DNA of 64,000 nt from the NCBI GenBank assembly GCA_048885865.1, contig JBHLLF010000002.1:64001-128000 (forward strand). The letters are read 5' to 3'. The notes beneath the pieces were generated by a model, which saw only the letters and a list, made by a program, of their open reading frames with translations, was not told where the DNA came from and did not search any database. The position numbers and the translations under genes are program-made. Source of the DNA: Candidatus Hermodarchaeota archaeon. GTDB lineage: Archaea; Asgardarchaeota; Thorarchaeia; Thorarchaeales; Thorarchaeaceae. The stretch's first letter is position 1, and each line of letters starts with the position of its first letter. Below are positions 1 through 64,000 of this stretch, piece by piece.

Positions 1-703
1 GTCGCGTATTCCTCGTGGAATTAAACTACATCTTGGTTCCGCTCCTACATCAATTATTGGTACAGAACATGTAACTGGAATTGAAGTTGGCGGGAACACG
101 ATAGACACTAGCATTGTCCTATTCATGACTGGTGTTCGACCGAATTCTTCCTTAGCGGAGAAGCTTGGTCTCAAGATTGGTGCACTAGGCGGTATTGCCA
201 TCAACAATCTAACTGAAACGAGCAAAGATGGAGTATTCGCAGTTGGCGACTGTGTTGAGATGACTGATTCTCTGACCGGCACTCCTCGACTAATGCCAAT
301 TGGTAGCACAGCTGCAAGGGCAGGAAGGCAAGCGGGTGTCGCAGCAGTGGGCCGAAACAAGGTGTACAATGACACATCAATATTGCTTCAATATGACCGA
401 ATCTTCGACACCGATATTGTTTGTGTCGGTCATTCCACAACAAGTGCAAAGGATGCAGGTCTTGAAACTGAAGTCCGGTATCTGGAGGACTCTAATGAAG
501 CGATGAAGGTTGCATTGGTGACTAACAAGGAAGGTCGCCTAATTGGGGGGCAGGTCATCTCGGCAAGAATGGGCGCTCGAGTAGGTTACGAGATACTCAA
601 CAGAGTGGAGGCGGGCTCTACTCTTAATGAACGACCACTGCTTCAAGCCAGACACGACCAGATTCTATCTCTTTTGGAACGAACCTTTGGACCTATGAAA
701 TAG
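1..703 (+). CDS. FAD-dependent pyridine nucleotide-disulfide oxidoreductase (NADH oxidase/CoA-disulfide reductase family), 5'-truncated
   Basis: Frame is open from base 2 (SRIPRGIKLHLG...); motifs TGVRPNSSLA and TSKDGVFAVGDC (FAD-binding motif 2), then a dimerisation-type region GRLIGGQV. Confidence 0.8.
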   Translation, partial: SRIPRGIKLHLGSAPTSIIGTEHVTGIEVGGNTIDTSIVLFMTGVRPNSSLAEKLGLKIGALGGIAINNLTETSKDGVFAVGDCVEMTDSLTGTPRLMPIGSTAARAGRQAGVAAVGRNKVYNDTSILLQYDRIFDTDIVCVGHSTTSAKDAGLETEVRYLEDSNEAMKVALVTNKEGRLIGGQVISARMGARVGYEILNRVEAGSTLNERPLLQARHDQILSLLERTFGPMK

Positions 704-3590
704 AAGGCGGAGGAGTGTACTCATCCGGCTGCGGCTCTGGCTGAAACTCAATCATTCTCCGTCGTTTTGGCTTCCTTCGGATAATTGCAACATATAGAAG
801 TGACACGCCTACCACGCCTAGCAAGCTGAAAGTCACCACATTGATGAACAAATCATCAGCTGGGTCAAGTGGAACAAGAAATAGCTTGTTGAAGGTCTTG
901 ACATTGTCATCAGCATCAGTCGCAACTATGGTGACCTCAAAGAAACCGCCGCTTGAAAGGATGAAGTCTGTCGAATACTTGTATCCCAATGACTCTGTTA
1001 TACTGCCCGTAATATCTTCACCATTGGGACCAATGATAGTGATTGTGACATCCACTAGATCGTCGTCGAACACATACGTTGTCAAATTCGCGAGCTCTCC
1101 TATGCGATCAGTATCAAGGTCGACATCATAGATGCGTGGAGTCGCAGATTGAATGGCAGCAGCTAGATTCCTGAGCAGGATCAGGTTGTCTGCCTCTCCA
1201 CGAATAGCATCATACAGGATATCATCATACAGAGTGGAGCCGTCAGAGATTACAATCACTTTTCCTTCACCTGATTCAGCAACAGCTACAATGGCTTCCG
1301 TCTTGGCAGCATCCAGCCAGAAGAGTCCCCTGGCTCCCGCCACAGACGTATCGACCTTTAGAGTACTCCCCCATAGGACGTAAAGATTTGAAACCCCGTC
1401 CATTAGAGGATCTGTTTCTACTGCTCCTCCGAAATCCTCTCCGTAGAAGGCTCCTGTGAATGTGTTAGGACCTTCCCCAATCCCTTCTCTTAGGCATTCG
1501 ATTCCATATGGCTCTAGAATTCTATTGTAGTCAGCAAACCCAAATGAGGCCTGTCCAGTGGTTTCGTTGTAGTATTCGGAGAGCATAATAAGAGTCCCAC
1601 CCTGTTCTACAAAATCATGCAAAGCCTGAATCTCACCTGAGCCATAGGCTGTTTCTGTGTCCATGATCATGAAAGCTTCAGTTGTTGCCAGATCACTGAG
1701 CATTATGCTTGGCTGGTTAAAGAAAGACTCTCCACCGAATTGGTCCAAGACTACTCCCCGCTCTCGAAGATAGTCCTGAAAGTATCTGTATGCCGATGGG
1801 TCATCAATGTCCTCATCATGATGAGCCATGTCAACAAGAAGCCGACCACCATACGTAGTGATTGAGAACTCGATTTCAAGACTCGTGTGGTTCAATCCGC
1901 CAGAGGCAAGTTTCAGCTCTCCCGAATAATATCCTATTGAGCTGAGGGGAAGATCGCTCTGTACGTCGAGTCCGATTGAGAGATAACTGTAGCCTGTCCC
2001 CACCTGAACCTGGCTCTGTCCAGTTCTCACAAACTGACTGGCATTTCCTTCAACAATTACGTCTACAGTTCCTAGGGAATGAGTCGAGATGATGGTAATA
2101 TTCTGTTCTGGTCGATCCTCTCCTACAATCTGGACAGATGATGTACCGGGCAAAGTAGGATACTTCCGAGGTGTCATTATTGTGAGTTCACCAGAACCTG
2201 CTGCTATTATCTCAGAAGAAAGCGTGACATTCGGCAATCCCCATCCCTGCTCCATTGAATCTGCTCCAAGGTCAGTTGCCCCGGCCATCAACGCAATCTT
2301 GGCTTCAGTTGGAGTAAGACCGGGATGCTTCTGTATCAGCATTGCAACAAGTCCAGCAACTTGAGGTGCTGATGCTGAGGTGCCAGACCACTGTGTATAT
2401 TGGTTTCCATATTCTGACTGTTCGTATATTGGATACTCAAACGGATCGGACCCGCTCCACCGTGCTGATACAACCGATGACCCGGGCGCTACAACGTCTG
2501 GCTTTGCATGAAGACCTAGGGGATCATTAATATTCCTCTCAACTGGCCCCCTACTGCTAAATGCTACTACCCCTGTGGAACCAGCAGATGCTCCTACCGT
2601 TATTGCTTCTTGGGTAATTCCCGGCGTGTTTATGGTGAACGAGGCAGGGCCTGAATTACCTGCCGCCACAGCAACAGAAACTCCAGCAACCACCGCGGCT
2701 TTGATAGCCAAAACAGACGGCTCAATAATGAATTGACTCTCAGTCCAAGGTCCGCCTAGACTAAGGCTGATGACATCAACTCCTTGGTCAACTGCGAACT
2801 CAATACCTTCTGCAATGACAGAGTCCGCTCCCGAACCATCACTCTCCAGTACCTTGATTATCAAGAGGTCGGCTCCTGGAGCGGTTCCAGTAAAATTGCC
2901 TCCACTCGCCGCGCCTGAACCTGCAGCGTTCGAAGCGACCACGGTCCCATGTCCGTTGTCATCATAAGCATCGATTCCGTCACTCGGATTCATATCTGAC
3001 CCAAGTCCAATGAAATCTCTGAAACCTATTAGCTGTCCCTGAAGATCGGGATGGTCTCCTTGGGCGCCGCTATCAAGTATAGCTATCGTTGTTCCATTGC
3101 CGTAATAGCCCTCTGCCCACATCTTCATAGTATCAAGGGTTTCAGTAAAATGCTCATAATCTAGGTCCTGACTTATTGTGTGATACTCAATTGGCTCATC
3201 TATCAATACCTGTTTCTTTGCATCCAGAGAGATACCTTGGACGGAATGGAGACTAGACAGAGCCTCAATCTCGATCGCAGATGCATAGAGCGACACCGCC
3301 GGAATTAGATGAAACACATGGCGCACTTCAATGCCATTAAGACCTAGACTGGCAATTGCCATACTAATACTGTCTGTTGAGGTTCCTTCAGGGAAATATG
3401 CCATAATTGGCAGCTTCTCTCCGGTTGACGCGTCGTCTATTGCCGCTGCAAGGAATGGATCAATGATTGGATTTGTTGAAGCCACCTTCTTCTTAGCATC
3501 CACTAGAATCAAAGATGTTGGCATCAACAACGTGAAGACCAAAAGAACTGCAAAGAGTCTTGTTTTGTAGCTGCGATGGTAGCTGACCAT
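693..3590 (-). CDS. Membrane-anchored S8 subtilase, site-1 protease (MBTPS1)-like architecture
   Basis: Signal peptide from MVSYH (ATG 3590); triad ILDSG / NGHGT / SGTSAS; oxyanion AAGNSG; C-terminal TM followed by basic tail RRKPKRRR. Confidence 0.9.
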   Translation of the reverse strand: MVSYHRSYKTRLFAVLLVFTLLMPTSLILVDAKKKVASTNPIIDPFLAAAIDDASTGEKLPIMAYFPEGTSTDSISMAIASLGLNGIEVRHVFHLIPAVSLYASAIEIEALSSLHSVQGISLDAKKQVLIDEPIEYHTISQDLDYEHFTETLDTMKMWAEGYYGNGTTIAILDSGAQGDHPDLQGQLIGFRDFIGLGSDMNPSDGIDAYDDNGHGTVVASNAAGSGAASGGNFTGTAPGADLLIIKVLESDGSGADSVIAEGIEFAVDQGVDVISLSLGGPWTESQFIIEPSVLAIKAAVVAGVSVAVAAGNSGPASFTINTPGITQEAITVGASAGSTGVVAFSSRGPVERNINDPLGLHAKPDVVAPGSSVVSARWSGSDPFEYPIYEQSEYGNQYTQWSGTSASAPQVAGLVAMLIQKHPGLTPTEAKIALMAGATDLGADSMEQGWGLPNVTLSSEIIAAGSGELTIMTPRKYPTLPGTSSVQIVGEDRPEQNITIISTHSLGTVDVIVEGNASQFVRTGQSQVQVGTGYSYLSIGLDVQSDLPLSSIGYYSGELKLASGGLNHTSLEIEFSITTYGGRLLVDMAHHDEDIDDPSAYRYFQDYLRERGVVLDQFGGESFFNQPSIMLSDLATTEAFMIMDTETAYGSGEIQALHDFVEQGGTLIMLSEYYNETTGQASFGFADYNRILEPYGIECLREGIGEGPNTFTGAFYGEDFGGAVETDPLMDGVSNLYVLWGSTLKVDTSVAGARGLFWLDAAKTEAIVAVAESGEGKVIVISDGSTLYDDILYDAIRGEADNLILLRNLAAAIQSATPRIYDVDLDTDRIGELANLTTYVFDDDLVDVTITIIGPNGEDITGSITESLGYKYSTDFILSSGGFFEVTIVATDADDNVKTFNKLFLVPLDPADDLFINVVTFSLLGVVGVSLLYVAIIRRKPKRRRMIEFQPEPQPDEYTPPPSIS

Positions 3591-3766
3591 ATGTGTGTCC
3601 GTCCAAGCGGAACTTTTCCGGTATTCAGATAAGGGTTTTCTTGAGTGCCAGATGGTAGGAATGCTCCCAGCTCGGCTATGCCGAGAAATGAGAGTATAAC
3701 CATTTTTGCGTAATAATAGGTGAGGATGGGTCAGGAAGACTTGTCCTGAAAGAGGTGTTGTGTGAA

Positions 3767-4057
3767 ATGAGTACAAAACCGCGGATATACGAACGCCGAC
3801 TTCAAATCAAACATTTCTTTGACGATCGGGACACCGGTGCAAAGAGAAGGACTTGGCTTGAGGTTCAGCTTCAACCCCCGGAAAAGACCGAAGAGGGTTG
3901 GGTTAATGATGGGAAAATCCGCATTTCATTGGGTGAGGATCGCGATGTTAAGGGAGCTTTTCTTTTGAATATAGATGAGGCCAGCAGGCTATTCAAGACC
4001 CTTGAAACAATCGTTGAGGACCATGAAAGGATGAAGGGCGATCTCTGGAAGCGCTAG
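3767..4057 (+). CDS. Small soluble protein, possible PC4/PUR/Whirly-like ssDNA/RNA-binding fold
   Basis: SD GAGGTG upstream of ATG 3767; four predicted beta strands then one helix (NIDEASRLFKTLE). The fold is inference. Confidence 0.7.
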   Translation: MSTKPRIYERRLQIKHFFDDRDTGAKRRTWLEVQLQPPEKTEEGWVNDGKIRISLGEDRDVKGAFLLNIDEASRLFKTLETIVEDHERMKGDLWKR

Positions 4058-4375
4058 ACGCTCGGATGGTTCTGTCCCTACATTCTCTGCAGTACAGAAC
4101 GCCATGATTTTCTATTTGTACCTAGATACCTAGAATATACCCCTCAAGAACGGGCTTCGGCCAAGAATGAAGGAGTATCTTCGGTACAGCTTTCAGAAGA
4201 TCCTGCTCAAAGACTAGATTGATTTTTGCAGAACACGAATATGACGCAACCTTGGAATAAATCATTCCCCATGTGTATTGAAGAGCACAGGCGGAGGCTT
4301 ATGTAACATATGCAATAATTCTAAGGGGAGTGGATTGAGTCGACTAAAGAGAGTAGGTCCATACTTGTTGTCATT

Positions 4376-6220
4376 GTGATTATGCTACTGTGGACAGCAT
4401 CCATTCCAATCCACGTATGGGCAGATCCAATTGATGAAGAAACGCTTGTTCCAACTAATGTTTCTGTTAGCGGGAGGATCACTGATAACTATGTAAATAT
4501 CACGTATCAGATGGTTTTCGACAATACTGAGTCTTCGCTTGCTCAAGAAGTTGACTGGTTCTTTGGTTTGCAGGACGGTATTAGGTTAAGCAACATCTCT
4601 GTCGTCCTTGGAAACAAAACGTATTGGGGTCGTGTCCTGCCTGAAGTTGAAGCAGTTGAAGTGTATAATGAGAGTGTTGCCTTAAATAGGAGTGCAGTCT
4701 TGGTCCGAAGGCACGCAGATGGATACTCAGTTCGGATGAATGTTGAGAGTAAAACAGAAGCAATTCTATCAGTCTTTATCGAAGGAATTCTCACAAGGCG
4801 TGTAGGGCTCTATAATTTCGATCTACCCCTTGGTAGGACAGGCGTCATTGATGTAGCATTCACTCTTGATATTGAGATCATATCCAATTTTGCTCCTGTT
4901 GCCGGATACTCAATTAAAGGACTTCCGAGCTTCGTGGCAACTGATTTGCCTAACGGAATCCGGCTAGAACATACCTCATCATCCTTGTCAATAGCTGAAG
5001 GTTTGAAAATCACTTATGCTCTAGATCGACAGACAGGTGGTGCTCAGCTTCTGACTCATACTAATGGATCGGATCAGTTCTTCGTATACATGCTTGCACC
5101 AGAGGTGACCGAAGTTGTTGAAACCGCACCTAGGCAGTATGTCTTTGTACTTGATAAATCAGGGTCCATGAGAGGATTGAAGATTGATCAAGCCAAGACA
5201 GCTTTCAGTTCAATGATTGGCACGTTACTCTCTCAAGACATCTTCAATATTGTCACATTTAATGATGAGATTTCAATCCTATGGGATGAACCACACTCTG
5301 CCTCCGCAAACAACATAGATGAAGCGCAGGAGTGGGTCCAATCCATTTCAGCTGGAGGATCCACCAATTTCCACGGAGCGGCAATAACAGGACTTGAAAC
5401 GTTCAATCTTGGCAATAATGTCAAGGCTATGTTGATCCTTTCAGATGGATTACCAACTGCTGGCGCGATTCAAGACACTCCGGGCATTCTATCGGCAATA
5501 ACTGAAGCTAATACGTTGGGTGTATCAATCTCAACCGTAGCATTTGGCTCAGATTCGGATGAAAACCTCATGGCCAACATTGCCGCAAACAATGATGGCT
5601 ATTTCGTATTCATCCACCCATCAGAAGATGCAAGCACAGAACTACTAGACTTCTATCGCCTGTTTTCAACTCCAATTGCAGACGATTATAGTATTGTCTT
5701 TGATGGAGCTATTGAGGTAACCTCCTTGTCTCCGCTTCATGAATCACCTTTCTTCAATGGGACTGAGGTCATCATCACAGGACGATATATCGAGGGGATA
5801 ACTGTCACAACATCCATTGATTATGTTACTGGAACGGAAACCTATGTAGACACAGTCGGAGTTTCTATGAATGATAAACCCCATGTCGAGTATATATGGG
5901 CTCAACAAAGAGTTTCATACCTATTGCATCAAATCTTATTACATGGTGAGAATGAAACACTCAGAAATGAAATTGTACAATTAGGTATGCATTATGGACT
6001 AGCAATAGCAGGATACACTGCTATAGTTTTAGTAGCATATGATGCATCATCAGCGGGAGAAGGCTTGATTGCCAGTCTCTATCCTCCTACAACAGCTGCA
6101 TACAGAGGACAACCACCAGCCCTTGAGGTGTATTCAGTCAATATGGTGCTTCCGATTTTGTTCAGTGGAATTGGATTAGTTGTGATTGTTCTCCTTATCT
6201 CCAAATTCAGGAGAGATTAG
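4376..6220 (+). CDS. Secreted/membrane-anchored VIT + vWA domain protein (inter-alpha-trypsin inhibitor-like)
   Basis: VIT-type N-terminal region, MIDAS VFVLDKSGSM, GGSTN, LILSDGLPT; N-terminal signal and C-terminal TM with RRD. Confidence 0.9.
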   Translation: MIMLLWTASIPIHVWADPIDEETLVPTNVSVSGRITDNYVNITYQMVFDNTESSLAQEVDWFFGLQDGIRLSNISVVLGNKTYWGRVLPEVEAVEVYNESVALNRSAVLVRRHADGYSVRMNVESKTEAILSVFIEGILTRRVGLYNFDLPLGRTGVIDVAFTLDIEIISNFAPVAGYSIKGLPSFVATDLPNGIRLEHTSSSLSIAEGLKITYALDRQTGGAQLLTHTNGSDQFFVYMLAPEVTEVVETAPRQYVFVLDKSGSMRGLKIDQAKTAFSSMIGTLLSQDIFNIVTFNDEISILWDEPHSASANNIDEAQEWVQSISAGGSTNFHGAAITGLETFNLGNNVKAMLILSDGLPTAGAIQDTPGILSAITEANTLGVSISTVAFGSDSDENLMANIAANNDGYFVFIHPSEDASTELLDFYRLFSTPIADDYSIVFDGAIEVTSLSPLHESPFFNGTEVIITGRYIEGITVTTSIDYVTGTETYVDTVGVSMNDKPHVEYIWAQQRVSYLLHQILLHGENETLRNEIVQLGMHYGLAIAGYTAIVLVAYDASSAGEGLIASLYPPTTAAYRGQPPALEVYSVNMVLPILFSGIGLVVIVLLISKFRRD

Positions 6221-6446
6221 TACCTACTCATATAGAGTCAGAGCGATTCGTTCCCGTATTCACAATGACCTTCAGATTACCTCGTTTTGCATGTGATAGA
6301 CTGCTGCGATTTTGGAACTGAATCGGAAATGCTACGAGTCGCACCAACTCTCCAAAGCTAGGGGGATTTCCTGTTTGGGATAATACCCAGAATATACTTA
6401 TTCAGCGATTTTCATCATATTCTCCAGCGTAACAGGAGGATATGCT

Positions 6447-7505
6447 ATGGCCAATCCCAACTTCATCGCCGGCTTTCATGCAGCTATAGACATCACATAT
6501 CCAGAAGTAGATGTTTTAGCAGTGACACCATATGTCTTGCCGCTTCTTTTCATTGGAGCTGCAATTCTACTATATCAGAGACATTTGCCTCAAGATAGTG
6601 GCAGGCGAAACCTGTTGGTAGCGGCTGGCGGCGGGAGTTTCCTCGCTGGGATAATCATGCTTTTCTATGCATCATTCGGGGGCACTCCGTGGGTTGAAGG
6701 CCAGGACTTCGGAACATATCAGGAGTTCATGGGTGTTATGCAGATCGTGACTGATCTTATCTATGGTAACATCTTCATTGGAGCTCTATACATAGTCATA
6801 ATGGCCGCAATCTTCGGAGCTATAGCAAGCAAGGTGATTTCTCCTCCTGATCCAGACTTTGTTGCTCTACGAGATGTCCTGAAAGAAGCACAGGAAAAGA
6901 TGAAATCCATGAAGGACAATGTTCAGAAATTGGAGGGGGAGAATAAGGAGCTGAATGAGTTCCTCTCAGAAAAGGAGAATTCACTTACTGCATTGCAGGG
7001 CCAATTGGATGCTATTAGGGAGGAAGTTGCTGAGAGAGAAAAAGCGATGAAGGCAATGGAGGCAAGTCTAAGCTCTGCAGGTATGAGCCCCGACCAAGAA
7101 CAGGAGCTTTTGCAGACCATATCAGTGAAAGACCAGACTATAAGCAATCTTCAGGCTGAGATAGAGATGTTGAGGGAGTCGGGAGCCGCACCAGGTGCTG
7201 TCGACGCTGATAGCATGGCAAAACTTCAGGACTATATTCGCAGAGCAGAAACGGCCTCAGAAGTATCAGATAGCGTTATCTCGGACCTTGCTGAATTGAT
7301 CTCTCAGGTAGAGAGCAGTCCGTTAGATGTGTCTGCTCAAATCGCTCTGACCAGTCTAATCAAGACAATGGGCAGGGCTATGGGTAGAGTGTCAGCCCCG
7401 CCTAGTGGGCTTGTAAAGTCAGAGCCCAAGATCGAGCTCATAGGCGCAGTAATGATTGCTCATGAGATTGTTGATGGAATCAAGAAGCTGGCACGCGGAT
7501 CTTGA
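6447..7505 (+). CDS. Membrane protein (3 TM) with long cytoplasmic coiled coil and C-terminal helical domain
   Basis: SD GGAGG; three hydrophobic segments in aa 28-130; heptad-rich aa 138-245. Confidence 0.8.
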   Translation: MANPNFIAGFHAAIDITYPEVDVLAVTPYVLPLLFIGAAILLYQRHLPQDSGRRNLLVAAGGGSFLAGIIMLFYASFGGTPWVEGQDFGTYQEFMGVMQIVTDLIYGNIFIGALYIVIMAAIFGAIASKVISPPDPDFVALRDVLKEAQEKMKSMKDNVQKLEGENKELNEFLSEKENSLTALQGQLDAIREEVAEREKAMKAMEASLSSAGMSPDQEQELLQTISVKDQTISNLQAEIEMLRESGAAPGAVDADSMAKLQDYIRRAETASEVSDSVISDLAELISQVESSPLDVSAQIALTSLIKTMGRAMGRVSAPPSGLVKSEPKIELIGAVMIAHEIVDGIKKLARGS

Positions 7506-7785
7506 CCTTTGTATTAATGAATTGCTAAATGGATTGTCCGATTTTGAAGAGAATCAGACATCAAAACTATTCTATCCGTGTGTAGTAATGCTTAATAGGA
7601 TGACATTTGTCTGCGAGTGCCATCACGGCATTATTGAGAACGCGTTTGAGGAGTGTATTTGGCAGGGCTCGAGCCTGGCAAATGCTTGAGGTATTTTACG
7701 TACAAGGCATGCATGGGGCCTTCAGTCGTCCTAGTCTTGTATGGCGTTTTCTATGCTGATTGATATGAGAGGAGAAAAAACACAA

Positions 7786-10700
7786 ATGTTAGATTTGCAC
7801 AAGAAACGTGCAGTGGTGTTGCTTCTTATAGTCACTCTGTCTGGTTCGCTATTTCTAGCACCAGCTATAGTGATGAGATCACCTGAAGCGACATCGTTTA
7901 GCACTTCCCCCACCATTGTGGATCAGGCAATCGACATGATTGATAGTATTAATCAACGATTGAATGATCCCATTGCAAGGGAACAAAAGGTTGACTCCCT
8001 CTTCGCATCTTATATCGCAACTGAAGAAACTACTACTGAGATGGATACGTCGCATGGCGGCGTTGATTTTCTAGTAGTCCTATATCCCGGTACTGATGTA
8101 GATGCGGTTAGGGACAATGCCAAGGTTCATTGGGCTGTTGATATGGGCTTTGCAACCTATGTCTATGGTACGGTATTCTCACCGGCAAAAGCACATATCC
8201 TAACAAAGCTCGATGGCCTGATGTATATCTCAGCCGATAAGGTGAAACCTGAAATTGACATACGAACTGACGTGCCTGAGCCTGACATGTTCGAGATCGC
8301 TGATGACCTCGGTGCATCAGGTGCAGAAGGTCTTGGCTACACAGGTGATGGTGTCACTGTTGCAATCACTGATTTCTCGACAGACTTCAGCATCCCTGAT
8401 CTAGTTGACGCAGTAGATGTCGATGCATTGGGCAGACCAACATCATATGATCCCTCAGGGATTGGAACCCAGATGCTTACATACGCAAATGCTACTAATG
8501 TCGCTGATGTCGATGCATGGCTTGCAGCAGGCTATGCCCTGACTTACTACAACGCCACGACAGGTAAGTACTACCTTAACGTCACAGGTTGGGACCCACT
8601 TATGGCTCGAGCGCCATTCAGTGCATCAGCTCACTATCTCAGGACCCTCGTGCATGAGCATTTTGGTTTGTACGGTGGTGGTCTTGATACCTTCATCTAT
8701 GACTACCTCTGGAAAGACTGGGAATTGCCAGCGCCAGGTAGTTTTGATAACTACACTGTTGGTTGGGTCTTTGAACTGCGAGATGACCAATTCGCCGCCT
8801 TGTATGCGCCAGCACTTGTAATTGATGCAAGTAAGCTAATCATTGACTGGGGCGCCATGGCAGCTTATTCACAGCTGATCAATGACTACTACTGGCAAGA
8901 GACAGTCGACAATCCCTATGATCCCGACTACCGAGATGAACTGGTCGGAATGATGGACTGGAGCTTCGAGGACGACTATAGTGCAGGCTGGTACTACACA
9001 GTTGATGGAACAGGAAAAGGACCAGTTGTACACTACAATGATGGCACGAACTACTACGGCCTAGGTTCATTGGGTTGGATCTATGACAATCTTGACTTCT
9101 ACACATACTACTTCAATGAGACCTACTTTGCAGGCACAGGTATGAATGCCACCGATGAGGAGATCTTCTGTGGCTTCAGAGCTGATGGCTTAGGATTCGG
9201 TCTGATCTATTCTGAGCTCTCCCTGACCACGGGAACGAACCACGGTCAGTGGCTTGCAGGTGCGATTGCCTCACGTGGTACTTTTGGTCACAAGGTCTAC
9301 CAAGAAAGCGATCCATTGAATGACACCGAATACTTCCTGCCAGGTATTGCTCCTGGTGCTACTGTGATGTCAATCAAGAACTTCGGCTTTGGGAGTATTT
9401 TTGACGACTTTGGAGGCACATTCTGGGCCTGTGGATTCCATCTCAATACTACATCCGGAATGTGGGAGTACACTGGTGACCACGAGGCTGACATACTATC
9501 AATGTCTTGGGGTTGGGGTGTAGGTTCACAGTTCGACTTGTTCTGGACGACATTGGCGTTCGATGCTATGTCAGTACCAGGATATGCGGATCCCTCCTAC
9601 AAGGGAATATTGATGTTCTCATCAGCAGGCAACTCTGGTCCAGGCTACATGTCAAGCGGAGCACCAGCTACTGGAGGACTTGTTGTCAGTGTTGGCGGTA
9701 CTACCAAGAGTCACTACTATAACAACCTCTATTCAGAGGGTCAAATCAATGCAAACTCCCCGGCACCATTCTCTTCAATGGGTCCGAACTTCCTAGGATA
9801 TCCGAAACCTGATGTAGTGGCCCCCGGTTATCGAGGAGTCAATCCACAGCCAATACAGAACATCATGTACGAAGGTCTACCTTGGTATTGGTCCTATACC
9901 GTTGGAGGTCCAGCACAGACCTACAAGTGGTGGCAGGGAACAAGTCTATCCTCGCCGCTGGCAGCTGCAGTTGCAGCAGTCGCACTTGAGGCTATGATGG
10001 ACAATGGCTGGGGCTATGATCCCTACGTATTGAAGGAGGTTGTTCTGTCATCAGCTACGGACTTGGGCATGGATCCATTCATTCAGGGTCATGGACAGGT
10101 CAACGCCTATGAGGCATGTTTGGCTATCCATACCTTGGCCGATGATCGGTACTACTTCCAGACCAGTGACACATTGGACAACTACTATGAATCTGCCTAC
10201 ATCTGTTGGCGCTATTGGATATTTGCCTATCCAGCCAATGGCTTCACATGGCCTGCAGGTTCAGGTGGTGATAACTGGCTTGACATCCCGCCAGACATCT
10301 GGGCTAGTATGCCCTATCCACCAGGTCATCCAAGTGCTAGCGTGGGCTCGGCTCTAACAAGTAGCATCTTCTTTGGAGATGTATTTCCAGGAGCCACGGA
10401 AACGGTGACTATGAGTGCAACGGGCTACAATGGTGTCGACTATGCGCAGGCTGGCAACTATACTGTAACAGCCTGGGAGTATGTCATGAGCGAAATGCTG
10501 AGCTTTGAAGCAACAACCTACACGTACCTAGACCACAACTTCGATCCAGCAGTGGAAACTGATGGAGTATTCAACATGACTCAGGAATTCATAGATGAAG
10601 GCTACTCGCCAGCTCAGATTGATGCTGCGTTTGCTGATCCATATGCCTTCTTTGTCATAAACTTCGACGAAGCTTACATTGGGGAAATCGCAGTCGCTAG

Positions 10701-12885
10701 GCTGTTCGACTGGGCTGATGATGGTCCAGGAGATCTAGCTGGCAACGGCGTGGCGAACTTCTACAATGTCTATCACTCTCCATGGGGTCAGATTTTCTCT
10801 GCGAGTGATACAATAAGGCACATTGGTCGAGCTTACAACGAGTTCAACAGCATGATAATACGTGTCGGTGATGTTGCTGGCCTCAGTAACGTCTTTCAGA
10901 ACACACCAGCTCTACAGGTGACAGACACCGAGGCAACTCTTACATCTGGACGTGACTTCAAGGTATCTCTCATTACCTGGGAGGTACAGACAGGATCGCT
11001 TGACGTGGTTTCTCACACAGGTGGTTTCAATGTGTCAGTCACTCCTACTAGCGATGAGTATGGTACTCATGCTGGATTTGTTGAAGTCCAGAATCTAGCA
11101 GCGACCTGGAGTCACCAGATTCCATACTCCTACAATGTTGCTGTAGATCTAGATGTGCCTGAGGGTGAAGTCATCACCTTGGCCGATGGAAATGGAACAG
11201 TCTTCAATCCATACGACAACGGTGCTGTGTTCGCTGCTGCTGATCTCTACGAGGAGAACTTTGCAGGAGCTGGAGACAAGAGAACATTCCGCATTGAAGT
11301 ACCTGAACCTGTTCTTGGAGGACCAAATGCAGGCAACGGCTCCATCTTGGCTTTCAAGGTGAGCTGGGAGAATCCTGGTACTGTCGTGGACATGTATCTC
11401 ACTGACAGCTATGAGAGCGACTACTTCTATGCTGCAACCAACAATGCTGACTTCCCACTCAACGAACCCCCAGTGAGACCAACGTACAACACTATGGTCT
11501 TCGATGGTGGTCCTGAGAGTGTGTATCTCTACCGTGGAGAATGGTATCTACAGTTGGTCGTCAGTGCATGGAATGGAACCGATCCGTTTGAGGAGATAAC
11601 ACTCGAAGTACAGTGGTTCATGCAAGGACCCTCTTCGAGCCTGGAATCATCCTACTCAGCTTCTGGTATACCATCCACACCATTTGGTAGTGGAGAGACT
11701 CTAGCTGGACATCACGTGGAGTTGAACTTCACCTACACTGACTACAGCTTCCCAATGAATCCAGACTTCGAGATCGTGGAGACTGAACTGGCATTCCTGA
11801 GTGGACTGTTCTTTGAAGACGAAGACATACCACTGGTTATTCCAACTGCAGCATTCCCGCCAGCTTGGCCATTCAATAATCCGAATTCGCCAATACCGGC
11901 GGATCAGGTTTCGGTTGCGATACTCAAGGGTCTTGCACCAGGTGATCCAGTCCGGATAGTTGCTGACTTCTCGACTGGAGACTGTGACTTCTGGGTTGTT
12001 GATGGAGAGACTCCATGGGCATACGGCAATGACCTGGTCACTGCAGCAGGTGGAACCATGGCATCAGGTGCCCATCCTGAAGCTGGTAGCTTCACTTGGA
12101 CTTCAACAAACGACACCATGATTCTCATATGTTGGAATTATGACCAAGATCCAGGTACATGGAGCTACACTGTGGATACTCGTTCAGCAGAGGCACAACC
12201 AGTAGTTCCTGGAAGAACTGTCATGTACGACACCTATGACTTCTTCTTCAACATCACCAAGGACATTCAGGTGACAGCCTACACAGGCACTGAGGTTGCA
12301 TGGGTGGAGACACTCAACGCGGTGACTTTCGCCAACTTCTTCAATCCAACGATTGAGTTGCTTGCTCCTTTGGGAGGTGAGGACTGGAGTACAGGTACTC
12401 ACAACATCACCTTCACTGCAGATGATGCAAACGGTGATGACATAATCTTCCGGATACGGTTCTCCAAGGACGGAGGAACATACTGGGAGACCCTGTACAC
12501 AGGACCAGCGCCATATGATGCAGTCAATGGCTACTACTACCACTCTTGGACCACAACTGGAATCTTGGCGACCGACGAAGCACTGATTGAAGTCACAGCG
12601 CTTGACAACGATACGCTATACGCCGGTCAATACGGCTTGCCGACCCTCTGGCCAGGAAATCCATCCATACCAGATAGGAGCGATGCCGTGTTCTCGCTTG
12701 GAAGCGGTACCATTCCACCACAGACAACACCGCCAACGACTCCACCGACAACACCACCAACTACACCCCCGACGACACCTCCACCACCAGTGCCACCTAT
12801 CGACCCGCTGTTGCTTGGTCTGATTGCTGGTATTGGCGTTGGAGTAGTAGTGGTGCTGATCCTCTTCCTAGTGAAGAAGCGTTAG
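7786..12885 (+). CDS. Large cell-surface S8 serine peptidase (pyrolysin-like) with C-terminal TM anchor
   Basis: GDGVTVAITDFS (Asp), NHGQWLAGAIASRG (His), SSAGNSG, KPDVVAPG, QGTSLSSP (Ser); Thr/Pro linker, TM, KKR; SD GAGGAG. Confidence 0.9.
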   Translation: MLDLHKKRAVVLLLIVTLSGSLFLAPAIVMRSPEATSFSTSPTIVDQAIDMIDSINQRLNDPIAREQKVDSLFASYIATEETTTEMDTSHGGVDFLVVLYPGTDVDAVRDNAKVHWAVDMGFATYVYGTVFSPAKAHILTKLDGLMYISADKVKPEIDIRTDVPEPDMFEIADDLGASGAEGLGYTGDGVTVAITDFSTDFSIPDLVDAVDVDALGRPTSYDPSGIGTQMLTYANATNVADVDAWLAAGYALTYYNATTGKYYLNVTGWDPLMARAPFSASAHYLRTLVHEHFGLYGGGLDTFIYDYLWKDWELPAPGSFDNYTVGWVFELRDDQFAALYAPALVIDASKLIIDWGAMAAYSQLINDYYWQETVDNPYDPDYRDELVGMMDWSFEDDYSAGWYYTVDGTGKGPVVHYNDGTNYYGLGSLGWIYDNLDFYTYYFNETYFAGTGMNATDEEIFCGFRADGLGFGLIYSELSLTTGTNHGQWLAGAIASRGTFGHKVYQESDPLNDTEYFLPGIAPGATVMSIKNFGFGSIFDDFGGTFWACGFHLNTTSGMWEYTGDHEADILSMSWGWGVGSQFDLFWTTLAFDAMSVPGYADPSYKGILMFSSAGNSGPGYMSSGAPATGGLVVSVGGTTKSHYYNNLYSEGQINANSPAPFSSMGPNFLGYPKPDVVAPGYRGVNPQPIQNIMYEGLPWYWSYTVGGPAQTYKWWQGTSLSSPLAAAVAAVALEAMMDNGWGYDPYVLKEVVLSSATDLGMDPFIQGHGQVNAYEACLAIHTLADDRYYFQTSDTLDNYYESAYICWRYWIFAYPANGFTWPAGSGGDNWLDIPPDIWASMPYPPGHPSASVGSALTSSIFFGDVFPGATETVTMSATGYNGVDYAQAGNYTVTAWEYVMSEMLSFEATTYTYLDHNFDPAVETDGVFNMTQEFIDEGYSPAQIDAAFADPYAFFVINFDEAYIGEIAVARLFDWADDGPGDLAGNGVANFYNVYHSPWGQIFSASDTIRHIGRAYNEFNSMIIRVGDVAGLSNVFQNTPALQVTDTEATLTSGRDFKVSLITWEVQTGSLDVVSHTGGFNVSVTPTSDEYGTHAGFVEVQNLAATWSHQIPYSYNVAVDLDVPEGEVITLADGNGTVFNPYDNGAVFAAADLYEENFAGAGDKRTFRIEVPEPVLGGPNAGNGSILAFKVSWENPGTVVDMYLTDSYESDYFYAATNNADFPLNEPPVRPTYNTMVFDGGPESVYLYRGEWYLQLVVSAWNGTDPFEEITLEVQWFMQGPSSSLESSYSASGIPSTPFGSGETLAGHHVELNFTYTDYSFPMNPDFEIVETELAFLSGLFFEDEDIPLVIPTAAFPPAWPFNNPNSPIPADQVSVAILKGLAPGDPVRIVADFSTGDCDFWVVDGETPWAYGNDLVTAAGGTMASGAHPEAGSFTWTSTNDTMILICWNYDQDPGTWSYTVDTRSAEAQPVVPGRTVMYDTYDFFFNITKDIQVTAYTGTEVAWVETLNAVTFANFFNPTIELLAPLGGEDWSTGTHNITFTADDANGDDIIFRIRFSKDGGTYWETLYTGPAPYDAVNGYYYHSWTTTGILATDEALIEVTALDNDTLYAGQYGLPTLWPGNPSIPDRSDAVFSLGSGTIPPQTTPPTTPPTTPPTTPPTTPPPPVPPIDPLLLGLIAGIGVGVVVVLILFLVKKR
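12724..12789 (+). repeat. Coding (TTPP)n tandem repeat, likely O-glycosylated stalk
   Basis: TTPPTTPPTTPPTTPPTTPPPP immediately before the TM. Confidence 0.85.
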
Positions 12886-12907
12886 GCCAAGGTATACGAC
12901 TCAGCTT

Positions 12908-12941
12908 AAAGGGGGCTTATGCCCCCACACCCCTTTTTTTT
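12908..12941 (+). terminator. Hairpin plus poly-T terminator after the large S8 gene
   Basis: GGGGGC-TTAT-GCCCCC followed by CCCCTTTTTTTT. Confidence 0.7.
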
Positions 12942-13044
12942 GACTGTCGGCAACTCAGAGAATTCTATGTTCTACAGAAGTGTATTTGACAAAATGGATT
13001 GGAATCCACATTTCCTTTGTCTAGGAAATCTGGTCAACCAACAG

Positions 13045-13575
13045 CTAGAATTTCTCAGAAGCAACTACTTCTTTGAGCGGCCTACGTGGTCGCATCGCAG
13101 GGACAGACCCGGCGATAAGGCCAATTGGTACTATCGCGACCGGTCTCATACTGGCAGGAACATTCACCGCCTTGGCAGCAAGTCCTTCATCAAAAGCTCC
13201 TATCCAACATGCACCATAGCCCTTCATATGGGAGGCGAGCAGTAGGTTCTGCGTCAACGCAGCAGTGTCCTGGAGCACATAGAGTGTCCTCCCCCTCTTT
13301 CCGTACCTCTCTGCAGATTCTTCTGGGACCGCACACACAACTAGGATAACGGGTGCTTGGGCAATGAACTTCTGATTGAGTGCAGCCTCGACTAGAGCCG
13401 CCTTTGTGTTCTTGTTTCTAACAACCACAACACGCCATGGCTGCCTGTTGCCAGCAGATGGAGCACTGAATCCGACCTCTAGTATGTCATTCAAATTCTC
13501 TTCGCTAATATCCGTACTTTCGAATTTTCTAATTGACTGTCTGCTCTTCACAGTATCTAAACAGCTCTCATTCAC
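13045..13575 (-). CDS. Nitroreductase family flavoprotein
   Basis: RQSIRKF, APSAGNRQPW, GYGACWIGAF. Confidence 0.92.
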   Translation of the reverse strand: MNESCLDTVKSRQSIRKFESTDISEENLNDILEVGFSAPSAGNRQPWRVVVVRNKNTKAALVEAALNQKFIAQAPVILVVCAVPEESAERYGKRGRTLYVLQDTAALTQNLLLASHMKGYGACWIGAFDEGLAAKAVNVPASMRPVAIVPIGLIAGSVPAMRPRRPLKEVVASEKF

Positions 13576-14551
13576 TCCATTTCACCTCTGGATTCACAAT
13601 ATTTGGGGGTTTTTCACCCTGTAAGGCAGCTATCAAGTTTCTTGCACACATCTCTGCCATCTTTGCACGTGTGTCGATACTTGCACTCCCAATATGCGGG
13701 AGCAAAACGACATTATCAAGATTGAGTAATCCGCTATTCATCGGAATCGGTTCATCTCTAAAGACATCAAGACCCGCGCCTGCAAGCAATCCTGTTTTCA
13801 GCGCTCGAGTCAAGGCGTCCTCATCAATCACCGGGCCTCTTGATGTATTCACCAAGAATGCAGATGGTTTCATCATCCGCAACTCGTCTATCCCTATCAT
13901 ACATTGGGTATCATCTGTCAAGGGAACATGAACAGTAACAATATCTGACTCACGGAGAAGCGTTTCTAAATCTGTTCTCGAAGCTTTCAAGTCTGCCTCA
14001 ATCTCTTCATTTCTGGACCTCGAATGATACAGTATTTTCATCGAGAAGCCTGCAGCCCGTCGGGCTACAGCACTGCCTATTCGACCTGTTCCTATGATTC
14101 CTAGTGTTGAACCGAAAATATCCCTTCCAAGAAGCATTGTGGGATCCCAAGGAACTCGCCAGTTACCATTTCTCACGTATCGGTCTGCTTCCGGAACCCT
14201 CCGACAGGCTGCTAGGATTAGAGCCCATGTTAGGTCTGCAGTGGTTTCTGTGAGAATCCCTGGTGTGTTCGTGACCGCTATATTTCTTTCAGTTGCTGCT
14301 TGAATGTCAATGTTGTCGTAGCCCACGGCGCATTGTGCAATAACTCTAAGGTTTGGCAGCGAGTCCATCAGCTCAGCGTCTATTGGGTCTGAAAGGAGTG
14401 TGACAAGTCCTCTGCAGCCTTGCGCACCCTTGATGATTTCCTTCTTTGACGGTGGATCAACATGTGCCCAAACATTTGTGTCAAAATTCGCCCTTATTCG
14501 TTCTAGGCCCTCCTCTGGAATTCTTCTGGTTACAAAGACGCGGTCCTTCAT
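13568..14551 (-). CDS. gyaR: Glyoxylate reductase / D-2-hydroxyacid dehydrogenase
   Basis: AVGYDNID, VTNTPG, GIIGTGRIG, NTSRG, GLDVF, LPHIGSA. Confidence 0.9.
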   Translation of the reverse strand: MKDRVFVTRRIPEEGLERIRANFDTNVWAHVDPPSKKEIIKGAQGCRGLVTLLSDPIDAELMDSLPNLRVIAQCAVGYDNIDIQAATERNIAVTNTPGILTETTADLTWALILAACRRVPEADRYVRNGNWRVPWDPTMLLGRDIFGSTLGIIGTGRIGSAVARRAAGFSMKILYHSRSRNEEIEADLKASRTDLETLLRESDIVTVHVPLTDDTQCMIGIDELRMMKPSAFLVNTSRGPVIDEDALTRALKTGLLAGAGLDVFRDEPIPMNSGLLNLDNVVLLPHIGSASIDTRAKMAEMCARNLIAALQGEKPPNIVNPEVKWSE

Positions 14552-14785
14552 TTGAGGTCACTCACTTTCTTTTTACGGCGGATGTGTTTCTGTCACGACC
14601 ATCCTCCACTTGAATGCTACCCTACAGTGCCCTTCGTCCTTCGCTATCTTGTTGAAGTCAATGCAAATTAAAAAGGAGTAGCTACTCAAAAATGGAGCCC
14701 TCTGCTTTGACCTATTGTCTTATATTGTGCTCAGAGAACATTAGTCAAGGAAGGCTATAGCCCGATAAAGGGCCGGTGGTGAACA

Positions 14786-15052
14786 ATGTCCTTAGAGCTA
14801 CCAAGAAGTGCAATTATAGTCCTAGACAAATTAACGCATGACGGTCCTCTGACCCCGAAAGACATCTCCACTAGAGTCGATCTTGCCCCAAGAACGGTTT
14901 CATTTGCTCTACGCAAGTTGATGGGGCAGAAACTCTGCAGAAAGATCCCGAACCTTCAGGATATGAGGCAGCCTCTCTATCTGGCTGATGTGGAGAGAGC
15001 CAGGGAACTCCGAATGAAATTCGAGCATGTTTTCCGTCAGGTTCTCATGTAA
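14786..15052 (+). CDS. Small archaeal winged-helix (MarR/ArsR-like) transcription regulator
   Basis: LPRSA...GPLTPKDI...LAPRTVSFALRKL...DMRQ pattern; SD GGTGG. Confidence 0.85.
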   Translation: MSLELPRSAIIVLDKLTHDGPLTPKDISTRVDLAPRTVSFALRKLMGQKLCRKIPNLQDMRQPLYLADVERARELRMKFEHVFRQVLM

Positions 15053-15167
15053 GAGTATGACCATGCTTACTCCCTTCTCTTGTTTCTAAAATTGAGATTC
15101 CCCGTCAATGAAAACAATCAAGTAGAGTTAATAGTGAGAATTGAATTTCCAGCCTGGATGGATTGAC

Positions 15168-15353
15168 ATGGCGCATGAAGGAATTGCTTCTCTGCTGATA
15201 ATCTTGGGGATAATCCTCATTATTTCCTACCAACTCGGCCCTAGCAAAGAAGTGCGCGAGATAAAGCGTCTCGAAGCGAAAGCAATGACTCTGCCATCTG
15301 CAATTCTGCTCTTTGTCCTTGCGGCCATCCTGTTCAGTGGGATCCTTGGTTAA
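15168..15353 (+). CDS. Small two-TM membrane protein
   Basis: Two hydrophobic helices; stop codon overlaps the citG stop (TTAA). Confidence 0.6.
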   Translation: MAHEGIASLLIILGIILIISYQLGPSKEVREIKRLEAKAMTLPSAILLFVLAAILFSGILG

Positions 15354-16342
15354 GTCCTTCCATACTCCATTGCCACAAGTTTGCAGAAGATTGCTGCTGA
15401 TACAAAATCAGCTGTTGTTCCTGGATTAAGGAGATTCCCTTCTCTCCTCAGTTCATCATCCAGATGTGCCATCAAATCATCAGTATCTTTTCCATTCATG
15501 CCATTGCTGACGATTTTCTCGGCTAGAACTCGGACCTCCTCAGCACGTTTGATTCCTGCCTTCTTTAGGATTAGTCCATCATGGTGCCTCGATAGCTGCC
15601 AGATGAAAGTTCTTACAATGCCTTCTTCAAGGTCTTCCAGACTCTCTGCAACTTGATCTAGATATGGGAACACTTTCCCTAGGATATCTTGGTAATATTC
15701 GGACCATTCTCGCGAAATTGGGTCGACTTCGGCAGACATCTTGAACAGCTCGTGTAGAGTCATGTTGTCCTCTCTAATGTTGTCAAACACCTTTGGATTC
15801 TCGATGTCAAATCTATCATGAACATCGGTCCAAGTGGCATCCGCCTTGTTCAGTTGACCTCCAGGATGTATTAGATGGAATGCTCTGTAGAGATCTACGG
15901 TATCTTCAGATGATGTTGCATTTAGTATCAGCTTGATCCAGCGGCTCATACAGTCTGTCGTGAACATGTCTGACTCTGCGATATTCGCTCCTGCTGCTAT
16001 GACAAGAGGCAAATGGAGAAGAACTGTTCCGAAAATAGTATTCCTTTGATTCAAACCTGAGAAGACATCCCGCGAACATTCGTATATGATGCTCCCAATC
16101 TTGACATCCTCAGGACCAATTCGCCCCTCAGCCAATTCCTGACCTTTCGACGCAGCTATATGCAAGCCTCTTGATGCAAGTGAAGCGCTGGCCAGAAAGT
16201 GCCTGTATCCTGTATCTGAGAATCTTCGGAGCCGGCTCACATTTCCGGGCTTTGGAGAACTGACCTCCAAGAGAATGGATAGCTGACCAAGGCTCGCCAG
16301 TTTCCAGGTTATGTTCGCTTTCAAAGTGAGAAGTCTGGACAT
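15350..16342 (-). CDS. citG: Triphosphoribosyl-dephospho-CoA synthase family (archaeal CitG-like)
   Basis: LEVSSPKPGNV, NTIFG, LNPGTTAD motifs. Confidence 0.85.
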   Translation of the reverse strand: MSRLLTLKANITWKLASLGQLSILLEVSSPKPGNVSRLRRFSDTGYRHFLASASLASRGLHIAASKGQELAEGRIGPEDVKIGSIIYECSRDVFSGLNQRNTIFGTVLLHLPLVIAAGANIAESDMFTTDCMSRWIKLILNATSSEDTVDLYRAFHLIHPGGQLNKADATWTDVHDRFDIENPKVFDNIREDNMTLHELFKMSAEVDPISREWSEYYQDILGKVFPYLDQVAESLEDLEEGIVRTFIWQLSRHHDGLILKKAGIKRAEEVRVLAEKIVSNGMNGKDTDDLMAHLDDELRREGNLLNPGTTADFVSAAIFCKLVAMEYGRT

Positions 16343-16417
16343 GCACCCTCGTTTAAGGAATTCGCATCAGGGAGAAAAGGCTTTTTTGCCGTCACTTTTC
16401 TGGGAAACTGAATCACA

Positions 16418-16756
16418 ATGAATGCGCCTATCCTTTCCGCTCGCCTGACCTTCTCACAGATTGGTCTGTTTATAGCTATAATCATCTACCTTGCTGTCAG
16501 AGGCTTCTTTGTGATACTCAACATTGGAATTCTGTGGACCACGGTAGGTGGCTTTCTTGCAATCGCAATCCCTCCACTCTCAACCATCGTGATGGGATTC
16601 ACTGCTTGTGTAATTGCTTATGGATATTCGTACTTAGGTCTGTGGCTAATGGATAAGAACCAGCATCTCCCGGGATTGATAACGATTTTCATGGGAGTGA
16701 TATTTCTACCCGGTCTACTTGGGGCTTACTCTTATCTTGCATTCCCACCAGTCTAG
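16418..16756 (+). CDS. Hypothetical membrane protein
   Basis: 3-4 hydrophobic segments; shares a CTAG stop overlap with the sirtuin gene. Confidence 0.6.
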   Translation: MNAPILSARLTFSQIGLFIAIIIYLAVRGFFVILNIGILWTTVGGFLAIAIPPLSTIVMGFTACVIAYGYSYLGLWLMDKNQHLPGLITIFMGVIFLPGLLGAYSYLAFPPV

Positions 16757-17499
16757 ATATTGGTGATCGCGGGTACAATATCGGATGCCCTACCTCGAAG
16801 TACTAGGTCGGCTATGTGATCTTTATTCGTACCTGTCAGATTGATGATTATGATCTTTGCTCCTTCATTCTTAGCCAATTGCGGAAGAAACGCAACTGGG
16901 AAGACTGTCAGGCTTGCACCGATGACTAGCATCAGGTCCGCAGAACGGCACATTTCTATTGCTTCTTGCATTGGAGTTTCTGGTAGGGGCTCACCAAACA
17001 GGATCGCTTCAGACTTCAGGACTCCACCACATTGGTCGCATATTGGCGGAATCTCGCCCTCCGCCACACGTCGATGAATGTCTTCACCAATGTATTGCAT
17101 TGAACAGTTCATGCAATACGCGCGTAGATAATTGCCATGTAGCTCTATGACTTTCTTGCTTCCTGCTAACTGATGTAGGTTGTCGATGTTCGATGTGATT
17201 ATACCACTAAGCTTGCCAGTTTCTTCTAGTTTTGCTAGTCCTTTGTGGGCGGCATTGGGCTCCGCTTTTAGAATTACATCAGCAAGTTCTTGTCCCATCT
17301 GCCAGAATTTCTCAGGATTCCTTAGGAATGAATCATAGGTGGCATATTCGTGAGGGTCGTATCTTTCCCAGAGCCCACCCTCTGAGCGGAAATCTGGGAT
17401 TCCTGAATCAACACTAATCCCCGCACCGGTAAGTGCAACAATGCGTTCTCCCTTTTTGATATACTCAATTGCTTGTCTGAGGTCTTCCTCGCTTGCCAT
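16753..17499 (-). CDS. cobB: NAD-dependent protein deacylase, Sir2 family
   Basis: LTGAGIS..SGIPDFR, NIDNLH, ELHG, CxxC...CxxC, FGE. Confidence 0.93.
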   Translation of the reverse strand: MASEEDLRQAIEYIKKGERIVALTGAGISVDSGIPDFRSEGGLWERYDPHEYATYDSFLRNPEKFWQMGQELADVILKAEPNAAHKGLAKLEETGKLSGIITSNIDNLHQLAGSKKVIELHGNYLRAYCMNCSMQYIGEDIHRRVAEGEIPPICDQCGGVLKSEAILFGEPLPETPMQEAIEMCRSADLMLVIGASLTVFPVAFLPQLAKNEGAKIIIINLTGTNKDHIADLVLRGRASDIVPAITNI

Positions 17500-17688
17500 G
17501 TCAGTTTCTCCAATCTCCTACCTAAAAGGCGTTTTCGGTCAGTTCGAAAAGTTTTTCTTTGAAGATAGAAAGAGCGCCGACAGCCGGGGTGAGGTATAGA
17601 CGATTCTATCTATTCCCTCAAGGTTTGAGACCCCACAAGCATCTGTTTACATTAAGGAGCAAGCAATTGATAGGTGGAACTGCTAAGA

Positions 17689-18297
17689 ATGCAGAACGAG
17701 CGTGATGATGAGTCAATAGAGGTTGATATGACCACTGAAGACGAAGATGAGGACTTTGAGCTAATTCCTACTTCAGATGCTGATGAGATTGAGCGAGCGA
17801 GTCTGAAATCGGAGGAGCTTCTAGACAAATTTCAGCGTTTGCAGGCTGAATTTGACAATTACCGCAAGCGGATGGAGAGCCGCTTTAGTGAGGCTGCGAA
17901 ATTCGCTTCTGAAGGGATCCTACTAAAAGTTCTTGAGGTCTATGATAATCTTGAACGAGCGCTCGAAGTAGACTTCTCTAAGAATCCCAATGCCGCAAAG
18001 GAAGGTGTTGGCGCAATAGAGAAGCAAGTCAGGAACCTACTGGAAAAGGAAGGTGTTAAGCCCAAAGAATCCATGGGAATGCCTTTTGATCCCTACTACC
18101 AACATGCTGTGGGGACTATGAACGATGCTGACAGGCCTGATGGACTCGTTGTAGATGTATTCCAGAAAGGATACATGCTCAAGGAGAAAGTGCTGAGGCC
18201 CGCGCTCGTTGTTGTGAACCGGCATGAAATCCCTCTAGAATCTGAGGGTCAAGATAAAGCGGATGATGAAGAATCAGAAGCTGAAGGTGATGAATGA
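17689..18297 (+). CDS. grpE: Nucleotide exchange factor GrpE
   Basis: [44 protein letters not shown]. Confidence 0.95.
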
Positions 18298-20159
18298 TGG
18301 CGAAAGTTGTTGGAATTGATCTTGGAACGACAAACAGTGGCATTGCATATATGGAGGCTGGAAAGCCAACCATTATTCCAAATGCAGAGGGAGGTCGATT
18401 GACTCCTTCAGTTGTAGGGATTACCCCGAAAGGTGAGATTGTAGTAGGCGAGCTTGCAAAACGCCAGTCTGTTTCAATGCCAGAACGTACTGTGCGATCC
18501 ATCAAGCGCAAAATGGGACAAGACTACAAGGTCAAGATTGGCGACAAGGAGTATTCCCCTCAAGAAATCTCGGCTATGATTCTCACAAAGATGAAGAAGG
18601 ATGCTGAAGCATTCCTTGGCGAGTCTATTCAGCGAGCTGTAATTACAGTCCCAGCCTATTTCAATGACAGTCAGAGACAAGCCACAAAGGACGCTGGTAG
18701 AATAGCAGGACTTGAGGTCCTTCGTATTGTTAATGAACCAACAGCATCCGCATTGGCTTATAATCTCGACAAAGGCGAAGAAATCAACGTTCTTGTATAT
18801 GACTTGGGGGGCGGCACTTTTGATGTATCCATTCTTGATATCGGAGAGGATGTCTACAAGGTGCTTTCAACCAGCGGAAACACCCAACTTGGTGGTGACG
18901 ACTGGGACAAGCGCATAATTGATTGGGTCGTTGAAGATTTCAACAAGAAAACTGGTATGGATATTACAAAGGACCTCTCTGCAATGCAGAGAATAAGGGA
19001 CGCAGCCGAACAGGCAAAGATTGAGCTGTCTACTGTCAAAAAGACAACGATTAACTTGCCCTATATCACAGCTGATCAGAGTGGCCCGAAGCATATTGAC
19101 ATAGAAATAACTCGGTCGCAATTTGAGAAGATGACTGATGATTTAGTGCAAGCTACCATTGGTCCTATTCGTCAAGCCCTGTCAGATGCAAAGATGGAAG
19201 CTGAGCAAGTTGACAAGATTCTGCTTGTTGGAGGCGCAACCCGAATGCCGATGATTCAGGAAGCCGTACGCGCAATTTTCGGGAAAGAAGGCGATAAGAG
19301 TATCAATCCGGACGAGGTTGTCGCACTAGGGGCTGGAGCACAGGCTGGTGTCATTTCTGGTGAAACTGATATCCTACTTCTTGATGTCACTCCACTTACG
19401 CTCAGCATTGAAACTCTAGGAGGTGTGGCTACTCCTCTTATCGAAAGAAACACCACAATCCCCACAAGGAAGAGCAAGAAATTCACCACAGCTGCCAACA
19501 ACCAGCCTGCCGTTGATATCCATGTTACACAAGGAGAGCGCCCTATGTCGAAAGACAACATGACGCTAGGTCGGTTTCAGCTTGTTGGCATTCCTCCTGC
19601 GCCACGCGGCATTCCTCAGATTGAAGTGACATTTGATATCAATGCTGATGGAATTGTCCAAGTCACAGCAAAAGACTTGGCAACAGGTAACGAGCAGTCT
19701 ATTGAGATCACAGCGACTACCAATCTCTCTGAAAACGATGTGAGCCGTATGGTAAAAGAGGCCGAAGAATATGCAGAAGAAGACGCCAAACGTAAGGCAC
19801 AGGCAGATACTCTGAACGCGGCTGACCAAATTATATGGCAAGGTGAGAAACTGGTTAGAGACCTCGGAGACAAAGTCCCTGAAGACTTAAAGAAGGAACT
19901 GGAGTCCAAATCAGAAGACCTCAGAAAAGCCATTGAATCTGAGGACTATGACAAGATGAAGTCTGGTACCGAGGAAGTGCAACAGGTACTATACAAGATT
20001 TCAGAGAAGGTCTATGGACAACAGGGACCTGGAGCAGCGGGGTTCGATCCGAGCCAGATGGGAGCGGCCTTCAGCCAGCAGCCAGCTGGTGGAACTACTG
20101 AAAAGACTGAAGATGACGCTGAAGATGTCGTCGATGTAGACTTCGAGGATCTCGATTAA
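18294..20159 (+). CDS. dnaK: Chaperone DnaK (Hsp70)
   Basis: [43 protein letters not shown]. Confidence 0.98.
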
Positions 20160-20180
20160 TATCAATAATGGTGGTACTAC

Positions 20181-21221
20181 TTGGCTTCAGATGACCTATA
20201 CGAGCGTCTTGGTGTGAGCAGGAGTGCCACTCAGGATGAAATCAAGAAGGCATATCGTAGCCTTGCCAAGAAGTATCATCCTGATAGGAATCCCGGCAAT
20301 GCCAAAGCAGAAGACATCTTGAAAGGCATAAACGAGGCGTACGAAGTCCTAAGCGATCCAGAGAAGAGAGCGAATTACGACAGATATGGCACTGCTGACT
20401 TTCAAGGCATCGACATGGGCGGCTTTGGTGATATTTTTGGTGACCTATTCAGAGGATTTGGCTTCGGCGACTTTGGCATGGGTAGACGAGGGCGTGCTGG
20501 CCCCCCTCCTGGTCAGACACTCAGACTCACAATCCCACTCACTTTCGAAGAAGCTTTCTTTGGGGTTGAGAAAGAGATAGCATTCAACAGACAGATTCAT
20601 TGTGAGACCTGCGGAGGCAGCGGTGCCAATCCTGGTTCCTCACCTAGGACATGCTCTTCTTGTAGAGGACGAGGGCAGGTAATGCGTTCAATGGGTGGGT
20701 TCATGACGGTCTCCCAGACTTGTCCCACATGCGGTGGCCAAGGTGAAGTGATAGACTCACCATGCTCTAGTTGTCGCGGTTCCGGGCTTCAAAAGGACAG
20801 GCGTGAGATCAAGATTCCTATTCCTCCCGGTGTAGAGGACGGGCAAGGCATTAGGATTCAGGGAGGAGGTAGCGCTGGACAAAGAGGCGGACCTTTTGGA
20901 GACCTCATCTTAATGTTTACAGTTGAGCCTCATGAGATTTTTGTGAGGAGGGGTCTCCATGTCTACATGGAAACTGAGATTCCATTCTCGCTTGCTGTTA
21001 TGGGTGGGGAAATGGATGTGCCGACCATGCGCGGTTTGAGCAAGATGAAGATAAGCAAAGGAACAAGGGGCGGCACAGTCCTTAGGATGAAGGGCAAGGG
21101 TGTTCAAACTGAGGAGGGTCGCTTAGGTGACCAATTGGTGAGGGTTTCGATAAAGATACCGAAGAAGCTCTCGAAAGAACAGAAAGAGTATCTGAAGAAG
21201 TTTGATGACATCTTTGACTAG
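20181..21221 (+). CDS. dnaJ: Chaperone DnaJ
   Basis: J-domain with HPD, G/F-rich region, four CxxCxGxG motifs; TTG start. Confidence 0.97.
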   Translation: MASDDLYERLGVSRSATQDEIKKAYRSLAKKYHPDRNPGNAKAEDILKGINEAYEVLSDPEKRANYDRYGTADFQGIDMGGFGDIFGDLFRGFGFGDFGMGRRGRAGPPPGQTLRLTIPLTFEEAFFGVEKEIAFNRQIHCETCGGSGANPGSSPRTCSSCRGRGQVMRSMGGFMTVSQTCPTCGGQGEVIDSPCSSCRGSGLQKDRREIKIPIPPGVEDGQGIRIQGGGSAGQRGGPFGDLILMFTVEPHEIFVRRGLHVYMETEIPFSLAVMGGEMDVPTMRGLSKMKISKGTRGGTVLRMKGKGVQTEEGRLGDQLVRVSIKIPKKLSKEQKEYLKKFDDIFD

Positions 21222-21799
21222 AACTTCAATGGCTTGCATATGCATGCTTTCATCTTTAATTCCGGGAATCTATTTGTGTTTGCTGGAGTGATAAGCCACG
21301 CTGTATCTGCGCCAAATCCAGTACCAGCAATGCAGACTACATCCTCATCAACTCTAACAAGGCCTGCATCAGCTGTCATCATTGCTATCTCTGCGCAGAC
21401 CTTAGTGCCTTGGCCGAAAGTTCGATACGCGATAGCCATCATTTCGGTCGGCGTCCATGTTCCAACATCCTTTCTGATTCCTCTAGCAACTCCTGCGAAG
21501 GCATGAGTCGTGGTAAGGAGTTTGGCTCCACTTTTCTCAATAGACATTCTTTCGGTTTCGTCAAGTTCGTTCTCATTAGGAGCTGAGAATCCGGTGTGAT
21601 GAGATACAACAATGACATCATGCTTGGAGAACCTTTTAGCTGCGGCTGCCCCAGTAGTGCCACTTGTTGTTGCTACAACTACTTTCCTAATTTCCTCGTG
21701 TTCGCTAAGGAATCCTTCAACAGCTTCGAATACTGCATTTGTGTGGTCTGATGATGCCTCATCAAAGTACAATGTCTTGATGGTCATGTTCTGGTCCAT
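21218..21799 (-). CDS. Pyruvate kinase C-terminal alpha/beta domain-like protein (MTH1675-like)
   Basis: VVVATTSGTTG, THAFAGV.R, FGQGTKVCAEIA.M.ADAG, GADTA. Confidence 0.85.
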   Translation of the reverse strand: MDQNMTIKTLYFDEASSDHTNAVFEAVEGFLSEHEEIRKVVVATTSGTTGAAAAKRFSKHDVIVVSHHTGFSAPNENELDETERMSIEKSGAKLLTTTHAFAGVARGIRKDVGTWTPTEMMAIAYRTFGQGTKVCAEIAMMTADAGLVRVDEDVVCIAGTGFGADTAWLITPANTNRFPELKMKACICKPLKF

Positions 21800-21824
21800 G
21801 ACTTCAGGGACTCTTTAGGATTGC

Positions 21825-22295
21825 CTATTTCCTCTCAAGAAATCCAAACGGTGATGATTCTCCAGCTTGCCATGCTCTGACATACCATTCAGCGATTACA
21901 AAGACTAGGAGAACTGCCAATGTGAAACCAAAATCCATTTCTCCACCAGTGTAGAAGGCAACAAGTGCGGCTGCTATGATTACTACTATCACCGCAAAAA
22001 CGAGCCTTCCAAGGACATACATGCCCTTCGATCGCTTTTCATCTAGTACCTCATCCTTTGATCCTGACTGCAGTTGCTCCTCAGCAATATCCTCAGGTTC
22101 TCCCAAGTCCTCCAATATCTCTTGAACGAGCTCCATAGGGCTCTCCGATGGGCGTGCTTCCATCTTGGAGGCAAATGACTGAAGGATGTGCTCTCTTAAA
22201 TCTTCGATAAGGTCCTCTGTTTCAAAGCCTGGAGGTAGCAATTGCTCAATCCTCTTCAGATATACTTTGATAGCTTCCTCTGCTTCTTTGTTCAT
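21825..22295 (-). CDS. HAAS/DUF1700-type membrane protein (PadR partner)
   Basis: YLKRIEQLLP...DLREHI...LGEPEDIA plus two TM; translationally coupled to padR. Confidence 0.8.
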   Translation of the reverse strand: MNKEAEEAIKVYLKRIEQLLPPGFETEDLIEDLREHILQSFASKMEARPSESPMELVQEILEDLGEPEDIAEEQLQSGSKDEVLDEKRSKGMYVLGRLVFAVIVVIIAAALVAFYTGGEMDFGFTLAVLLVFVIAEWYVRAWQAGESSPFGFLERK

Positions 22296-22651
22296 TTCAA
22301 TTCCTCCAGTTTTTCAAAGATATCTCCCAGAATTGTGGACAGCCGCCTGTAGACTCTATCACCCTCACCAGTTAGGACATAGACCTTTCTTCTCGGGCCT
22401 GAATCTGATGGCTCAATTCTATCATTGAGTAGACGTTCTCGCTTAAGACGATGTAGAATTGGGTAGAGAGTTCCCTCCTTCACTTCAAGAAGTCCGTCGG
22501 TACGCTCTTCTAGCTCACGCACAATTCCATATCCATGGATGCCTTCTTCATGGCGCTTGACGATAGCTAGGACGGCGTATTGGAGAAGACCTCTTCTAAT
22601 CTCCACCTTCCAAGTGTCCTCAAAGCTGAGATTTCTCTTCGACAAGCCCAA
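22292..22651 (-). CDS. PadR family transcription regulator
   Basis: HGYGIV, EGTLYPILHRL, GPRRKVY.LT.EG. Confidence 0.93.
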   Translation of the reverse strand: MGLSKRNLSFEDTWKVEIRRGLLQYAVLAIVKRHEEGIHGYGIVRELEERTDGLLEVKEGTLYPILHRLKRERLLNDRIEPSDSGPRRKVYVLTGEGDRVYRRLSTILGDIFEKLEELK

Positions 22652-22709
22652 GCCTCACTGGCAGTGTCTAGCAAATTCTGTCCTCATGTCCTTAAGTATG
22701 TCTGTTTCA

Positions 22710-24056
22710 CTAAATGTCTCTATCAAATCTTCGGCGAAGAATCCATGCCCTGATTTCCATCCTCATATTGGAGGAATACTCTCGGGGTTCACGCAAAAAG
22801 AGATAGAGAGATGATGAAAAGAGCCGTGCTACTCCACTTATTAGAAGCATGGTGAAAACAGCGAAATATCTACTGGTTCCAAGTGATATCCAATCACCCA
22901 CAAATCCACTGAATAAGGAACCGCAGAAATACACTATTCCAGACAGGGTGTTGAAAACTGCTAAATGCGAGCCTCTTTCTTCTTCAGGAGCGACGTCATA
23001 GATGTATGCAGTGATTGAATTGAAACTGGATGCAACTGAAAATCCAGCTAGTGCATTTGCAATATAGATGATATATACATTCGTGGCAAATGCGTACAGA
23101 ATTGGCACTGAGAAGAGCATAGTCCTCCCTATCAATATAAGAGGCTTCCTGCCGATTCTATCGCTCAGCTGTCCCATTGGCATTGTGAACACAACTGTAG
23201 TGGCTGTCATGACAACAGAAGCTATTGCTATCTCAAGGTTTGAATTGCCTAGCCATTCACGTTGTACAACCATGAAGTATGGCCAAGCAACAGACATTGA
23301 GAACGAGAACATGATCGAGATTATCCAGAGTCTTCTGAAGTCCCCCGGCTGCGTAGCTATCTTTAGAAGATTAGGAAATCTAGCCTCTCCCTCCTTCTCA
23401 CGTTCTCCTTCTTTAATCGTGAGTGCGGCAATCGATGACAGAATGCCAACAATCGCTGTAAGATAGAACGGTATGTAGTAGGCTTCTCTCCAAGATTCAA
23501 CAGCGGGGAACAGGAATACGCCAAAATCCCCGAATGCTTCCCGGGCAACTGAAATTAGAAAAGGAAATCCAGCGATAAATCCTGATAGAAGCGTGGCACA
23601 CAAGGAGGCTACATTGACAACAACTCCCAGTCGACCTAGTTCAGTGCCTCGATTCTCCTCTTCCATAAGCCCTCCTAGAAAAGACTGCCAGGTGGGAATC
23701 TGCATGCTGAATAAAATTGATTGGATTCCGTAGAGCGCAATCATCTCAATGGGAGATCTAGCCCAGAGAAACATTAGTACCATAATCATGCCTGTGAAGG
23801 TGCCAAATGCTACAAACGCTTTTGCTCTACGAATTCTATCAGATAGGGCCCCCCAAGCAGGTTGAAGGGCTGTTGGGGCTGCATTTCCAACACTTCGGAA
23901 GAGTCCAAGCTGTCCTAGAGTTGCACCCATATCAATCATGTAGACTTGTAGAAATGGCTGATACATTCCAACTGCAAACTGTGTTAATGCGCCAACGGCA
24001 TAGACCTTTGGTGGAAGTTTCTTCTCAGGCAAGTACGCTTCCACCACATCTTCCAT
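22710..24056 (-). CDS. MFS transporter
   Basis: About 12 TM; motif A GALSDRIRR / GQLSDRIGRK. Confidence 0.9.
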   Translation of the reverse strand: MEDVVEAYLPEKKLPPKVYAVGALTQFAVGMYQPFLQVYMIDMGATLGQLGLFRSVGNAAPTALQPAWGALSDRIRRAKAFVAFGTFTGMIMVLMFLWARSPIEMIALYGIQSILFSMQIPTWQSFLGGLMEEENRGTELGRLGVVVNVASLCATLLSGFIAGFPFLISVAREAFGDFGVFLFPAVESWREAYYIPFYLTAIVGILSSIAALTIKEGEREKEGEARFPNLLKIATQPGDFRRLWIISIMFSFSMSVAWPYFMVVQREWLGNSNLEIAIASVVMTATTVVFTMPMGQLSDRIGRKPLILIGRTMLFSVPILYAFATNVYIIYIANALAGFSVASSFNSITAYIYDVAPEEERGSHLAVFNTLSGIVYFCGSLFSGFVGDWISLGTSRYFAVFTMLLISGVARLFSSSLYLFLREPREYSSNMRMEIRAWILRRRFDRDI

Positions 24057-24178
24057 AGTTTCACACCTTGGAGAGTCTGAAGCCAGGTGCCTTGCATTTA
24101 ACTCTAATTCTAATGACCAAGACCGTCACCGTTAATACCACTCGCGGATGTTTACTCCTCAGTTGTGGGCGTCCAAAA

Positions 24179-25288
24179 ATGCTCGAGAACAAAGTGTATA
24201 CTGAACGTATGAAGCGAGTCAAGGGATTGCTTGAAGAGCAAAATATGGACTTCGGAATTGTAACCCCCTCTGCTGCTTTCCTTTATCTGACAGGGATTCA
24301 TCGGGAGTTGTCTGAGCGGCTTATTGCACTTCTTCTTTTTCCTGATAGAGGCCCTCAAATTGTTGCTCCAGCCTTCGAGGTGTCCACCCTTGCTGAACAC
24401 ACATGGATTAAGGACATTCATCCTTGGGCTGAGGATGAAGATCCATACAGAGTTCTGGCAAGTACACTTGGTTCCATTGAGGGCGGCAAATCAATTGCTT
24501 TTGAAGAAACTCTACCACTTGGAATCTACTGGTCTTTGGAGAATGCGGTTGGGGGAATAAACGAACATGCCTCCCTCACCCCTCTGATTAATGACATGCG
24601 GGTTTCTAAAACGCAAGAAGAGCTTATGCTAATGAGAAAAGCTGGGAGGATCATCAATGATGCCGTGTCAAAAGCGTTCGCAGAAGCAGAGTTGGGAATG
24701 ACAGAACTAGAAGTGCAGCAAATGGTGAAAGCTGAGATAACCAATCTAGGAGCCGTTCCGACATTCTCTGCAATTCAGTTTGGTGAGAATAGTGCGTTGC
24801 CTCACGCATCAGCCGGTACCCGCGAGCTCAAGAGAGGCGATATGGTTCTGATGGACTGCGGATGCATCGTAGAGGGTTATAATACTGATATGACTCGGGT
24901 TGGAGTGGTTGGAAATCCATCAGACGAGCAGGAAAACATATACTCCATTGTTCTGAAAGCCCAACAGGAGGCAATTGAGCGAATAAGTGCGGGTTTGGCA
25001 TGCGGTGCAGCCGACGGAATTGCCAGAAGAGTGATTGAAGAAGCCGGCTATGGAGAATACTTCACCCATAGACTAGGGCATGGCATTGGATTAGAGGTGC
25101 ATGAGCCACCATATTTGGTGAGAGGAAACTCGACCGAGCTCAAAGCCGGAATGACCCACAGTGTTGAACCAGGTATCTATCTCGAGGGGAAATTTGGAGT
25201 AAGAATCGAAGACTTAGTCTGTGTGACAGAAAAAGACCCTGAGATTCTGACCTACATGCCTAGAGACCTGGTGATTATTGATGGCTAG
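24179..25288 (+). CDS. Xaa-Pro dipeptidase/aminopeptidase (M24B)
   Basis: Creatinase-like N domain; D.GC..GY..D.TR, HRLGHGIGLEVHE, EPGIY, GVRIED. Confidence 0.93.
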   Translation: MLENKVYTERMKRVKGLLEEQNMDFGIVTPSAAFLYLTGIHRELSERLIALLLFPDRGPQIVAPAFEVSTLAEHTWIKDIHPWAEDEDPYRVLASTLGSIEGGKSIAFEETLPLGIYWSLENAVGGINEHASLTPLINDMRVSKTQEELMLMRKAGRIINDAVSKAFAEAELGMTELEVQQMVKAEITNLGAVPTFSAIQFGENSALPHASAGTRELKRGDMVLMDCGCIVEGYNTDMTRVGVVGNPSDEQENIYSIVLKAQQEAIERISAGLACGAADGIARRVIEEAGYGEYFTHRLGHGIGLEVHEPPYLVRGNSTELKAGMTHSVEPGIYLEGKFGVRIEDLVCVTEKDPEILTYMPRDLVIIDG

Positions 25289-25956
25289 TCTGAGTCATTG
25301 TCGTTTGTAGGAGGTGCGTCTCTAGATTTTGAGAGCAGCTCCTCCATCTGCTTTCTGTCATCTTCAGACATTCTTTCCATGGCCTCAGCGGACTGTCGAA
25401 TCATCGGCTCAATGACCAGGGAGTAAGCAGCTGGTAGGGTCGTTATTGTTTCCACCCTTTCTTTGTGGTCCTGTTCTGCAATCTCCTTGGCCTCTTTGAG
25501 ACCATCCTTCGTCACCTCGCCTTGACCAACTCCAGGGCAGTTCTTGCTGCTGAGGTAGTACTTGGTTCCGTTATACTCGAGAGGAAAGGTTTTGCATGAA
25601 ATTGGACGAGCGTATCTGATAATACAGCCATTTGCATCCTCATCGAAGAAGATGCATGCGGTTCCTGCTGACTCATCCTTCAATGGTTTTCTTTTGGTTT
25701 CTATCGTCATTGGATCAGTTTCTTTCTCTGGAGGGATTATTTCTAGTCCGCCAATAATATTGGCGATATAGCCCTGTATAGTCCATCTACTAAGGTCTCC
25801 AAATGTCACGTTAACGTGAGGCCGAATGTGGCAATCACGTGTGGTGCATTTCTGCTCCAAGCATTTGAAACGGTACTTGGGGGCTGTCTTATCTTCCGCT
25901 TCTTCCTTGGTTTCTTCCTCGGCCTTCTTCTCAGTTGGCTCCTTCTCATCAGACAC
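25285..25956 (-). CDS. YkgJ-family cysteine-cluster (Zn/Fe-S) protein
   Basis: FKC..CxxxxC, CIFFD...CIIRYARPISCKTFP, CPGVG. Confidence 0.8.
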   Translation of the reverse strand: MSDEKEPTEKKAEEETKEEAEDKTAPKYRFKCLEQKCTTRDCHIRPHVNVTFGDLSRWTIQGYIANIIGGLEIIPPEKETDPMTIETKRKPLKDESAGTACIFFDEDANGCIIRYARPISCKTFPLEYNGTKYYLSSKNCPGVGQGEVTKDGLKEAKEIAEQDHKERVETITTLPAAYSLVIEPMIRQSAEAMERMSEDDRKQMEELLSKSRDAPPTNDNDSD

Positions 25957-26131
25957 AGCTTTTCACCTTTCCGTCTGAACGGCTGCTGCTGGAATCGTCA
26001 ATCTCTTAATGTTTTCGAATAAGACTACAGATAGTTTTGTGACATGCCGAAAGGTATTTTTCCCTACATGGAGGGCGCTAGTCAGCCACGAGGGAGTATG
26101 CTAACTCGGAAGGTGCTGTGGAGTCCACAAA

Positions 26132-28924
26132 ATGGTTGAAGGTCAATGGTACAATAACGACCTCGAACACATAGTGAAAGTGCTCGAAACGACAACAGAC
26201 GGGCTGACCGAGGAAGAAGCTGTTCAGCGCATCCAGAAATACGGGTATAACGAGCTCATTGAAACTGGTACTGTAAGTCCCATAGTCATGTTCCTACGGC
26301 AGTTCACCGATCCTATGGTATTGATACTCCTCGTCGCTATTGCGATTTCTGTCATAACTGGTTTATTCTCTCACGGAGGTGAATCCGGCTTTATTGATGC
26401 GATTGTGATAGGAGCTATTGTAATCTTCAATGCTGTGTTTGGCTTCGTACAAGAATACAGATCAGAAAAGGCGCTAGACGCCCTTAAGGAAATGGCTGCA
26501 CCTCGGGCACGGGTAAAACGCGATGGACTTTGGAAGGAGATCGACTCACGTTATGTTGTTCCAGGTGATATGCTCGGATTTGAAACCGGAGACAAGGTTG
26601 CCACTGATGCCAGAGTTTCCTATGCAGTAGGTCTCTCCGCTGATGAAGCTGTCCTCACAGGCGAGTCATTGGCTGTGAGGAAAGTGACTGATCCTCTAAA
26701 TTTGGTTTCGCCAGCCGTTGGTGACTTGAAGAACATGGTCTTTCAAGGCACAACAATTGTATCCGGCAAGGGTCAGGCAATTGCTACTGCTACAGGGATG
26801 CAAACAAGATTCGGCAAAATCGCAGAGATGGTTCAAGAGAGTGAGAAGGATATGACCCCACTCCAGCAAGACCTGGCGGATCTTGGCAAGAAACTGGGGC
26901 TGCTGGTCATTGCACTCTGCATCATAGTCTTCGCTGCTGAGGTGTTTGCAAGTGTAGCCTCAAATCCAATCGAGGCATTGTTGGCGGCAATTGCACTTGC
27001 AGTATCTGCTATCCCGGAGGGGCTTCCTGCAGTAGTGACCATCACTCTAGCAATTGGCGTACAAATGATGGTTGACCGCAATGCCATAGTCAGACGACTG
27101 CCTTCAGTCGAAACCCTAGGATCAACAACTATCATAGCCTCGGACAAGACTGGCACAATTACAAAGAATGAGATGACTGTTCAGGCACTCTTCACGAATG
27201 GCATGACAATCAACGTGACCGGTGTAGGCTACAATCGTGATGGCGGTTTTTACAGAGCTAGTACTGACTTCGATGTAAAGGCAGATCCGCATACAGCCCG
27301 ACTTCTCGAGATCGGTCAGTTATGTACGAACTCCCTGCTGCAACCTGATCCAACAAGTTCTGCTGATTGGTCCATTGTAGGCGATCCGACTGAAGGGGCT
27401 CTACTTGTCGTTGCTGAAAAAGCAGGAATATCCTATGAAGAAACTCGCTCAAAGTATGAAGAGATTTCAGAGATATCATTCGACTCTACACGCAAACGAA
27501 TGACCACTATTTGCAGAGACCAAGATGGGGCTCTCTGGGCGTTTTCGAAAGGTGCACCAGAGGTTCTACTCCCACTCTGTGACAAGGGATACGAGCACGA
27601 TGCCTTTTGTGACTTAACTGAGAGAAACCGTGAGAATATCCTTGCCATCAACGCTGGATTTGCAGCTAATGCTCTTAGGGTCCTTGCATTTGCCTATCGT
27701 CGCTTGGAAGAAGAGCTCAAAGAATGGGAACCGGAGGAAGTAGAACGAAATCTGGTTTTCGTTGGCCTTGTGGGAATGATAGATCCTGCGCGAGACGAGG
27801 TGCATGAAGCAATTCGGACCTGTCTGCATGCAGGAATACGACCAATCATGATTACTGGCGACCATGAGCTGACCGCTAGAGCAATAGCCGTCGAAGTTGG
27901 CCTAATTGATAGAGATGCCGATGTAGTTACAGGTGCAATGATAGAGCAGATGTCTGATGAAGACCTCAGCAATGCAGTTCGTCATGTAGATGTCTATGCC
28001 AGAGTTTCCCCCGATCATAAACTCAAGATTGTGAACGCGCTTAAGTCTCATAATGAAGTCGTCGCGATGACAGGTGATGGTGTGAACGACGCCCCCGCGG
28101 TTAAGACAGCAGACGTAGGCGTATCTATGGGAGTGCGTGGAGCTGATGTCACAAAAGAGGCATCCGACGTCATCCTCACAGATGACAACTTCGCGACCAT
28201 TGTGACAGCTGTAGAGAAAGGGCGTGAGATATACTCCAACATCCGCAAATTTGTCCGATTCCTCCTGGCGGCGAACTTCGACGAGATCTTTCTCATATTC
28301 ACCATTGTGCTGATAGGATTGCCTTTGCCAATTACTCCCATCCAGATACTCTGGCTCAATCTAGCCACTGACGGTTTCCCAGCATTGGCTCTAGGTGTTG
28401 ACCCTCCTGAGGAGGGTGTAATGGACCGCCCACCACGAAAGCCTGGGAAGAAGATGATGGATCGGGGTATGATCATGTTCGTGGTCATTGCAGGCTTTGT
28501 TGCTTTCCTAGCTGCAGCATTTGTCTTTCTTTTGGCTCTAACAATCAATGGTGGATGGATTCCTGGCATAACAGGCCCCCTTGTCGACTGGGCCATCGCA
28601 CCTTGGAACGATATTCTGAAGCATGCTCGTACCACAGTGTTTGCGAGTGTGGTCACCTTCGAGCTTCTCTTCGTCTGGAACTGTAGGGATGAGTATAGAC
28701 CAGTTTGGAAGACTCATGTTACGGGCTCGAAAGCACTCATGGGTGCAGTAGCATTGTCCGTCCTTCTCACCCTAGCAACCATCTATGTTCCATTCATGCA
28801 ACCATTGTTTGAAACCATGCCGCTCAATCTCGTTGACTGGGGAATCATTCTATTGACTTGTCTCCCAGCTTTGCTGATACCGCCTCATATTATCTTCGGA
28901 CATAGGAGAGAGAATGCGAGCTAG
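26132..28924 (+). CDS. P-type IIA Ca2+-transporting ATPase
   Basis: TGES, IPEGL, DKTGT, KGAPE, TGDGVNDAPA, NLATDG. Confidence 0.95.
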   Translation: MVEGQWYNNDLEHIVKVLETTTDGLTEEEAVQRIQKYGYNELIETGTVSPIVMFLRQFTDPMVLILLVAIAISVITGLFSHGGESGFIDAIVIGAIVIFNAVFGFVQEYRSEKALDALKEMAAPRARVKRDGLWKEIDSRYVVPGDMLGFETGDKVATDARVSYAVGLSADEAVLTGESLAVRKVTDPLNLVSPAVGDLKNMVFQGTTIVSGKGQAIATATGMQTRFGKIAEMVQESEKDMTPLQQDLADLGKKLGLLVIALCIIVFAAEVFASVASNPIEALLAAIALAVSAIPEGLPAVVTITLAIGVQMMVDRNAIVRRLPSVETLGSTTIIASDKTGTITKNEMTVQALFTNGMTINVTGVGYNRDGGFYRASTDFDVKADPHTARLLEIGQLCTNSLLQPDPTSSADWSIVGDPTEGALLVVAEKAGISYEETRSKYEEISEISFDSTRKRMTTICRDQDGALWAFSKGAPEVLLPLCDKGYEHDAFCDLTERNRENILAINAGFAANALRVLAFAYRRLEEELKEWEPEEVERNLVFVGLVGMIDPARDEVHEAIRTCLHAGIRPIMITGDHELTARAIAVEVGLIDRDADVVTGAMIEQMSDEDLSNAVRHVDVYARVSPDHKLKIVNALKSHNEVVAMTGDGVNDAPAVKTADVGVSMGVRGADVTKEASDVILTDDNFATIVTAVEKGREIYSNIRKFVRFLLAANFDEIFLIFTIVLIGLPLPITPIQILWLNLATDGFPALALGVDPPEEGVMDRPPRKPGKKMMDRGMIMFVVIAGFVAFLAAAFVFLLALTINGGWIPGITGPLVDWAIAPWNDILKHARTTVFASVVTFELLFVWNCRDEYRPVWKTHVTGSKALMGAVALSVLLTLATIYVPFMQPLFETMPLNLVDWGIILLTCLPALLIPPHIIFGHRRENAS

Positions 28925-29763
28925 GAAGGTAGGCGCTTTTGAAGCCATCCATACATTTCAGCTAGGACCTTATCCTTCTCAGGTTCCTCATGTAGCTCAT
29001 GATAAAGTCCTTCGTACATACGAAACGTCTTATCCTTGGATGCAATTGATTCAAAGAAATCCTTGCTTCTATCGGGGGAGATTAGCTTGTCATCCCCTGC
29101 CTGTTGATAGAAGACAGGTAAAGTAATTCTCTCCCCCTCCTTGAAAGTCTCTTCAGACGCTTTCAACGCTTCTATCCCGAACCTTGGCGTAACGCCATGG
29201 AATCGAAGAGGATCTGCTTCATGCCTCCTAATGACTTCAGGGCTGCGCGATCCATCGGCCAAATCGACATCGCCCTCGTAATACCTTTTCACATTCAGGA
29301 GGGAGAGGATCCTTGCGAAGAACCTCCTCACTGGGCTAATTTCCAGAGTCTGTGCCACTGCTGGACACTGCAATAGAATCCCATCAACAGTCCTAGGATA
29401 TGCCATAACATATCGCAGCACCATGAGGCCTCCAAGCGAGGCTCCAAACAGAAAGGTGATCTTGTTCAGAAACCTGTCTTTGACCTGCATCACAAGATTC
29501 TGAATGTCCTCTATGTATTCACTGAAACGCATCACGTGACCCTTTTGCCCATCAAAATGGCCAAAGCCTCTCATATCAGGAGCAAAGACTGCGATCCCTT
29601 TCTCAGCCATGAACTCACCTATTGTACCCAAATCCAGTCCGTGGCTACCTAAGCCATGTATCGCGATAATCAATGCACGAGGCTTTTCGTTATCAGGTAT
29701 CCATGATGCCATAAACATCCTTGTGCCGTCAAAGCCAATATACTTGGTTTCCTTGAACTTCAT
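28921..29763 (-). CDS. Alpha/beta hydrolase, lysophospholipase/monoacylglycerol lipase
   Basis: HGLGSH, DMRGFG, GASLGG nucleophile, YHELH. Confidence 0.9.
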   Translation of the reverse strand: MKFKETKYIGFDGTRMFMASWIPDNEKPRALIIAIHGLGSHGLDLGTIGEFMAEKGIAVFAPDMRGFGHFDGQKGHVMRFSEYIEDIQNLVMQVKDRFLNKITFLFGASLGGLMVLRYVMAYPRTVDGILLQCPAVAQTLEISPVRRFFARILSLLNVKRYYEGDVDLADGSRSPEVIRRHEADPLRFHGVTPRFGIEALKASEETFKEGERITLPVFYQQAGDDKLISPDRSKDFFESIASKDKTFRMYEGLYHELHEEPEKDKVLAEMYGWLQKRLPS

Positions 29764-29859
29764 AGAGAGTCACTATGAATGACAAAGTCTTGGCACTATT
29801 AATGTTGCCACGAAAATGGAGGCAGGAGTGACCTACTCAAGATCACTCCGATATGAGGA

Positions 29860-30741
29860 TTAGAATCTGTTAGGAACCGGCTTATCGCCAGAGTAGTCAT
29901 AGAAGCCCATGCCAGATTTCCTACCTAGCCAACCTGCACGAACCATCTTTCGCAAAAGTGCTGGTGCTCTGTACTTGCTGTCTTTGAACTCGTCCACAAA
30001 GTAGTCAGATATGTAGAGCATCGTATCAAGCCCAACAAAATCAGCAAGAGTCAGTGGTCCCATGGGCCAGTTCAGCCCAAGATGAATGGCTTTGTCCATG
30101 TCCTCAACAGTTGCAATGCCCTCTTGGATTGCAAATACTGCCTCATTCAGAGCTGGAACTAGCAGGCGATTGACAGCAAATCCTGGTGCTTCATTCACTA
30201 GGACGGTTTCCTTTCCAATCTTTCCGGACACCTCCTCAATGACCTTCACGGTCGAATCGTCTGTAGCCTGGCCCTTGATGATCTCTACTAGCCGCATAAC
30301 AGGAACCGGGTTAAAGAAATGCATACCTATGAATAGATTCGGCCGCTCAGTGACAGCAGCCATTTGGGTAATGCTGATACTAGAAGTGTTGGAGGCCAAG
30401 ATCGCATGCTTTGGGGCAGCCTCGTCAACTTCTTTCCATGTATCAAGTTTGAGTTTCACTATTTCAGGAATTGCTTCGATAACTAGATCCGCATCATTGA
30501 CAGCGTCCTTCAGGTCGAGAACACCTTCAATCCTCCCTAGAGTTGCATCAATCTCTTCCTGAGTAATTTTGCCTTTCGAGAGACCTCGTTCAAGGTTCTT
30601 CTTTATGATTGCCATTCCCTTGTCAATGAACTTCTGGTCGATGTCCCTCATTTTCACGTCATATCCAGCCTGAGCACAGACCTGAGCAATGCCATTCCCC
30701 ATCTGTCCTGCACCCAGAACTGCAATCTTCTTAATCTCCAT
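29860..30741 (-). CDS. hbd: 3-hydroxybutyryl/3-hydroxyacyl-CoA dehydrogenase
   Basis: GAGQMGNGIA, EAIPE, SNTSS, HFFNP, PMGP; start set at MEIKK behind SD GAGG. Confidence 0.93.
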   Translation of the reverse strand: MEIKKIAVLGAGQMGNGIAQVCAQAGYDVKMRDIDQKFIDKGMAIIKKNLERGLSKGKITQEEIDATLGRIEGVLDLKDAVNDADLVIEAIPEIVKLKLDTWKEVDEAAPKHAILASNTSSISITQMAAVTERPNLFIGMHFFNPVPVMRLVEIIKGQATDDSTVKVIEEVSGKIGKETVLVNEAPGFAVNRLLVPALNEAVFAIQEGIATVEDMDKAIHLGLNWPMGPLTLADFVGLDTMLYISDYFVDEFKDSKYRAPALLRKMVRAGWLGRKSGMGFYDYSGDKPVPNRF

Positions 30742-30886
30742 AATTCCAACCTCTTCCTTATGGTTTGTCTGTTTTTGGCTCGGCAAGAGGTGGGTAATAT
30801 GTCTGTTGCTGGATCCTAAGGACGAGCGATTGACATCCTCCATCGCTAGTCTTATTTCATGGATACATTGGACTAGAGCATAATAG

Positions 30887-31318
30887 GTGGAACATTTGGA
30901 AGACATTTCATGGGACGACAGCCTGTCTGTCGGAGTTGAATTGATTGATGAACAGCATAAGATGCTGATTGAACGCATAAACAATCTCTCAATTGCTGTT
31001 GCGAAGTATATGGGTCATACAAAGATCATCGAAACTTTGCTATTCATGACGGAGTATACTGACTTTCATTTCTCAACTGAAGAGCGTTACATGAAGGAGC
31101 TGGATTATCCTGCAATGGAGAACCACATCAAACAGCATGAAGAGTTCAAGAGCATGCTAAACACCCTTGAGGATGATTTCAAAGAAGATGGTGCTACCAA
31201 AGTGGTCAGCAAATCCATCAATACGTTCCTTGGCAATTGGCTCTTCAACCATATCAAGGTTGTAGATGTTAATTTTGGCAAGTTTCTCAGGGAAAAGGGC
31301 GTTGTTATGACGGAGTAG
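30887..31318 (+). CDS. Hemerythrin (bacteriohemerythrin)
   Basis: W...SVG...IDEQH, HF..EE.YM....YP....H...H, WL..HI...D. Confidence 0.93.
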   Translation: MEHLEDISWDDSLSVGVELIDEQHKMLIERINNLSIAVAKYMGHTKIIETLLFMTEYTDFHFSTEERYMKELDYPAMENHIKQHEEFKSMLNTLEDDFKEDGATKVVSKSINTFLGNWLFNHIKVVDVNFGKFLREKGVVMTE

Positions 31319-31330
31319 GGCCTCCTTCCG

Positions 31331-32083
31331 CTATTTGCTATTCCATAAATCCTGGAACAATTTCATGTGAAAATCGACATACTCTTTGTCCTTGGTTACA
31401 AATGCATAGGGTTCTTTATCTGAAGACTCAAGGTTCACAAAGCTGATCCCATAGGAGTCAACTATCGCGAACGAGAGAGGGATGTCAGTATGTACTTTTA
31501 CCTCGAATCCAATTTCCATGGTATGATCTGAGAGGAATTTGATGTCAATCCCTTTATCTGCCAACCTGCGAAGCTCTGATTTCAGCTTGAACCAATCAAA
31601 GATTCCGCCAGTTGTTCTCTTACAGACCCACACCCTCCTCTGGGCTATTGCTAGCAACGACCGCACTATCGTTAGGCCATCGTCTAGCTGAACCAGTGAG
31701 GTGTCCATGGAATTGCTATGCAAAATGCTTCTGTTGCCATATTCTTCAAGACTATGACCCAAGGACATGATAGCTTGAATGCGATCCTCGAAGTTGCTTC
31801 TGAGCGTTTCAAGATAATGATGTACAATTGCTTTTGGTGATTGAGCGGCCACTATTAGCGGATCCTTGGAAACTTCCATAATGAGCTCCTTGCTCATTAA
31901 GCTCTTTAGAGTATCATAGACTCTAGTCCGATGAATTTTCGTCAAGGCGCTCAACTGACTAGCAGTGAAGGATTCACCTTTCAAGAGAACCAGAAAAATA
32001 CGAGTCTCATTTTGTGTCAAATCCAGAGTGCTCATGAGATCATCCCTGAGAGTATCAAGTTGAAGTCCAGAATCCTTCTCCAT
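31331..32083 (-). CDS. TrmB family transcription regulator
   Basis: LTQNETRIF..LL, IHRTRVYDTLKSL..K.LI; PLD-like C-terminal sensor domain. Confidence 0.85.
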   Translation of the reverse strand: MEKDSGLQLDTLRDDLMSTLDLTQNETRIFLVLLKGESFTASQLSALTKIHRTRVYDTLKSLMSKELIMEVSKDPLIVAAQSPKAIVHHYLETLRSNFEDRIQAIMSLGHSLEEYGNRSILHSNSMDTSLVQLDDGLTIVRSLLAIAQRRVWVCKRTTGGIFDWFKLKSELRRLADKGIDIKFLSDHTMEIGFEVKVHTDIPLSFAIVDSYGISFVNLESSDKEPYAFVTKDKEYVDFHMKLFQDLWNSK

Positions 32084-32166
32084 AGATGTCACACCGTGTC
32101 GCGACAGCCACATCATTACTTCTTTTAAACATGTTAGATTGGAATTTGAAACTTAGATGTGATGAT

Positions 32167-33093
32167 ATGGCGACAATAATGTCAATCTTCCCAATAATCA
32201 CGACAATAGTGGCAGTAATCTTCGCCTACTTGGTGTTCCAACAATGGAGACGACGAAAGAGAATCTACCAGCTAATCTGGTTCATTTCGTTGGTCATGTT
32301 TGCCGTTACAGCGTCCTTTGAGGCGATCTCGGAATTCTTGGGTTGGATTGTCCCGATATACAGGGTTTATCTCGTGCTTTCTGCATCGCAGGTAGCGATC
32401 ATGGGAGCTGGAGCGCTCTATTTGATTCTAGCTAAGAATGTCTTCTCCACAAAAGGTCTGCTGGCAATTGATGCAGTCCTTGTTGGAATTGCAGCTTTCT
32501 TCTCTTGGATGATGACGCTGAGTTCCATAACCGACTATTCGGCCTTGATGTTCGGAGCAATGGAATACCCCCTAGCAGGGATTGGGACTTATGTCGTTTT
32601 GGCGGTCTTGGCGTTTGGACTCGGCAGAAATATGGATTCCAATCGAAAGAAGATGCTTCATGGTCACATCTATATCATTTTTGCAATAACCATGACATTA
32701 TGGATGGGTGCTTATGCTGCGGTTGCAGCAGTTGACACCGATGCATTTGTAGCAGGAATTGCAGTTGCAGGTCATGCAATGGCCCAGCATGTAAGGAATT
32801 TCTCACCTCTCCTGTCTGTCACAGGTGGCTTTCTCTTGATCGGCGCGGCTTTCTTCTCATTCATCAAGACAAGATTCACCTTCAATCTCTGGATAGCGTT
32901 GGGTGGGTTGGCAATTGCCATTGCTGGCTCTATCGCAAGAGGCGGGGCAGAGTTTGGCAACGTATTGTATATTGGAGAAGTAATCGGCGTGTTTCTACTC
33001 ACAAAGGGGTTTGTTGATTCTGACAAAGTGATACGTGAGAGATTCGACCGCATCAAACCTGATGAATCAAAAGAACTCACCGTATCAGACTGA
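32167..33093 (+). CDS. Polytopic membrane protein of unknown function
   Basis: About 9 hydrophobic segments; QWRRRKRIYQLIW. Confidence 0.8.
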   Translation: MATIMSIFPIITTIVAVIFAYLVFQQWRRRKRIYQLIWFISLVMFAVTASFEAISEFLGWIVPIYRVYLVLSASQVAIMGAGALYLILAKNVFSTKGLLAIDAVLVGIAAFFSWMMTLSSITDYSALMFGAMEYPLAGIGTYVVLAVLAFGLGRNMDSNRKKMLHGHIYIIFAITMTLWMGAYAAVAAVDTDAFVAGIAVAGHAMAQHVRNFSPLLSVTGGFLLIGAAFFSFIKTRFTFNLWIALGGLAIAIAGSIARGGAEFGNVLYIGEVIGVFLLTKGFVDSDKVIRERFDRIKPDESKELTVSD

Positions 33094-33263
33094 GAGAGTG
33101 TTGATGAATGAAGAAAAGAAGACAGCCTTCTTTATGTTGCAACTATGGTAATCATTATACTTGCTATCGTTGCTTTCCTTGCTTGACATAATTAGTGAGT
33201 GGTACATACCCGTTGGGTCTTTGCAACGAATGCCACGGATAGATAAAGGCAGGTGCTGAGAAA

Positions 33264-34523
33264 ATGAATGTCGCTGATGCAACCATCGAGTCGGAAAGCT
33301 TGCCAGAAACCACTAGAAAAATCCTCTTCACAGGTGTCCTTACGTTCCTGACGATAACAGCTGCTGCACTTCTTCATGTAAACCAACCCGAATTCATCCT
33401 TGACAGATTCCCAGGCATTTCAAATCTGGAATATTCATTGTTTGACGTGATGTTGTACGCGGCATATCTTATTTTAGGGATAGTCACTGGGGCTCTCTCA
33501 GATAGATGGTCTCGACGCAGAATCTTCGTCCTAGTGGGTGCCTCTGGATCAGTAGTCTTCTACATACTCATGACCACTACATTGTCATATTCGCTGCTAC
33601 TCACCTATAGGTTTCTTCAAGGATCCTTTACGGTGATGTCATGGCAGTCATTCATGACTCTAGCTCTGGATTTCTCAACTGCTCAGAGTCGAGGAAGGCA
33701 TATGGGGATTTTCGGAGCCTTGTTGGCTCTCTCATTTGGCTTCGGCCCAGCTATTGGTGGAATCCTTGCCACTGTAAGTGTCTTCATGCCCTATTACTCT
33801 GCAGCTGCCCTCAATATCCTTGTTCTCCTCCTTGCATTGGTTGGTCTGAGAGACCCTCCTGCAACAAAGAAGCGACCCAGCATTGTCGAAAGCCTGTTGG
33901 TAGCCAAGCGATATCCCAAACTTGCAGTGCCCATCACTTTCAATTTTATAGATAGATTGCACATGGGCTTTATTCTTGTTGCATTGCCCCTTTTCCTTAC
34001 CTCCGTCCTCGGTCTTCCTGAATCACTCAGAGGTTTGGCTCTAGCTATATTTGCAACGCCTTTCATACTGCTTCAATATCCTATGGGAAGACTCTCTGAC
34101 AGATTTGGGCGATATCCGATTCTTATTGCTGGAAGCATTCCTTATGGAATCGTTCTGGCGGCTCTAGGCTTCATTGGCGCAGTAGGCTTTCTCCCACTTC
34201 TTTTCGGACTAATACTCCTGGGCGTATTTTCGGGGATTACAGCTCCATCTGCTCTTGCTTTGGTGGGTGATGCCTCCGATGCTGAGGATTCAGCTATGGC
34301 TATGGGTCTGTTCAATTTCTCCGGAAATGTGGGAGTCACGGTAGGTCCGCTAATCTTCGGATATCTCCTTCTTTTTTCAGACTTCTTTGCAACCTTCATT
34401 GTGGCTGGAGCAATTGAGGTGATCTCACTGGCTGTTGTGATTCTCATCGTTAGGCTTTTGTTCAAGGAGCCTTTGCGGCTAGAGCGACAGGAAATCGTGG
34501 CACAGCCTACTTTAACCAATTGA
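33264..34523 (+). CDS. MFS transporter
   Basis: GALSDRWSRR and GRLSDRFGRY motif A; about 12 TM. Confidence 0.9.
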   Translation: MNVADATIESESLPETTRKILFTGVLTFLTITAAALLHVNQPEFILDRFPGISNLEYSLFDVMLYAAYLILGIVTGALSDRWSRRRIFVLVGASGSVVFYILMTTTLSYSLLLTYRFLQGSFTVMSWQSFMTLALDFSTAQSRGRHMGIFGALLALSFGFGPAIGGILATVSVFMPYYSAAALNILVLLLALVGLRDPPATKKRPSIVESLLVAKRYPKLAVPITFNFIDRLHMGFILVALPLFLTSVLGLPESLRGLALAIFATPFILLQYPMGRLSDRFGRYPILIAGSIPYGIVLAALGFIGAVGFLPLLFGLILLGVFSGITAPSALALVGDASDAEDSAMAMGLFNFSGNVGVTVGPLIFGYLLLFSDFFATFIVAGAIEVISLAVVILIVRLLFKEPLRLERQEIVAQPTLTN

Positions 34524-34534
34524 GCTGACCATCT

Positions 34535-35050
34535 ATGACAACCAGAATTGTGCTTGCAATGCATGGAATGCCTCCGAAGGATTTCCCAGAAGAGGAGGTT
34601 GTTGAGCTAATCAGGCTTCACCGTATAATTGAGAAAGCAGGAGATCATGCTCCAGCAGAGATGCGAGTCCGGTTCGCTCAACTGGATAGCAGAGTTAGAA
34701 ACTGGGAGCGTACTTCCGAGAACGACCCCTTCTGGGCGTCATCTCTGAACCTGGCTGAAGAGCTTCAAGAAGCAACAGGCTTTGAAGTCATTGCTGGGTT
34801 TAACGAATTCTGTGCACCCAATCTTGACGAAGCTATAGACACAGCTGCTCGTTCAAATGCAGAAAGGGTGGTCATTGTTACGCCTATGATGACTCCTGGT
34901 GGTGAGCATTCTGAAGAGGACATTCCTGAGGCAATATCGGCAGCCAAAAATCGATTTGATGGAGTTGAATTCATCTACGCCTGGCCTTTTCCTAGGTCTG
35001 ATGTAGTGTCTTTCTTGACGAGCCAAATCCAAAAATTCAGTGATGCATAG
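34535..35050 (+). CDS. CbiX/SirB-type chelatase domain protein
   Basis: LAMHG, GFNEFCAP, PMMTPGGEHSEEDIP. Confidence 0.85.
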   Translation: MTTRIVLAMHGMPPKDFPEEEVVELIRLHRIIEKAGDHAPAEMRVRFAQLDSRVRNWERTSENDPFWASSLNLAEELQEATGFEVIAGFNEFCAPNLDEAIDTAARSNAERVVIVTPMMTPGGEHSEEDIPEAISAAKNRFDGVEFIYAWPFPRSDVVSFLTSQIQKFSDA

Positions 35051-35219
35051 TAACATATTGTGACTCCATTCTGTGACCCTCAATTGTGGCTCCGCTATAT
35101 ATACTGATTCTGAGTGCTAATTCTTGTGAAATATCATGGCTCTAGCAACTAACTCTCGAAAGTCACACGATTTGAAGAAGAAGCGAACTCTGCCTCCTTC
35201 AACAAGGGCAATAGTCCAG

Positions 35220-35242
35220 GCTTACCTCTATAATAGGTAAGC
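35220..35242. promoter_or_regulatory. Perfect 8-bp inverted repeat, candidate operator
   Basis: GCTTACCT-N7-AGGTAAGC in the intergenic region. Confidence 0.4.
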
Positions 35243-35320
35243 ACCTGTTATGGGGGAATGGTTCGTGCCCTTCAAATATCCTGACGGTTTTGTGCACTCA
35301 TTCAACCGAAAAAAACGAAT

Positions 35321-35345
35321 GGTTTGGTTGCCAAACCTTTATATG
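35321..35345 (+). promoter_or_regulatory. Archaeal TATA box with abutting inverted repeat over the BRE
   Basis: GGTTTGG-TTG-CCAAACC directly followed by TTTATATG (35338-35345); predicted TSS ~35368-35370. Confidence 0.6.
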
Positions 35346-35369
35346 GATTTGGCCCGCACATTCAACCAC

Positions 35370-35711
35370 ACATCATCGGCAAGCAACCAGTTCGTGGAGT
35401 ATAGTGGTTGGTCACTGAGTGCCCGCAACTGCGGTCACTTTCGCCCATTAACGGCTTATACTGTGACCAGACATAATCTACGTGAGGCAAATCCAATGGA
35501 TAATGACCCAAACTGTGTTGTGGCCGGTTCAGCTCAAGATGTTGAAGTGCCCTCCCAGGCGGCTGTTAATGGGCGATCCTCGCTCGAAGGAGCATTTACG
35601 GTCAAGAAGGGACCGAGAGGTCCCAAGCCAGTTGTGGTAGATATACCATACTTAGCAAACTCCTATCTCCGTTGTGGCGCTCTCGGGGTCAAATCCCGGG
35701 AGCGCTACAGC
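35370..35711 (+). ncRNA. Putative large structured non-coding RNA with 3' tRNA-like minihelix (class unknown)
   Basis: Closing helix 35396-35409/35658-35670; 16-bp helix 35441-35456/35561-35576; hairpins 35418-35439, 35528-35546, 35582-35593, 35609-35624 (GAGA loop), 35633-35650; 17-bp hairpin with GUCAAAU loop at 35671-35711; G-U pairs favour the + strand. Confidence 0.65.
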
Positions 35712-35759
35712 TTACATCTGTGAGGTTAAGAGCCATGGTTTCGGAAGCGCCACATTCTG

Positions 35760-35775
35760 ATTTTTCCTTCTCTAT
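35760..35775 (+). terminator. Pyrimidine/T-rich tract, candidate archaeal terminator for the structured RNA
   Basis: ATTTTTCCTTCTCTAT. Confidence 0.35.
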
Positions 35776-35808
35776 TCACGTTGTCCATAATCGACTGAGG
35801 TTCAAGAA

Positions 35809-37293
35809 ATGAGCAGATTAGCAAATGCAATAGGACTCCCAGATGCTAATGAAAAGGTTCTTCGATTAGCAAGGATCTTGATTTTCCTAGGCCCATTGGC
35901 TACATTCACTTTCACTATGTCGACCACCTTCTATCTGATTTTTGTCTCTGAAGCATTGGGTGGCGGCGATTATATCGCAGGCCTTCCCTTGGTAGCAACT
36001 CTTGTAGTCATCCAGATGGCCATTCAATTACTCCTGGACTACCCTACTGGTGCAATTGGAGACTGGATAGGACAGAAGTATATAGTATCATCAGCCACCA
36101 CGTGCTACGCTATTGCGTTTTGGTTAGTTTCACTGGTCACACCAACAACTCCATTCTGGTTCCTAGTCCTCATCTATGTAATTCAGGGCCTTGGCAACTC
36201 TCAGATGAGTGGAGCGCTTAACACATGGTTCGACAATAACTATAGAGTCGCCATGCCAGGTGACTCGGATAGAAAGCAGTATGGTATGTTTTGGGGAAGA
36301 GTCGGAGGAATGATGCAAGTCGTATCAACTGCAGCACTAATCCCTGGTAGCATCTTGGCTGCAGTCTTTGGTCGACCATGGGTATTCCAGCTGCAGGCTG
36401 TATTGGCTCTAGTCCTAACTATTCTCGGCCTCAGATTCATCACGGACTTTCCTGAGGTTCAGGCCGCACGACAACAGCGACCCACCATGAGTGGGTACAC
36501 CAAGATTCTGAAGGATGGTGTGAGCTATCTATGGAGTGAGCCCTTTGTCAAATACATCGTAATCGGATCAATGCTTGCCACCAGCTCGATAATGGTGTGG
36601 GGCAACCTTATCCTGTTCCCCATGTACTTCCTGTACCTTATCACTGACGTTGCTGTTGCATCGTTTCGGACTGTCCTATTCATTCCTGGGATTGCTGCAC
36701 AGGAAAGGTCTGGAGTTTGGTCTAGACGATTTGAACCCAAAATATGGATTCCTAGATTCCGACTTATTCAGACATGCGGGCTCGTGTTCTTCCTCGTCGT
36801 TTCATTCATAATGTTCCTATTTCCGCCTGCTACAAACGGTGGTCCGATGTTCAGCGTCGTTCTGCCTATTGCTAATGTGGAATTAATGCAGATACCAGTA
36901 GGCAACATCTTGCCGGTCGTGTTGCTCTTCTTTTCCTTCACTCTTACTGGCTTTTTTGGAGGATTTGCTGAGATTCTCACACAGAGGCAACTCCTTGATG
37001 CCATTCCAAATCGAATTAGGAACTCAATGTATTCCCTTTCTCCCACCATCGCAACCATATTTGCACTCCCACAGATCTGGTTCTTTGGATGGTTGATACC
37101 TACCATTGGATTTCCATTGACTCTACTGTTATGTGGAATGGTGTCTCTCATCGGTGTGTTACTGATACGCAAAGGTCTTCACCAGCCAAAGCCCGTTCTT
37201 GAAGAGGAGGCTTGGAGCAACAGCCAGCCGGAAGCCCAGGAAGTAATTGAAGAGATAGAAGAAGAGATGGCCCACGAACTGATTGAAGAGTAG
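35809..37293 (+). CDS. MFS-fold transporter (paralog 1)
   Basis: About 12 TM; LLDYPTGAIGDWIGQK; acidic C-terminal tail. Confidence 0.85.
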   Translation: MSRLANAIGLPDANEKVLRLARILIFLGPLATFTFTMSTTFYLIFVSEALGGGDYIAGLPLVATLVVIQMAIQLLLDYPTGAIGDWIGQKYIVSSATTCYAIAFWLVSLVTPTTPFWFLVLIYVIQGLGNSQMSGALNTWFDNNYRVAMPGDSDRKQYGMFWGRVGGMMQVVSTAALIPGSILAAVFGRPWVFQLQAVLALVLTILGLRFITDFPEVQAARQQRPTMSGYTKILKDGVSYLWSEPFVKYIVIGSMLATSSIMVWGNLILFPMYFLYLITDVAVASFRTVLFIPGIAAQERSGVWSRRFEPKIWIPRFRLIQTCGLVFFLVVSFIMFLFPPATNGGPMFSVVLPIANVELMQIPVGNILPVVLLFFSFTLTGFFGGFAEILTQRQLLDAIPNRIRNSMYSLSPTIATIFALPQIWFFGWLIPTIGFPLTLLLCGMVSLIGVLLIRKGLHQPKPVLEEEAWSNSQPEAQEVIEEIEEEMAHELIEE

Positions 37294-37375
37294 GCTCATT
37301 GAGACCCCTCCCTTCTCTCTCTTCTAAATTTCTTTAGCATAGGTTTTTATCAACCCAACCCTCTGGTACCTTTTC

Positions 37376-38902
37376 ATGAGTAGGGTAGCGAGGTTATGTG
37401 GATTCAAGGACCCCAACGACAAAGTGGCTAGATTGGCGTGGATCATGGTTACACTTGGTCCCATCATTATCTTCACTCTAGTGATGTCTAGTACCTTCTA
37501 CATGATCTTCGTCGCGGACACACTTGGCGGTGGTCCGGGCATGTTCCTTGAAGGATTAGCTTTTGTTGGAGTCCTGGTAGTAATCCAGATGGTAGTGCAG
37601 ACACTGCTGGACTATCCAACAGGCACGTTGGGAGATATGATAGGTCATCGATTCGTAATCGCGTCAGCTTATCTCATCTATGGAGTCGCCTTTTACATAA
37701 CATCTCTTCTGACACCAACCACGCCCATCTTTATGTTCGTTCTCGTGTATGTCCTATGGGGACTTGCATATTCCCAGGAGAGCGGTGCATGGGACGCCTG
37801 GTTTGACAATAACTACCGAGTGGCAGCTCCTGATGATGTCGAACGAAAGGACTATGGAGTGTTCATGGGGCGGCTGGGGATGATTGCCACAGCACTTTCA
37901 ATGGCGGCATTGATTCCTGGCAGCATCCTAGCAGTTGTCTTCAGTCGAATGTGGGTCTTTCAAGCTTCAGCGATATTATGTGTTGGTACAGCAATTGCTG
38001 TCCTGATGCTTGTCAAGGATTTTCCCGAAGTTCAAGAAATGAGAGATGAGAAACCGTCTGTTCGCGAGTACTTCAGACTCTTGAAAACGGGAGCAAGTTT
38101 CATTGTGGGCGACCCCTTTGTCAAATATGTGATCTTTGGTGGGGTTGTTATCTGGAGCTGCGTCTTCGTATGGGGCGAGCTCATAATATTCCCCTTGTTG
38201 TTCGCGTATCTTGTGACTGATGTTGCTGTTGCCACATTCAGAACCCTGCTGAGAATTCCAGGTATGTTTACCACTGAACGAGCTGGTGTCTGGTCTCAGA
38301 AATTCAAGCCCGAGGAATGGATTCCCAAGTTCAGACTGATTCAGAATTGTGGCTTTGCCTGCTTCCTCATTTTTGCGGCTATCATGTATGTCTTCAATCC
38401 TGTGACTGGACCTGTGACTCTAGTGGATGTAATGGTACCTTTCACGGACTTTGTGATTATGCAGGTACCTCAGGAGTCTCTGCTTCCAACTACTTTGATG
38501 TTCCTGACATTTGTGATTGGCGGGTTCTTCTTTAATGCGGCAGACATTCTGACAATGAGGCTGATGATTGATGTTGTACCTACTAGTATTCGAAACAGTG
38601 TCTACTCGCTGACTCCCACCCTTGCTATAATAGTCGCCATTCCACAGATAGCTTTCTTCGGGGCTTCGATTCAGCATATCGGATTTCCAATTACACTTGC
38701 GATCACAGGTCTCATTTCGTTGGTTGGAGTTCTCATGATTCGAAAAGGCCTTTCATATCCAATTCCTATTACCGAGGAGCGGAAACAGGCTCTGGAACAA
38801 GCTGCTCAAGAACAGCAGGAGACCACAATTGAACAGACGGGCCAAGATTCTAGTATAAATCCCTCAGATGATGCAGTACAAATGCCATCTGGACAAGATT
38901 AA
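37376..38902 (+). CDS. MFS-fold transporter (paralog 2)
   Basis: Collinear with paralog 1 (LLDYPTG, WFDNNYRVA, PFVKY, IRNS.YSL.PT); own TATA-like TTTTTATC ~25 nt upstream. Confidence 0.85.
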   Translation: MSRVARLCGFKDPNDKVARLAWIMVTLGPIIIFTLVMSSTFYMIFVADTLGGGPGMFLEGLAFVGVLVVIQMVVQTLLDYPTGTLGDMIGHRFVIASAYLIYGVAFYITSLLTPTTPIFMFVLVYVLWGLAYSQESGAWDAWFDNNYRVAAPDDVERKDYGVFMGRLGMIATALSMAALIPGSILAVVFSRMWVFQASAILCVGTAIAVLMLVKDFPEVQEMRDEKPSVREYFRLLKTGASFIVGDPFVKYVIFGGVVIWSCVFVWGELIIFPLLFAYLVTDVAVATFRTLLRIPGMFTTERAGVWSQKFKPEEWIPKFRLIQNCGFACFLIFAAIMYVFNPVTGPVTLVDVMVPFTDFVIMQVPQESLLPTTLMFLTFVIGGFFFNAADILTMRLMIDVVPTSIRNSVYSLTPTLAIIVAIPQIAFFGASIQHIGFPITLAITGLISLVGVLMIRKGLSYPIPITEERKQALEQAAQEQQETTIEQTGQDSSINPSDDAVQMPSGQD

Positions 38903-38970
38903 TACCGCCAAATGTGGATGTTGCATGAAGGCTTACAGCCAGAATATATGAACACGCCAGAGGATTGAAT

Positions 38971-39714
38971 ATGTCAGATCGCCCGCAGTTCCTTACGGTC
39001 ACATACTCTGACCGGGGTCTAGATACAATGGGCCATGAGAGAAAGATGGTCCGAGAGAAGGATGTCAAGTTTGATGGCGAGGATGGCTCATTGGAGCTCA
39101 CAGATATCAGACTTGTCTGGATAAAAAAGCCCTCAAGATGGGGTTCCGCGAAGAAATTTGGTGCCCTTGCTGGAGCAGTGGCTGGTGCCGCCCTATTGGA
39201 AGGAATAGGCAGAGAAATGGGTGGAATCGGAGGTAGAGCAGTAAGAAGCATAGGTCGAGGTGTAGGCTTTGCAGCAGTGGGTGCAGCTATTTCGTCATGG
39301 AGTTCTGATTCCTTCTACAACAAGGATGCAAATGGCAACACCGAGAGTCTTGCGATTCCAATACTTGCCATAAGCCAGGCAGCCCAGAGTGGAGATGAAC
39401 TGGTCATCGATCTAACTTCTGGAGGGAATTTGCGCTTTAAATTCAGGCAGAGGCGAGTCATTCCTTCAATCATGGCCAATATCTCATCAGCTCAAAATGC
39501 AGGCAAGTGTCCCTATTGTGGAGCTGGGAATGCATCCGGAGCCAACGCCTGTTCCAAGTGTGGTGCACCCCTTGCAGGCGGCGGCGGTGGTCCAGCAGAA
39601 GGCCACACTGAGAGTGTCACTATCTCCACGGGAGGCGGAGGCTTCTGTACAAACTGCGGTCAGCAATATCCTGCAGGAGCAAAGTTCTGCGGAAGTTGCG
39701 GCCAGAAAGTCTGA
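38971..39714 (+). CDS. PH/GRAM-like domain + glycine-rich insert + two zinc ribbons
   Basis: GSLELTDIRLVW; GxxxG-rich segment; CPYC...CSKC and CTNC...CGSC. Confidence 0.75.
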   Translation: MSDRPQFLTVTYSDRGLDTMGHERKMVREKDVKFDGEDGSLELTDIRLVWIKKPSRWGSAKKFGALAGAVAGAALLEGIGREMGGIGGRAVRSIGRGVGFAAVGAAISSWSSDSFYNKDANGNTESLAIPILAISQAAQSGDELVIDLTSGGNLRFKFRQRRVIPSIMANISSAQNAGKCPYCGAGNASGANACSKCGAPLAGGGGGPAEGHTESVTISTGGGGFCTNCGQQYPAGAKFCGSCGQKV

Positions 39715-39759
39715 TTTCCGAGGATCTAGCAAGGTCTGGCTTATTCGCCAGACCCTCTC

Positions 39760-40545
39760 TCATCTAAAGAGGTCTTCCTCTTTTGCACGTGGTATGTCCC
39801 TAGCTGTTTCATGTCCTCTATTGTATTTGTAGCCTCTCAATACCACAATTGGCATTCCTTCGTCTGCTTGTCCCATCAAAGGTTCTGCTGCTGAAGCTAT
39901 CTCGTCAATCTGACAGACCATGGACCTTTGCATTGGCTTCCCATAGAGATCGAGCTTTCCTTTGTTATATTTGAACGCACTTATGCCAGCACATCCGAGA
40001 GCAATATTGATTGAGCCTTCTCTCCAAGGTCTGCCCTGTGTGTCAGTTATGATGACCGCCAGTTCGAAACCTGTTTGCTCCTCAAGATTCATCAGAATTG
40101 TAGCAGCACTTGCATCAGGGTCTTTTGGTAGCAAGATGAAGCTATCTGGAGGTGCATTTGATTTGTCTACTCCGCTAAAGTTGCAAATGAGGCCTGATTT
40201 GGTTTCAGTAATCAACACACCTTGGTTCCTTAAGACAACTCGGCTCTCTCTCAATGCCAGTTCGACCTGAACTGGATCGAAGCCATTAGATTCCGCAATC
40301 TCCTCTGCTCTACTAGAAATCTGAACAGAATCACGGTGCACGATTCTGCCTTCTGCCTTCGAGACGATGGAATGAGCTATAACAAGGACATCTCCCGGCT
40401 TCAAAGTAAGTCTGGATTTGCCTAGGCAGTCCAAGATCACAGAGGCTAGATTCATTCCTTTCTCAATCTCAGGGATACCTGGGATGCTAAATATCTGGAT
40501 TCCTAGTTGTGGCAACCTCTCATGTCTCAGAAATTCAGTAGGCAT
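39760..40545 (-). CDS. cofE: Coenzyme F420-0:L-glutamate ligase
   Basis: IVSKAEGR, GVDKSN, LPKDPDASA, IITDTQGRPWR.G, DEIASAA; start codon uncertain. Confidence 0.92.
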   Translation of the reverse strand: MPTEFLRHERLPQLGIQIFSIPGIPEIEKGMNLASVILDCLGKSRLTLKPGDVLVIAHSIVSKAEGRIVHRDSVQISSRAEEIAESNGFDPVQVELALRESRVVLRNQGVLITETKSGLICNFSGVDKSNAPPDSFILLPKDPDASAATILMNLEEQTGFELAVIITDTQGRPWREGSINIALGCAGISAFKYNKGKLDLYGKPMQRSMVCQIDEIASAAEPLMGQADEGMPIVVLRGYKYNRGHETARDIPRAKEEDLFR

Positions 40546-40749
40546 GGTGGCCGAAAAATCTACCTTTGGCCAATATATCTGGCCCAAACCTATCCTAGAA
40601 GGGTATTATGACGGGAAAACAATAAATGGGATATAGAGGAACTCCTGAGAGTCAAGAAACACCGTATTGTGCCTTATCTGGGGTTATAAGTCGGTAAGGG
40701 AATGTCAAACCAATATGCTTGAGCACAGCTTTCAACGGAGCGAATTGCC

Positions 40750-42801
40750 ATGAGTTCAAAGGAGAAGAAATCCAAAAAGGCGAAGAAGAAATCTTCCCCT
40801 GGAAAAAAGACTACTACGGATTCAGTCGCTGCTGGAGCCGGAGCAGGGGATATTCGCCAGGGTACCATTGCCAAGTTCATGCGGAAAAGAACTCAGCTAG
40901 TGGGCTTTGAGACTGGTTTAAACAAGCATACCCAATTTGCAATCGAGTTCCTAGATAACGCAATTGACGCAGTGGAAAGCTGGTGGTGGAAGACTGGCAG
41001 ACATCCACGACTTGATGATCAATTGGATCCCAAGTATGTCGAAGAGATTCGAACAAAGCTTGAGGGAACCCTTCATGACTCAATTGCCCTTAGTAAGAAG
41101 CTTGAGAAGGATGTACGAGAGGGCAATGAAGTTGAAATTCCGCCACGACGGAGAGAAACTCTGCAGGACCGCCTTACAGACTTCAGGAAGTTTGTGGTTC
41201 CGTTTCGAGGCATGATTAACAGACGAGAGCCCCTGTGCGTCATTCAACTTACTGAGGTTCAGATGCCTGACCTAGTCCCGCTTGATGATGAAGAGGGATT
41301 CAAAGTCTACGAATTCATATGCTTTGATAATGGAGTAGGCATGGTTTCTTCAGATTTGGAGAAATTTGGAATCTACCTCGCCTCAAGCAAGTCCGAAAAA
41401 CTAAGGCAGACACGAGGCAGTCAGGGATTTGGTGCTCCTTCAGCCTTTAGCGACGCTCAGAATACAACTGGTAAGCCCATATTCACTATATCGAAGCGGT
41501 TCAACGGCAAAGAAGCCACCGTCACCGATTTCTATACAACTACTGCAAACACAAAGGAATATGTAAGTGGCCCAATCGACATGGAGCTTCCGTTTGAGCA
41601 TGGGACCTATATCAAACTCAACTATCTGAATATCCAGTATCGGCGTGGATATGCTGATACCTACTGTGAGATGGCATCATTGCTCAACTCTCACGTGACC
41701 ATTGTTTTCATCGATCCCTACGGGACAGTACACATCTATCCCAGAAGAGTGAAGGACTTTCCTGCTGAGCCGAAGTACGCTCAGCCTCATCCAGCAAGCA
41801 TCCGTATTGGTGAGTTTCAAGACCTACTTAGAGAATCTCCAGAGCCAGATTTGCGAAGCTTCCTAACCAAAGCCTTTGTGAGGTTGAGTGGAAACAAGGC
41901 AAAGACCATTATTGGGAATGCAAACAAGGAATTGCGTAGGCGACATCAGGATACACTAAGCCCTAAGACTCCTACAGACTCGCTCTCAAAGATGGAGATA
42001 GAATTGCTCTACAAGGCATTCTCTGGAGAGGACTACATAGCACCACCAACAGACACAGTAGTCCCAGTTGGAGAAGAGGTATTTGAGCAGACTATCCACA
42101 TGGCTTATGAGCCAGACTTCGCTACAGCAGTTACGAGAAAACCTACCTCTGGAAAAGGCCTCTCTTTTGCTGTTGAGGTGTGTATTGCGTATGGAGGGAG
42201 TATCAAACCCGCAACTTCTGCCCCAATGGTTCTGTGGCGGTTTGTGAACCGTGTTCCAAAGCTCAGAGACAACAGTGACTGCGCAACTTGGAAGGCAACC
42301 ACCTCGGTTAATTGGAAGAACTACAAGGTGCAGACCTTTGACAATGGCATTCCCCGAGGACCCATTATGGTGTTTATTCATGTGGCTGGAGCATACGTTC
42401 ACGTGATGTTCAAGGGACAGAGCAAGCAAGCACTAGCAGAAGATGAGGTGCTGCTACGTGAGATTAAGTTGGCTCTCGAAGATGCAGGTAGAAGATTTAG
42501 ACGCTTCATTACAAGACGTGAAACAGCCAAGCGAAAGGCAAAGCGTGCAGGAATTCTTGCTATGTATGCTGACCAGTTTTCGCAGAGCCTCGCCGCAATC
42601 GCAAATGATGGAAGGAAGAAACCATTGTTTGATGCTGAGATTGTTGCAAGGAAGATTCGTGACTCAATTACCGGGTTTGAAACTGCAGATGACCAAGAGG
42701 AAACTGAAACAGATGCAAGAGGTACTGATCTCGTTGCCGATGTTCCTCTTGGGGATGGCGATGAAGACTTCATTGAAGTATCAGTGGATGGTGGCGATTA
42801 A
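40750..42801 (+). CDS. top6B: DNA topoisomerase VI subunit B
   Basis: GHKL motifs EFLDNAIDA, DNGVG, QTRGSQGFG, HGT; RFVNRVP; upstream of and coupled to top6A. Confidence 0.93.
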   Translation: MSSKEKKSKKAKKKSSPGKKTTTDSVAAGAGAGDIRQGTIAKFMRKRTQLVGFETGLNKHTQFAIEFLDNAIDAVESWWWKTGRHPRLDDQLDPKYVEEIRTKLEGTLHDSIALSKKLEKDVREGNEVEIPPRRRETLQDRLTDFRKFVVPFRGMINRREPLCVIQLTEVQMPDLVPLDDEEGFKVYEFICFDNGVGMVSSDLEKFGIYLASSKSEKLRQTRGSQGFGAPSAFSDAQNTTGKPIFTISKRFNGKEATVTDFYTTTANTKEYVSGPIDMELPFEHGTYIKLNYLNIQYRRGYADTYCEMASLLNSHVTIVFIDPYGTVHIYPRRVKDFPAEPKYAQPHPASIRIGEFQDLLRESPEPDLRSFLTKAFVRLSGNKAKTIIGNANKELRRRHQDTLSPKTPTDSLSKMEIELLYKAFSGEDYIAPPTDTVVPVGEEVFEQTIHMAYEPDFATAVTRKPTSGKGLSFAVEVCIAYGGSIKPATSAPMVLWRFVNRVPKLRDNSDCATWKATTSVNWKNYKVQTFDNGIPRGPIMVFIHVAGAYVHVMFKGQSKQALAEDEVLLREIKLALEDAGRRFRRFITRRETAKRKAKRAGILAMYADQFSQSLAAIANDGRKKPLFDAEIVARKIRDSITGFETADDQEETETDARGTDLVADVPLGDGDEDFIEVSVDGGD

Positions 42802-44954
42802 TGGCTCGCAAAAAGAAGTCCGAGAAGACTGAAACCATCCAAGAAACCCTTGGAGACCTCGTCGAAACCAAGAAGAAGCCAACAAAGAAGACCACGAAGA
42901 AAGCAACCTCCAAGGACTCTAAAAAGCCTGCAAAAGCGGCCGCCAAACCCAAAACCAAGACCAAACGCAAGAAGCCTGCCTCCAAAAAGGAGAAGCCATC
43001 CGAGAAACCCGCAAAGAAGCCTGCCGAAAAACCAGCTGCCGATGTGGCTCTCGAAGAATCTGGACTATCACTGAGGCTCTTGCCTGGTGTAGGTCAGAAA
43101 TTGGAAGAGAGACTCAAAGCCGCAAAGTATGACACAGTTGAGCAGATATCCAAGTCTCGGTCAAAGAGCATGGCAAGTAGGGTTGATGGTCTAAGCTTGT
43201 CAGGCGCCAAGAAACTGATAGATGCGGCAAAAGAATTGCTTAAGGGTGAAGCAAAGGGCGTCGTGATTGAGGAACCTTCGGCTGCCGAGGCCGATGTCGT
43301 TGATGATAGTCCAGAAACTAGACTCAAGCTAACTGATTTGCCCGGAGTTGGTGGAAAACTTGCTAAAGAACTTGAACGTTCCGGCTACAATACAGTGGCA
43401 AGATTGTCACGTTCTAGACCAAGCTCAGTAGCCAAAGTCGTTGACGGGCTAAGTCTAAAGAAGGCAACAACCCTTGTTGATGCTGCTATTGAACTCATCC
43501 GCGAAGCCGAGATGATTGCTATCTCTGAAACCATCGCTCCAAAGCCTGCCCCACCGGATGAGCCAAGGAAGGTGGAGGAACCGCCAGAGGTAAAACCTGA
43601 GAAGAAGGATGAACCAAAGCCTGAGAAGAAGGAACCACCAAAGGAAGCTCCGAAGAAGCCTACGATACCGAAAAAGCCGAAAAAACCTGAAAAGGAACCA
43701 GAAATCGATGTCCCTAAAAAGACAAAAGCGAAGAAGAAGAAGTCTGGTCTCCCCGTTCCCGATGCAGTAAAGGCCCTTGAAAAAGAAATGAAACGGAAGT
43801 GGAAGGCGGCTGAGAAACGCAAGCTCGCAATTGAGGCAGGAGAGCTTCCAGAGGAAGAGATTGAACCTCTGAAAGAAACTGTGGAGGTTGTTGGCCTTAC
43901 TTCTAATCAAACACAAGACACACTCGTGGATGTCGCAATGGAAGTCCTTAATGAGGCCATGTTAACTGGACGACCAGCTTTTGAGATTCCTAGCAGATCA
44001 AGTGATAATATCGTCTGGGATGAAATCAGAGACCTGCTTCTACTGGGGATGAAGACAGTTGCTCGACCCTACCATTCTCTTGCTTCAGTGGTAGATGCCA
44101 CCAGAACCGCAAGGGTCATGGAGATAGTCTTCCAACTCTTGAAGTCCAATCTGCATGCGACTAAACGAGAGGTCTTCTATAGTGATGTCAATCTGTTTCG
44201 TGAGCAAAAGAGGAGTGACAAGATTATCGAGGATGTAGCTTCTATGCTGCACACGACGCGTGACAGCATTCATGTAGTTGCTTCGGCTCGAGGTTCTGCG
44301 ATGGGAAGAGTTGTGATTCGCGATGGTGGTGACACAATTGATCTAACTCGAATGGGAACCGGCGGTTGGGCAATCACTCCCTTCTTGGATCAAGTTGAGA
44401 TTTTAGAGAGCGATGCCGAGTTCATACTGCTCTCTGAGAAAGATGCAGCAGTTATGCGATTGGCAGAGGCAAAGTATTGGAATAGGCAGCCATGCATAGT
44501 ATTGACAGGAAAAGGTTCAGGTGACATTGCAACTCGTGCCTTCCTACGTATGCTGGTGAAGGAACTGGAGATTCCCGCGTTCGCCTTAGTCGACTCAGAT
44601 CCTTATGGGCATTACATATACTCCGTCTTTCTGCGAGGTAGCAAGAGACTAAGCTATGAGTCTCCCTTCATTGCCACTCCTGAGTTGAAGCTTCTAGGCG
44701 TCCTGAGTCGTGACCTTGAGGAATATAACATTCCAAAATCTGTCAGGATACCAATGGAGCCAACTGACATCAAACGTGTCAGGGACATGCTCAACGAACC
44801 ATTCGTGCAGGCAAACAAAGCATGGGTGAAAGACCTGAAACTCATGTTAAAGCTCAAGGAGAAAGCAGAGATTCAGGCATTCGCGAGCCACAGCTTCGAG
44901 TACCTCACTGATGACTATTTGCCTCGCAAGCTAGAAACAGGGGATTGGATTTAA
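42801..44954 (+). CDS. top6A: DNA topoisomerase VI subunit A (Spo11 homolog) with long N-terminal extension
   Basis: ATKREVFY (catalytic Tyr), EKDA, TGKG, DSDPYG, KAEIQA. Confidence 0.95.
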   Translation: MARKKKSEKTETIQETLGDLVETKKKPTKKTTKKATSKDSKKPAKAAAKPKTKTKRKKPASKKEKPSEKPAKKPAEKPAADVALEESGLSLRLLPGVGQKLEERLKAAKYDTVEQISKSRSKSMASRVDGLSLSGAKKLIDAAKELLKGEAKGVVIEEPSAAEADVVDDSPETRLKLTDLPGVGGKLAKELERSGYNTVARLSRSRPSSVAKVVDGLSLKKATTLVDAAIELIREAEMIAISETIAPKPAPPDEPRKVEEPPEVKPEKKDEPKPEKKEPPKEAPKKPTIPKKPKKPEKEPEIDVPKKTKAKKKKSGLPVPDAVKALEKEMKRKWKAAEKRKLAIEAGELPEEEIEPLKETVEVVGLTSNQTQDTLVDVAMEVLNEAMLTGRPAFEIPSRSSDNIVWDEIRDLLLLGMKTVARPYHSLASVVDATRTARVMEIVFQLLKSNLHATKREVFYSDVNLFREQKRSDKIIEDVASMLHTTRDSIHVVASARGSAMGRVVIRDGGDTIDLTRMGTGGWAITPFLDQVEILESDAEFILLSEKDAAVMRLAEAKYWNRQPCIVLTGKGSGDIATRAFLRMLVKELEIPAFALVDSDPYGHYIYSVFLRGSKRLSYESPFIATPELKLLGVLSRDLEEYNIPKSVRIPMEPTDIKRVRDMLNEPFVQANKAWVKDLKLMLKLKEKAEIQAFASHSFEYLTDDYLPRKLETGDWI

Positions 44955-45050
44955 TTTCTAGCTTACTCATCAGTTCCCATTTGAAAAAAGGCATAAGGGA
45001 CAATATCATGGCGAAGCCACATCACTATAGTGAATTATGGAGGAATCTTG

Positions 45051-45962
45051 TTGGTTGTGTCAGACATTGGCATAGAAGTCATTGATGGTCATGCTCATTT
45101 CATCACTTACAACACTGTTAAGGAGTGGTTCTCAGACCCGGAGGTTCTCGAAAGAGCTAGACAACGAGTCAGCTTTCAAACAGACATGCAGGAGTTCACT
45201 CTGCCCGATGAGCCCTGGGACACTGGGGAGCTTTGGATAAAAGAGCTTGACAAGTATGGAATCTCAGCTATAGGCATGATGATCGGTCCTGAGAGTTGGA
45301 ACGAGTTTCTTGCTGCACGCAACAAGCATCCTGGTCGATTCATGGGATACGCAAATGTCAATCCTGCTTTGGAAGATGCTGTTGAAACCGTTAAGCGTGC
45401 GGGAAGAGATGGCTTCCAGGGCATTAAGCTATATCCAAGTGCGTGGAACTTCCATGTTTACGATGATCGCGTCTATCCGATCTACGAGGAGGCTCTCCGG
45501 CAGAAACTACTGGTTATTCTTCATTTTGGAATTACGATTGGCAATCAAGCTAATCTTCGATACGGAAATCCTCTTGATATTCAGAAGCCTGCACAAGACT
45601 TTCCTGAACTCAACTTCATGATTGCTCATTTTGGAGCTGGCTTCTTTCGAGAGGTACTGATGCTGTTTTATCAGACACATAATGTAGTTGTTGACTCAAG
45701 TGGCAGTAATATGTGGATGACTTATCTTCCATATGACCTGACTATAACAAAGATTTACGAAAAGGCGATGAAAGCCGGAGGATCCTGCAGAATTGTATTT
45801 GGAACTGACTCTTCGTTCTTCCCTAGAGGATTTCGTTATAACATCCTGGAGGAGCAGTATAATGCAGTCAAGTCCCTCTGTCCCCAATTATGTTACACAG
45901 AAGAAGATGTGGATTTGATATTTCGCGGAAACATATTGCGACTTACAGGTTTCAAACCATAG
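45051..45962 (+). CDS. Amidohydrolase family (amidohydro_2)
   Basis: IDGHAH, GIKLYP, LHFG, AHFG, FGTD; start codon approximate. Confidence 0.88.
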   Translation: MVVSDIGIEVIDGHAHFITYNTVKEWFSDPEVLERARQRVSFQTDMQEFTLPDEPWDTGELWIKELDKYGISAIGMMIGPESWNEFLAARNKHPGRFMGYANVNPALEDAVETVKRAGRDGFQGIKLYPSAWNFHVYDDRVYPIYEEALRQKLLVILHFGITIGNQANLRYGNPLDIQKPAQDFPELNFMIAHFGAGFFREVLMLFYQTHNVVVDSSGSNMWMTYLPYDLTITKIYEKAMKAGGSCRIVFGTDSSFFPRGFRYNILEEQYNAVKSLCPQLCYTEEDVDLIFRGNILRLTGFKP

Positions 45963-47183
45963 CTAGGCCTTTCGAATCTTCTTATCTAGGCCTTTGAGCC
46001 TCTTGCTGTCCTCGCCCTCTCGATATCTTTGCGCAGCTTCTTGATACTTTGTGAGTGCCTTTCGTGTCTGACCAGCCTTTACTAGTTCATCCCCCTCATC
46101 CTCAAGGACCTTCCCCCATTCAACATAGCAGTCACGGACCTTTTCCGAGCACTTCGCTCTCTTCTTGGCATCTGTTGAAAACATGTATAATTCTCTGGCC
46201 TTTCGGAATTGAACAATCGCCCATTCGTACTCATTTGATTTTCTATGATTCTCAGCCTGTTCAAAGTGATCGTTGGCCATCGCATCGTAGCCTTCATCGA
46301 TCATCTTGGTGGCATCGGCAATAGCTTTCTCATTGGCAGCTCTCTCAAAGAGCTTCTTAGCCATCTCAAATGTTTCAATTGCAGGCTCGAATTCTTTAGC
46401 TTCCAGTTTCCTAAAACCGTCTTCCATTCTTGCTTTGCCCATCGCTTCGTAGACATAGCCGGGATACTCAAACCCGTCACCAGATATGGAGAAACCACAA
46501 TTAGGACACTCCGGTGTATCAAGCTCAGGCATTGGAGTCGTCACTGCAATCTTCTTGGGCGTTCCAACAACAGTGTCAATGAAATCCTTTGAGGTTACGC
46601 CTCTCCCGCCAGGGAACAGGTGAGTGACTGCATCTCTCGTAGGATTGTCTTTACCTTCAGGAAACAGATGGTCAAAGACCTCTACCGGGTGGACTTCCAT
46701 CTCTTCCGACATTACTCGAGGTGGTGAAACCTCTTTGAATGGCATTCCTACCTTTATCTCGGGGTCCATCCCCTCAACTTCCCAGCTCAAATCAGAGCTA
46801 CTTCCTGCGGTTTCTTCAGGTACACTATCAGGAACTGGCTCTGGCGCAGCTGCTTCTTCGGTGGTTGATTCAACCAGCTTCTCATCAACTTCCCAGGACA
46901 GGTCTTCATTAGTGGATTTCGGTGCCGCTGATGGTGGAGCTTCTTCTACTACCGGCGCATCAACATCTGGGAGCTCAGTGTCTGGCAAGATTTCTAGCTC
47001 TGCGGGGGGCTCGCCAAGGTCTGGAACGTCATCGAGTTCAGAAACCTCTGGTAGAACATCCTTGCTTGCTTCTGAGGTCGTAGGTACATGTCCATTTGGT
47101 AGTCTGTTTCCACAACCCATACAGAAGGTTGAGCCCCTACGACTGCGTCTTCCACATTCCGGACATTCGACACTTCCTTCCAT
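45963..47183 (-). CDS. Zinc ribbon + acidic/Pro-rich linker + TPR-like helical repeat protein
   Basis: CPEC...CMGC; disordered acidic middle; CPNC; TPR-like AIETFEMA, AIVQFRKA, ALTKYQEA. Confidence 0.75.
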   Translation of the reverse strand: MEGSVECPECGRRSRRGSTFCMGCGNRLPNGHVPTTSEASKDVLPEVSELDDVPDLGEPPAELEILPDTELPDVDAPVVEEAPPSAAPKSTNEDLSWEVDEKLVESTTEEAAAPEPVPDSVPEETAGSSSDLSWEVEGMDPEIKVGMPFKEVSPPRVMSEEMEVHPVEVFDHLFPEGKDNPTRDAVTHLFPGGRGVTSKDFIDTVVGTPKKIAVTTPMPELDTPECPNCGFSISGDGFEYPGYVYEAMGKARMEDGFRKLEAKEFEPAIETFEMAKKLFERAANEKAIADATKMIDEGYDAMANDHFEQAENHRKSNEYEWAIVQFRKARELYMFSTDAKKRAKCSEKVRDCYVEWGKVLEDEGDELVKAGQTRKALTKYQEAAQRYREGEDSKRLKGLDKKIRKA

Positions 47184-47289
47184 AATTCTACCCACTGAGT
47201 CTTTATCCTACAGATTTGCGCAGTCAAGTCTGTTTTGACACTGTTGGGGTATCGCCAGTCCATATGAACAATCCTCGTACGGTTCAGGG

Positions 47290-47919
47290 TCAAACGTACA
47301 ATAGCCAATATGTAGGCAATGTAATCAAGATTCCAACCAAGACGCCCGCGATGGCTTGGGCTAGACTATGCTGTTTGAGCACAGTCCGTGACCAGATAAC
47401 TGCAGTCCAAAGAATAATGATAGGCCACGCAATCCATCCATACACAATAAGAAGTGCCGTCCCAGGGCCGCCAACACCAGCCCCATGTACCGACACCTTG
47501 GACTTGAGCGTGGTAATCATAATTCCAGAAGTAACAGTAAAATAGGCAGCTGAAAGCGTAGCGAGAATGAGACATTCAGCAAGTGAGAAGATTACATACA
47601 CTATACCATAGCATAGGAGAGAGAATACGAAAAACCTAGCCCTGGTTTCTCGTGAAGAAACATCCAGATCAACATGACCTCGCCAAGCAGATAGAATGAT
47701 TGGCACAATTGGAAGAACAACCATACCAGGAATGAGAATAAGAATGGCTGTTGTGGAATTGAGCACGGGACCAAGGCCTATTGGCGAAGAATACACCATA
47801 ATTAACCCGACATAAAGGTTGATGAGGGGTGCCGGCGTCAGTCTTGAGATTACTCTTGCAACCTGAACGCCGGCTCCAGCAATGTCAAGGCTCTCGTCGT
47901 TGTATCTCAGCGTACTCAT
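47290..47919 (-). CDS. PAP2-superfamily membrane phosphatase-like protein
   Basis: KVSVHG and WSR..LKQHS..Q.IAG motifs; multiple TM. Confidence 0.75.
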   Translation of the reverse strand: MSTLRYNDESLDIAGAGVQVARVISRLTPAPLINLYVGLIMVYSSPIGLGPVLNSTTAILILIPGMVVLPIVPIILSAWRGHVDLDVSSRETRARFFVFSLLCYGIVYVIFSLAECLILATLSAAYFTVTSGIMITTLKSKVSVHGAGVGGPGTALLIVYGWIAWPIIILWTAVIWSRTVLKQHSLAQAIAGVLVGILITLPTYWLLYV

Positions 47920-48013
47920 TGGTGAGGTTTAGTCCAATAGTCACCATCTTCAATGTTTTCATCCGCTGTTTTCACGAGGAATATCTCCTCTCTTAGTGAT
48001 ACATCATTCGTGC

Positions 48014-50488
48014 TCAGTCATCATCTCTCAATTCAGGTTTGAGTGTATATGCCTTCTCCAGAGCATTTTGTCCCTCTTTCTCACGACCCAACTTAATAAG
48101 AAGGTCACCCAAGCCCTTCCAGCCATCCGCAAACTCCGGGTCCATCTCAATAGATTTTCGGAAGTGCTTCTCAGCGTCTGCAGGGTTTGGTGAGTATGTA
48201 AGGACAGTCCCCCAACTCTCATAGATTGTAGGCTTGTCAGGTTCCATCTCAAGTGCTTTACGAATGTGTTCTTCGCCTTCCTTCCATCTACCTGCTCTTG
48301 CTTTTGTTTCTGCTAGTGCAAGCTGAGCTTGGAACAGGTTGGGATTTTCCTGCCGAATCTCCTCGAAGGTACGGATCGCTTTATCATATTCTTCCTTCTC
48401 AATGGCAATCATTCCCATTCCAAACTTCCATAGGAAATGGTGAGGAATCATTTTCCTGAGTTCCTGCATGGCAATATGAGCTTCATCGAAATCTTTCTTC
48501 TCAGCTTTTTTGGTTCCATAGTTGAAGAGGGCAAAGGGATCCGTGGGTCTTGTATGTCCGGACCTCTTCCTTTCAAGGACCAACTCCAATCCTCTCTTTG
48601 AGTTTGGGTCATCTGGCTTAATCTCAATTGCCTTCCGCATCATCTCTTCTGCTTCATCAAGCCGTCCCTGTTGTAGATACACCTCGCCACGAGCCCCCCA
48701 AGCCCAAGCGAATTCGGGATCTATTTCCACTGCACGTATATAGGCACTCTCGGCCAAATCAAGATGACTGGTTCTCAAGGCCGTCTGGCCAAGCATATAC
48801 CACCCCTCACTGTTGTCGGGTGCAATCTCAGTCAATCGCTTGTATGTTTGTCTTGCCTCTCCGTATCTATCTGATTTCCAATATGCAACACCAAGATTAC
48901 TCCAGGCCTTCTCATATTCTGGGTCTTTAGAGATTGACTCGTTTAGCGCTTCAATAGCCTCATCATAGCGATCTTCTTCAGCTAGGAGCCCCCCAAGCGT
49001 ATTCCACTCCTTGGAGGATAAGGAATCAATGTCGAGAGCTTTGCGAATTGCATCGATTGCATCATTCCTTCGATTGAGATTGAGAAAGGATATCCCCATG
49101 TTATACCAGGCTTCTGCAAATCGAGGTCTTGATTCCACAACTCTACGGTATGTATCGATCGCTGTTCTGTAATCTCCAGCTTCACGGAGGCGTTCAGCCT
49201 CCTTGTATAACTCCTTTATTTCAGGTGGATGGAATAAGCGTTCAACAACAGCAGCCATAGCCTTTCCCAAAATCTCGGGTGGAATGTCAGAATCAGATCC
49301 CGTGATTTGATTAACTAGTACCTGCAATTCAGGTTTGAGTTGCAAGGCACGACCCAAAGCGCTCAATGACTCCTCTCGCTCTCCACTCCTTCTGAGAGAT
49401 AATGAAAGGTTCATCCATGCTTCAGCAAGCTCTGGTGCTAATTGAGTAGCACGACGTGAAGCCTGAATTGCCTCTTGTATATCTGTATCACTTTCAGCGA
49501 GTGACCCTAGAAGAAGAACAGCAATATTATTCCAAGCAGCGGCATTGCTATCTCTGAGAGTAACTTCTCTTTGAAACGCGTCAAACGCACCTTGGAAATC
49601 GGTTTGCGCAATGCGAACATTGCCAAGATGAAACCAGGCATAGGGATACGCGTCATCAATCTCAAGCACTCTTTGGAGTGAATTCTCAGCAGTATTGCTT
49701 TCGCCACGATCTATCGCCCATAGAGCAACCCTCATCCAGTGTTCTGGCTTATTCGTTTTCTGCGCAAGCTTCTCAACCTCCTCGAACTCTAGAGGAGAGA
49801 TAAATCTACGAGAGAGTAGGAGTGCACCCCGATGCTTCTCCGCAATCATGGATTCGCGATAAGTACCAGGCATGCTATCAACAAACCACGATAACCCACC
49901 AAGCCTGAGAAATTCCTTTGTCGATTGGTACTGCTGCTCAAGTTCCTTCATACTCTTGAACATTCGACCTGAGTATCCTCTATCAAGAGCATCACCAGCC
50001 TCAGTTTCTCGACCTGTTTTTGAGTATATAGATGCCAGGTTAATCCAAGCTGGTTCGTAGGAGGGATCAATCTGAACTGCCCTGTCAAAAGCTTTCTCAG
50101 CTTCCACCATATCATCGGCACTAGAATGAACCACTCCCAATGCATGCCATACCTCTGCTGAGTCTGGAAGATGACCGACACCGCGCTCGAGCATCTTCTT
50201 TGCATCAATGACCCCATCAGTAAATAATGTGGCAAAGGCAAGATTGATCCATGCCTCTGGCATAGTAATGCCATCAGGAAGTTCTGTCGATTTAGTCAAA
50301 GATTCCTTTGCTTTTTCGTATTCTCCAAGTTCTGCCTGAACGACACCCAGGTTGTACCATGATAAAGCTACAGTATTGTCAAGGTCTACAGCTTTCTGGA
50401 GGTCTACCTCTGCACCCTTCAGGTCTCTGCGGTCTGCCTTCGATATTCCGTCAATTAGAAGTTGTACTATCTCATCAAGTAAGCCCAT
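48014..50488 (-). CDS. Large TPR-repeat protein
   Basis: Many 34-aa repeats (AWYNMG, AWSNLG, AWINLA, ...A...DP). Confidence 0.9.
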   Translation of the reverse strand: MGLLDEIVQLLIDGISKADRRDLKGAEVDLQKAVDLDNTVALSWYNLGVVQAELGEYEKAKESLTKSTELPDGITMPEAWINLAFATLFTDGVIDAKKMLERGVGHLPDSAEVWHALGVVHSSADDMVEAEKAFDRAVQIDPSYEPAWINLASIYSKTGRETEAGDALDRGYSGRMFKSMKELEQQYQSTKEFLRLGGLSWFVDSMPGTYRESMIAEKHRGALLLSRRFISPLEFEEVEKLAQKTNKPEHWMRVALWAIDRGESNTAENSLQRVLEIDDAYPYAWFHLGNVRIAQTDFQGAFDAFQREVTLRDSNAAAWNNIAVLLLGSLAESDTDIQEAIQASRRATQLAPELAEAWMNLSLSLRRSGEREESLSALGRALQLKPELQVLVNQITGSDSDIPPEILGKAMAAVVERLFHPPEIKELYKEAERLREAGDYRTAIDTYRRVVESRPRFAEAWYNMGISFLNLNRRNDAIDAIRKALDIDSLSSKEWNTLGGLLAEEDRYDEAIEALNESISKDPEYEKAWSNLGVAYWKSDRYGEARQTYKRLTEIAPDNSEGWYMLGQTALRTSHLDLAESAYIRAVEIDPEFAWAWGARGEVYLQQGRLDEAEEMMRKAIEIKPDDPNSKRGLELVLERKRSGHTRPTDPFALFNYGTKKAEKKDFDEAHIAMQELRKMIPHHFLWKFGMGMIAIEKEEYDKAIRTFEEIRQENPNLFQAQLALAETKARAGRWKEGEEHIRKALEMEPDKPTIYESWGTVLTYSPNPADAEKHFRKSIEMDPEFADGWKGLGDLLIKLGREKEGQNALEKAYTLKPELRDDD

Positions 50489-50705
50489 CACTTTTCCCCA
50501 GAGTTTTGGGGGTGAAAGGCTGTAATAAATCCATATTGCTCTCATTCAACATATCTTTCGTGTCATAATCAATAAAATTGAACGGGTTCTCTCCAGATTG
50601 ATATGTCTTAATTGGAAGGGGCTTGTCACGACAACCCTTATTTTCTCCTAACAACAGGATTTGACGGTAAGGGATACTGAGAAACTCCTTTGGATGGTAA
50701 GAACT

Positions 50706-51014
50706 ATGACAGCTGTTCCAAAACGCGAAGTCTTCGAACGCATTATCCAAAATATAACAAGCAAGTTCCCAGATGTCTATGCAGCTCTGTTTATCAGTCC
50801 CGAGGGATTTCCAATCAACTCATGGGGGGTTTCTCTGGAGAGAGCTGAGGAGATATCCGCATTACTTAGTGCACTGATTGGAAAGACAAAGGAAATAATC
50901 CGCCAAGTGAAACAGGGCGGCGACATGCAGTTCATCCAAATCCAATCAAGTTTGGGCGGAATCCGCATAGCCCCGATGGAGGAGTTCATTCTCGTCACTA
51001 TGACTAGGTCATAA
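50706..51014 (+). CDS. Roadblock/LC7 domain protein
   Basis: VYAALFISPEGFPI.S, EISALLSAL, FIQIQS..G.I.IAP.EEFILV. Confidence 0.85.
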   Translation: MTAVPKREVFERIIQNITSKFPDVYAALFISPEGFPINSWGVSLERAEEISALLSALIGKTKEIIRQVKQGGDMQFIQIQSSLGGIRIAPMEEFILVTMTRS

Positions 51015-51084
51015 TTAGAGTACAATGTTACTCTGATGAAGAAGTTAATTAATAAGCGCACATCTTGTCTATCTGTGCACGCCC

Positions 51085-52011
51085 ATGTCTGCAGAATCCT
51101 TCAAGATATCAGATTTATCAAAATTCTATGGTCCAACTCTTGCGTTGGATAAAGTCACTGTTACAGCTCCTAAGAAAGCAGTAGGTTTGCTTGGCCCAAA
51201 CGGCGCTGGGAAGACTACACTTATTCGCATTTTGATGGGAATAATTCGGCACTCTTCGGGCTCAGGAACTGTTTTAGGATATGACTTCTGTGACTCAATC
51301 CAGGATATTAGGGATCACGTTGGATATTCCCCAGAGTTCACGCCAATGATTCCTGATGTAAGTGCTATGAAGTATGTTACCTTCATGGGGAAGCTATCAG
51401 GTCTTGCCTCTGTGGAGGCTGCGCAGCGAGCTCATGATACTTTGCATTATGTTGGCTTAGCTGAAGAGCGCTATCGACCGCTGCGCGAATTTAGCACTGG
51501 CATGATGCAAAAGTGCAAGCTCGCAGCGGCACTGGTTCATGATCCTGATCTGGTCATTCTGGATGAACCAACCGATGGACTTGACCCAACTGGCCGCCAG
51601 AATATGCTAGACCTGATTGAACGCTTGTACAAAGATGAAGGCAAGAGTCTAATCGTTTCATCTCATCTATTGTTTGATGTTGAGAAAGTATGCGACTGGG
51701 TCATGGTTTTGGGAAGAGGTCAGCTGGTGACAAGCGGCGACATGAGTAGCCTACTGGCTGACACCTCTGGGGCATTACGATTGAAGATAACTGGAGATTC
51801 TGAGTCATTCTCACGAAAACTAACCGCCAAGGGGCTAGAGGTTGAGGTGGATGGGCCCTTTATTGATGTGAAAAGGGGAAATGGCACCGAGATGACTATT
51901 CTTGAGGAAGTCAATAGAGACCCAACAGTGAGTCTTCGATATCTAGGGAGTAGAACGCGAACACTTGAAGATGTATTCATCTCGATTGTAGAGGGGAGGG
52001 AGCTCGGATGA
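51085..52011 (+). CDS. ABC-2 type transporter ATP-binding protein
   Basis: GPNGAGKT, FSTGM, ILDEP, SSH. Confidence 0.93.
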   Translation: MSAESFKISDLSKFYGPTLALDKVTVTAPKKAVGLLGPNGAGKTTLIRILMGIIRHSSGSGTVLGYDFCDSIQDIRDHVGYSPEFTPMIPDVSAMKYVTFMGKLSGLASVEAAQRAHDTLHYVGLAEERYRPLREFSTGMMQKCKLAAALVHDPDLVILDEPTDGLDPTGRQNMLDLIERLYKDEGKSLIVSSHLLFDVEKVCDWVMVLGRGQLVTSGDMSSLLADTSGALRLKITGDSESFSRKLTAKGLEVEVDGPFIDVKRGNGTEMTILEEVNRDPTVSLRYLGSRTRTLEDVFISIVEGRELG

Positions 52012-52985
52012 GTGGAGAAACATCTACCGAAGACACCTATATTCAGAAATTTGGCTTTAGGCGATTCACGGGTGTACGTCAGAATCGTTTGTATCGAATA
52101 ATCTCCGTAGCATGGTTTAATCTCATTGAAGCAATAAGACGCTCAGGATTCACCAAGATGCTTCTTGTATTCATGTTCTTCTCCATCCTGATTCAGGATG
52201 TTCTCATCATTGTCATTTCGTGGTTCCTTCCCTTCATTGGTGATCCGATGACAATCAATGATCTTTTTAGAGATGCATATGCTGACTCGGTTCTTGGCAT
52301 GGTTTCACTTGTCAACCGAATCACTGTTCTCGATTTCGGATTCATGCCATTCAATATATCATCTGTTGGAATCAGCTTCATCTGGCTACTACTTATGGCC
52401 ATTGTTGGAGGGGGTCTAATTGCAGATGATAGACTCCATCAAACAACGGAGGTGTACTTCTCAAGAATATCAAGACTTGAGTATGTAATTGGGAAGCTCA
52501 TGAGTCTAATTCTTTTCTCAACAATTGTGGTCGTGCTTCCTTCCATCATTCAGTACTTCCTCCTCTCCTACGGTCTTGAAACAGACCTTCTCGTCAACAT
52601 TGACTTGATGTTCTGGGGCATCGGGTTTACACTTTTGGCCGCGTTTTTGCTCAGTCTAATAATTCTGGCGATGTCTAGCTTCACAAAACGACGAGCTGTT
52701 GCAACACTCACGTTCTTCATTGCTGCTATTGTTATGTCGAGCTTCTACAGCGCAATTGGTTTCGGTCAAAGCGAATCTATGATTCTGCTGCTAGACTTTG
52801 TTGGCGCTATTGCGCTTCTAGGTGCCATGGCACTAGGATACGATTCGCTCGATATTAATGGCCGGGATATTTTCTTTAGCAATGGAATAGGAATAGAAGG
52901 GCCAATGGTTCTTGCTGTGGTTCTGCTGGTTCTTGTGCTTGGCATTATATCTCTAATGCTCACTTTGTTTCGGAGGGATAGCTAA
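52008..52985 (+). CDS. ABC-2 type transporter permease
   Basis: 6+ TM; IADD...YFSRISRLEY..GK; ATGA coupling to the upstream ATPase. Confidence 0.85.
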   Translation: MSGETSTEDTYIQKFGFRRFTGVRQNRLYRIISVAWFNLIEAIRRSGFTKMLLVFMFFSILIQDVLIIVISWFLPFIGDPMTINDLFRDAYADSVLGMVSLVNRITVLDFGFMPFNISSVGISFIWLLLMAIVGGGLIADDRLHQTTEVYFSRISRLEYVIGKLMSLILFSTIVVVLPSIIQYFLLSYGLETDLLVNIDLMFWGIGFTLLAAFLLSLIILAMSSFTKRRAVATLTFFIAAIVMSSFYSAIGFGQSESMILLLDFVGAIALLGAMALGYDSLDINGRDIFFSNGIGIEGPMVLAVVLLVLVLGIISLMLTLFRRDS

Positions 52986-53929
52986 TGTTCATCATAGATA
53001 TCGATGAAGCGTCCAAGCAATATGGCGAGGTCGTGGCTATCAGTCGATTCAACATGTCGGTCAAAGGTGGTTCAATCACAGGATTCGTTGGACCCAATGG
53101 TGCAGGAAAAACGACGACAATTCGCGTTATCACTGGACTGACAAAGCCGGACAGTGGTACAGTTAGTGTATATGGCGAGGATCCCTTCGACAATGTTGGC
53201 ATTAAGGAACGGATAGGGTACGTTTCTGAATATGATGATCTATATTCGTGGGCTACTGTACGAGATTCAGTCAAGATGCTAGCAAATATCAGCACACCAC
53301 GCAAAGCCGGCATCAATGAAGCTGTTGACAAGGCTATTTCGGATGTTGGGATGGCGAAGTTTGCAGATAGGAAGGTTTCGGCTCTCTCCAAGGGAATGAA
53401 GCAGAGAACCAAGATTGCAGCTGCACTGACTCACAAACCTTCTCTGCTAGTATTGGATGAACCTCTTAGTGGACTTGATCCACTGGGTCGTAGGAGAATC
53501 ATGAATCTCCTCAGACGACTCAATAGTGAGGAAGATGTCACGATTCTTATTTCGAGTCATGTTCTTGAAGAGCTCGAGCACCTAGCAAACAGGATTACTC
53601 TCATCCACAGAGGTCAGACAGTTGCAGAAGGAGACCCTGATCGAATCAGGAAGCTCCTGTACCAATACCCGCACGAGATTCAGTTCAAGTCGCTGACAGA
53701 AGATATGAAAAGAATTGCCAGTGGGCTTGTGAAGATTGAGGGGTTGGTTAAGTCGCTTACATTCATCGAGCAGACTACAGATCTGCTTGAATGTCGAGTA
53801 GTAACACCTCAGCCTGAGCAGTTCTATGATGAGCTCATTCGATTGGCTGTCGAGCAAAAGGCACCCATTATCCAATTGGACAGTCTATCTGAGAGTGTGG
53901 AAAGCCTGTTTGAATTCCTAGTATCATGA
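52985..53929 (+). CDS. ABC-2 type transporter ATP-binding protein
   Basis: GPNGAGKT, LSKGM, LDEP, SSH. Confidence 0.93.
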   Translation: MFIIDIDEASKQYGEVVAISRFNMSVKGGSITGFVGPNGAGKTTTIRVITGLTKPDSGTVSVYGEDPFDNVGIKERIGYVSEYDDLYSWATVRDSVKMLANISTPRKAGINEAVDKAISDVGMAKFADRKVSALSKGMKQRTKIAAALTHKPSLLVLDEPLSGLDPLGRRRIMNLLRRLNSEEDVTILISSHVLEELEHLANRITLIHRGQTVAEGDPDRIRKLLYQYPHEIQFKSLTEDMKRIASGLVKIEGLVKSLTFIEQTTDLLECRVVTPQPEQFYDELIRLAVEQKAPIIQLDSLSESVESLFEFLVS

Positions 53930-53939
53930 GGTGATAGAG

Positions 53940-54728
53940 ATGTCAACAGAAGCAACACAAACTATGGCTCAGGAAAATAATGAACTCTCTGCACCTCTGA
54001 AGACGATAATCCGAGGCGTTTACCTTGTGAAACTGTTCCTGACTTCTTTCGTAAAGAGCAGAAAGAGTCAGGTCTTGATAATTCTGGGTTTATTACCAGT
54101 TCTGGTAATGATTGCATGGGATGTACCATCCCCTGCTCGATTCTTCTTCCGTGACTTTGTGCAGACCCTGTATATCTCTTTGCTCATTCCATTATCAGGA
54201 CTGCTTCTTGGAACTGCAGCATTGTCTGATGAGATTGAGTCTCATACAATCGTACAGCTTGTAACTAGGCCCATTAGAAGGATTGAGATACTCATTTGGC
54301 GATACATTGCAACAGTCATAGCAGGTATAATAATCTCCATTATAGTCACCTCTGGATTCTATCTGTCGGTAGTAGTTTCAGAAGAGATTCCACTGGAGAT
54401 GTTGACAGGTTTCTGGTTTGTATGCGCCGTCTGCAATGCTGTCTATTGTGCAATATTCATGCTATTAGGCATAGCTCTAAAGAGGCCTCTTGTCTGGGGA
54501 GTAGTAATTACACTCTACGAGCAACTTCTCGGTGTGGTGGCAATTTTCTTTGAGGGCGCGGTGTTCTCTCTTTCGGGACACATACTGAACTATGGTCAGC
54601 TCTTCGTGGACTATAGCTACAGCATCCCAAATTGGCCGCCACTTAATTCTGGCTCGATTCTTCTCGTGATAGTGCTCGTTTGCATTGCGCTATCTGCAAT
54701 TCTATTCAGGCGAAAAGACCTCGCATAA
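53940..54728 (+). CDS. ABC-2 type transporter permease
   Basis: DEIESHTI..LVTRPIRR; 6 TM; FRRKDL end. Confidence 0.87.
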   Translation: MSTEATQTMAQENNELSAPLKTIIRGVYLVKLFLTSFVKSRKSQVLIILGLLPVLVMIAWDVPSPARFFFRDFVQTLYISLLIPLSGLLLGTAALSDEIESHTIVQLVTRPIRRIEILIWRYIATVIAGIIISIIVTSGFYLSVVVSEEIPLEMLTGFWFVCAVCNAVYCAIFMLLGIALKRPLVWGVVITLYEQLLGVVAIFFEGAVFSLSGHILNYGQLFVDYSYSIPNWPPLNSGSILLVIVLVCIALSAILFRRKDLA

Positions 54729-54778
54729 TCTCGCTAATGCTTAATATTCGGTCACTCGGCAGTCCAACTAGTGCCATT

Positions 54779-54786
54779 TTTATATC
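54779..54786 (+). promoter_or_regulatory. Candidate TATA box of radA
   Basis: TTTATATC ~80 nt upstream of radA; SD GGAGG before the ATG. Confidence 0.45.
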
Positions 54787-54866
54787 TAGCAATGCGACAA
54801 GAGGATGACCATGTGCTTGGCATTATATGCGCGGATGGACGCCAGGCATAGAGGGAGGTCCTCAGG

Positions 54867-55910
54867 ATGTCACCAAGAAAGAAGGCAGATGAAGAAGAAA
54901 CCGTAGATTATGAGGATTTCGAGGAAGACGAAATCGATGATGAATTTGTCGAGCTTGGCACCGAAGGAGAGTCAGGATTAGATGTCACTGATCTCCCGGG
55001 CGTAGGGCCAGCAATCGCAAAGCGCTTGTCCGAGGCTGGTTATAGGAGCGTTGAGGCAATTGCCGTAGCATCTCCATCTGAGCTTGCTGCAGCAGGGTCA
55101 ATTGGCGAAACAACATCTACAAAGATCATAAAGGCAGCACGCGAAATGCTCGATATTGGCTTTGAAACAGCAGACCTTCTTCTTGAAAGGCGAAGGACAG
55201 CGGGACGAATAAGCACCGGCTCTGCTGCACTTGACGAACTCTTCGGGGGAGGACTTGAAACCCAAAGCATTACAGAGATGTACGGTTCATTCAGATCTGG
55301 GAAGACACAAATGGCACATCAGCTGTGTGTCATGGTTCAAAGGCCCCAAAGCGATGGCGGATTGGATGCCACAGCCATTTATGTCGATACAGAGGGCACC
55401 TTCAGACCTGAGCGTCTTGTAGACATGGCTGAAGCTTATAGCATGGATAAGAAGAAGGTCCTGAAGAATGTTGTTTGGGCTCGCGCCTACAACTCTGACC
55501 ATCAAATCCTTCTATGCGACCAAGCAATGGAGATGGCACCCGAGAAGAATGCCCGGCTCCTGGTTGTTGACTCTGTTACAAGCCATTTCAGGGCCGAGTA
55601 CACAGGAAGAGGAACACTTGCCGCCAGACAGCAGAAGCTGAACAAGCATTTGCATCATCTCCAACGAGGTGCTGAGATTAACAACATGGCTGTCTATATC
55701 ACGAATCAAGTAATGGCACGACCAGATGCTTTCTTCGGAGACCCTACTGCTCCAGTTGGGGGTCATGTGCTTGCGCATGTTCCCCAGACGCGGTGTTATC
55801 TGCGAAAGTCAAAGGGAGAGAGGAGAATCTGCAGACTTGTAGACTCACCCAATCTTCCAGAGGGTGAAGCGGTCTTCACTGTCACAAAGGACGGAATACG
55901 CGACGTCTAA
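54867..55910 (+). CDS. radA: DNA repair and recombination protein RadA
   Basis: N-terminal HhH LPGVG, GFETA polymerisation motif, [39 protein letters not shown]. Confidence 0.97.
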
Positions 55911-55949
55911 TTATCCTGCTTGGAGTTCCAGTTGAGGTGGAAACCCACC

Positions 55950-57296
55950 TCATCCGAACTCAGCGGACTCGATAATCTCTAAGACTGAATCATTCCAACT
56001 CTCAAGTCCTGAGGGGCTAGAAGGATAGGTGTCGTAGACCTTTGATATCTTCTTCATGAGGCCAGCTGCTTTTTGGAGGTCTTTGAGAAGACTAATCCTG
56101 CTTATGCCTCTTCCAAATCTACGAATCTTGTCTATGATTCCAAGTGAGATGCCATCTCCTCGGTTTGCAGCCATAAGATCTCCGGCCTCAAGGATTCTCT
56201 TCTGGAACCCGAAATCCATGTCTTCATCAGAAACCGACTGCAGTAGCCGACGAAAGATTTCCAGCGAGGCCAGCCTTTTGCCAAAATCGGTCAGGTATCT
56301 CATGTTGTAATGCCAGAGTCCCCATGCACTGAGGTCTTTCCTAGCTATTGCCCTCTTTGCCACTTCCCCTACTATTATGCCAGCGCGCATTCCTGCTCCA
56401 ATCCCTCCCCCATGTATGGGGTTGACCTGGGCTGCGGCATCACCGACAAACGCAATTCCATTCGCAACTAAACTCTTCAGTGGTCTTCTGACAGGCACTG
56501 CTCCTCCTGCAGATTCAATGACTTGACTCCCTATCAATAAAGGGTATTTCTTCTTAAAATTCAGGAAATGAGCTTTCGGTGAGCCTCGACCTGAGCCTCC
56601 CGTAATCCCTGTCCCCGCATTGACCTCCTGCGGCCCCTTCGGGAAGATCCACGCATAGCCTCCTGGGGCCACCTTCCCTCCCAACAGTACACGAGCAACC
56701 TCTGGTTCCGCAAGGGGCATCTTGAGCTTCAGTATTTCTCTGTAGCAGAGTGCAACATCTTCCTTAGCAATTGTCTTCTCTACAAGCGGGTGGTCAATTT
56801 TATTCCGAATAGCTCCAGCGAAACCACTCGCATCAATTACAAGCTTAGCATTGACCTGCTTCTCCTCACCCTCGCTCTTATACTCCACGCCAGTTACGGC
56901 ATCTTTGACAACTATCGGTCCGCCAACACGAGTTTCAGGCCGAAAAGATACGCCTGCATCAATGGCTTCACGCAGAAGCCGCTGGCCAAAATTCAGTCTG
57001 TTAACAGTCCACCCATCAAACTCAGTCCAGCCTCTGACCTTGAGTTCATTATTCATGCTTGGCGGATATACATCTGCTCCCGAAATGGAGCTTGAAATCT
57101 CATCATCACTGGGAAACTCAATTCCTGTGTCCTCGAAATGCGATTTACTAATCTCATCGCCACAGACCTTCTGACCCACCTCTGAATGTGCCTTCTTATC
57201 TAGGAGAAGTGTCTTCAGTCCCATTTCTGCGCATCTTCTCGCGGCAACACATCCTGCTGAACCAGCACCAACTACAACAACATCGGGTCTTCTCAA
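55950..57296 (-). CDS. Digeranylgeranylglycerophospholipid reductase (geranylgeranyl reductase family)
   Basis: VVGAGSAG, KVCGD, PGGYAWIFPKG, VGDAA.QVNPIHGGGI. Confidence 0.9.
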   Translation of the reverse strand: MRRPDVVVVGAGSAGCVAARRCAEMGLKTLLLDKKAHSEVGQKVCGDEISKSHFEDTGIEFPSDDEISSSISGADVYPPSMNNELKVRGWTEFDGWTVNRLNFGQRLLREAIDAGVSFRPETRVGGPIVVKDAVTGVEYKSEGEEKQVNAKLVIDASGFAGAIRNKIDHPLVEKTIAKEDVALCYREILKLKMPLAEPEVARVLLGGKVAPGGYAWIFPKGPQEVNAGTGITGGSGRGSPKAHFLNFKKKYPLLIGSQVIESAGGAVPVRRPLKSLVANGIAFVGDAAAQVNPIHGGGIGAGMRAGIIVGEVAKRAIARKDLSAWGLWHYNMRYLTDFGKRLASLEIFRRLLQSVSDEDMDFGFQKRILEAGDLMAANRGDGISLGIIDKIRRFGRGISRISLLKDLQKAAGLMKKISKVYDTYPSSPSGLESWNDSVLEIIESAEFG

Positions 57297-57355
57297 CGTC
57301 TTTCGAAATTTGAGAACCGCATTTGAATATAAAGACGCCGTCGTTTTGGGAGCGG

Positions 57356-57892
57356 TTAGAGATGCTTGAACTCGATTATCACAATGGATACTATCACAAT
57401 GCCCACAATTAGAACAAGCAAAGGCGGCATCCAGTTGATGAACTCAATGAAGTAGCCTATGAGAACAGGTAAGGTCAATGGACTCTGAGCGAGGATTGCG
57501 AGGACAAAGAGTAGTCCTGATGCAGCAAAGATAGGATAGAAGACCGGACCGCCGCTGATAACAAGTAGAAGCGTGATAACTCCCAATCTGCTCTTCACTG
57601 GGTCCAGTAGAGGCAGTGGAATTGTTTCGTCATCATCAAACAGGAAATAGTAGCTGATGAGTAATGTCGGCATCTTGATTCTAATGAGCTCCAAAACCTG
57701 TATTCCAAGTTGCACCGACAATAGGAAGGTCGTATGGATCACCATGTATCCTAGCACAAGTGCTGTGAGTAGCGGCAACTCGATGGCAAGAATCTGATAG
57801 CTTTCCACCAATCCAACAAAGACTAGGAAATTAATGACGAGCAGAATTATATGACCGATAGCACCTGTCAAAACCTTTCTGCTTGTCACCAT
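57356..57892 (-). CDS. Hypothetical polytopic membrane protein
   Basis: Highly hydrophobic, 4-5 TM; downstream of the Rab-like gene on the same strand. Confidence 0.7.
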   Translation of the reverse strand: MVTSRKVLTGAIGHIILLVINFLVFVGLVESYQILAIELPLLTALVLGYMVIHTTFLLSVQLGIQVLELIRIKMPTLLISYYFLFDDDETIPLPLLDPVKSRLGVITLLLVISGGPVFYPIFAASGLLFVLAILAQSPLTLPVLIGYFIEFINWMPPLLVLIVGIVIVSIVIIEFKHL

Positions 57893-57917
57893 TCCTGCTC
57901 AGTCCAAGTGAATCGAA

Positions 57918-58508
57918 CTAGACTCCCAGTTTAAATGGTTTGCTTGGTCCATCGGATGCCATGGGTCCCAGTTGGCGTTGCTTTTCGATGGCACGTGTGA
58001 CAAGCTCAGTGAACAGCTCATTGATATTCTCACCAGTCTTGGCACTGGTTTCATAGTGTAGAACATCAAGCCATTGCTGAATCATCTGGCCCGCAGCTGG
58101 AGGTACTAGCCTATCCTGTCTGTCAATCTTGTTGGCTACTACAGAAACAACCGCATTGGGACAGACCGTTATGAACTTGGTGAACCACTCACCTACATCA
58201 AGGAATGTCTGCGGCCTCGTGACATCATACACAATTATTGCCATGGTTGCACCAGCCATATACCTGCGTCTGAGTTCGTTGTATGTTGGCTGGCCTGCAA
58301 GATCCCACAGGACCACTCTGGCAGTGACTCTGTTGCCGTCTGGCATCGTCACTTCCACCGTCTTGAGGGCAAAAGTAGTGCCAATGGTAGCGATATATCT
58401 CTCACTGAAGGAGCCCTCGGTGTACTGTTTGATGCAGGAGGTCTTTCCAACCGCACCGTCGCCAAGAGCAACTAGCTTAAACATGTGAGAGATTTGCTCG
58501 GTGGACAC
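57918..58508 (-). CDS. Rab-like small GTPase
   Basis: G1 GDGAVGKT, G2 TIG, G3 WDLAGQ, G4 NKID, G5 ETSAK. Confidence 0.93.
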   Translation of the reverse strand: MSTEQISHMFKLVALGDGAVGKTSCIKQYTEGSFSERYIATIGTTFALKTVEVTMPDGNRVTARVVLWDLAGQPTYNELRRRYMAGATMAIIVYDVTRPQTFLDVGEWFTKFITVCPNAVVSVVANKIDRQDRLVPPAAGQMIQQWLDVLHYETSAKTGENINELFTELVTRAIEKQRQLGPMASDGPSKPFKLGV

Positions 58509-58685
58509 GGTTCTTACGTCCTGAAATACACTACCCAGTCAATCTGACTCGGAATGGTATTTAATAGTTCTCGGAATGTCCTCGTAGTATCAAGGCTATC
58601 CATTGAGGAGAGATAAACATCCGACAAACCCTTTTCTAGAGCCCAAACATGTAGCAACCAACAACACAAGCAGGGAGTATGCAAA

Positions 58686-59402
58686 ATGGCTGAGCAGTTC
58701 CTAAGTCGCCTCCAAGATATTGAGAAGGCCATTGCGGGCCTAGATGACACTTTGAAGCGTATGGTGACAATTCTAGCGAATATGGATGAGATTCGTTCTG
58801 ATATCAGACTTACCAAAGACGAACTCCTAGACGCTATCAAAGCAATGCCTGCTCCAAGTTCAGACTCTGGAGGCAACTTGGATCACGTTGCTGATCTTGT
58901 CAAAGGTCAATTTGACCAGATTGCTACATTCATCGGGGAAGCGGTTGAAGCCATGAAAGATGATATAGTAGATGCAATGAAGCGGATCCAGGCAGCTGCA
59001 CCACCCGCTGTTGTCACTGCACCAGCACCAGCTCCAACTGCTGTTCCCGCTCCAGCTGCACCAGCACCAGCTCCTGAACCTGAGATTGTCGTAACTCAAC
59101 CTACACCAGCGCCAGTTACCGTGACAGTTCCAGCTGATAAAGCCATGATGATAGCTGATGAGCTAGACAACATCGTCGCAAGTCTGAAGATGGGCTGTAA
59201 AGCAGGGGATGTTCTTGACCAGATGGACGACTCAAAAGCTAATATTCTGAAATTTGTTGAGAGCGATCCGGTCATGATAAAGATCGATCAGTGGAAGGGA
59301 ATAGTGGGAGCATATCCTAAGAGGAAGGAGCTGCAGGCACGAGATATCCTCAAGATTAAGAAGGGGATACGAGCAGAAATTCCCAAATATCGCCCCGCAT
59401 AA
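58686..59402 (+). CDS. Coiled-coil + Pro/Ala linker + Vps28-C-terminal-like helical bundle protein
   Basis: N-terminal heptads; PAPAP linker; C-terminal SLKMGCKAGDVL...KIDQW...L...DI. Confidence 0.7.
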   Translation: MAEQFLSRLQDIEKAIAGLDDTLKRMVTILANMDEIRSDIRLTKDELLDAIKAMPAPSSDSGGNLDHVADLVKGQFDQIATFIGEAVEAMKDDIVDAMKRIQAAAPPAVVTAPAPAPTAVPAPAAPAPAPEPEIVVTQPTPAPVTVTVPADKAMMIADELDNIVASLKMGCKAGDVLDQMDDSKANILKFVESDPVMIKIDQWKGIVGAYPKRKELQARDILKIKKGIRAEIPKYRPA

Positions 59403-59458
59403 GAAGAATCAGAAATCTTGGAACCAGTCCAAGTCTGAGTGTTATTTTGAACTATGAG

Positions 59459-59629
59459 CTATTCCTTTAGGAACCTCTTGATAATTCCCTCTACAAGTTT
59501 CAAATGTTCATCATCCAGAATCGATATCTTTGAGCGTATCCAGTCTATTCGTAATTTCTTATCAACTAGAACCTGTCTACCCTTGTGCGCTACAGCTTTT
59601 CCAGAGGGTCTAGGTGATGTTTTGACCAT
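59459..59629 (-). CDS. Possible small basic protein
   Basis: MVKTSPRP... ending in an amphipathic helix pair; fills an otherwise empty gap. Confidence 0.35.
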   Translation of the reverse strand: MVKTSPRPSGKAVAHKGRQVLVDKKLRIDWIRSKISILDDEHLKLVEGIIKRFLKE

Positions 59630-59743
59630 AAAGGTTGCTATGACTATTCGAAAATAAGTAAATTCCACATGGATAAGTGACAGACCACTTTGCTAAAGAG
59701 GGTTAAAAGCTAGGATAATCTTGTCCAATTCTAGTTTGAAAAC

Positions 59744-61669
59744 ATGGAGAGCTTGCTTGGTTTGGTTGATATTCAACTTATACTAGTTGACGCCAAGGGA
59801 AACCAGAAACTTAGCCGAGTTAATAGTGAGCATGTTAGCCTTTCTTGGCGAAACATACAAGAAATTGATCTATCTCCACTCGCAGGGAATAATGACCTCA
59901 AAGAAATTCATCTTGGAGAGAATCACATAGGTACAATTGACCTATCTCCTCTATCAGATTGTCCAAACCTGCGAGTTCTTGACCTATTTGGAAACAAGCT
60001 ACAAGCTATAGATCTTAGTTCGCTTGCTTCATGTAGGAGCCTTGAGATTCTAAGACTCAGTTGGAACCAATTGAGCCGAATAGACTTGATGCAGATCAAA
60101 TCGTGCAGGAGTCTTCAAGTTCTAGACCTTTACAATAACAAAATCAAGAGTGTTGATCTATCTCCTCTTAGCTCACTCAATAATCTTAGAGAACTCCGCC
60201 TGAATGAAAACCAACTTCGCAATATTGACTTGGGACCTATACGAGTCCTCGAGTCTCTGGAAGAATTGGATTTGAGTTGGAACCAGATACGGGAACTCGA
60301 TACTTCTCCGCTGAAGCACTGTTTAAATCTGCGAACGTTAGATCTGCAGGGAAATCGGCTCGCTGGCATCGACCTTGGTCCATTGGGATTCTGTCAGAAG
60401 CTCGAAAGACTTCGCCTCTACCGAAATCTAATCAGAGGAATTGACTTGCGCCCCCTCTCTCATTGTATCAGTCTTTCAGAACTGCATTTAAGCTGGAATC
60501 AACTTGAGGCCATCGATTTGACCCCCATTGGAGCGTGTAGGAATCTGGAAGAGCTGCATTTGGACGAGAATCATCTGTCAGAAATAGATCTTGAACCTCT
60601 GGTCACATGTCACAGCTTGCAGGCTCTCCATCTGAATGGAAATCGGTTGGAACACGTGGACCTCACCTCCCTTTCTTCAGGTACCTGTCTACGAGAAATC
60701 GGCCTGAGTCATAATGCATTGCAGAAAATAGACCTCTCACCTCTCAGCTCATGCACTACAATTGAGAAGCTCGGTCTCAATAACAATCGACTCGAGAGCA
60801 TTGATCTCAAATCACTTGGAGGTCGAAGTGCTCACGGGAAAATTGACCTATACAATAATGACTTGAAGACAATTGACCTGAGTCCTTTGCTTTCGCTTGA
60901 TTATTGGACTGATGTCAACCTTGACTTGCCAGTCACAGTCACGGTGGATCCAATATTCTCTGGAGAGGATCTCAATCTCAAGCTCTCGCCTGACAGAGAT
61001 TGGAATATTCAGTGGCATGACTACCAATCGAAAATTGAGGTGGAAGGATGGGATTCGCTAAAAGCGACAGTGATTGAATATCTTGGGAGACTGGAAGGTC
61101 GCCACAAATTAGCAGGTCAGAGGAGCTTTTTGGAGGCTCTGGGCATTCCTGAGTTCAATGGTTTCGATGGCGACTTGATTCCTATCATTGAGTCTATAGA
61201 TGATATTGAGGGTTTCAGCCAACTCATTGACAATTTATACCGGATCATGGTTGAACGCCTGCGCGATCAAGTTGCATCCAAGGGAAACACCGTTCTGCTT
61301 GACGTCGAAAGGATGCGCAAAGGGATGGCAGCTGTATTAATCACTGACATTGCCAAGCGTCGCAGAGAGGAGATTCTTGAAACAGCGGTGCAAATCTCGG
61401 ATGGAATGGTGGACCTAGAGCCCCTTCTCCTCACTGCATATGGCTTTGCGATATTGACGAAATTGAAGATGCCCCTTGAAATCTCCACATGGGATTTGGA
61501 GAAGGTTCAGAAGGAATTGAGCTATATCGACCTTTCCTTCAAGACAGCGAGAGAGAAAGTGAGCGACTATCCAGTCACCACTTCTGAGGTTATGAGGCAT
61601 TATCTAAAACGAGTTTATGCCGAATCGCTGAAGCAAACACCACGAAGAGCTAAAGGGGTTTCGGAGTAA
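59744..61669 (+). CDS. Leucine-rich repeat protein (22-aa IDLSPL-type repeats) with helical C-terminal domain
   Basis: About 15-16 repeats LxxLxLxxNxLxxIDLxPL in aa ~30-385. Confidence 0.92.
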   Translation: MESLLGLVDIQLILVDAKGNQKLSRVNSEHVSLSWRNIQEIDLSPLAGNNDLKEIHLGENHIGTIDLSPLSDCPNLRVLDLFGNKLQAIDLSSLASCRSLEILRLSWNQLSRIDLMQIKSCRSLQVLDLYNNKIKSVDLSPLSSLNNLRELRLNENQLRNIDLGPIRVLESLEELDLSWNQIRELDTSPLKHCLNLRTLDLQGNRLAGIDLGPLGFCQKLERLRLYRNLIRGIDLRPLSHCISLSELHLSWNQLEAIDLTPIGACRNLEELHLDENHLSEIDLEPLVTCHSLQALHLNGNRLEHVDLTSLSSGTCLREIGLSHNALQKIDLSPLSSCTTIEKLGLNNNRLESIDLKSLGGRSAHGKIDLYNNDLKTIDLSPLLSLDYWTDVNLDLPVTVTVDPIFSGEDLNLKLSPDRDWNIQWHDYQSKIEVEGWDSLKATVIEYLGRLEGRHKLAGQRSFLEALGIPEFNGFDGDLIPIIESIDDIEGFSQLIDNLYRIMVERLRDQVASKGNTVLLDVERMRKGMAAVLITDIAKRRREEILETAVQISDGMVDLEPLLLTAYGFAILTKLKMPLEISTWDLEKVQKELSYIDLSFKTAREKVSDYPVTTSEVMRHYLKRVYAESLKQTPRRAKGVSE

Positions 61670-61680
61670 ACTGCATGGCA

Positions 61681-61941
61681 TTACCATCGTTTTCTTGTTC
61701 TGCTTCTTCGTGTTCGAGTCCATGCCTTTTTCATATGATGCGCCCGGTGTCGCGCCTGAGATGAAAACACTTGCAGGTTATTTGAGCGGTTATCCCCTCT
61801 AATCTTGTTCTTATGATGAATTACTTCATTCGAACGAAGTCGTCGGCCCAACTTCTTCTCAGCAACCCACCTGTGTACTAGCCTACCAGAATCCTTGAAA
61901 CGGAGATACCCATTGCTATCTTTGTATGTCTTTCTGCCCAT
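61681..61941 (-). CDS. Small HNH endonuclease (HNH_3-type)
   Basis: GY...VHRWVAE..LGR.L...EVIHHKN....DNR..NL. Confidence 0.85.
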   Translation of the reverse strand: MGRKTYKDSNGYLRFKDSGRLVHRWVAEKKLGRRLRSNEVIHHKNKIRGDNRSNNLQVFSSQARHRAHHMKKAWTRTRRSRTRKRW

Positions 61942-62180
61942 GTGATAGGATTATCAACATACCTAATAGTTATTGTCAATCTGAGAACAGGTGGAGAGGG
62001 CAGTCAAAATGCTTTAGTAGAGTTGTGTCAAAAAGCAATGTGGTGGGTTGCTAGCAGGGATCTGGTATTTTGCTATCAAAGATACCACACCCAACGAAGC
62101 CTTGCTGGCTCTCACCACTTTGAGCTATATACCCTCACCTAGCTACAAGTTAATCCTACATTGGCAATTTAAAGCCCTCA

Positions 62181-62582
62181 CTAGCCGGGAGCACTGTCAG
62201 CAAGATGCTTCATCGTTGCTAGAACTCGAATCACGTCACTAGTACTCACTACGCCGATAATCGAATCCCCTTCTATAACGGGAAGACACCTCACACCTGC
62301 CTGATTCATTACAGCTATGGTCTGACCTAAATCAGCATCTGGACTTATCGTAATGACAGGACTTGTCATAACATCCTCGACAGTGAGTGAACCATATGCA
62401 TCGTCCGAGAGCAGCCGTGCACCGATAATCTCTTTCCTTGTTACCATGCCTGCTAGGACATCCCCCTTCGTTACAATGAGACTGCCTATATCCTCAGCTG
62501 CCATAAGCTTCGCCGCTTCTTTTACCGGTGTTTCAGCCTCTGATGTGACAATCAGAGACGTCATGAAGTCTCGGACGCGCAC
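62181..62582 (-). CDS. CBS-domain pair protein
   Basis: VRDFMT...IGSLIV...GMVT; VEDVMTSPVITISPD...LPVI...IGVVS..D. Confidence 0.9.
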   Translation of the reverse strand: MRVRDFMTSLIVTSEAETPVKEAAKLMAAEDIGSLIVTKGDVLAGMVTRKEIIGARLLSDDAYGSLTVEDVMTSPVITISPDADLGQTIAVMNQAGVRCLPVIEGDSIIGVVSTSDVIRVLATMKHLADSAPG

Positions 62583-62616
62583 CTTTGTTCCTCCTTTGCA
62601 GTATGTGTTGAATGAG

Positions 62617-63216
62617 TTACATCTCCGAGCTCTTCTTCTCGGCTCGGGTCTGTCTCAAGACGAGCTTAGCTAGCTTGTCAAATACGTCAGTGACAGCAGC
62701 TCCTGTTTTTGCGCTCGTTTCATAGTAATCAGCTTGAAACCAGTCACGTAGCATCAACCCAGGTTCTACGGGAACTATTCTACTATCCAATAGGTCAACC
62801 TTGTTGGCTGCAATCACAACAGCCGCATTAGGACACGTTTCACGAAATGATTCGAACCAGTTGTTCATAGCCATGAATGTTTCAGGACGTGTCACATCAT
62901 ATGCAATTATAGCTCCGGATGAACCCTTCATAAACTGTCTACGCAACTCTCGATAAGTGGTCTGACCCCCCATATCCCAGACTATCAATCGTACTTGTCT
63001 GGTCTGGCCCTCATCATCAGTCACGCTAACATCCTTAGAGGCAAAGGTGGTTCCAATGGTCTGCTTATAGTCCTCGTCAAACGAGTTCTCAGTGAACCTT
63101 CTAATTAGTGAAGTCTTGCCGACGGCGGCCTCACCCAGGAGAACTACTCGGAACTTAAACTCATCAGACGAGTCGTCTGAGGAGTCTGCTGCTGAGGGTG
63201 TTGGACCTTCCGTCAT
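62617..63216 (-). CDS. Rab-like small GTPase
   Basis: GEAAVGKT, TIG, WDMGGQ, NKVD, ETSAK. Confidence 0.93.
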   Translation of the reverse strand: MTEGPTPSAADSSDDSSDEFKFRVVLLGEAAVGKTSLIRRFTENSFDEDYKQTIGTTFASKDVSVTDDEGQTRQVRLIVWDMGGQTTYRELRRQFMKGSSGAIIAYDVTRPETFMAMNNWFESFRETCPNAAVVIAANKVDLLDSRIVPVEPGLMLRDWFQADYYETSAKTGAAVTDVFDKLAKLVLRQTRAEKKSSEM

Positions 63217-63323
63217 TCATTGGTGCCCCTTTTCAGGGTGCGCTCTGCACCTGATGCCAGAATCTGTCTGCTAGTTCTTATATCTTTTCTGCGGGCAGTA
63301 GCTGAGTGGTCTAATTGACCCCG

Positions 63324-64000
63324 CTACCATTTGCCATCCCTTGGAAGGAATATCTCAAAGGCCAAAGTGGGAGTACCCAGCTCAAGATTGGCGAGAACTT
63401 CTGGAGATACCTCACCAAACAAGCCAATTGGTTCCCCATCCAGTAGAATGTCTGCACTTCTTCCCTCGATGAAGGTCGGATCCTCTCTTCTTCTATAGGC
63501 AAACCGGCCATCCAATCCCAAGTTCCTTAGGAGGAATCCAATATCAGTTGCCATATTTGTGATGTTGACAGCTGTGTCTGTAACAAGTCCACACACAGAT
63601 GGGATTTGCTGTATTCGAGTTTCCATCATCTCATCAGGAATAGCAACATCTCCAACCTCGAAGATTTTCTGTGGATATTCCGCATGCTGATTTTGAGCAG
63701 CAAAGCCAAGAGCAATTGGGAGAAGTGAGTTCCTCAGAACTGAATAATCCCTGCTTTTGGGATTACCAGTGACAACCAATGGTCGGTCTCTGAGCACCTT
63801 CTTATTCAATAGTTCTGGCGAACTCATGATGTAACTCATAATCTCTTGATATCCTACTCCAACCATGAGGTCACGGACCTTATTCCTCATTCCAGTCACT
63901 GGCTTCGCTTTGCCGGTAGTCATCGTCTGTGGCATGGCGGGTACTATTCTATCGAAACCATAGCCAATTGCTATATCTTCAATGATATCGACAGGGTGCA
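63324..64000 (-). CDS. pheT: Phenylalanine--tRNA ligase beta subunit (archaeal type), 5'-truncated
   Basis: HPVDIIEDIAIGYG at the window edge, NPKS..Y..LRNSLLP, PQKIFEVG, FIEGR, GEVSPEVL. Confidence 0.93.
   Translation of the reverse strand, partial: HPVDIIEDIAIGYGFDRIVPAMPQTMTTGKAKPVTGMRNKVRDLMVGVGYQEIMSYIMSSPELLNKKVLRDRPLVVTGNPKSRDYSVLRNSLLPIALGFAAQNQHAEYPQKIFEVGDVAIPDEMMETRIQQIPSVCGLVTDTAVNITNMATDIGFLLRNLGLDGRFAYRRREDPTFIEGRSADILLDGEPIGLFGEVSPEVLANLELGTPTLAFEIFLPRDGKW

Follow-up and report, generated by a model that had tools for sequence, protein, structure and literature searches.

The sequence upstream of two tandem MFS transporter genes on a Thorarchaeota contig probably encodes the structured, translated 5' leader of an operon of peptide and MFS genes, which would couple and attenuate MFS expression. 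The features concerned (Table 1) lie in a stretch of 64,000 nt, called the window. Of the two readings that an initial annotation had offered for a densely paired region there, the second, a long cis-regulatory leader of the MFS gene, is supported by synteny with MFS, by structure, and by a reading frame under selection. Comparison of homologous loci shows a predicted chain that runs from a micro-peptide gene (peptide A) through a leader ORF and uORF D to MFS, with abutting stops and starts.

Table 1. Predicted features of the MFS upstream region (window coordinates)
Feature	Position	Strand	Basis
P1, putative promoter: three GTGAC-like direct repeats (13-nt period), then TATA box 35096-103	35059..35104	+	sequence, homologues
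Family A micro-peptide gene, 34 aa, basic, C-terminal STxAIxxAYxYR-type motif	35136..35240	+	family profile
Leader ORF, 157 codons, crosses P2 and all hairpins	35250..35723	+	open in all six sequences
P2, putative promoter: palindromic operator GGTTTG-N5-CAAACC directly abutting TATA box	35321..35345	+	sequence matches
GGTCAC/GTGACC module: three upstream sites and one downstream site around weak TATA-like box 35456-461	35409..35469	+	family copies
H1 hairpin, 9 bp	35418..35439	+	4 keeping vs 1 breaking variants; 2 pairs with two-sided change
H2 long-range helix, 35441-456 with 35561-576	35441..35576	+	13-bp core 35443-455/35562-574 kept
SD-like GAGG and ATG 35496, in leader ORF frame, 75 codons to same stop	35482..35498	+	ATG invariant in 6/6
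H3, H4, H5 short hairpins	35582-593, 35609-624, 35633-650	+	variant counts
Family-wide element: unpaired CU-rich tract, then 18-bp hairpin H6	35657..35711	+	covariation across loci
uORF D, 25 codons	35735..35812	+	start invariant in 6/6
Two tandem MFS transporter genes	35809-37293, 37376-38902	+	Pfam MFS_1

The gap had been described as the largest intergenic gap; under a crude mask of ORFs of at least 165 aa, it is only the sixth largest in the window, and it contains at least three small reading frames. Full-length homologues were found in three more genomes of the same Thorarchaeota genus (78 to 94% identity) and on two metagenome contigs, which together with the window make up the six sequences compared below. 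They are confined to one subclade of that genus and always lie 5' of the same MFS gene, whose subfamily is present in 72 of the 86 family genomes. A covariance model of the whole region recovered no further full-length copy from the 86 genomes, its partial matches lying mostly 5' of MFS paralogues, and the element was never met away from the MFS gene in model searches. On one more contig, 35436-35671 is matched together with short segments of P2 and peptide A, the junctions skipping 89 and 126 nt; this contig represents an additional relative whose 5' part is rearranged. The DNA contigs compared otherwise added only strain variants.

No Rfam family matches the region, the only hits up to an E value of 10 being two at noise level to snoRNAs (E ~1), and known riboswitches, T-boxes, and self-cleaving ribozymes (Rfam 15) gave no match here or in four homologous loci. 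The initial annotation was also right that the region is neither RNase P RNA nor SRP RNA. RF00373 has no match at an E value of ≤10, the CR-I/CR-V motifs are absent from six homologues, and the true RNase P RNA gene lies on contig C4 (162.6 bits); neither a match to RF01857 nor the helix 8 motif was found. The likeness to these two archaeal RNAs is one of size only (~310 to 340 nt), their hallmark motifs being absent here. SRP RNA had been considered since none was found in this genome, and it was rejected on the finding that genomes G015 and G008 carry both the element and a separate SRP gene. The SRP RNA gene of this genome is probably unassembled; G000:C67:1-350 is the flank of an SRP RNA locus that runs off the contig start. 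The bacterial noncoding RNAs OLE, raiA motif, GOLLD, and ROOL likewise show several hundred nucleotides of conserved pairing in an intergenic gap, whereas the region described here has no Rfam match, a narrow distribution, no conserved multistem core, and a selected open frame. We consider it very unlikely that the region belongs to a new riboswitch class that binds a metabolite and controls MFS. The position of a structured leader 5' of a transporter and the conserved unpaired stretches in 35520-35560 and the CU-rich tract would suit such a riboswitch, but the full structure is limited to four species and two contigs without an Rfam match, there is no conserved multiloop core and no alternative fold over an SD, and a cobalamin-riboswitch word near cbiX was rejected as not kept in homologues.

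The small reading frames of the gap are closely linked. The family A profile finds seven copies in this genome, and the C-terminal part of the family has a pN/pS of 0.46 in frame versus 1.2 to 1.4 off frame (32 sequences); the peptide has no Pfam match. The leader ORF begins 9 nt past the peptide A stop and ends inside the SD of uORF D (35719-725), and the TGA of uORF D overlaps the MFS ATG. The leader ORF is open for 156 to 188 codons in all six sequences despite compensated +1/-4 indels across P2, a later 4-nt indel changing its tail, and its stop falls within ~15 nt of the uORF D start in five of the six and at the MFS SD in the sixth. The chance probability of the open frame is 0.002, and that of no stop arising from 106 substitutions is 0.018. 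In each of the six, the stop of uORF D falls on the MFS start or at the MFS SD; uORF D shows no amino acid constraint. As in a translationally coupled uORF leader, the open frames are kept by selection and their stops abut the next start. The corresponding gap of other genera contains a chain of selected micro-ORFs in which every ORF stops on the SD of its successor. A long frame running from the GGTCAC/GTGACC module through the hairpin to uORF D or MFS is also present in the sequence-divergent genome G016 (193 codons) and in genus g10 (124 to 128 codons), neither of which can be aligned to the window in the middle, and the module's frame frequently reaches its stop on the MFS start in genera g2, g3, and g7. 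Only about half of the loci gave a significant result in the chain test, and in two loci of genus g5 the CU-rich tract is not covered by any ORF.

The initial annotation had named codon-level conservation of the 157-aa ORF as evidence against its own reading. Half of this was found: the frame is kept open by selection, and its amino acids are mostly unconstrained. The product has no Pfam match and no usable Atlas match, forms a singleton cluster, and gave tblastn matches in the same genus only. Mild amino acid constraint is seen in 35385-35495 (P = 0.01 to 0.05 across clades). In 35496-35651, dN/dS is ~0.7 to 1.3 with no BLOSUM signal (P = 0.09 to 0.73), and no conserved sensor or arrest peptide sequence was found there. 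Between this genome and G008, synonymous sites have diverged by 0.21 in 35496-35651 versus 0.81 in MFS, and no indel occurs across 267 nt of the region. By these measures, 35496-35651 is constrained at the nucleotide level and not at the protein level, and the leader ORF looks selected for ribosome passage rather than for its product. A DNA operator or promoter together with a small protein gene of 75 or 157 aa that evolves fast, and with pairing that is incidental or serves only to stabilize the mRNA, would agree with the open frame, the invariant SD and ATG, the adjoining real peptide genes, and the mild constraint at the 5' end. We rate it as distinctly improbable, as 35496-35651 shows neither amino acid constraint nor homology to the peptides of family A or family C, the clades differ in the C-terminal frame, and H2, H4, and H6 bear signatures of RNA in their G-U intermediates and compensatory changes.

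The dense pairing and the choice of the plus strand as the structured one were borne out: against shuffles, 35380-35700 has a z score of -3.1 on the plus strand and -2.3 on the minus strand. Five homologues gave -2.7 to -3.9 for 35410-35655 and -4.0 to -5.9 for 35410-35715, which includes the 3' hairpin, and the plus strand was always the more stable. Individual helices were evaluated by counting the variants that keep or break pairs, the keeping fraction expected by chance being 0.31. The proposed closing helix (35396-409/35658-670) is not conserved, with 1 keeping versus 8 breaking variants, nor are the inner stems 35470-475/35514-519 (2 versus 5) and 35528-546 (1 versus 2). The annotated hairpin H1 is present and conserved, though it is partly a by-product of two inverted sites; its loop-proximal pairs covary. 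The annotated 16-bp helix H2 is also present, its 13-bp core being paired in all six sequences. It scores 3 keeping versus 3 breaking variants, with all breaks at the helix ends, and within the core one pair forms an A-U/G-U/G-C series and another varies between G-U and A-U. H2 encloses the SD and ATG at 35482-498 and occurs only in the window's subclade, where the duplex reaches -25 to -29 kcal/mol, versus -7 to -18 in every other module copy. An origin of H2 as an inverted promoter copy was rejected, there being no TATA box or site downstream on the minus strand. All three short hairpins of the initial annotation exist, of which H4 is conserved (3 keeping versus 0 breaking), H3 is even (1 versus 1), and H5 scores 1 versus 4, its register being shifted in the second clade and one of its changes being compensatory. 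The strongest conserved helix, the 18-bp hairpin H6 (35671-711; 7 versus 2), had been missed.

Taken together, H1 to H4 and H6 have 18 keeping versus 7 breaking variants (P = 3e-5), these helices having been chosen post hoc; the originally annotated H1 to H5 give P = 0.012 and the whole original model P = 0.14. A pair counter found 93% of cells paired and 9 two-sided changes (0/500 shuffles), which fall on only 5 two-sided pairs (64/500). The power to detect covariation is low, because the full structure is found in only ~5 independent sequences. On these comparisons, several consecutive local hairpins are conserved together with a single long helix; the closed multiloop is not. The T-rich tract noted at ~35760 is present as a T5 run within the uORF, in this genome alone.

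The TATA box reported at 35338-345 is present and abuts the P2 palindrome, in support of the promoter that the initial annotation had proposed, and a P2 transcript is predicted to start near 35368. Matches to the palindrome come from 16 of 61 genomes; at most of the other loci they stand 5' of micro-peptide arrays and adjoin a divergent winged-helix regulator gene, and we infer that a regulator binds the palindrome. One candidate for the P2 regulator is a 225-aa winged-helix protein with weak PadR and HTH_20 Pfam matches (L065:4747-5424, on G000:C13), encoded divergently from a peptide array that carries the P2 palindrome, a layout that recurs in many family genomes. The TATA box of P1 lies 40 nt 5' of the ATG at 35136, P1 is kept in homologues, and a second copy precedes a peptide array on contig C18, all of which is consistent with P1 working as a promoter.

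The GGTCA and TGACC repeats, for which the initial annotation proposed pseudoknots or alternative folds, are all present in their six copies; the pseudoknots find no covariation in 39 family copies. In these 39 distinct copies of the module, no outer pair covaries, and the sixth outer pair is G-G in 18. The search that yielded them fixed a 24-nt spacer, and separate pattern scans allowing 23 to 25 nt as well as model matches gave the same spacing. Module pN/pS is 1.3 to 2.1, showing no protein-type constraint. An AT-rich word stands just 5' of the last site, and the module is mostly followed, after 28 to 33 nt, by an SD-led start that belongs to a peptide gene, to a uORF, or to MFS. In the window, the TATA-like box lies 40 nt before the ATG at 35496, the same distance as that from the P1 TATA box to its ATG. 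Because the outer pairs lack covariation, and because the repeats resemble the three GTGAC-like sites of P1, which lie upstream of its TATA box and hence outside the P1 RNA, they are probably DNA sites of fixed spacing and not RNA pairing elements. The module would then be a third, factor-dependent promoter, P3. A 261-aa protein with a TrmB-like N-terminal helix-turn-helix, recognized by eye, is encoded at 31331-32116 on the minus strand of the window, divergently from the operon running into cbiX, and is a possible binder of GTGACC sites.

The CU-rich tract and H6 together reach further than the rest of the structure. They occur in ~30 Thorarchaeota genomes, well beyond the window's genus, and in 11 other loci 92% of cells are paired, with 14 two-sided changes (0/500 shuffles). 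Mutual information over 25 loci is 0.39 for paired versus 0.11 for off-register columns, the stems having been anchored by pairing, which favors a higher paired value. A model built without the window locus recovers it at an E value of 9e-5, and almost all model hits below 1e-4 are at the same MFS subfamily. An ORF often ends within the hairpin loop; in genomes G024, G075, and G065 that ORF is MFS itself, with a convergent neighbor behind it. In these three genomes no long gene in the same orientation is left for the element to control, which suggests a role in termination or in 3' stabilization. More generally, the element may be a putative terminator, attenuator, or 3' stabilizer. Archaeal terminators dependent on FttA/aCPSF1 (PMC11616081) share with it a pyrimidine tract near an apparent transcript end and a possible competition between termination and translation, FttA exclusion by ribosomes being only a hypothesis in that work. 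FttA prefers U-rich RNA (PMC11616081), whereas the tract here is CU-rich, so termination at the tract is put forward as a deduction only; the tract also has a fixed sequence and is followed by a covarying hairpin of 13 to 18 bp, often with a stop codon in its loop.

Several other roles for the element were rejected. Pairing of the CU-rich tract with a downstream SD, as an anti-SD for the next start, is not above chance, the P values being uniform over 25 loci. A tRNA-like minihelix does not fit H6, the loops of which differ across 25 loci and in which ARAGORN finds nothing; its T-loop-like word is confined to this genome. Nor is the element a general terminator of this genome, which has one real copy only. 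A variant of the tract and hairpin was seen at an unrelated locus (L138, G097:C122:3736; L139, G081:C15:116935), where it falls within a short ORF, and this ORF overlaps the start of a membrane-type gene of 315 aa.

A discrete RNA running from the predicted P2 start to the end of H6 at 35711 would measure 343 nt and could be a functional, lineage-specific noncoding or dual-function RNA, its unpaired CU-rich tract possibly seeding against the SD/stop motifs of peptide arrays. H6 marks apparent 3' ends elsewhere, the constraint on 35496-35651 is of the nucleotide type, and at most g5 loci the tract pairs best in cis with an SD of the GGAGGUAG type located at peptide stops (-11 to -14 kcal/mol, values that have no null distribution). 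Against such an RNA stand the unconserved closing helix, the absence of the element away from MFS, the lack of indels over 267 nt with an open frame that stops past H6, and a 5' part made up of a DNA-site module that is also found at loci without the structure. We therefore regard a discrete RNA as unlikely. The stand-alone, closed-multiloop RNA of the initial annotation fares no better, its closing helix being unconserved, its repeats behaving as DNA sites, and its sequence being crossed by a frame that is selected open.

In the translated-leader reading that we prefer, P1, P2, and P3, under two different DNA-binding regulators, would feed transcripts into one frame. Ribosomes crossing the leader would melt H1 to H6 and cover the CU-rich tract, and would then reinitiate at uORF D and next at MFS by termination-reinitiation. 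Where the leader is untranslated, most plausibly on P2 transcripts, whose only SD-led start lies within H2, the CU-rich tract and H6 would end or trim the transcript before MFS. Placed ahead of uORF D and MFS, the element would act as an attenuation point, and the leader would set the level of the transporter relative to the peptide genes, the candidates for a sensed signal being the peptides or the transporter substrate. The predicted accessibility of the uORF D and MFS starts barely differs among P1, P2, and P3 transcripts, so that no switch is predicted at these starts. Coupling through ATGA overlaps and the opening of long-range pairing by upstream translation are both known, and coupling has been shown in Haloferax (PMC6728339). 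The window resembles termination-reinitiation as described there in its abutting or ATGA-overlapping stops and starts and an SD inside the upstream ORF, and it resembles upstream-translation-dependent initiation in the long-range pairing around an internal start (PMC6728339). In contrast to those cases, the upstream frames here, in an Asgard archaeon, seem to be mostly conduits with little amino acid constraint; they extend across internal promoters and connect micro-peptide genes with a transporter.

A more far-reaching version, which is possible but doubtful, makes the region a ribosome- or ligand-sensing attenuator. P2 would give a stable RNA of ~343 nt ending at H6 unless the leader is translated, and the tract and hairpin would represent an archaeal signal, present across the family and so far undescribed, through which transcription termination is coupled to translation and the micro-peptide arrays are linked to their transporter. 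Bacterial transporter and resistance genes have leader-peptide attenuators such as mgtL-mgtA, tnaC, speFL, and the cmlA and tetL leaders. The region shares with these a structured leader with putatively translated uORFs 5' of a transporter and a pyrimidine-rich tract with a hairpin that a ribosome could shield; it differs in having no conserved arrest motif, no predicted anti-SD/SD switch, and no U-tract terminator, in an archaeal host without Rho.

To our knowledge, RNA-level control through translated leaders is barely described in archaea. Our literature search returned nothing on such control in Asgard archaea and no description of this locus, its conserved open frame, or the covarying tract and hairpin. 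The region offers a compact test case, in which a covarying CU-rich tract and hairpin, a leader frame apparently selected to stay open and not for the protein it encodes, and a micro-peptide/MFS system not described before come together. It also calls for caution in genome scans, as large structured gaps in Thorarchaeota that seem empty are stacked promoters and chains of micro-ORFs.

Four more arrays of basic peptide genes of 29 to 40 codons were observed in G000, on contigs C13 (~39500-39980, minus strand), C18 (27250-27660, plus strand), C1 (186550-186820, plus strand), and C22 (47640-47950, plus strand). All four are chained by overlaps of SD and stop and draw on recurring C-terminal families (A, YYDY type, and LMWEAT type); those on C13, C18, and C22 each use a promoter module of the window's gap, and that on C1 does not. 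At loci L040 to L064, a conserved two-cysteine peptide of 38 to 41 aa (VQSFG core; pN/pS, 0.37) is encoded 250 to 370 nt upstream of MFS; it occupies this gap in genus g5 and is not detectable in the window's genus. At L049, L052, L054, L058, L063, and L064, a frame of 51 to 52 codons lies 370 to 540 nt upstream of MFS and is open across the AT-rich internal promoter region, resembling the window's leader ORF across P2.
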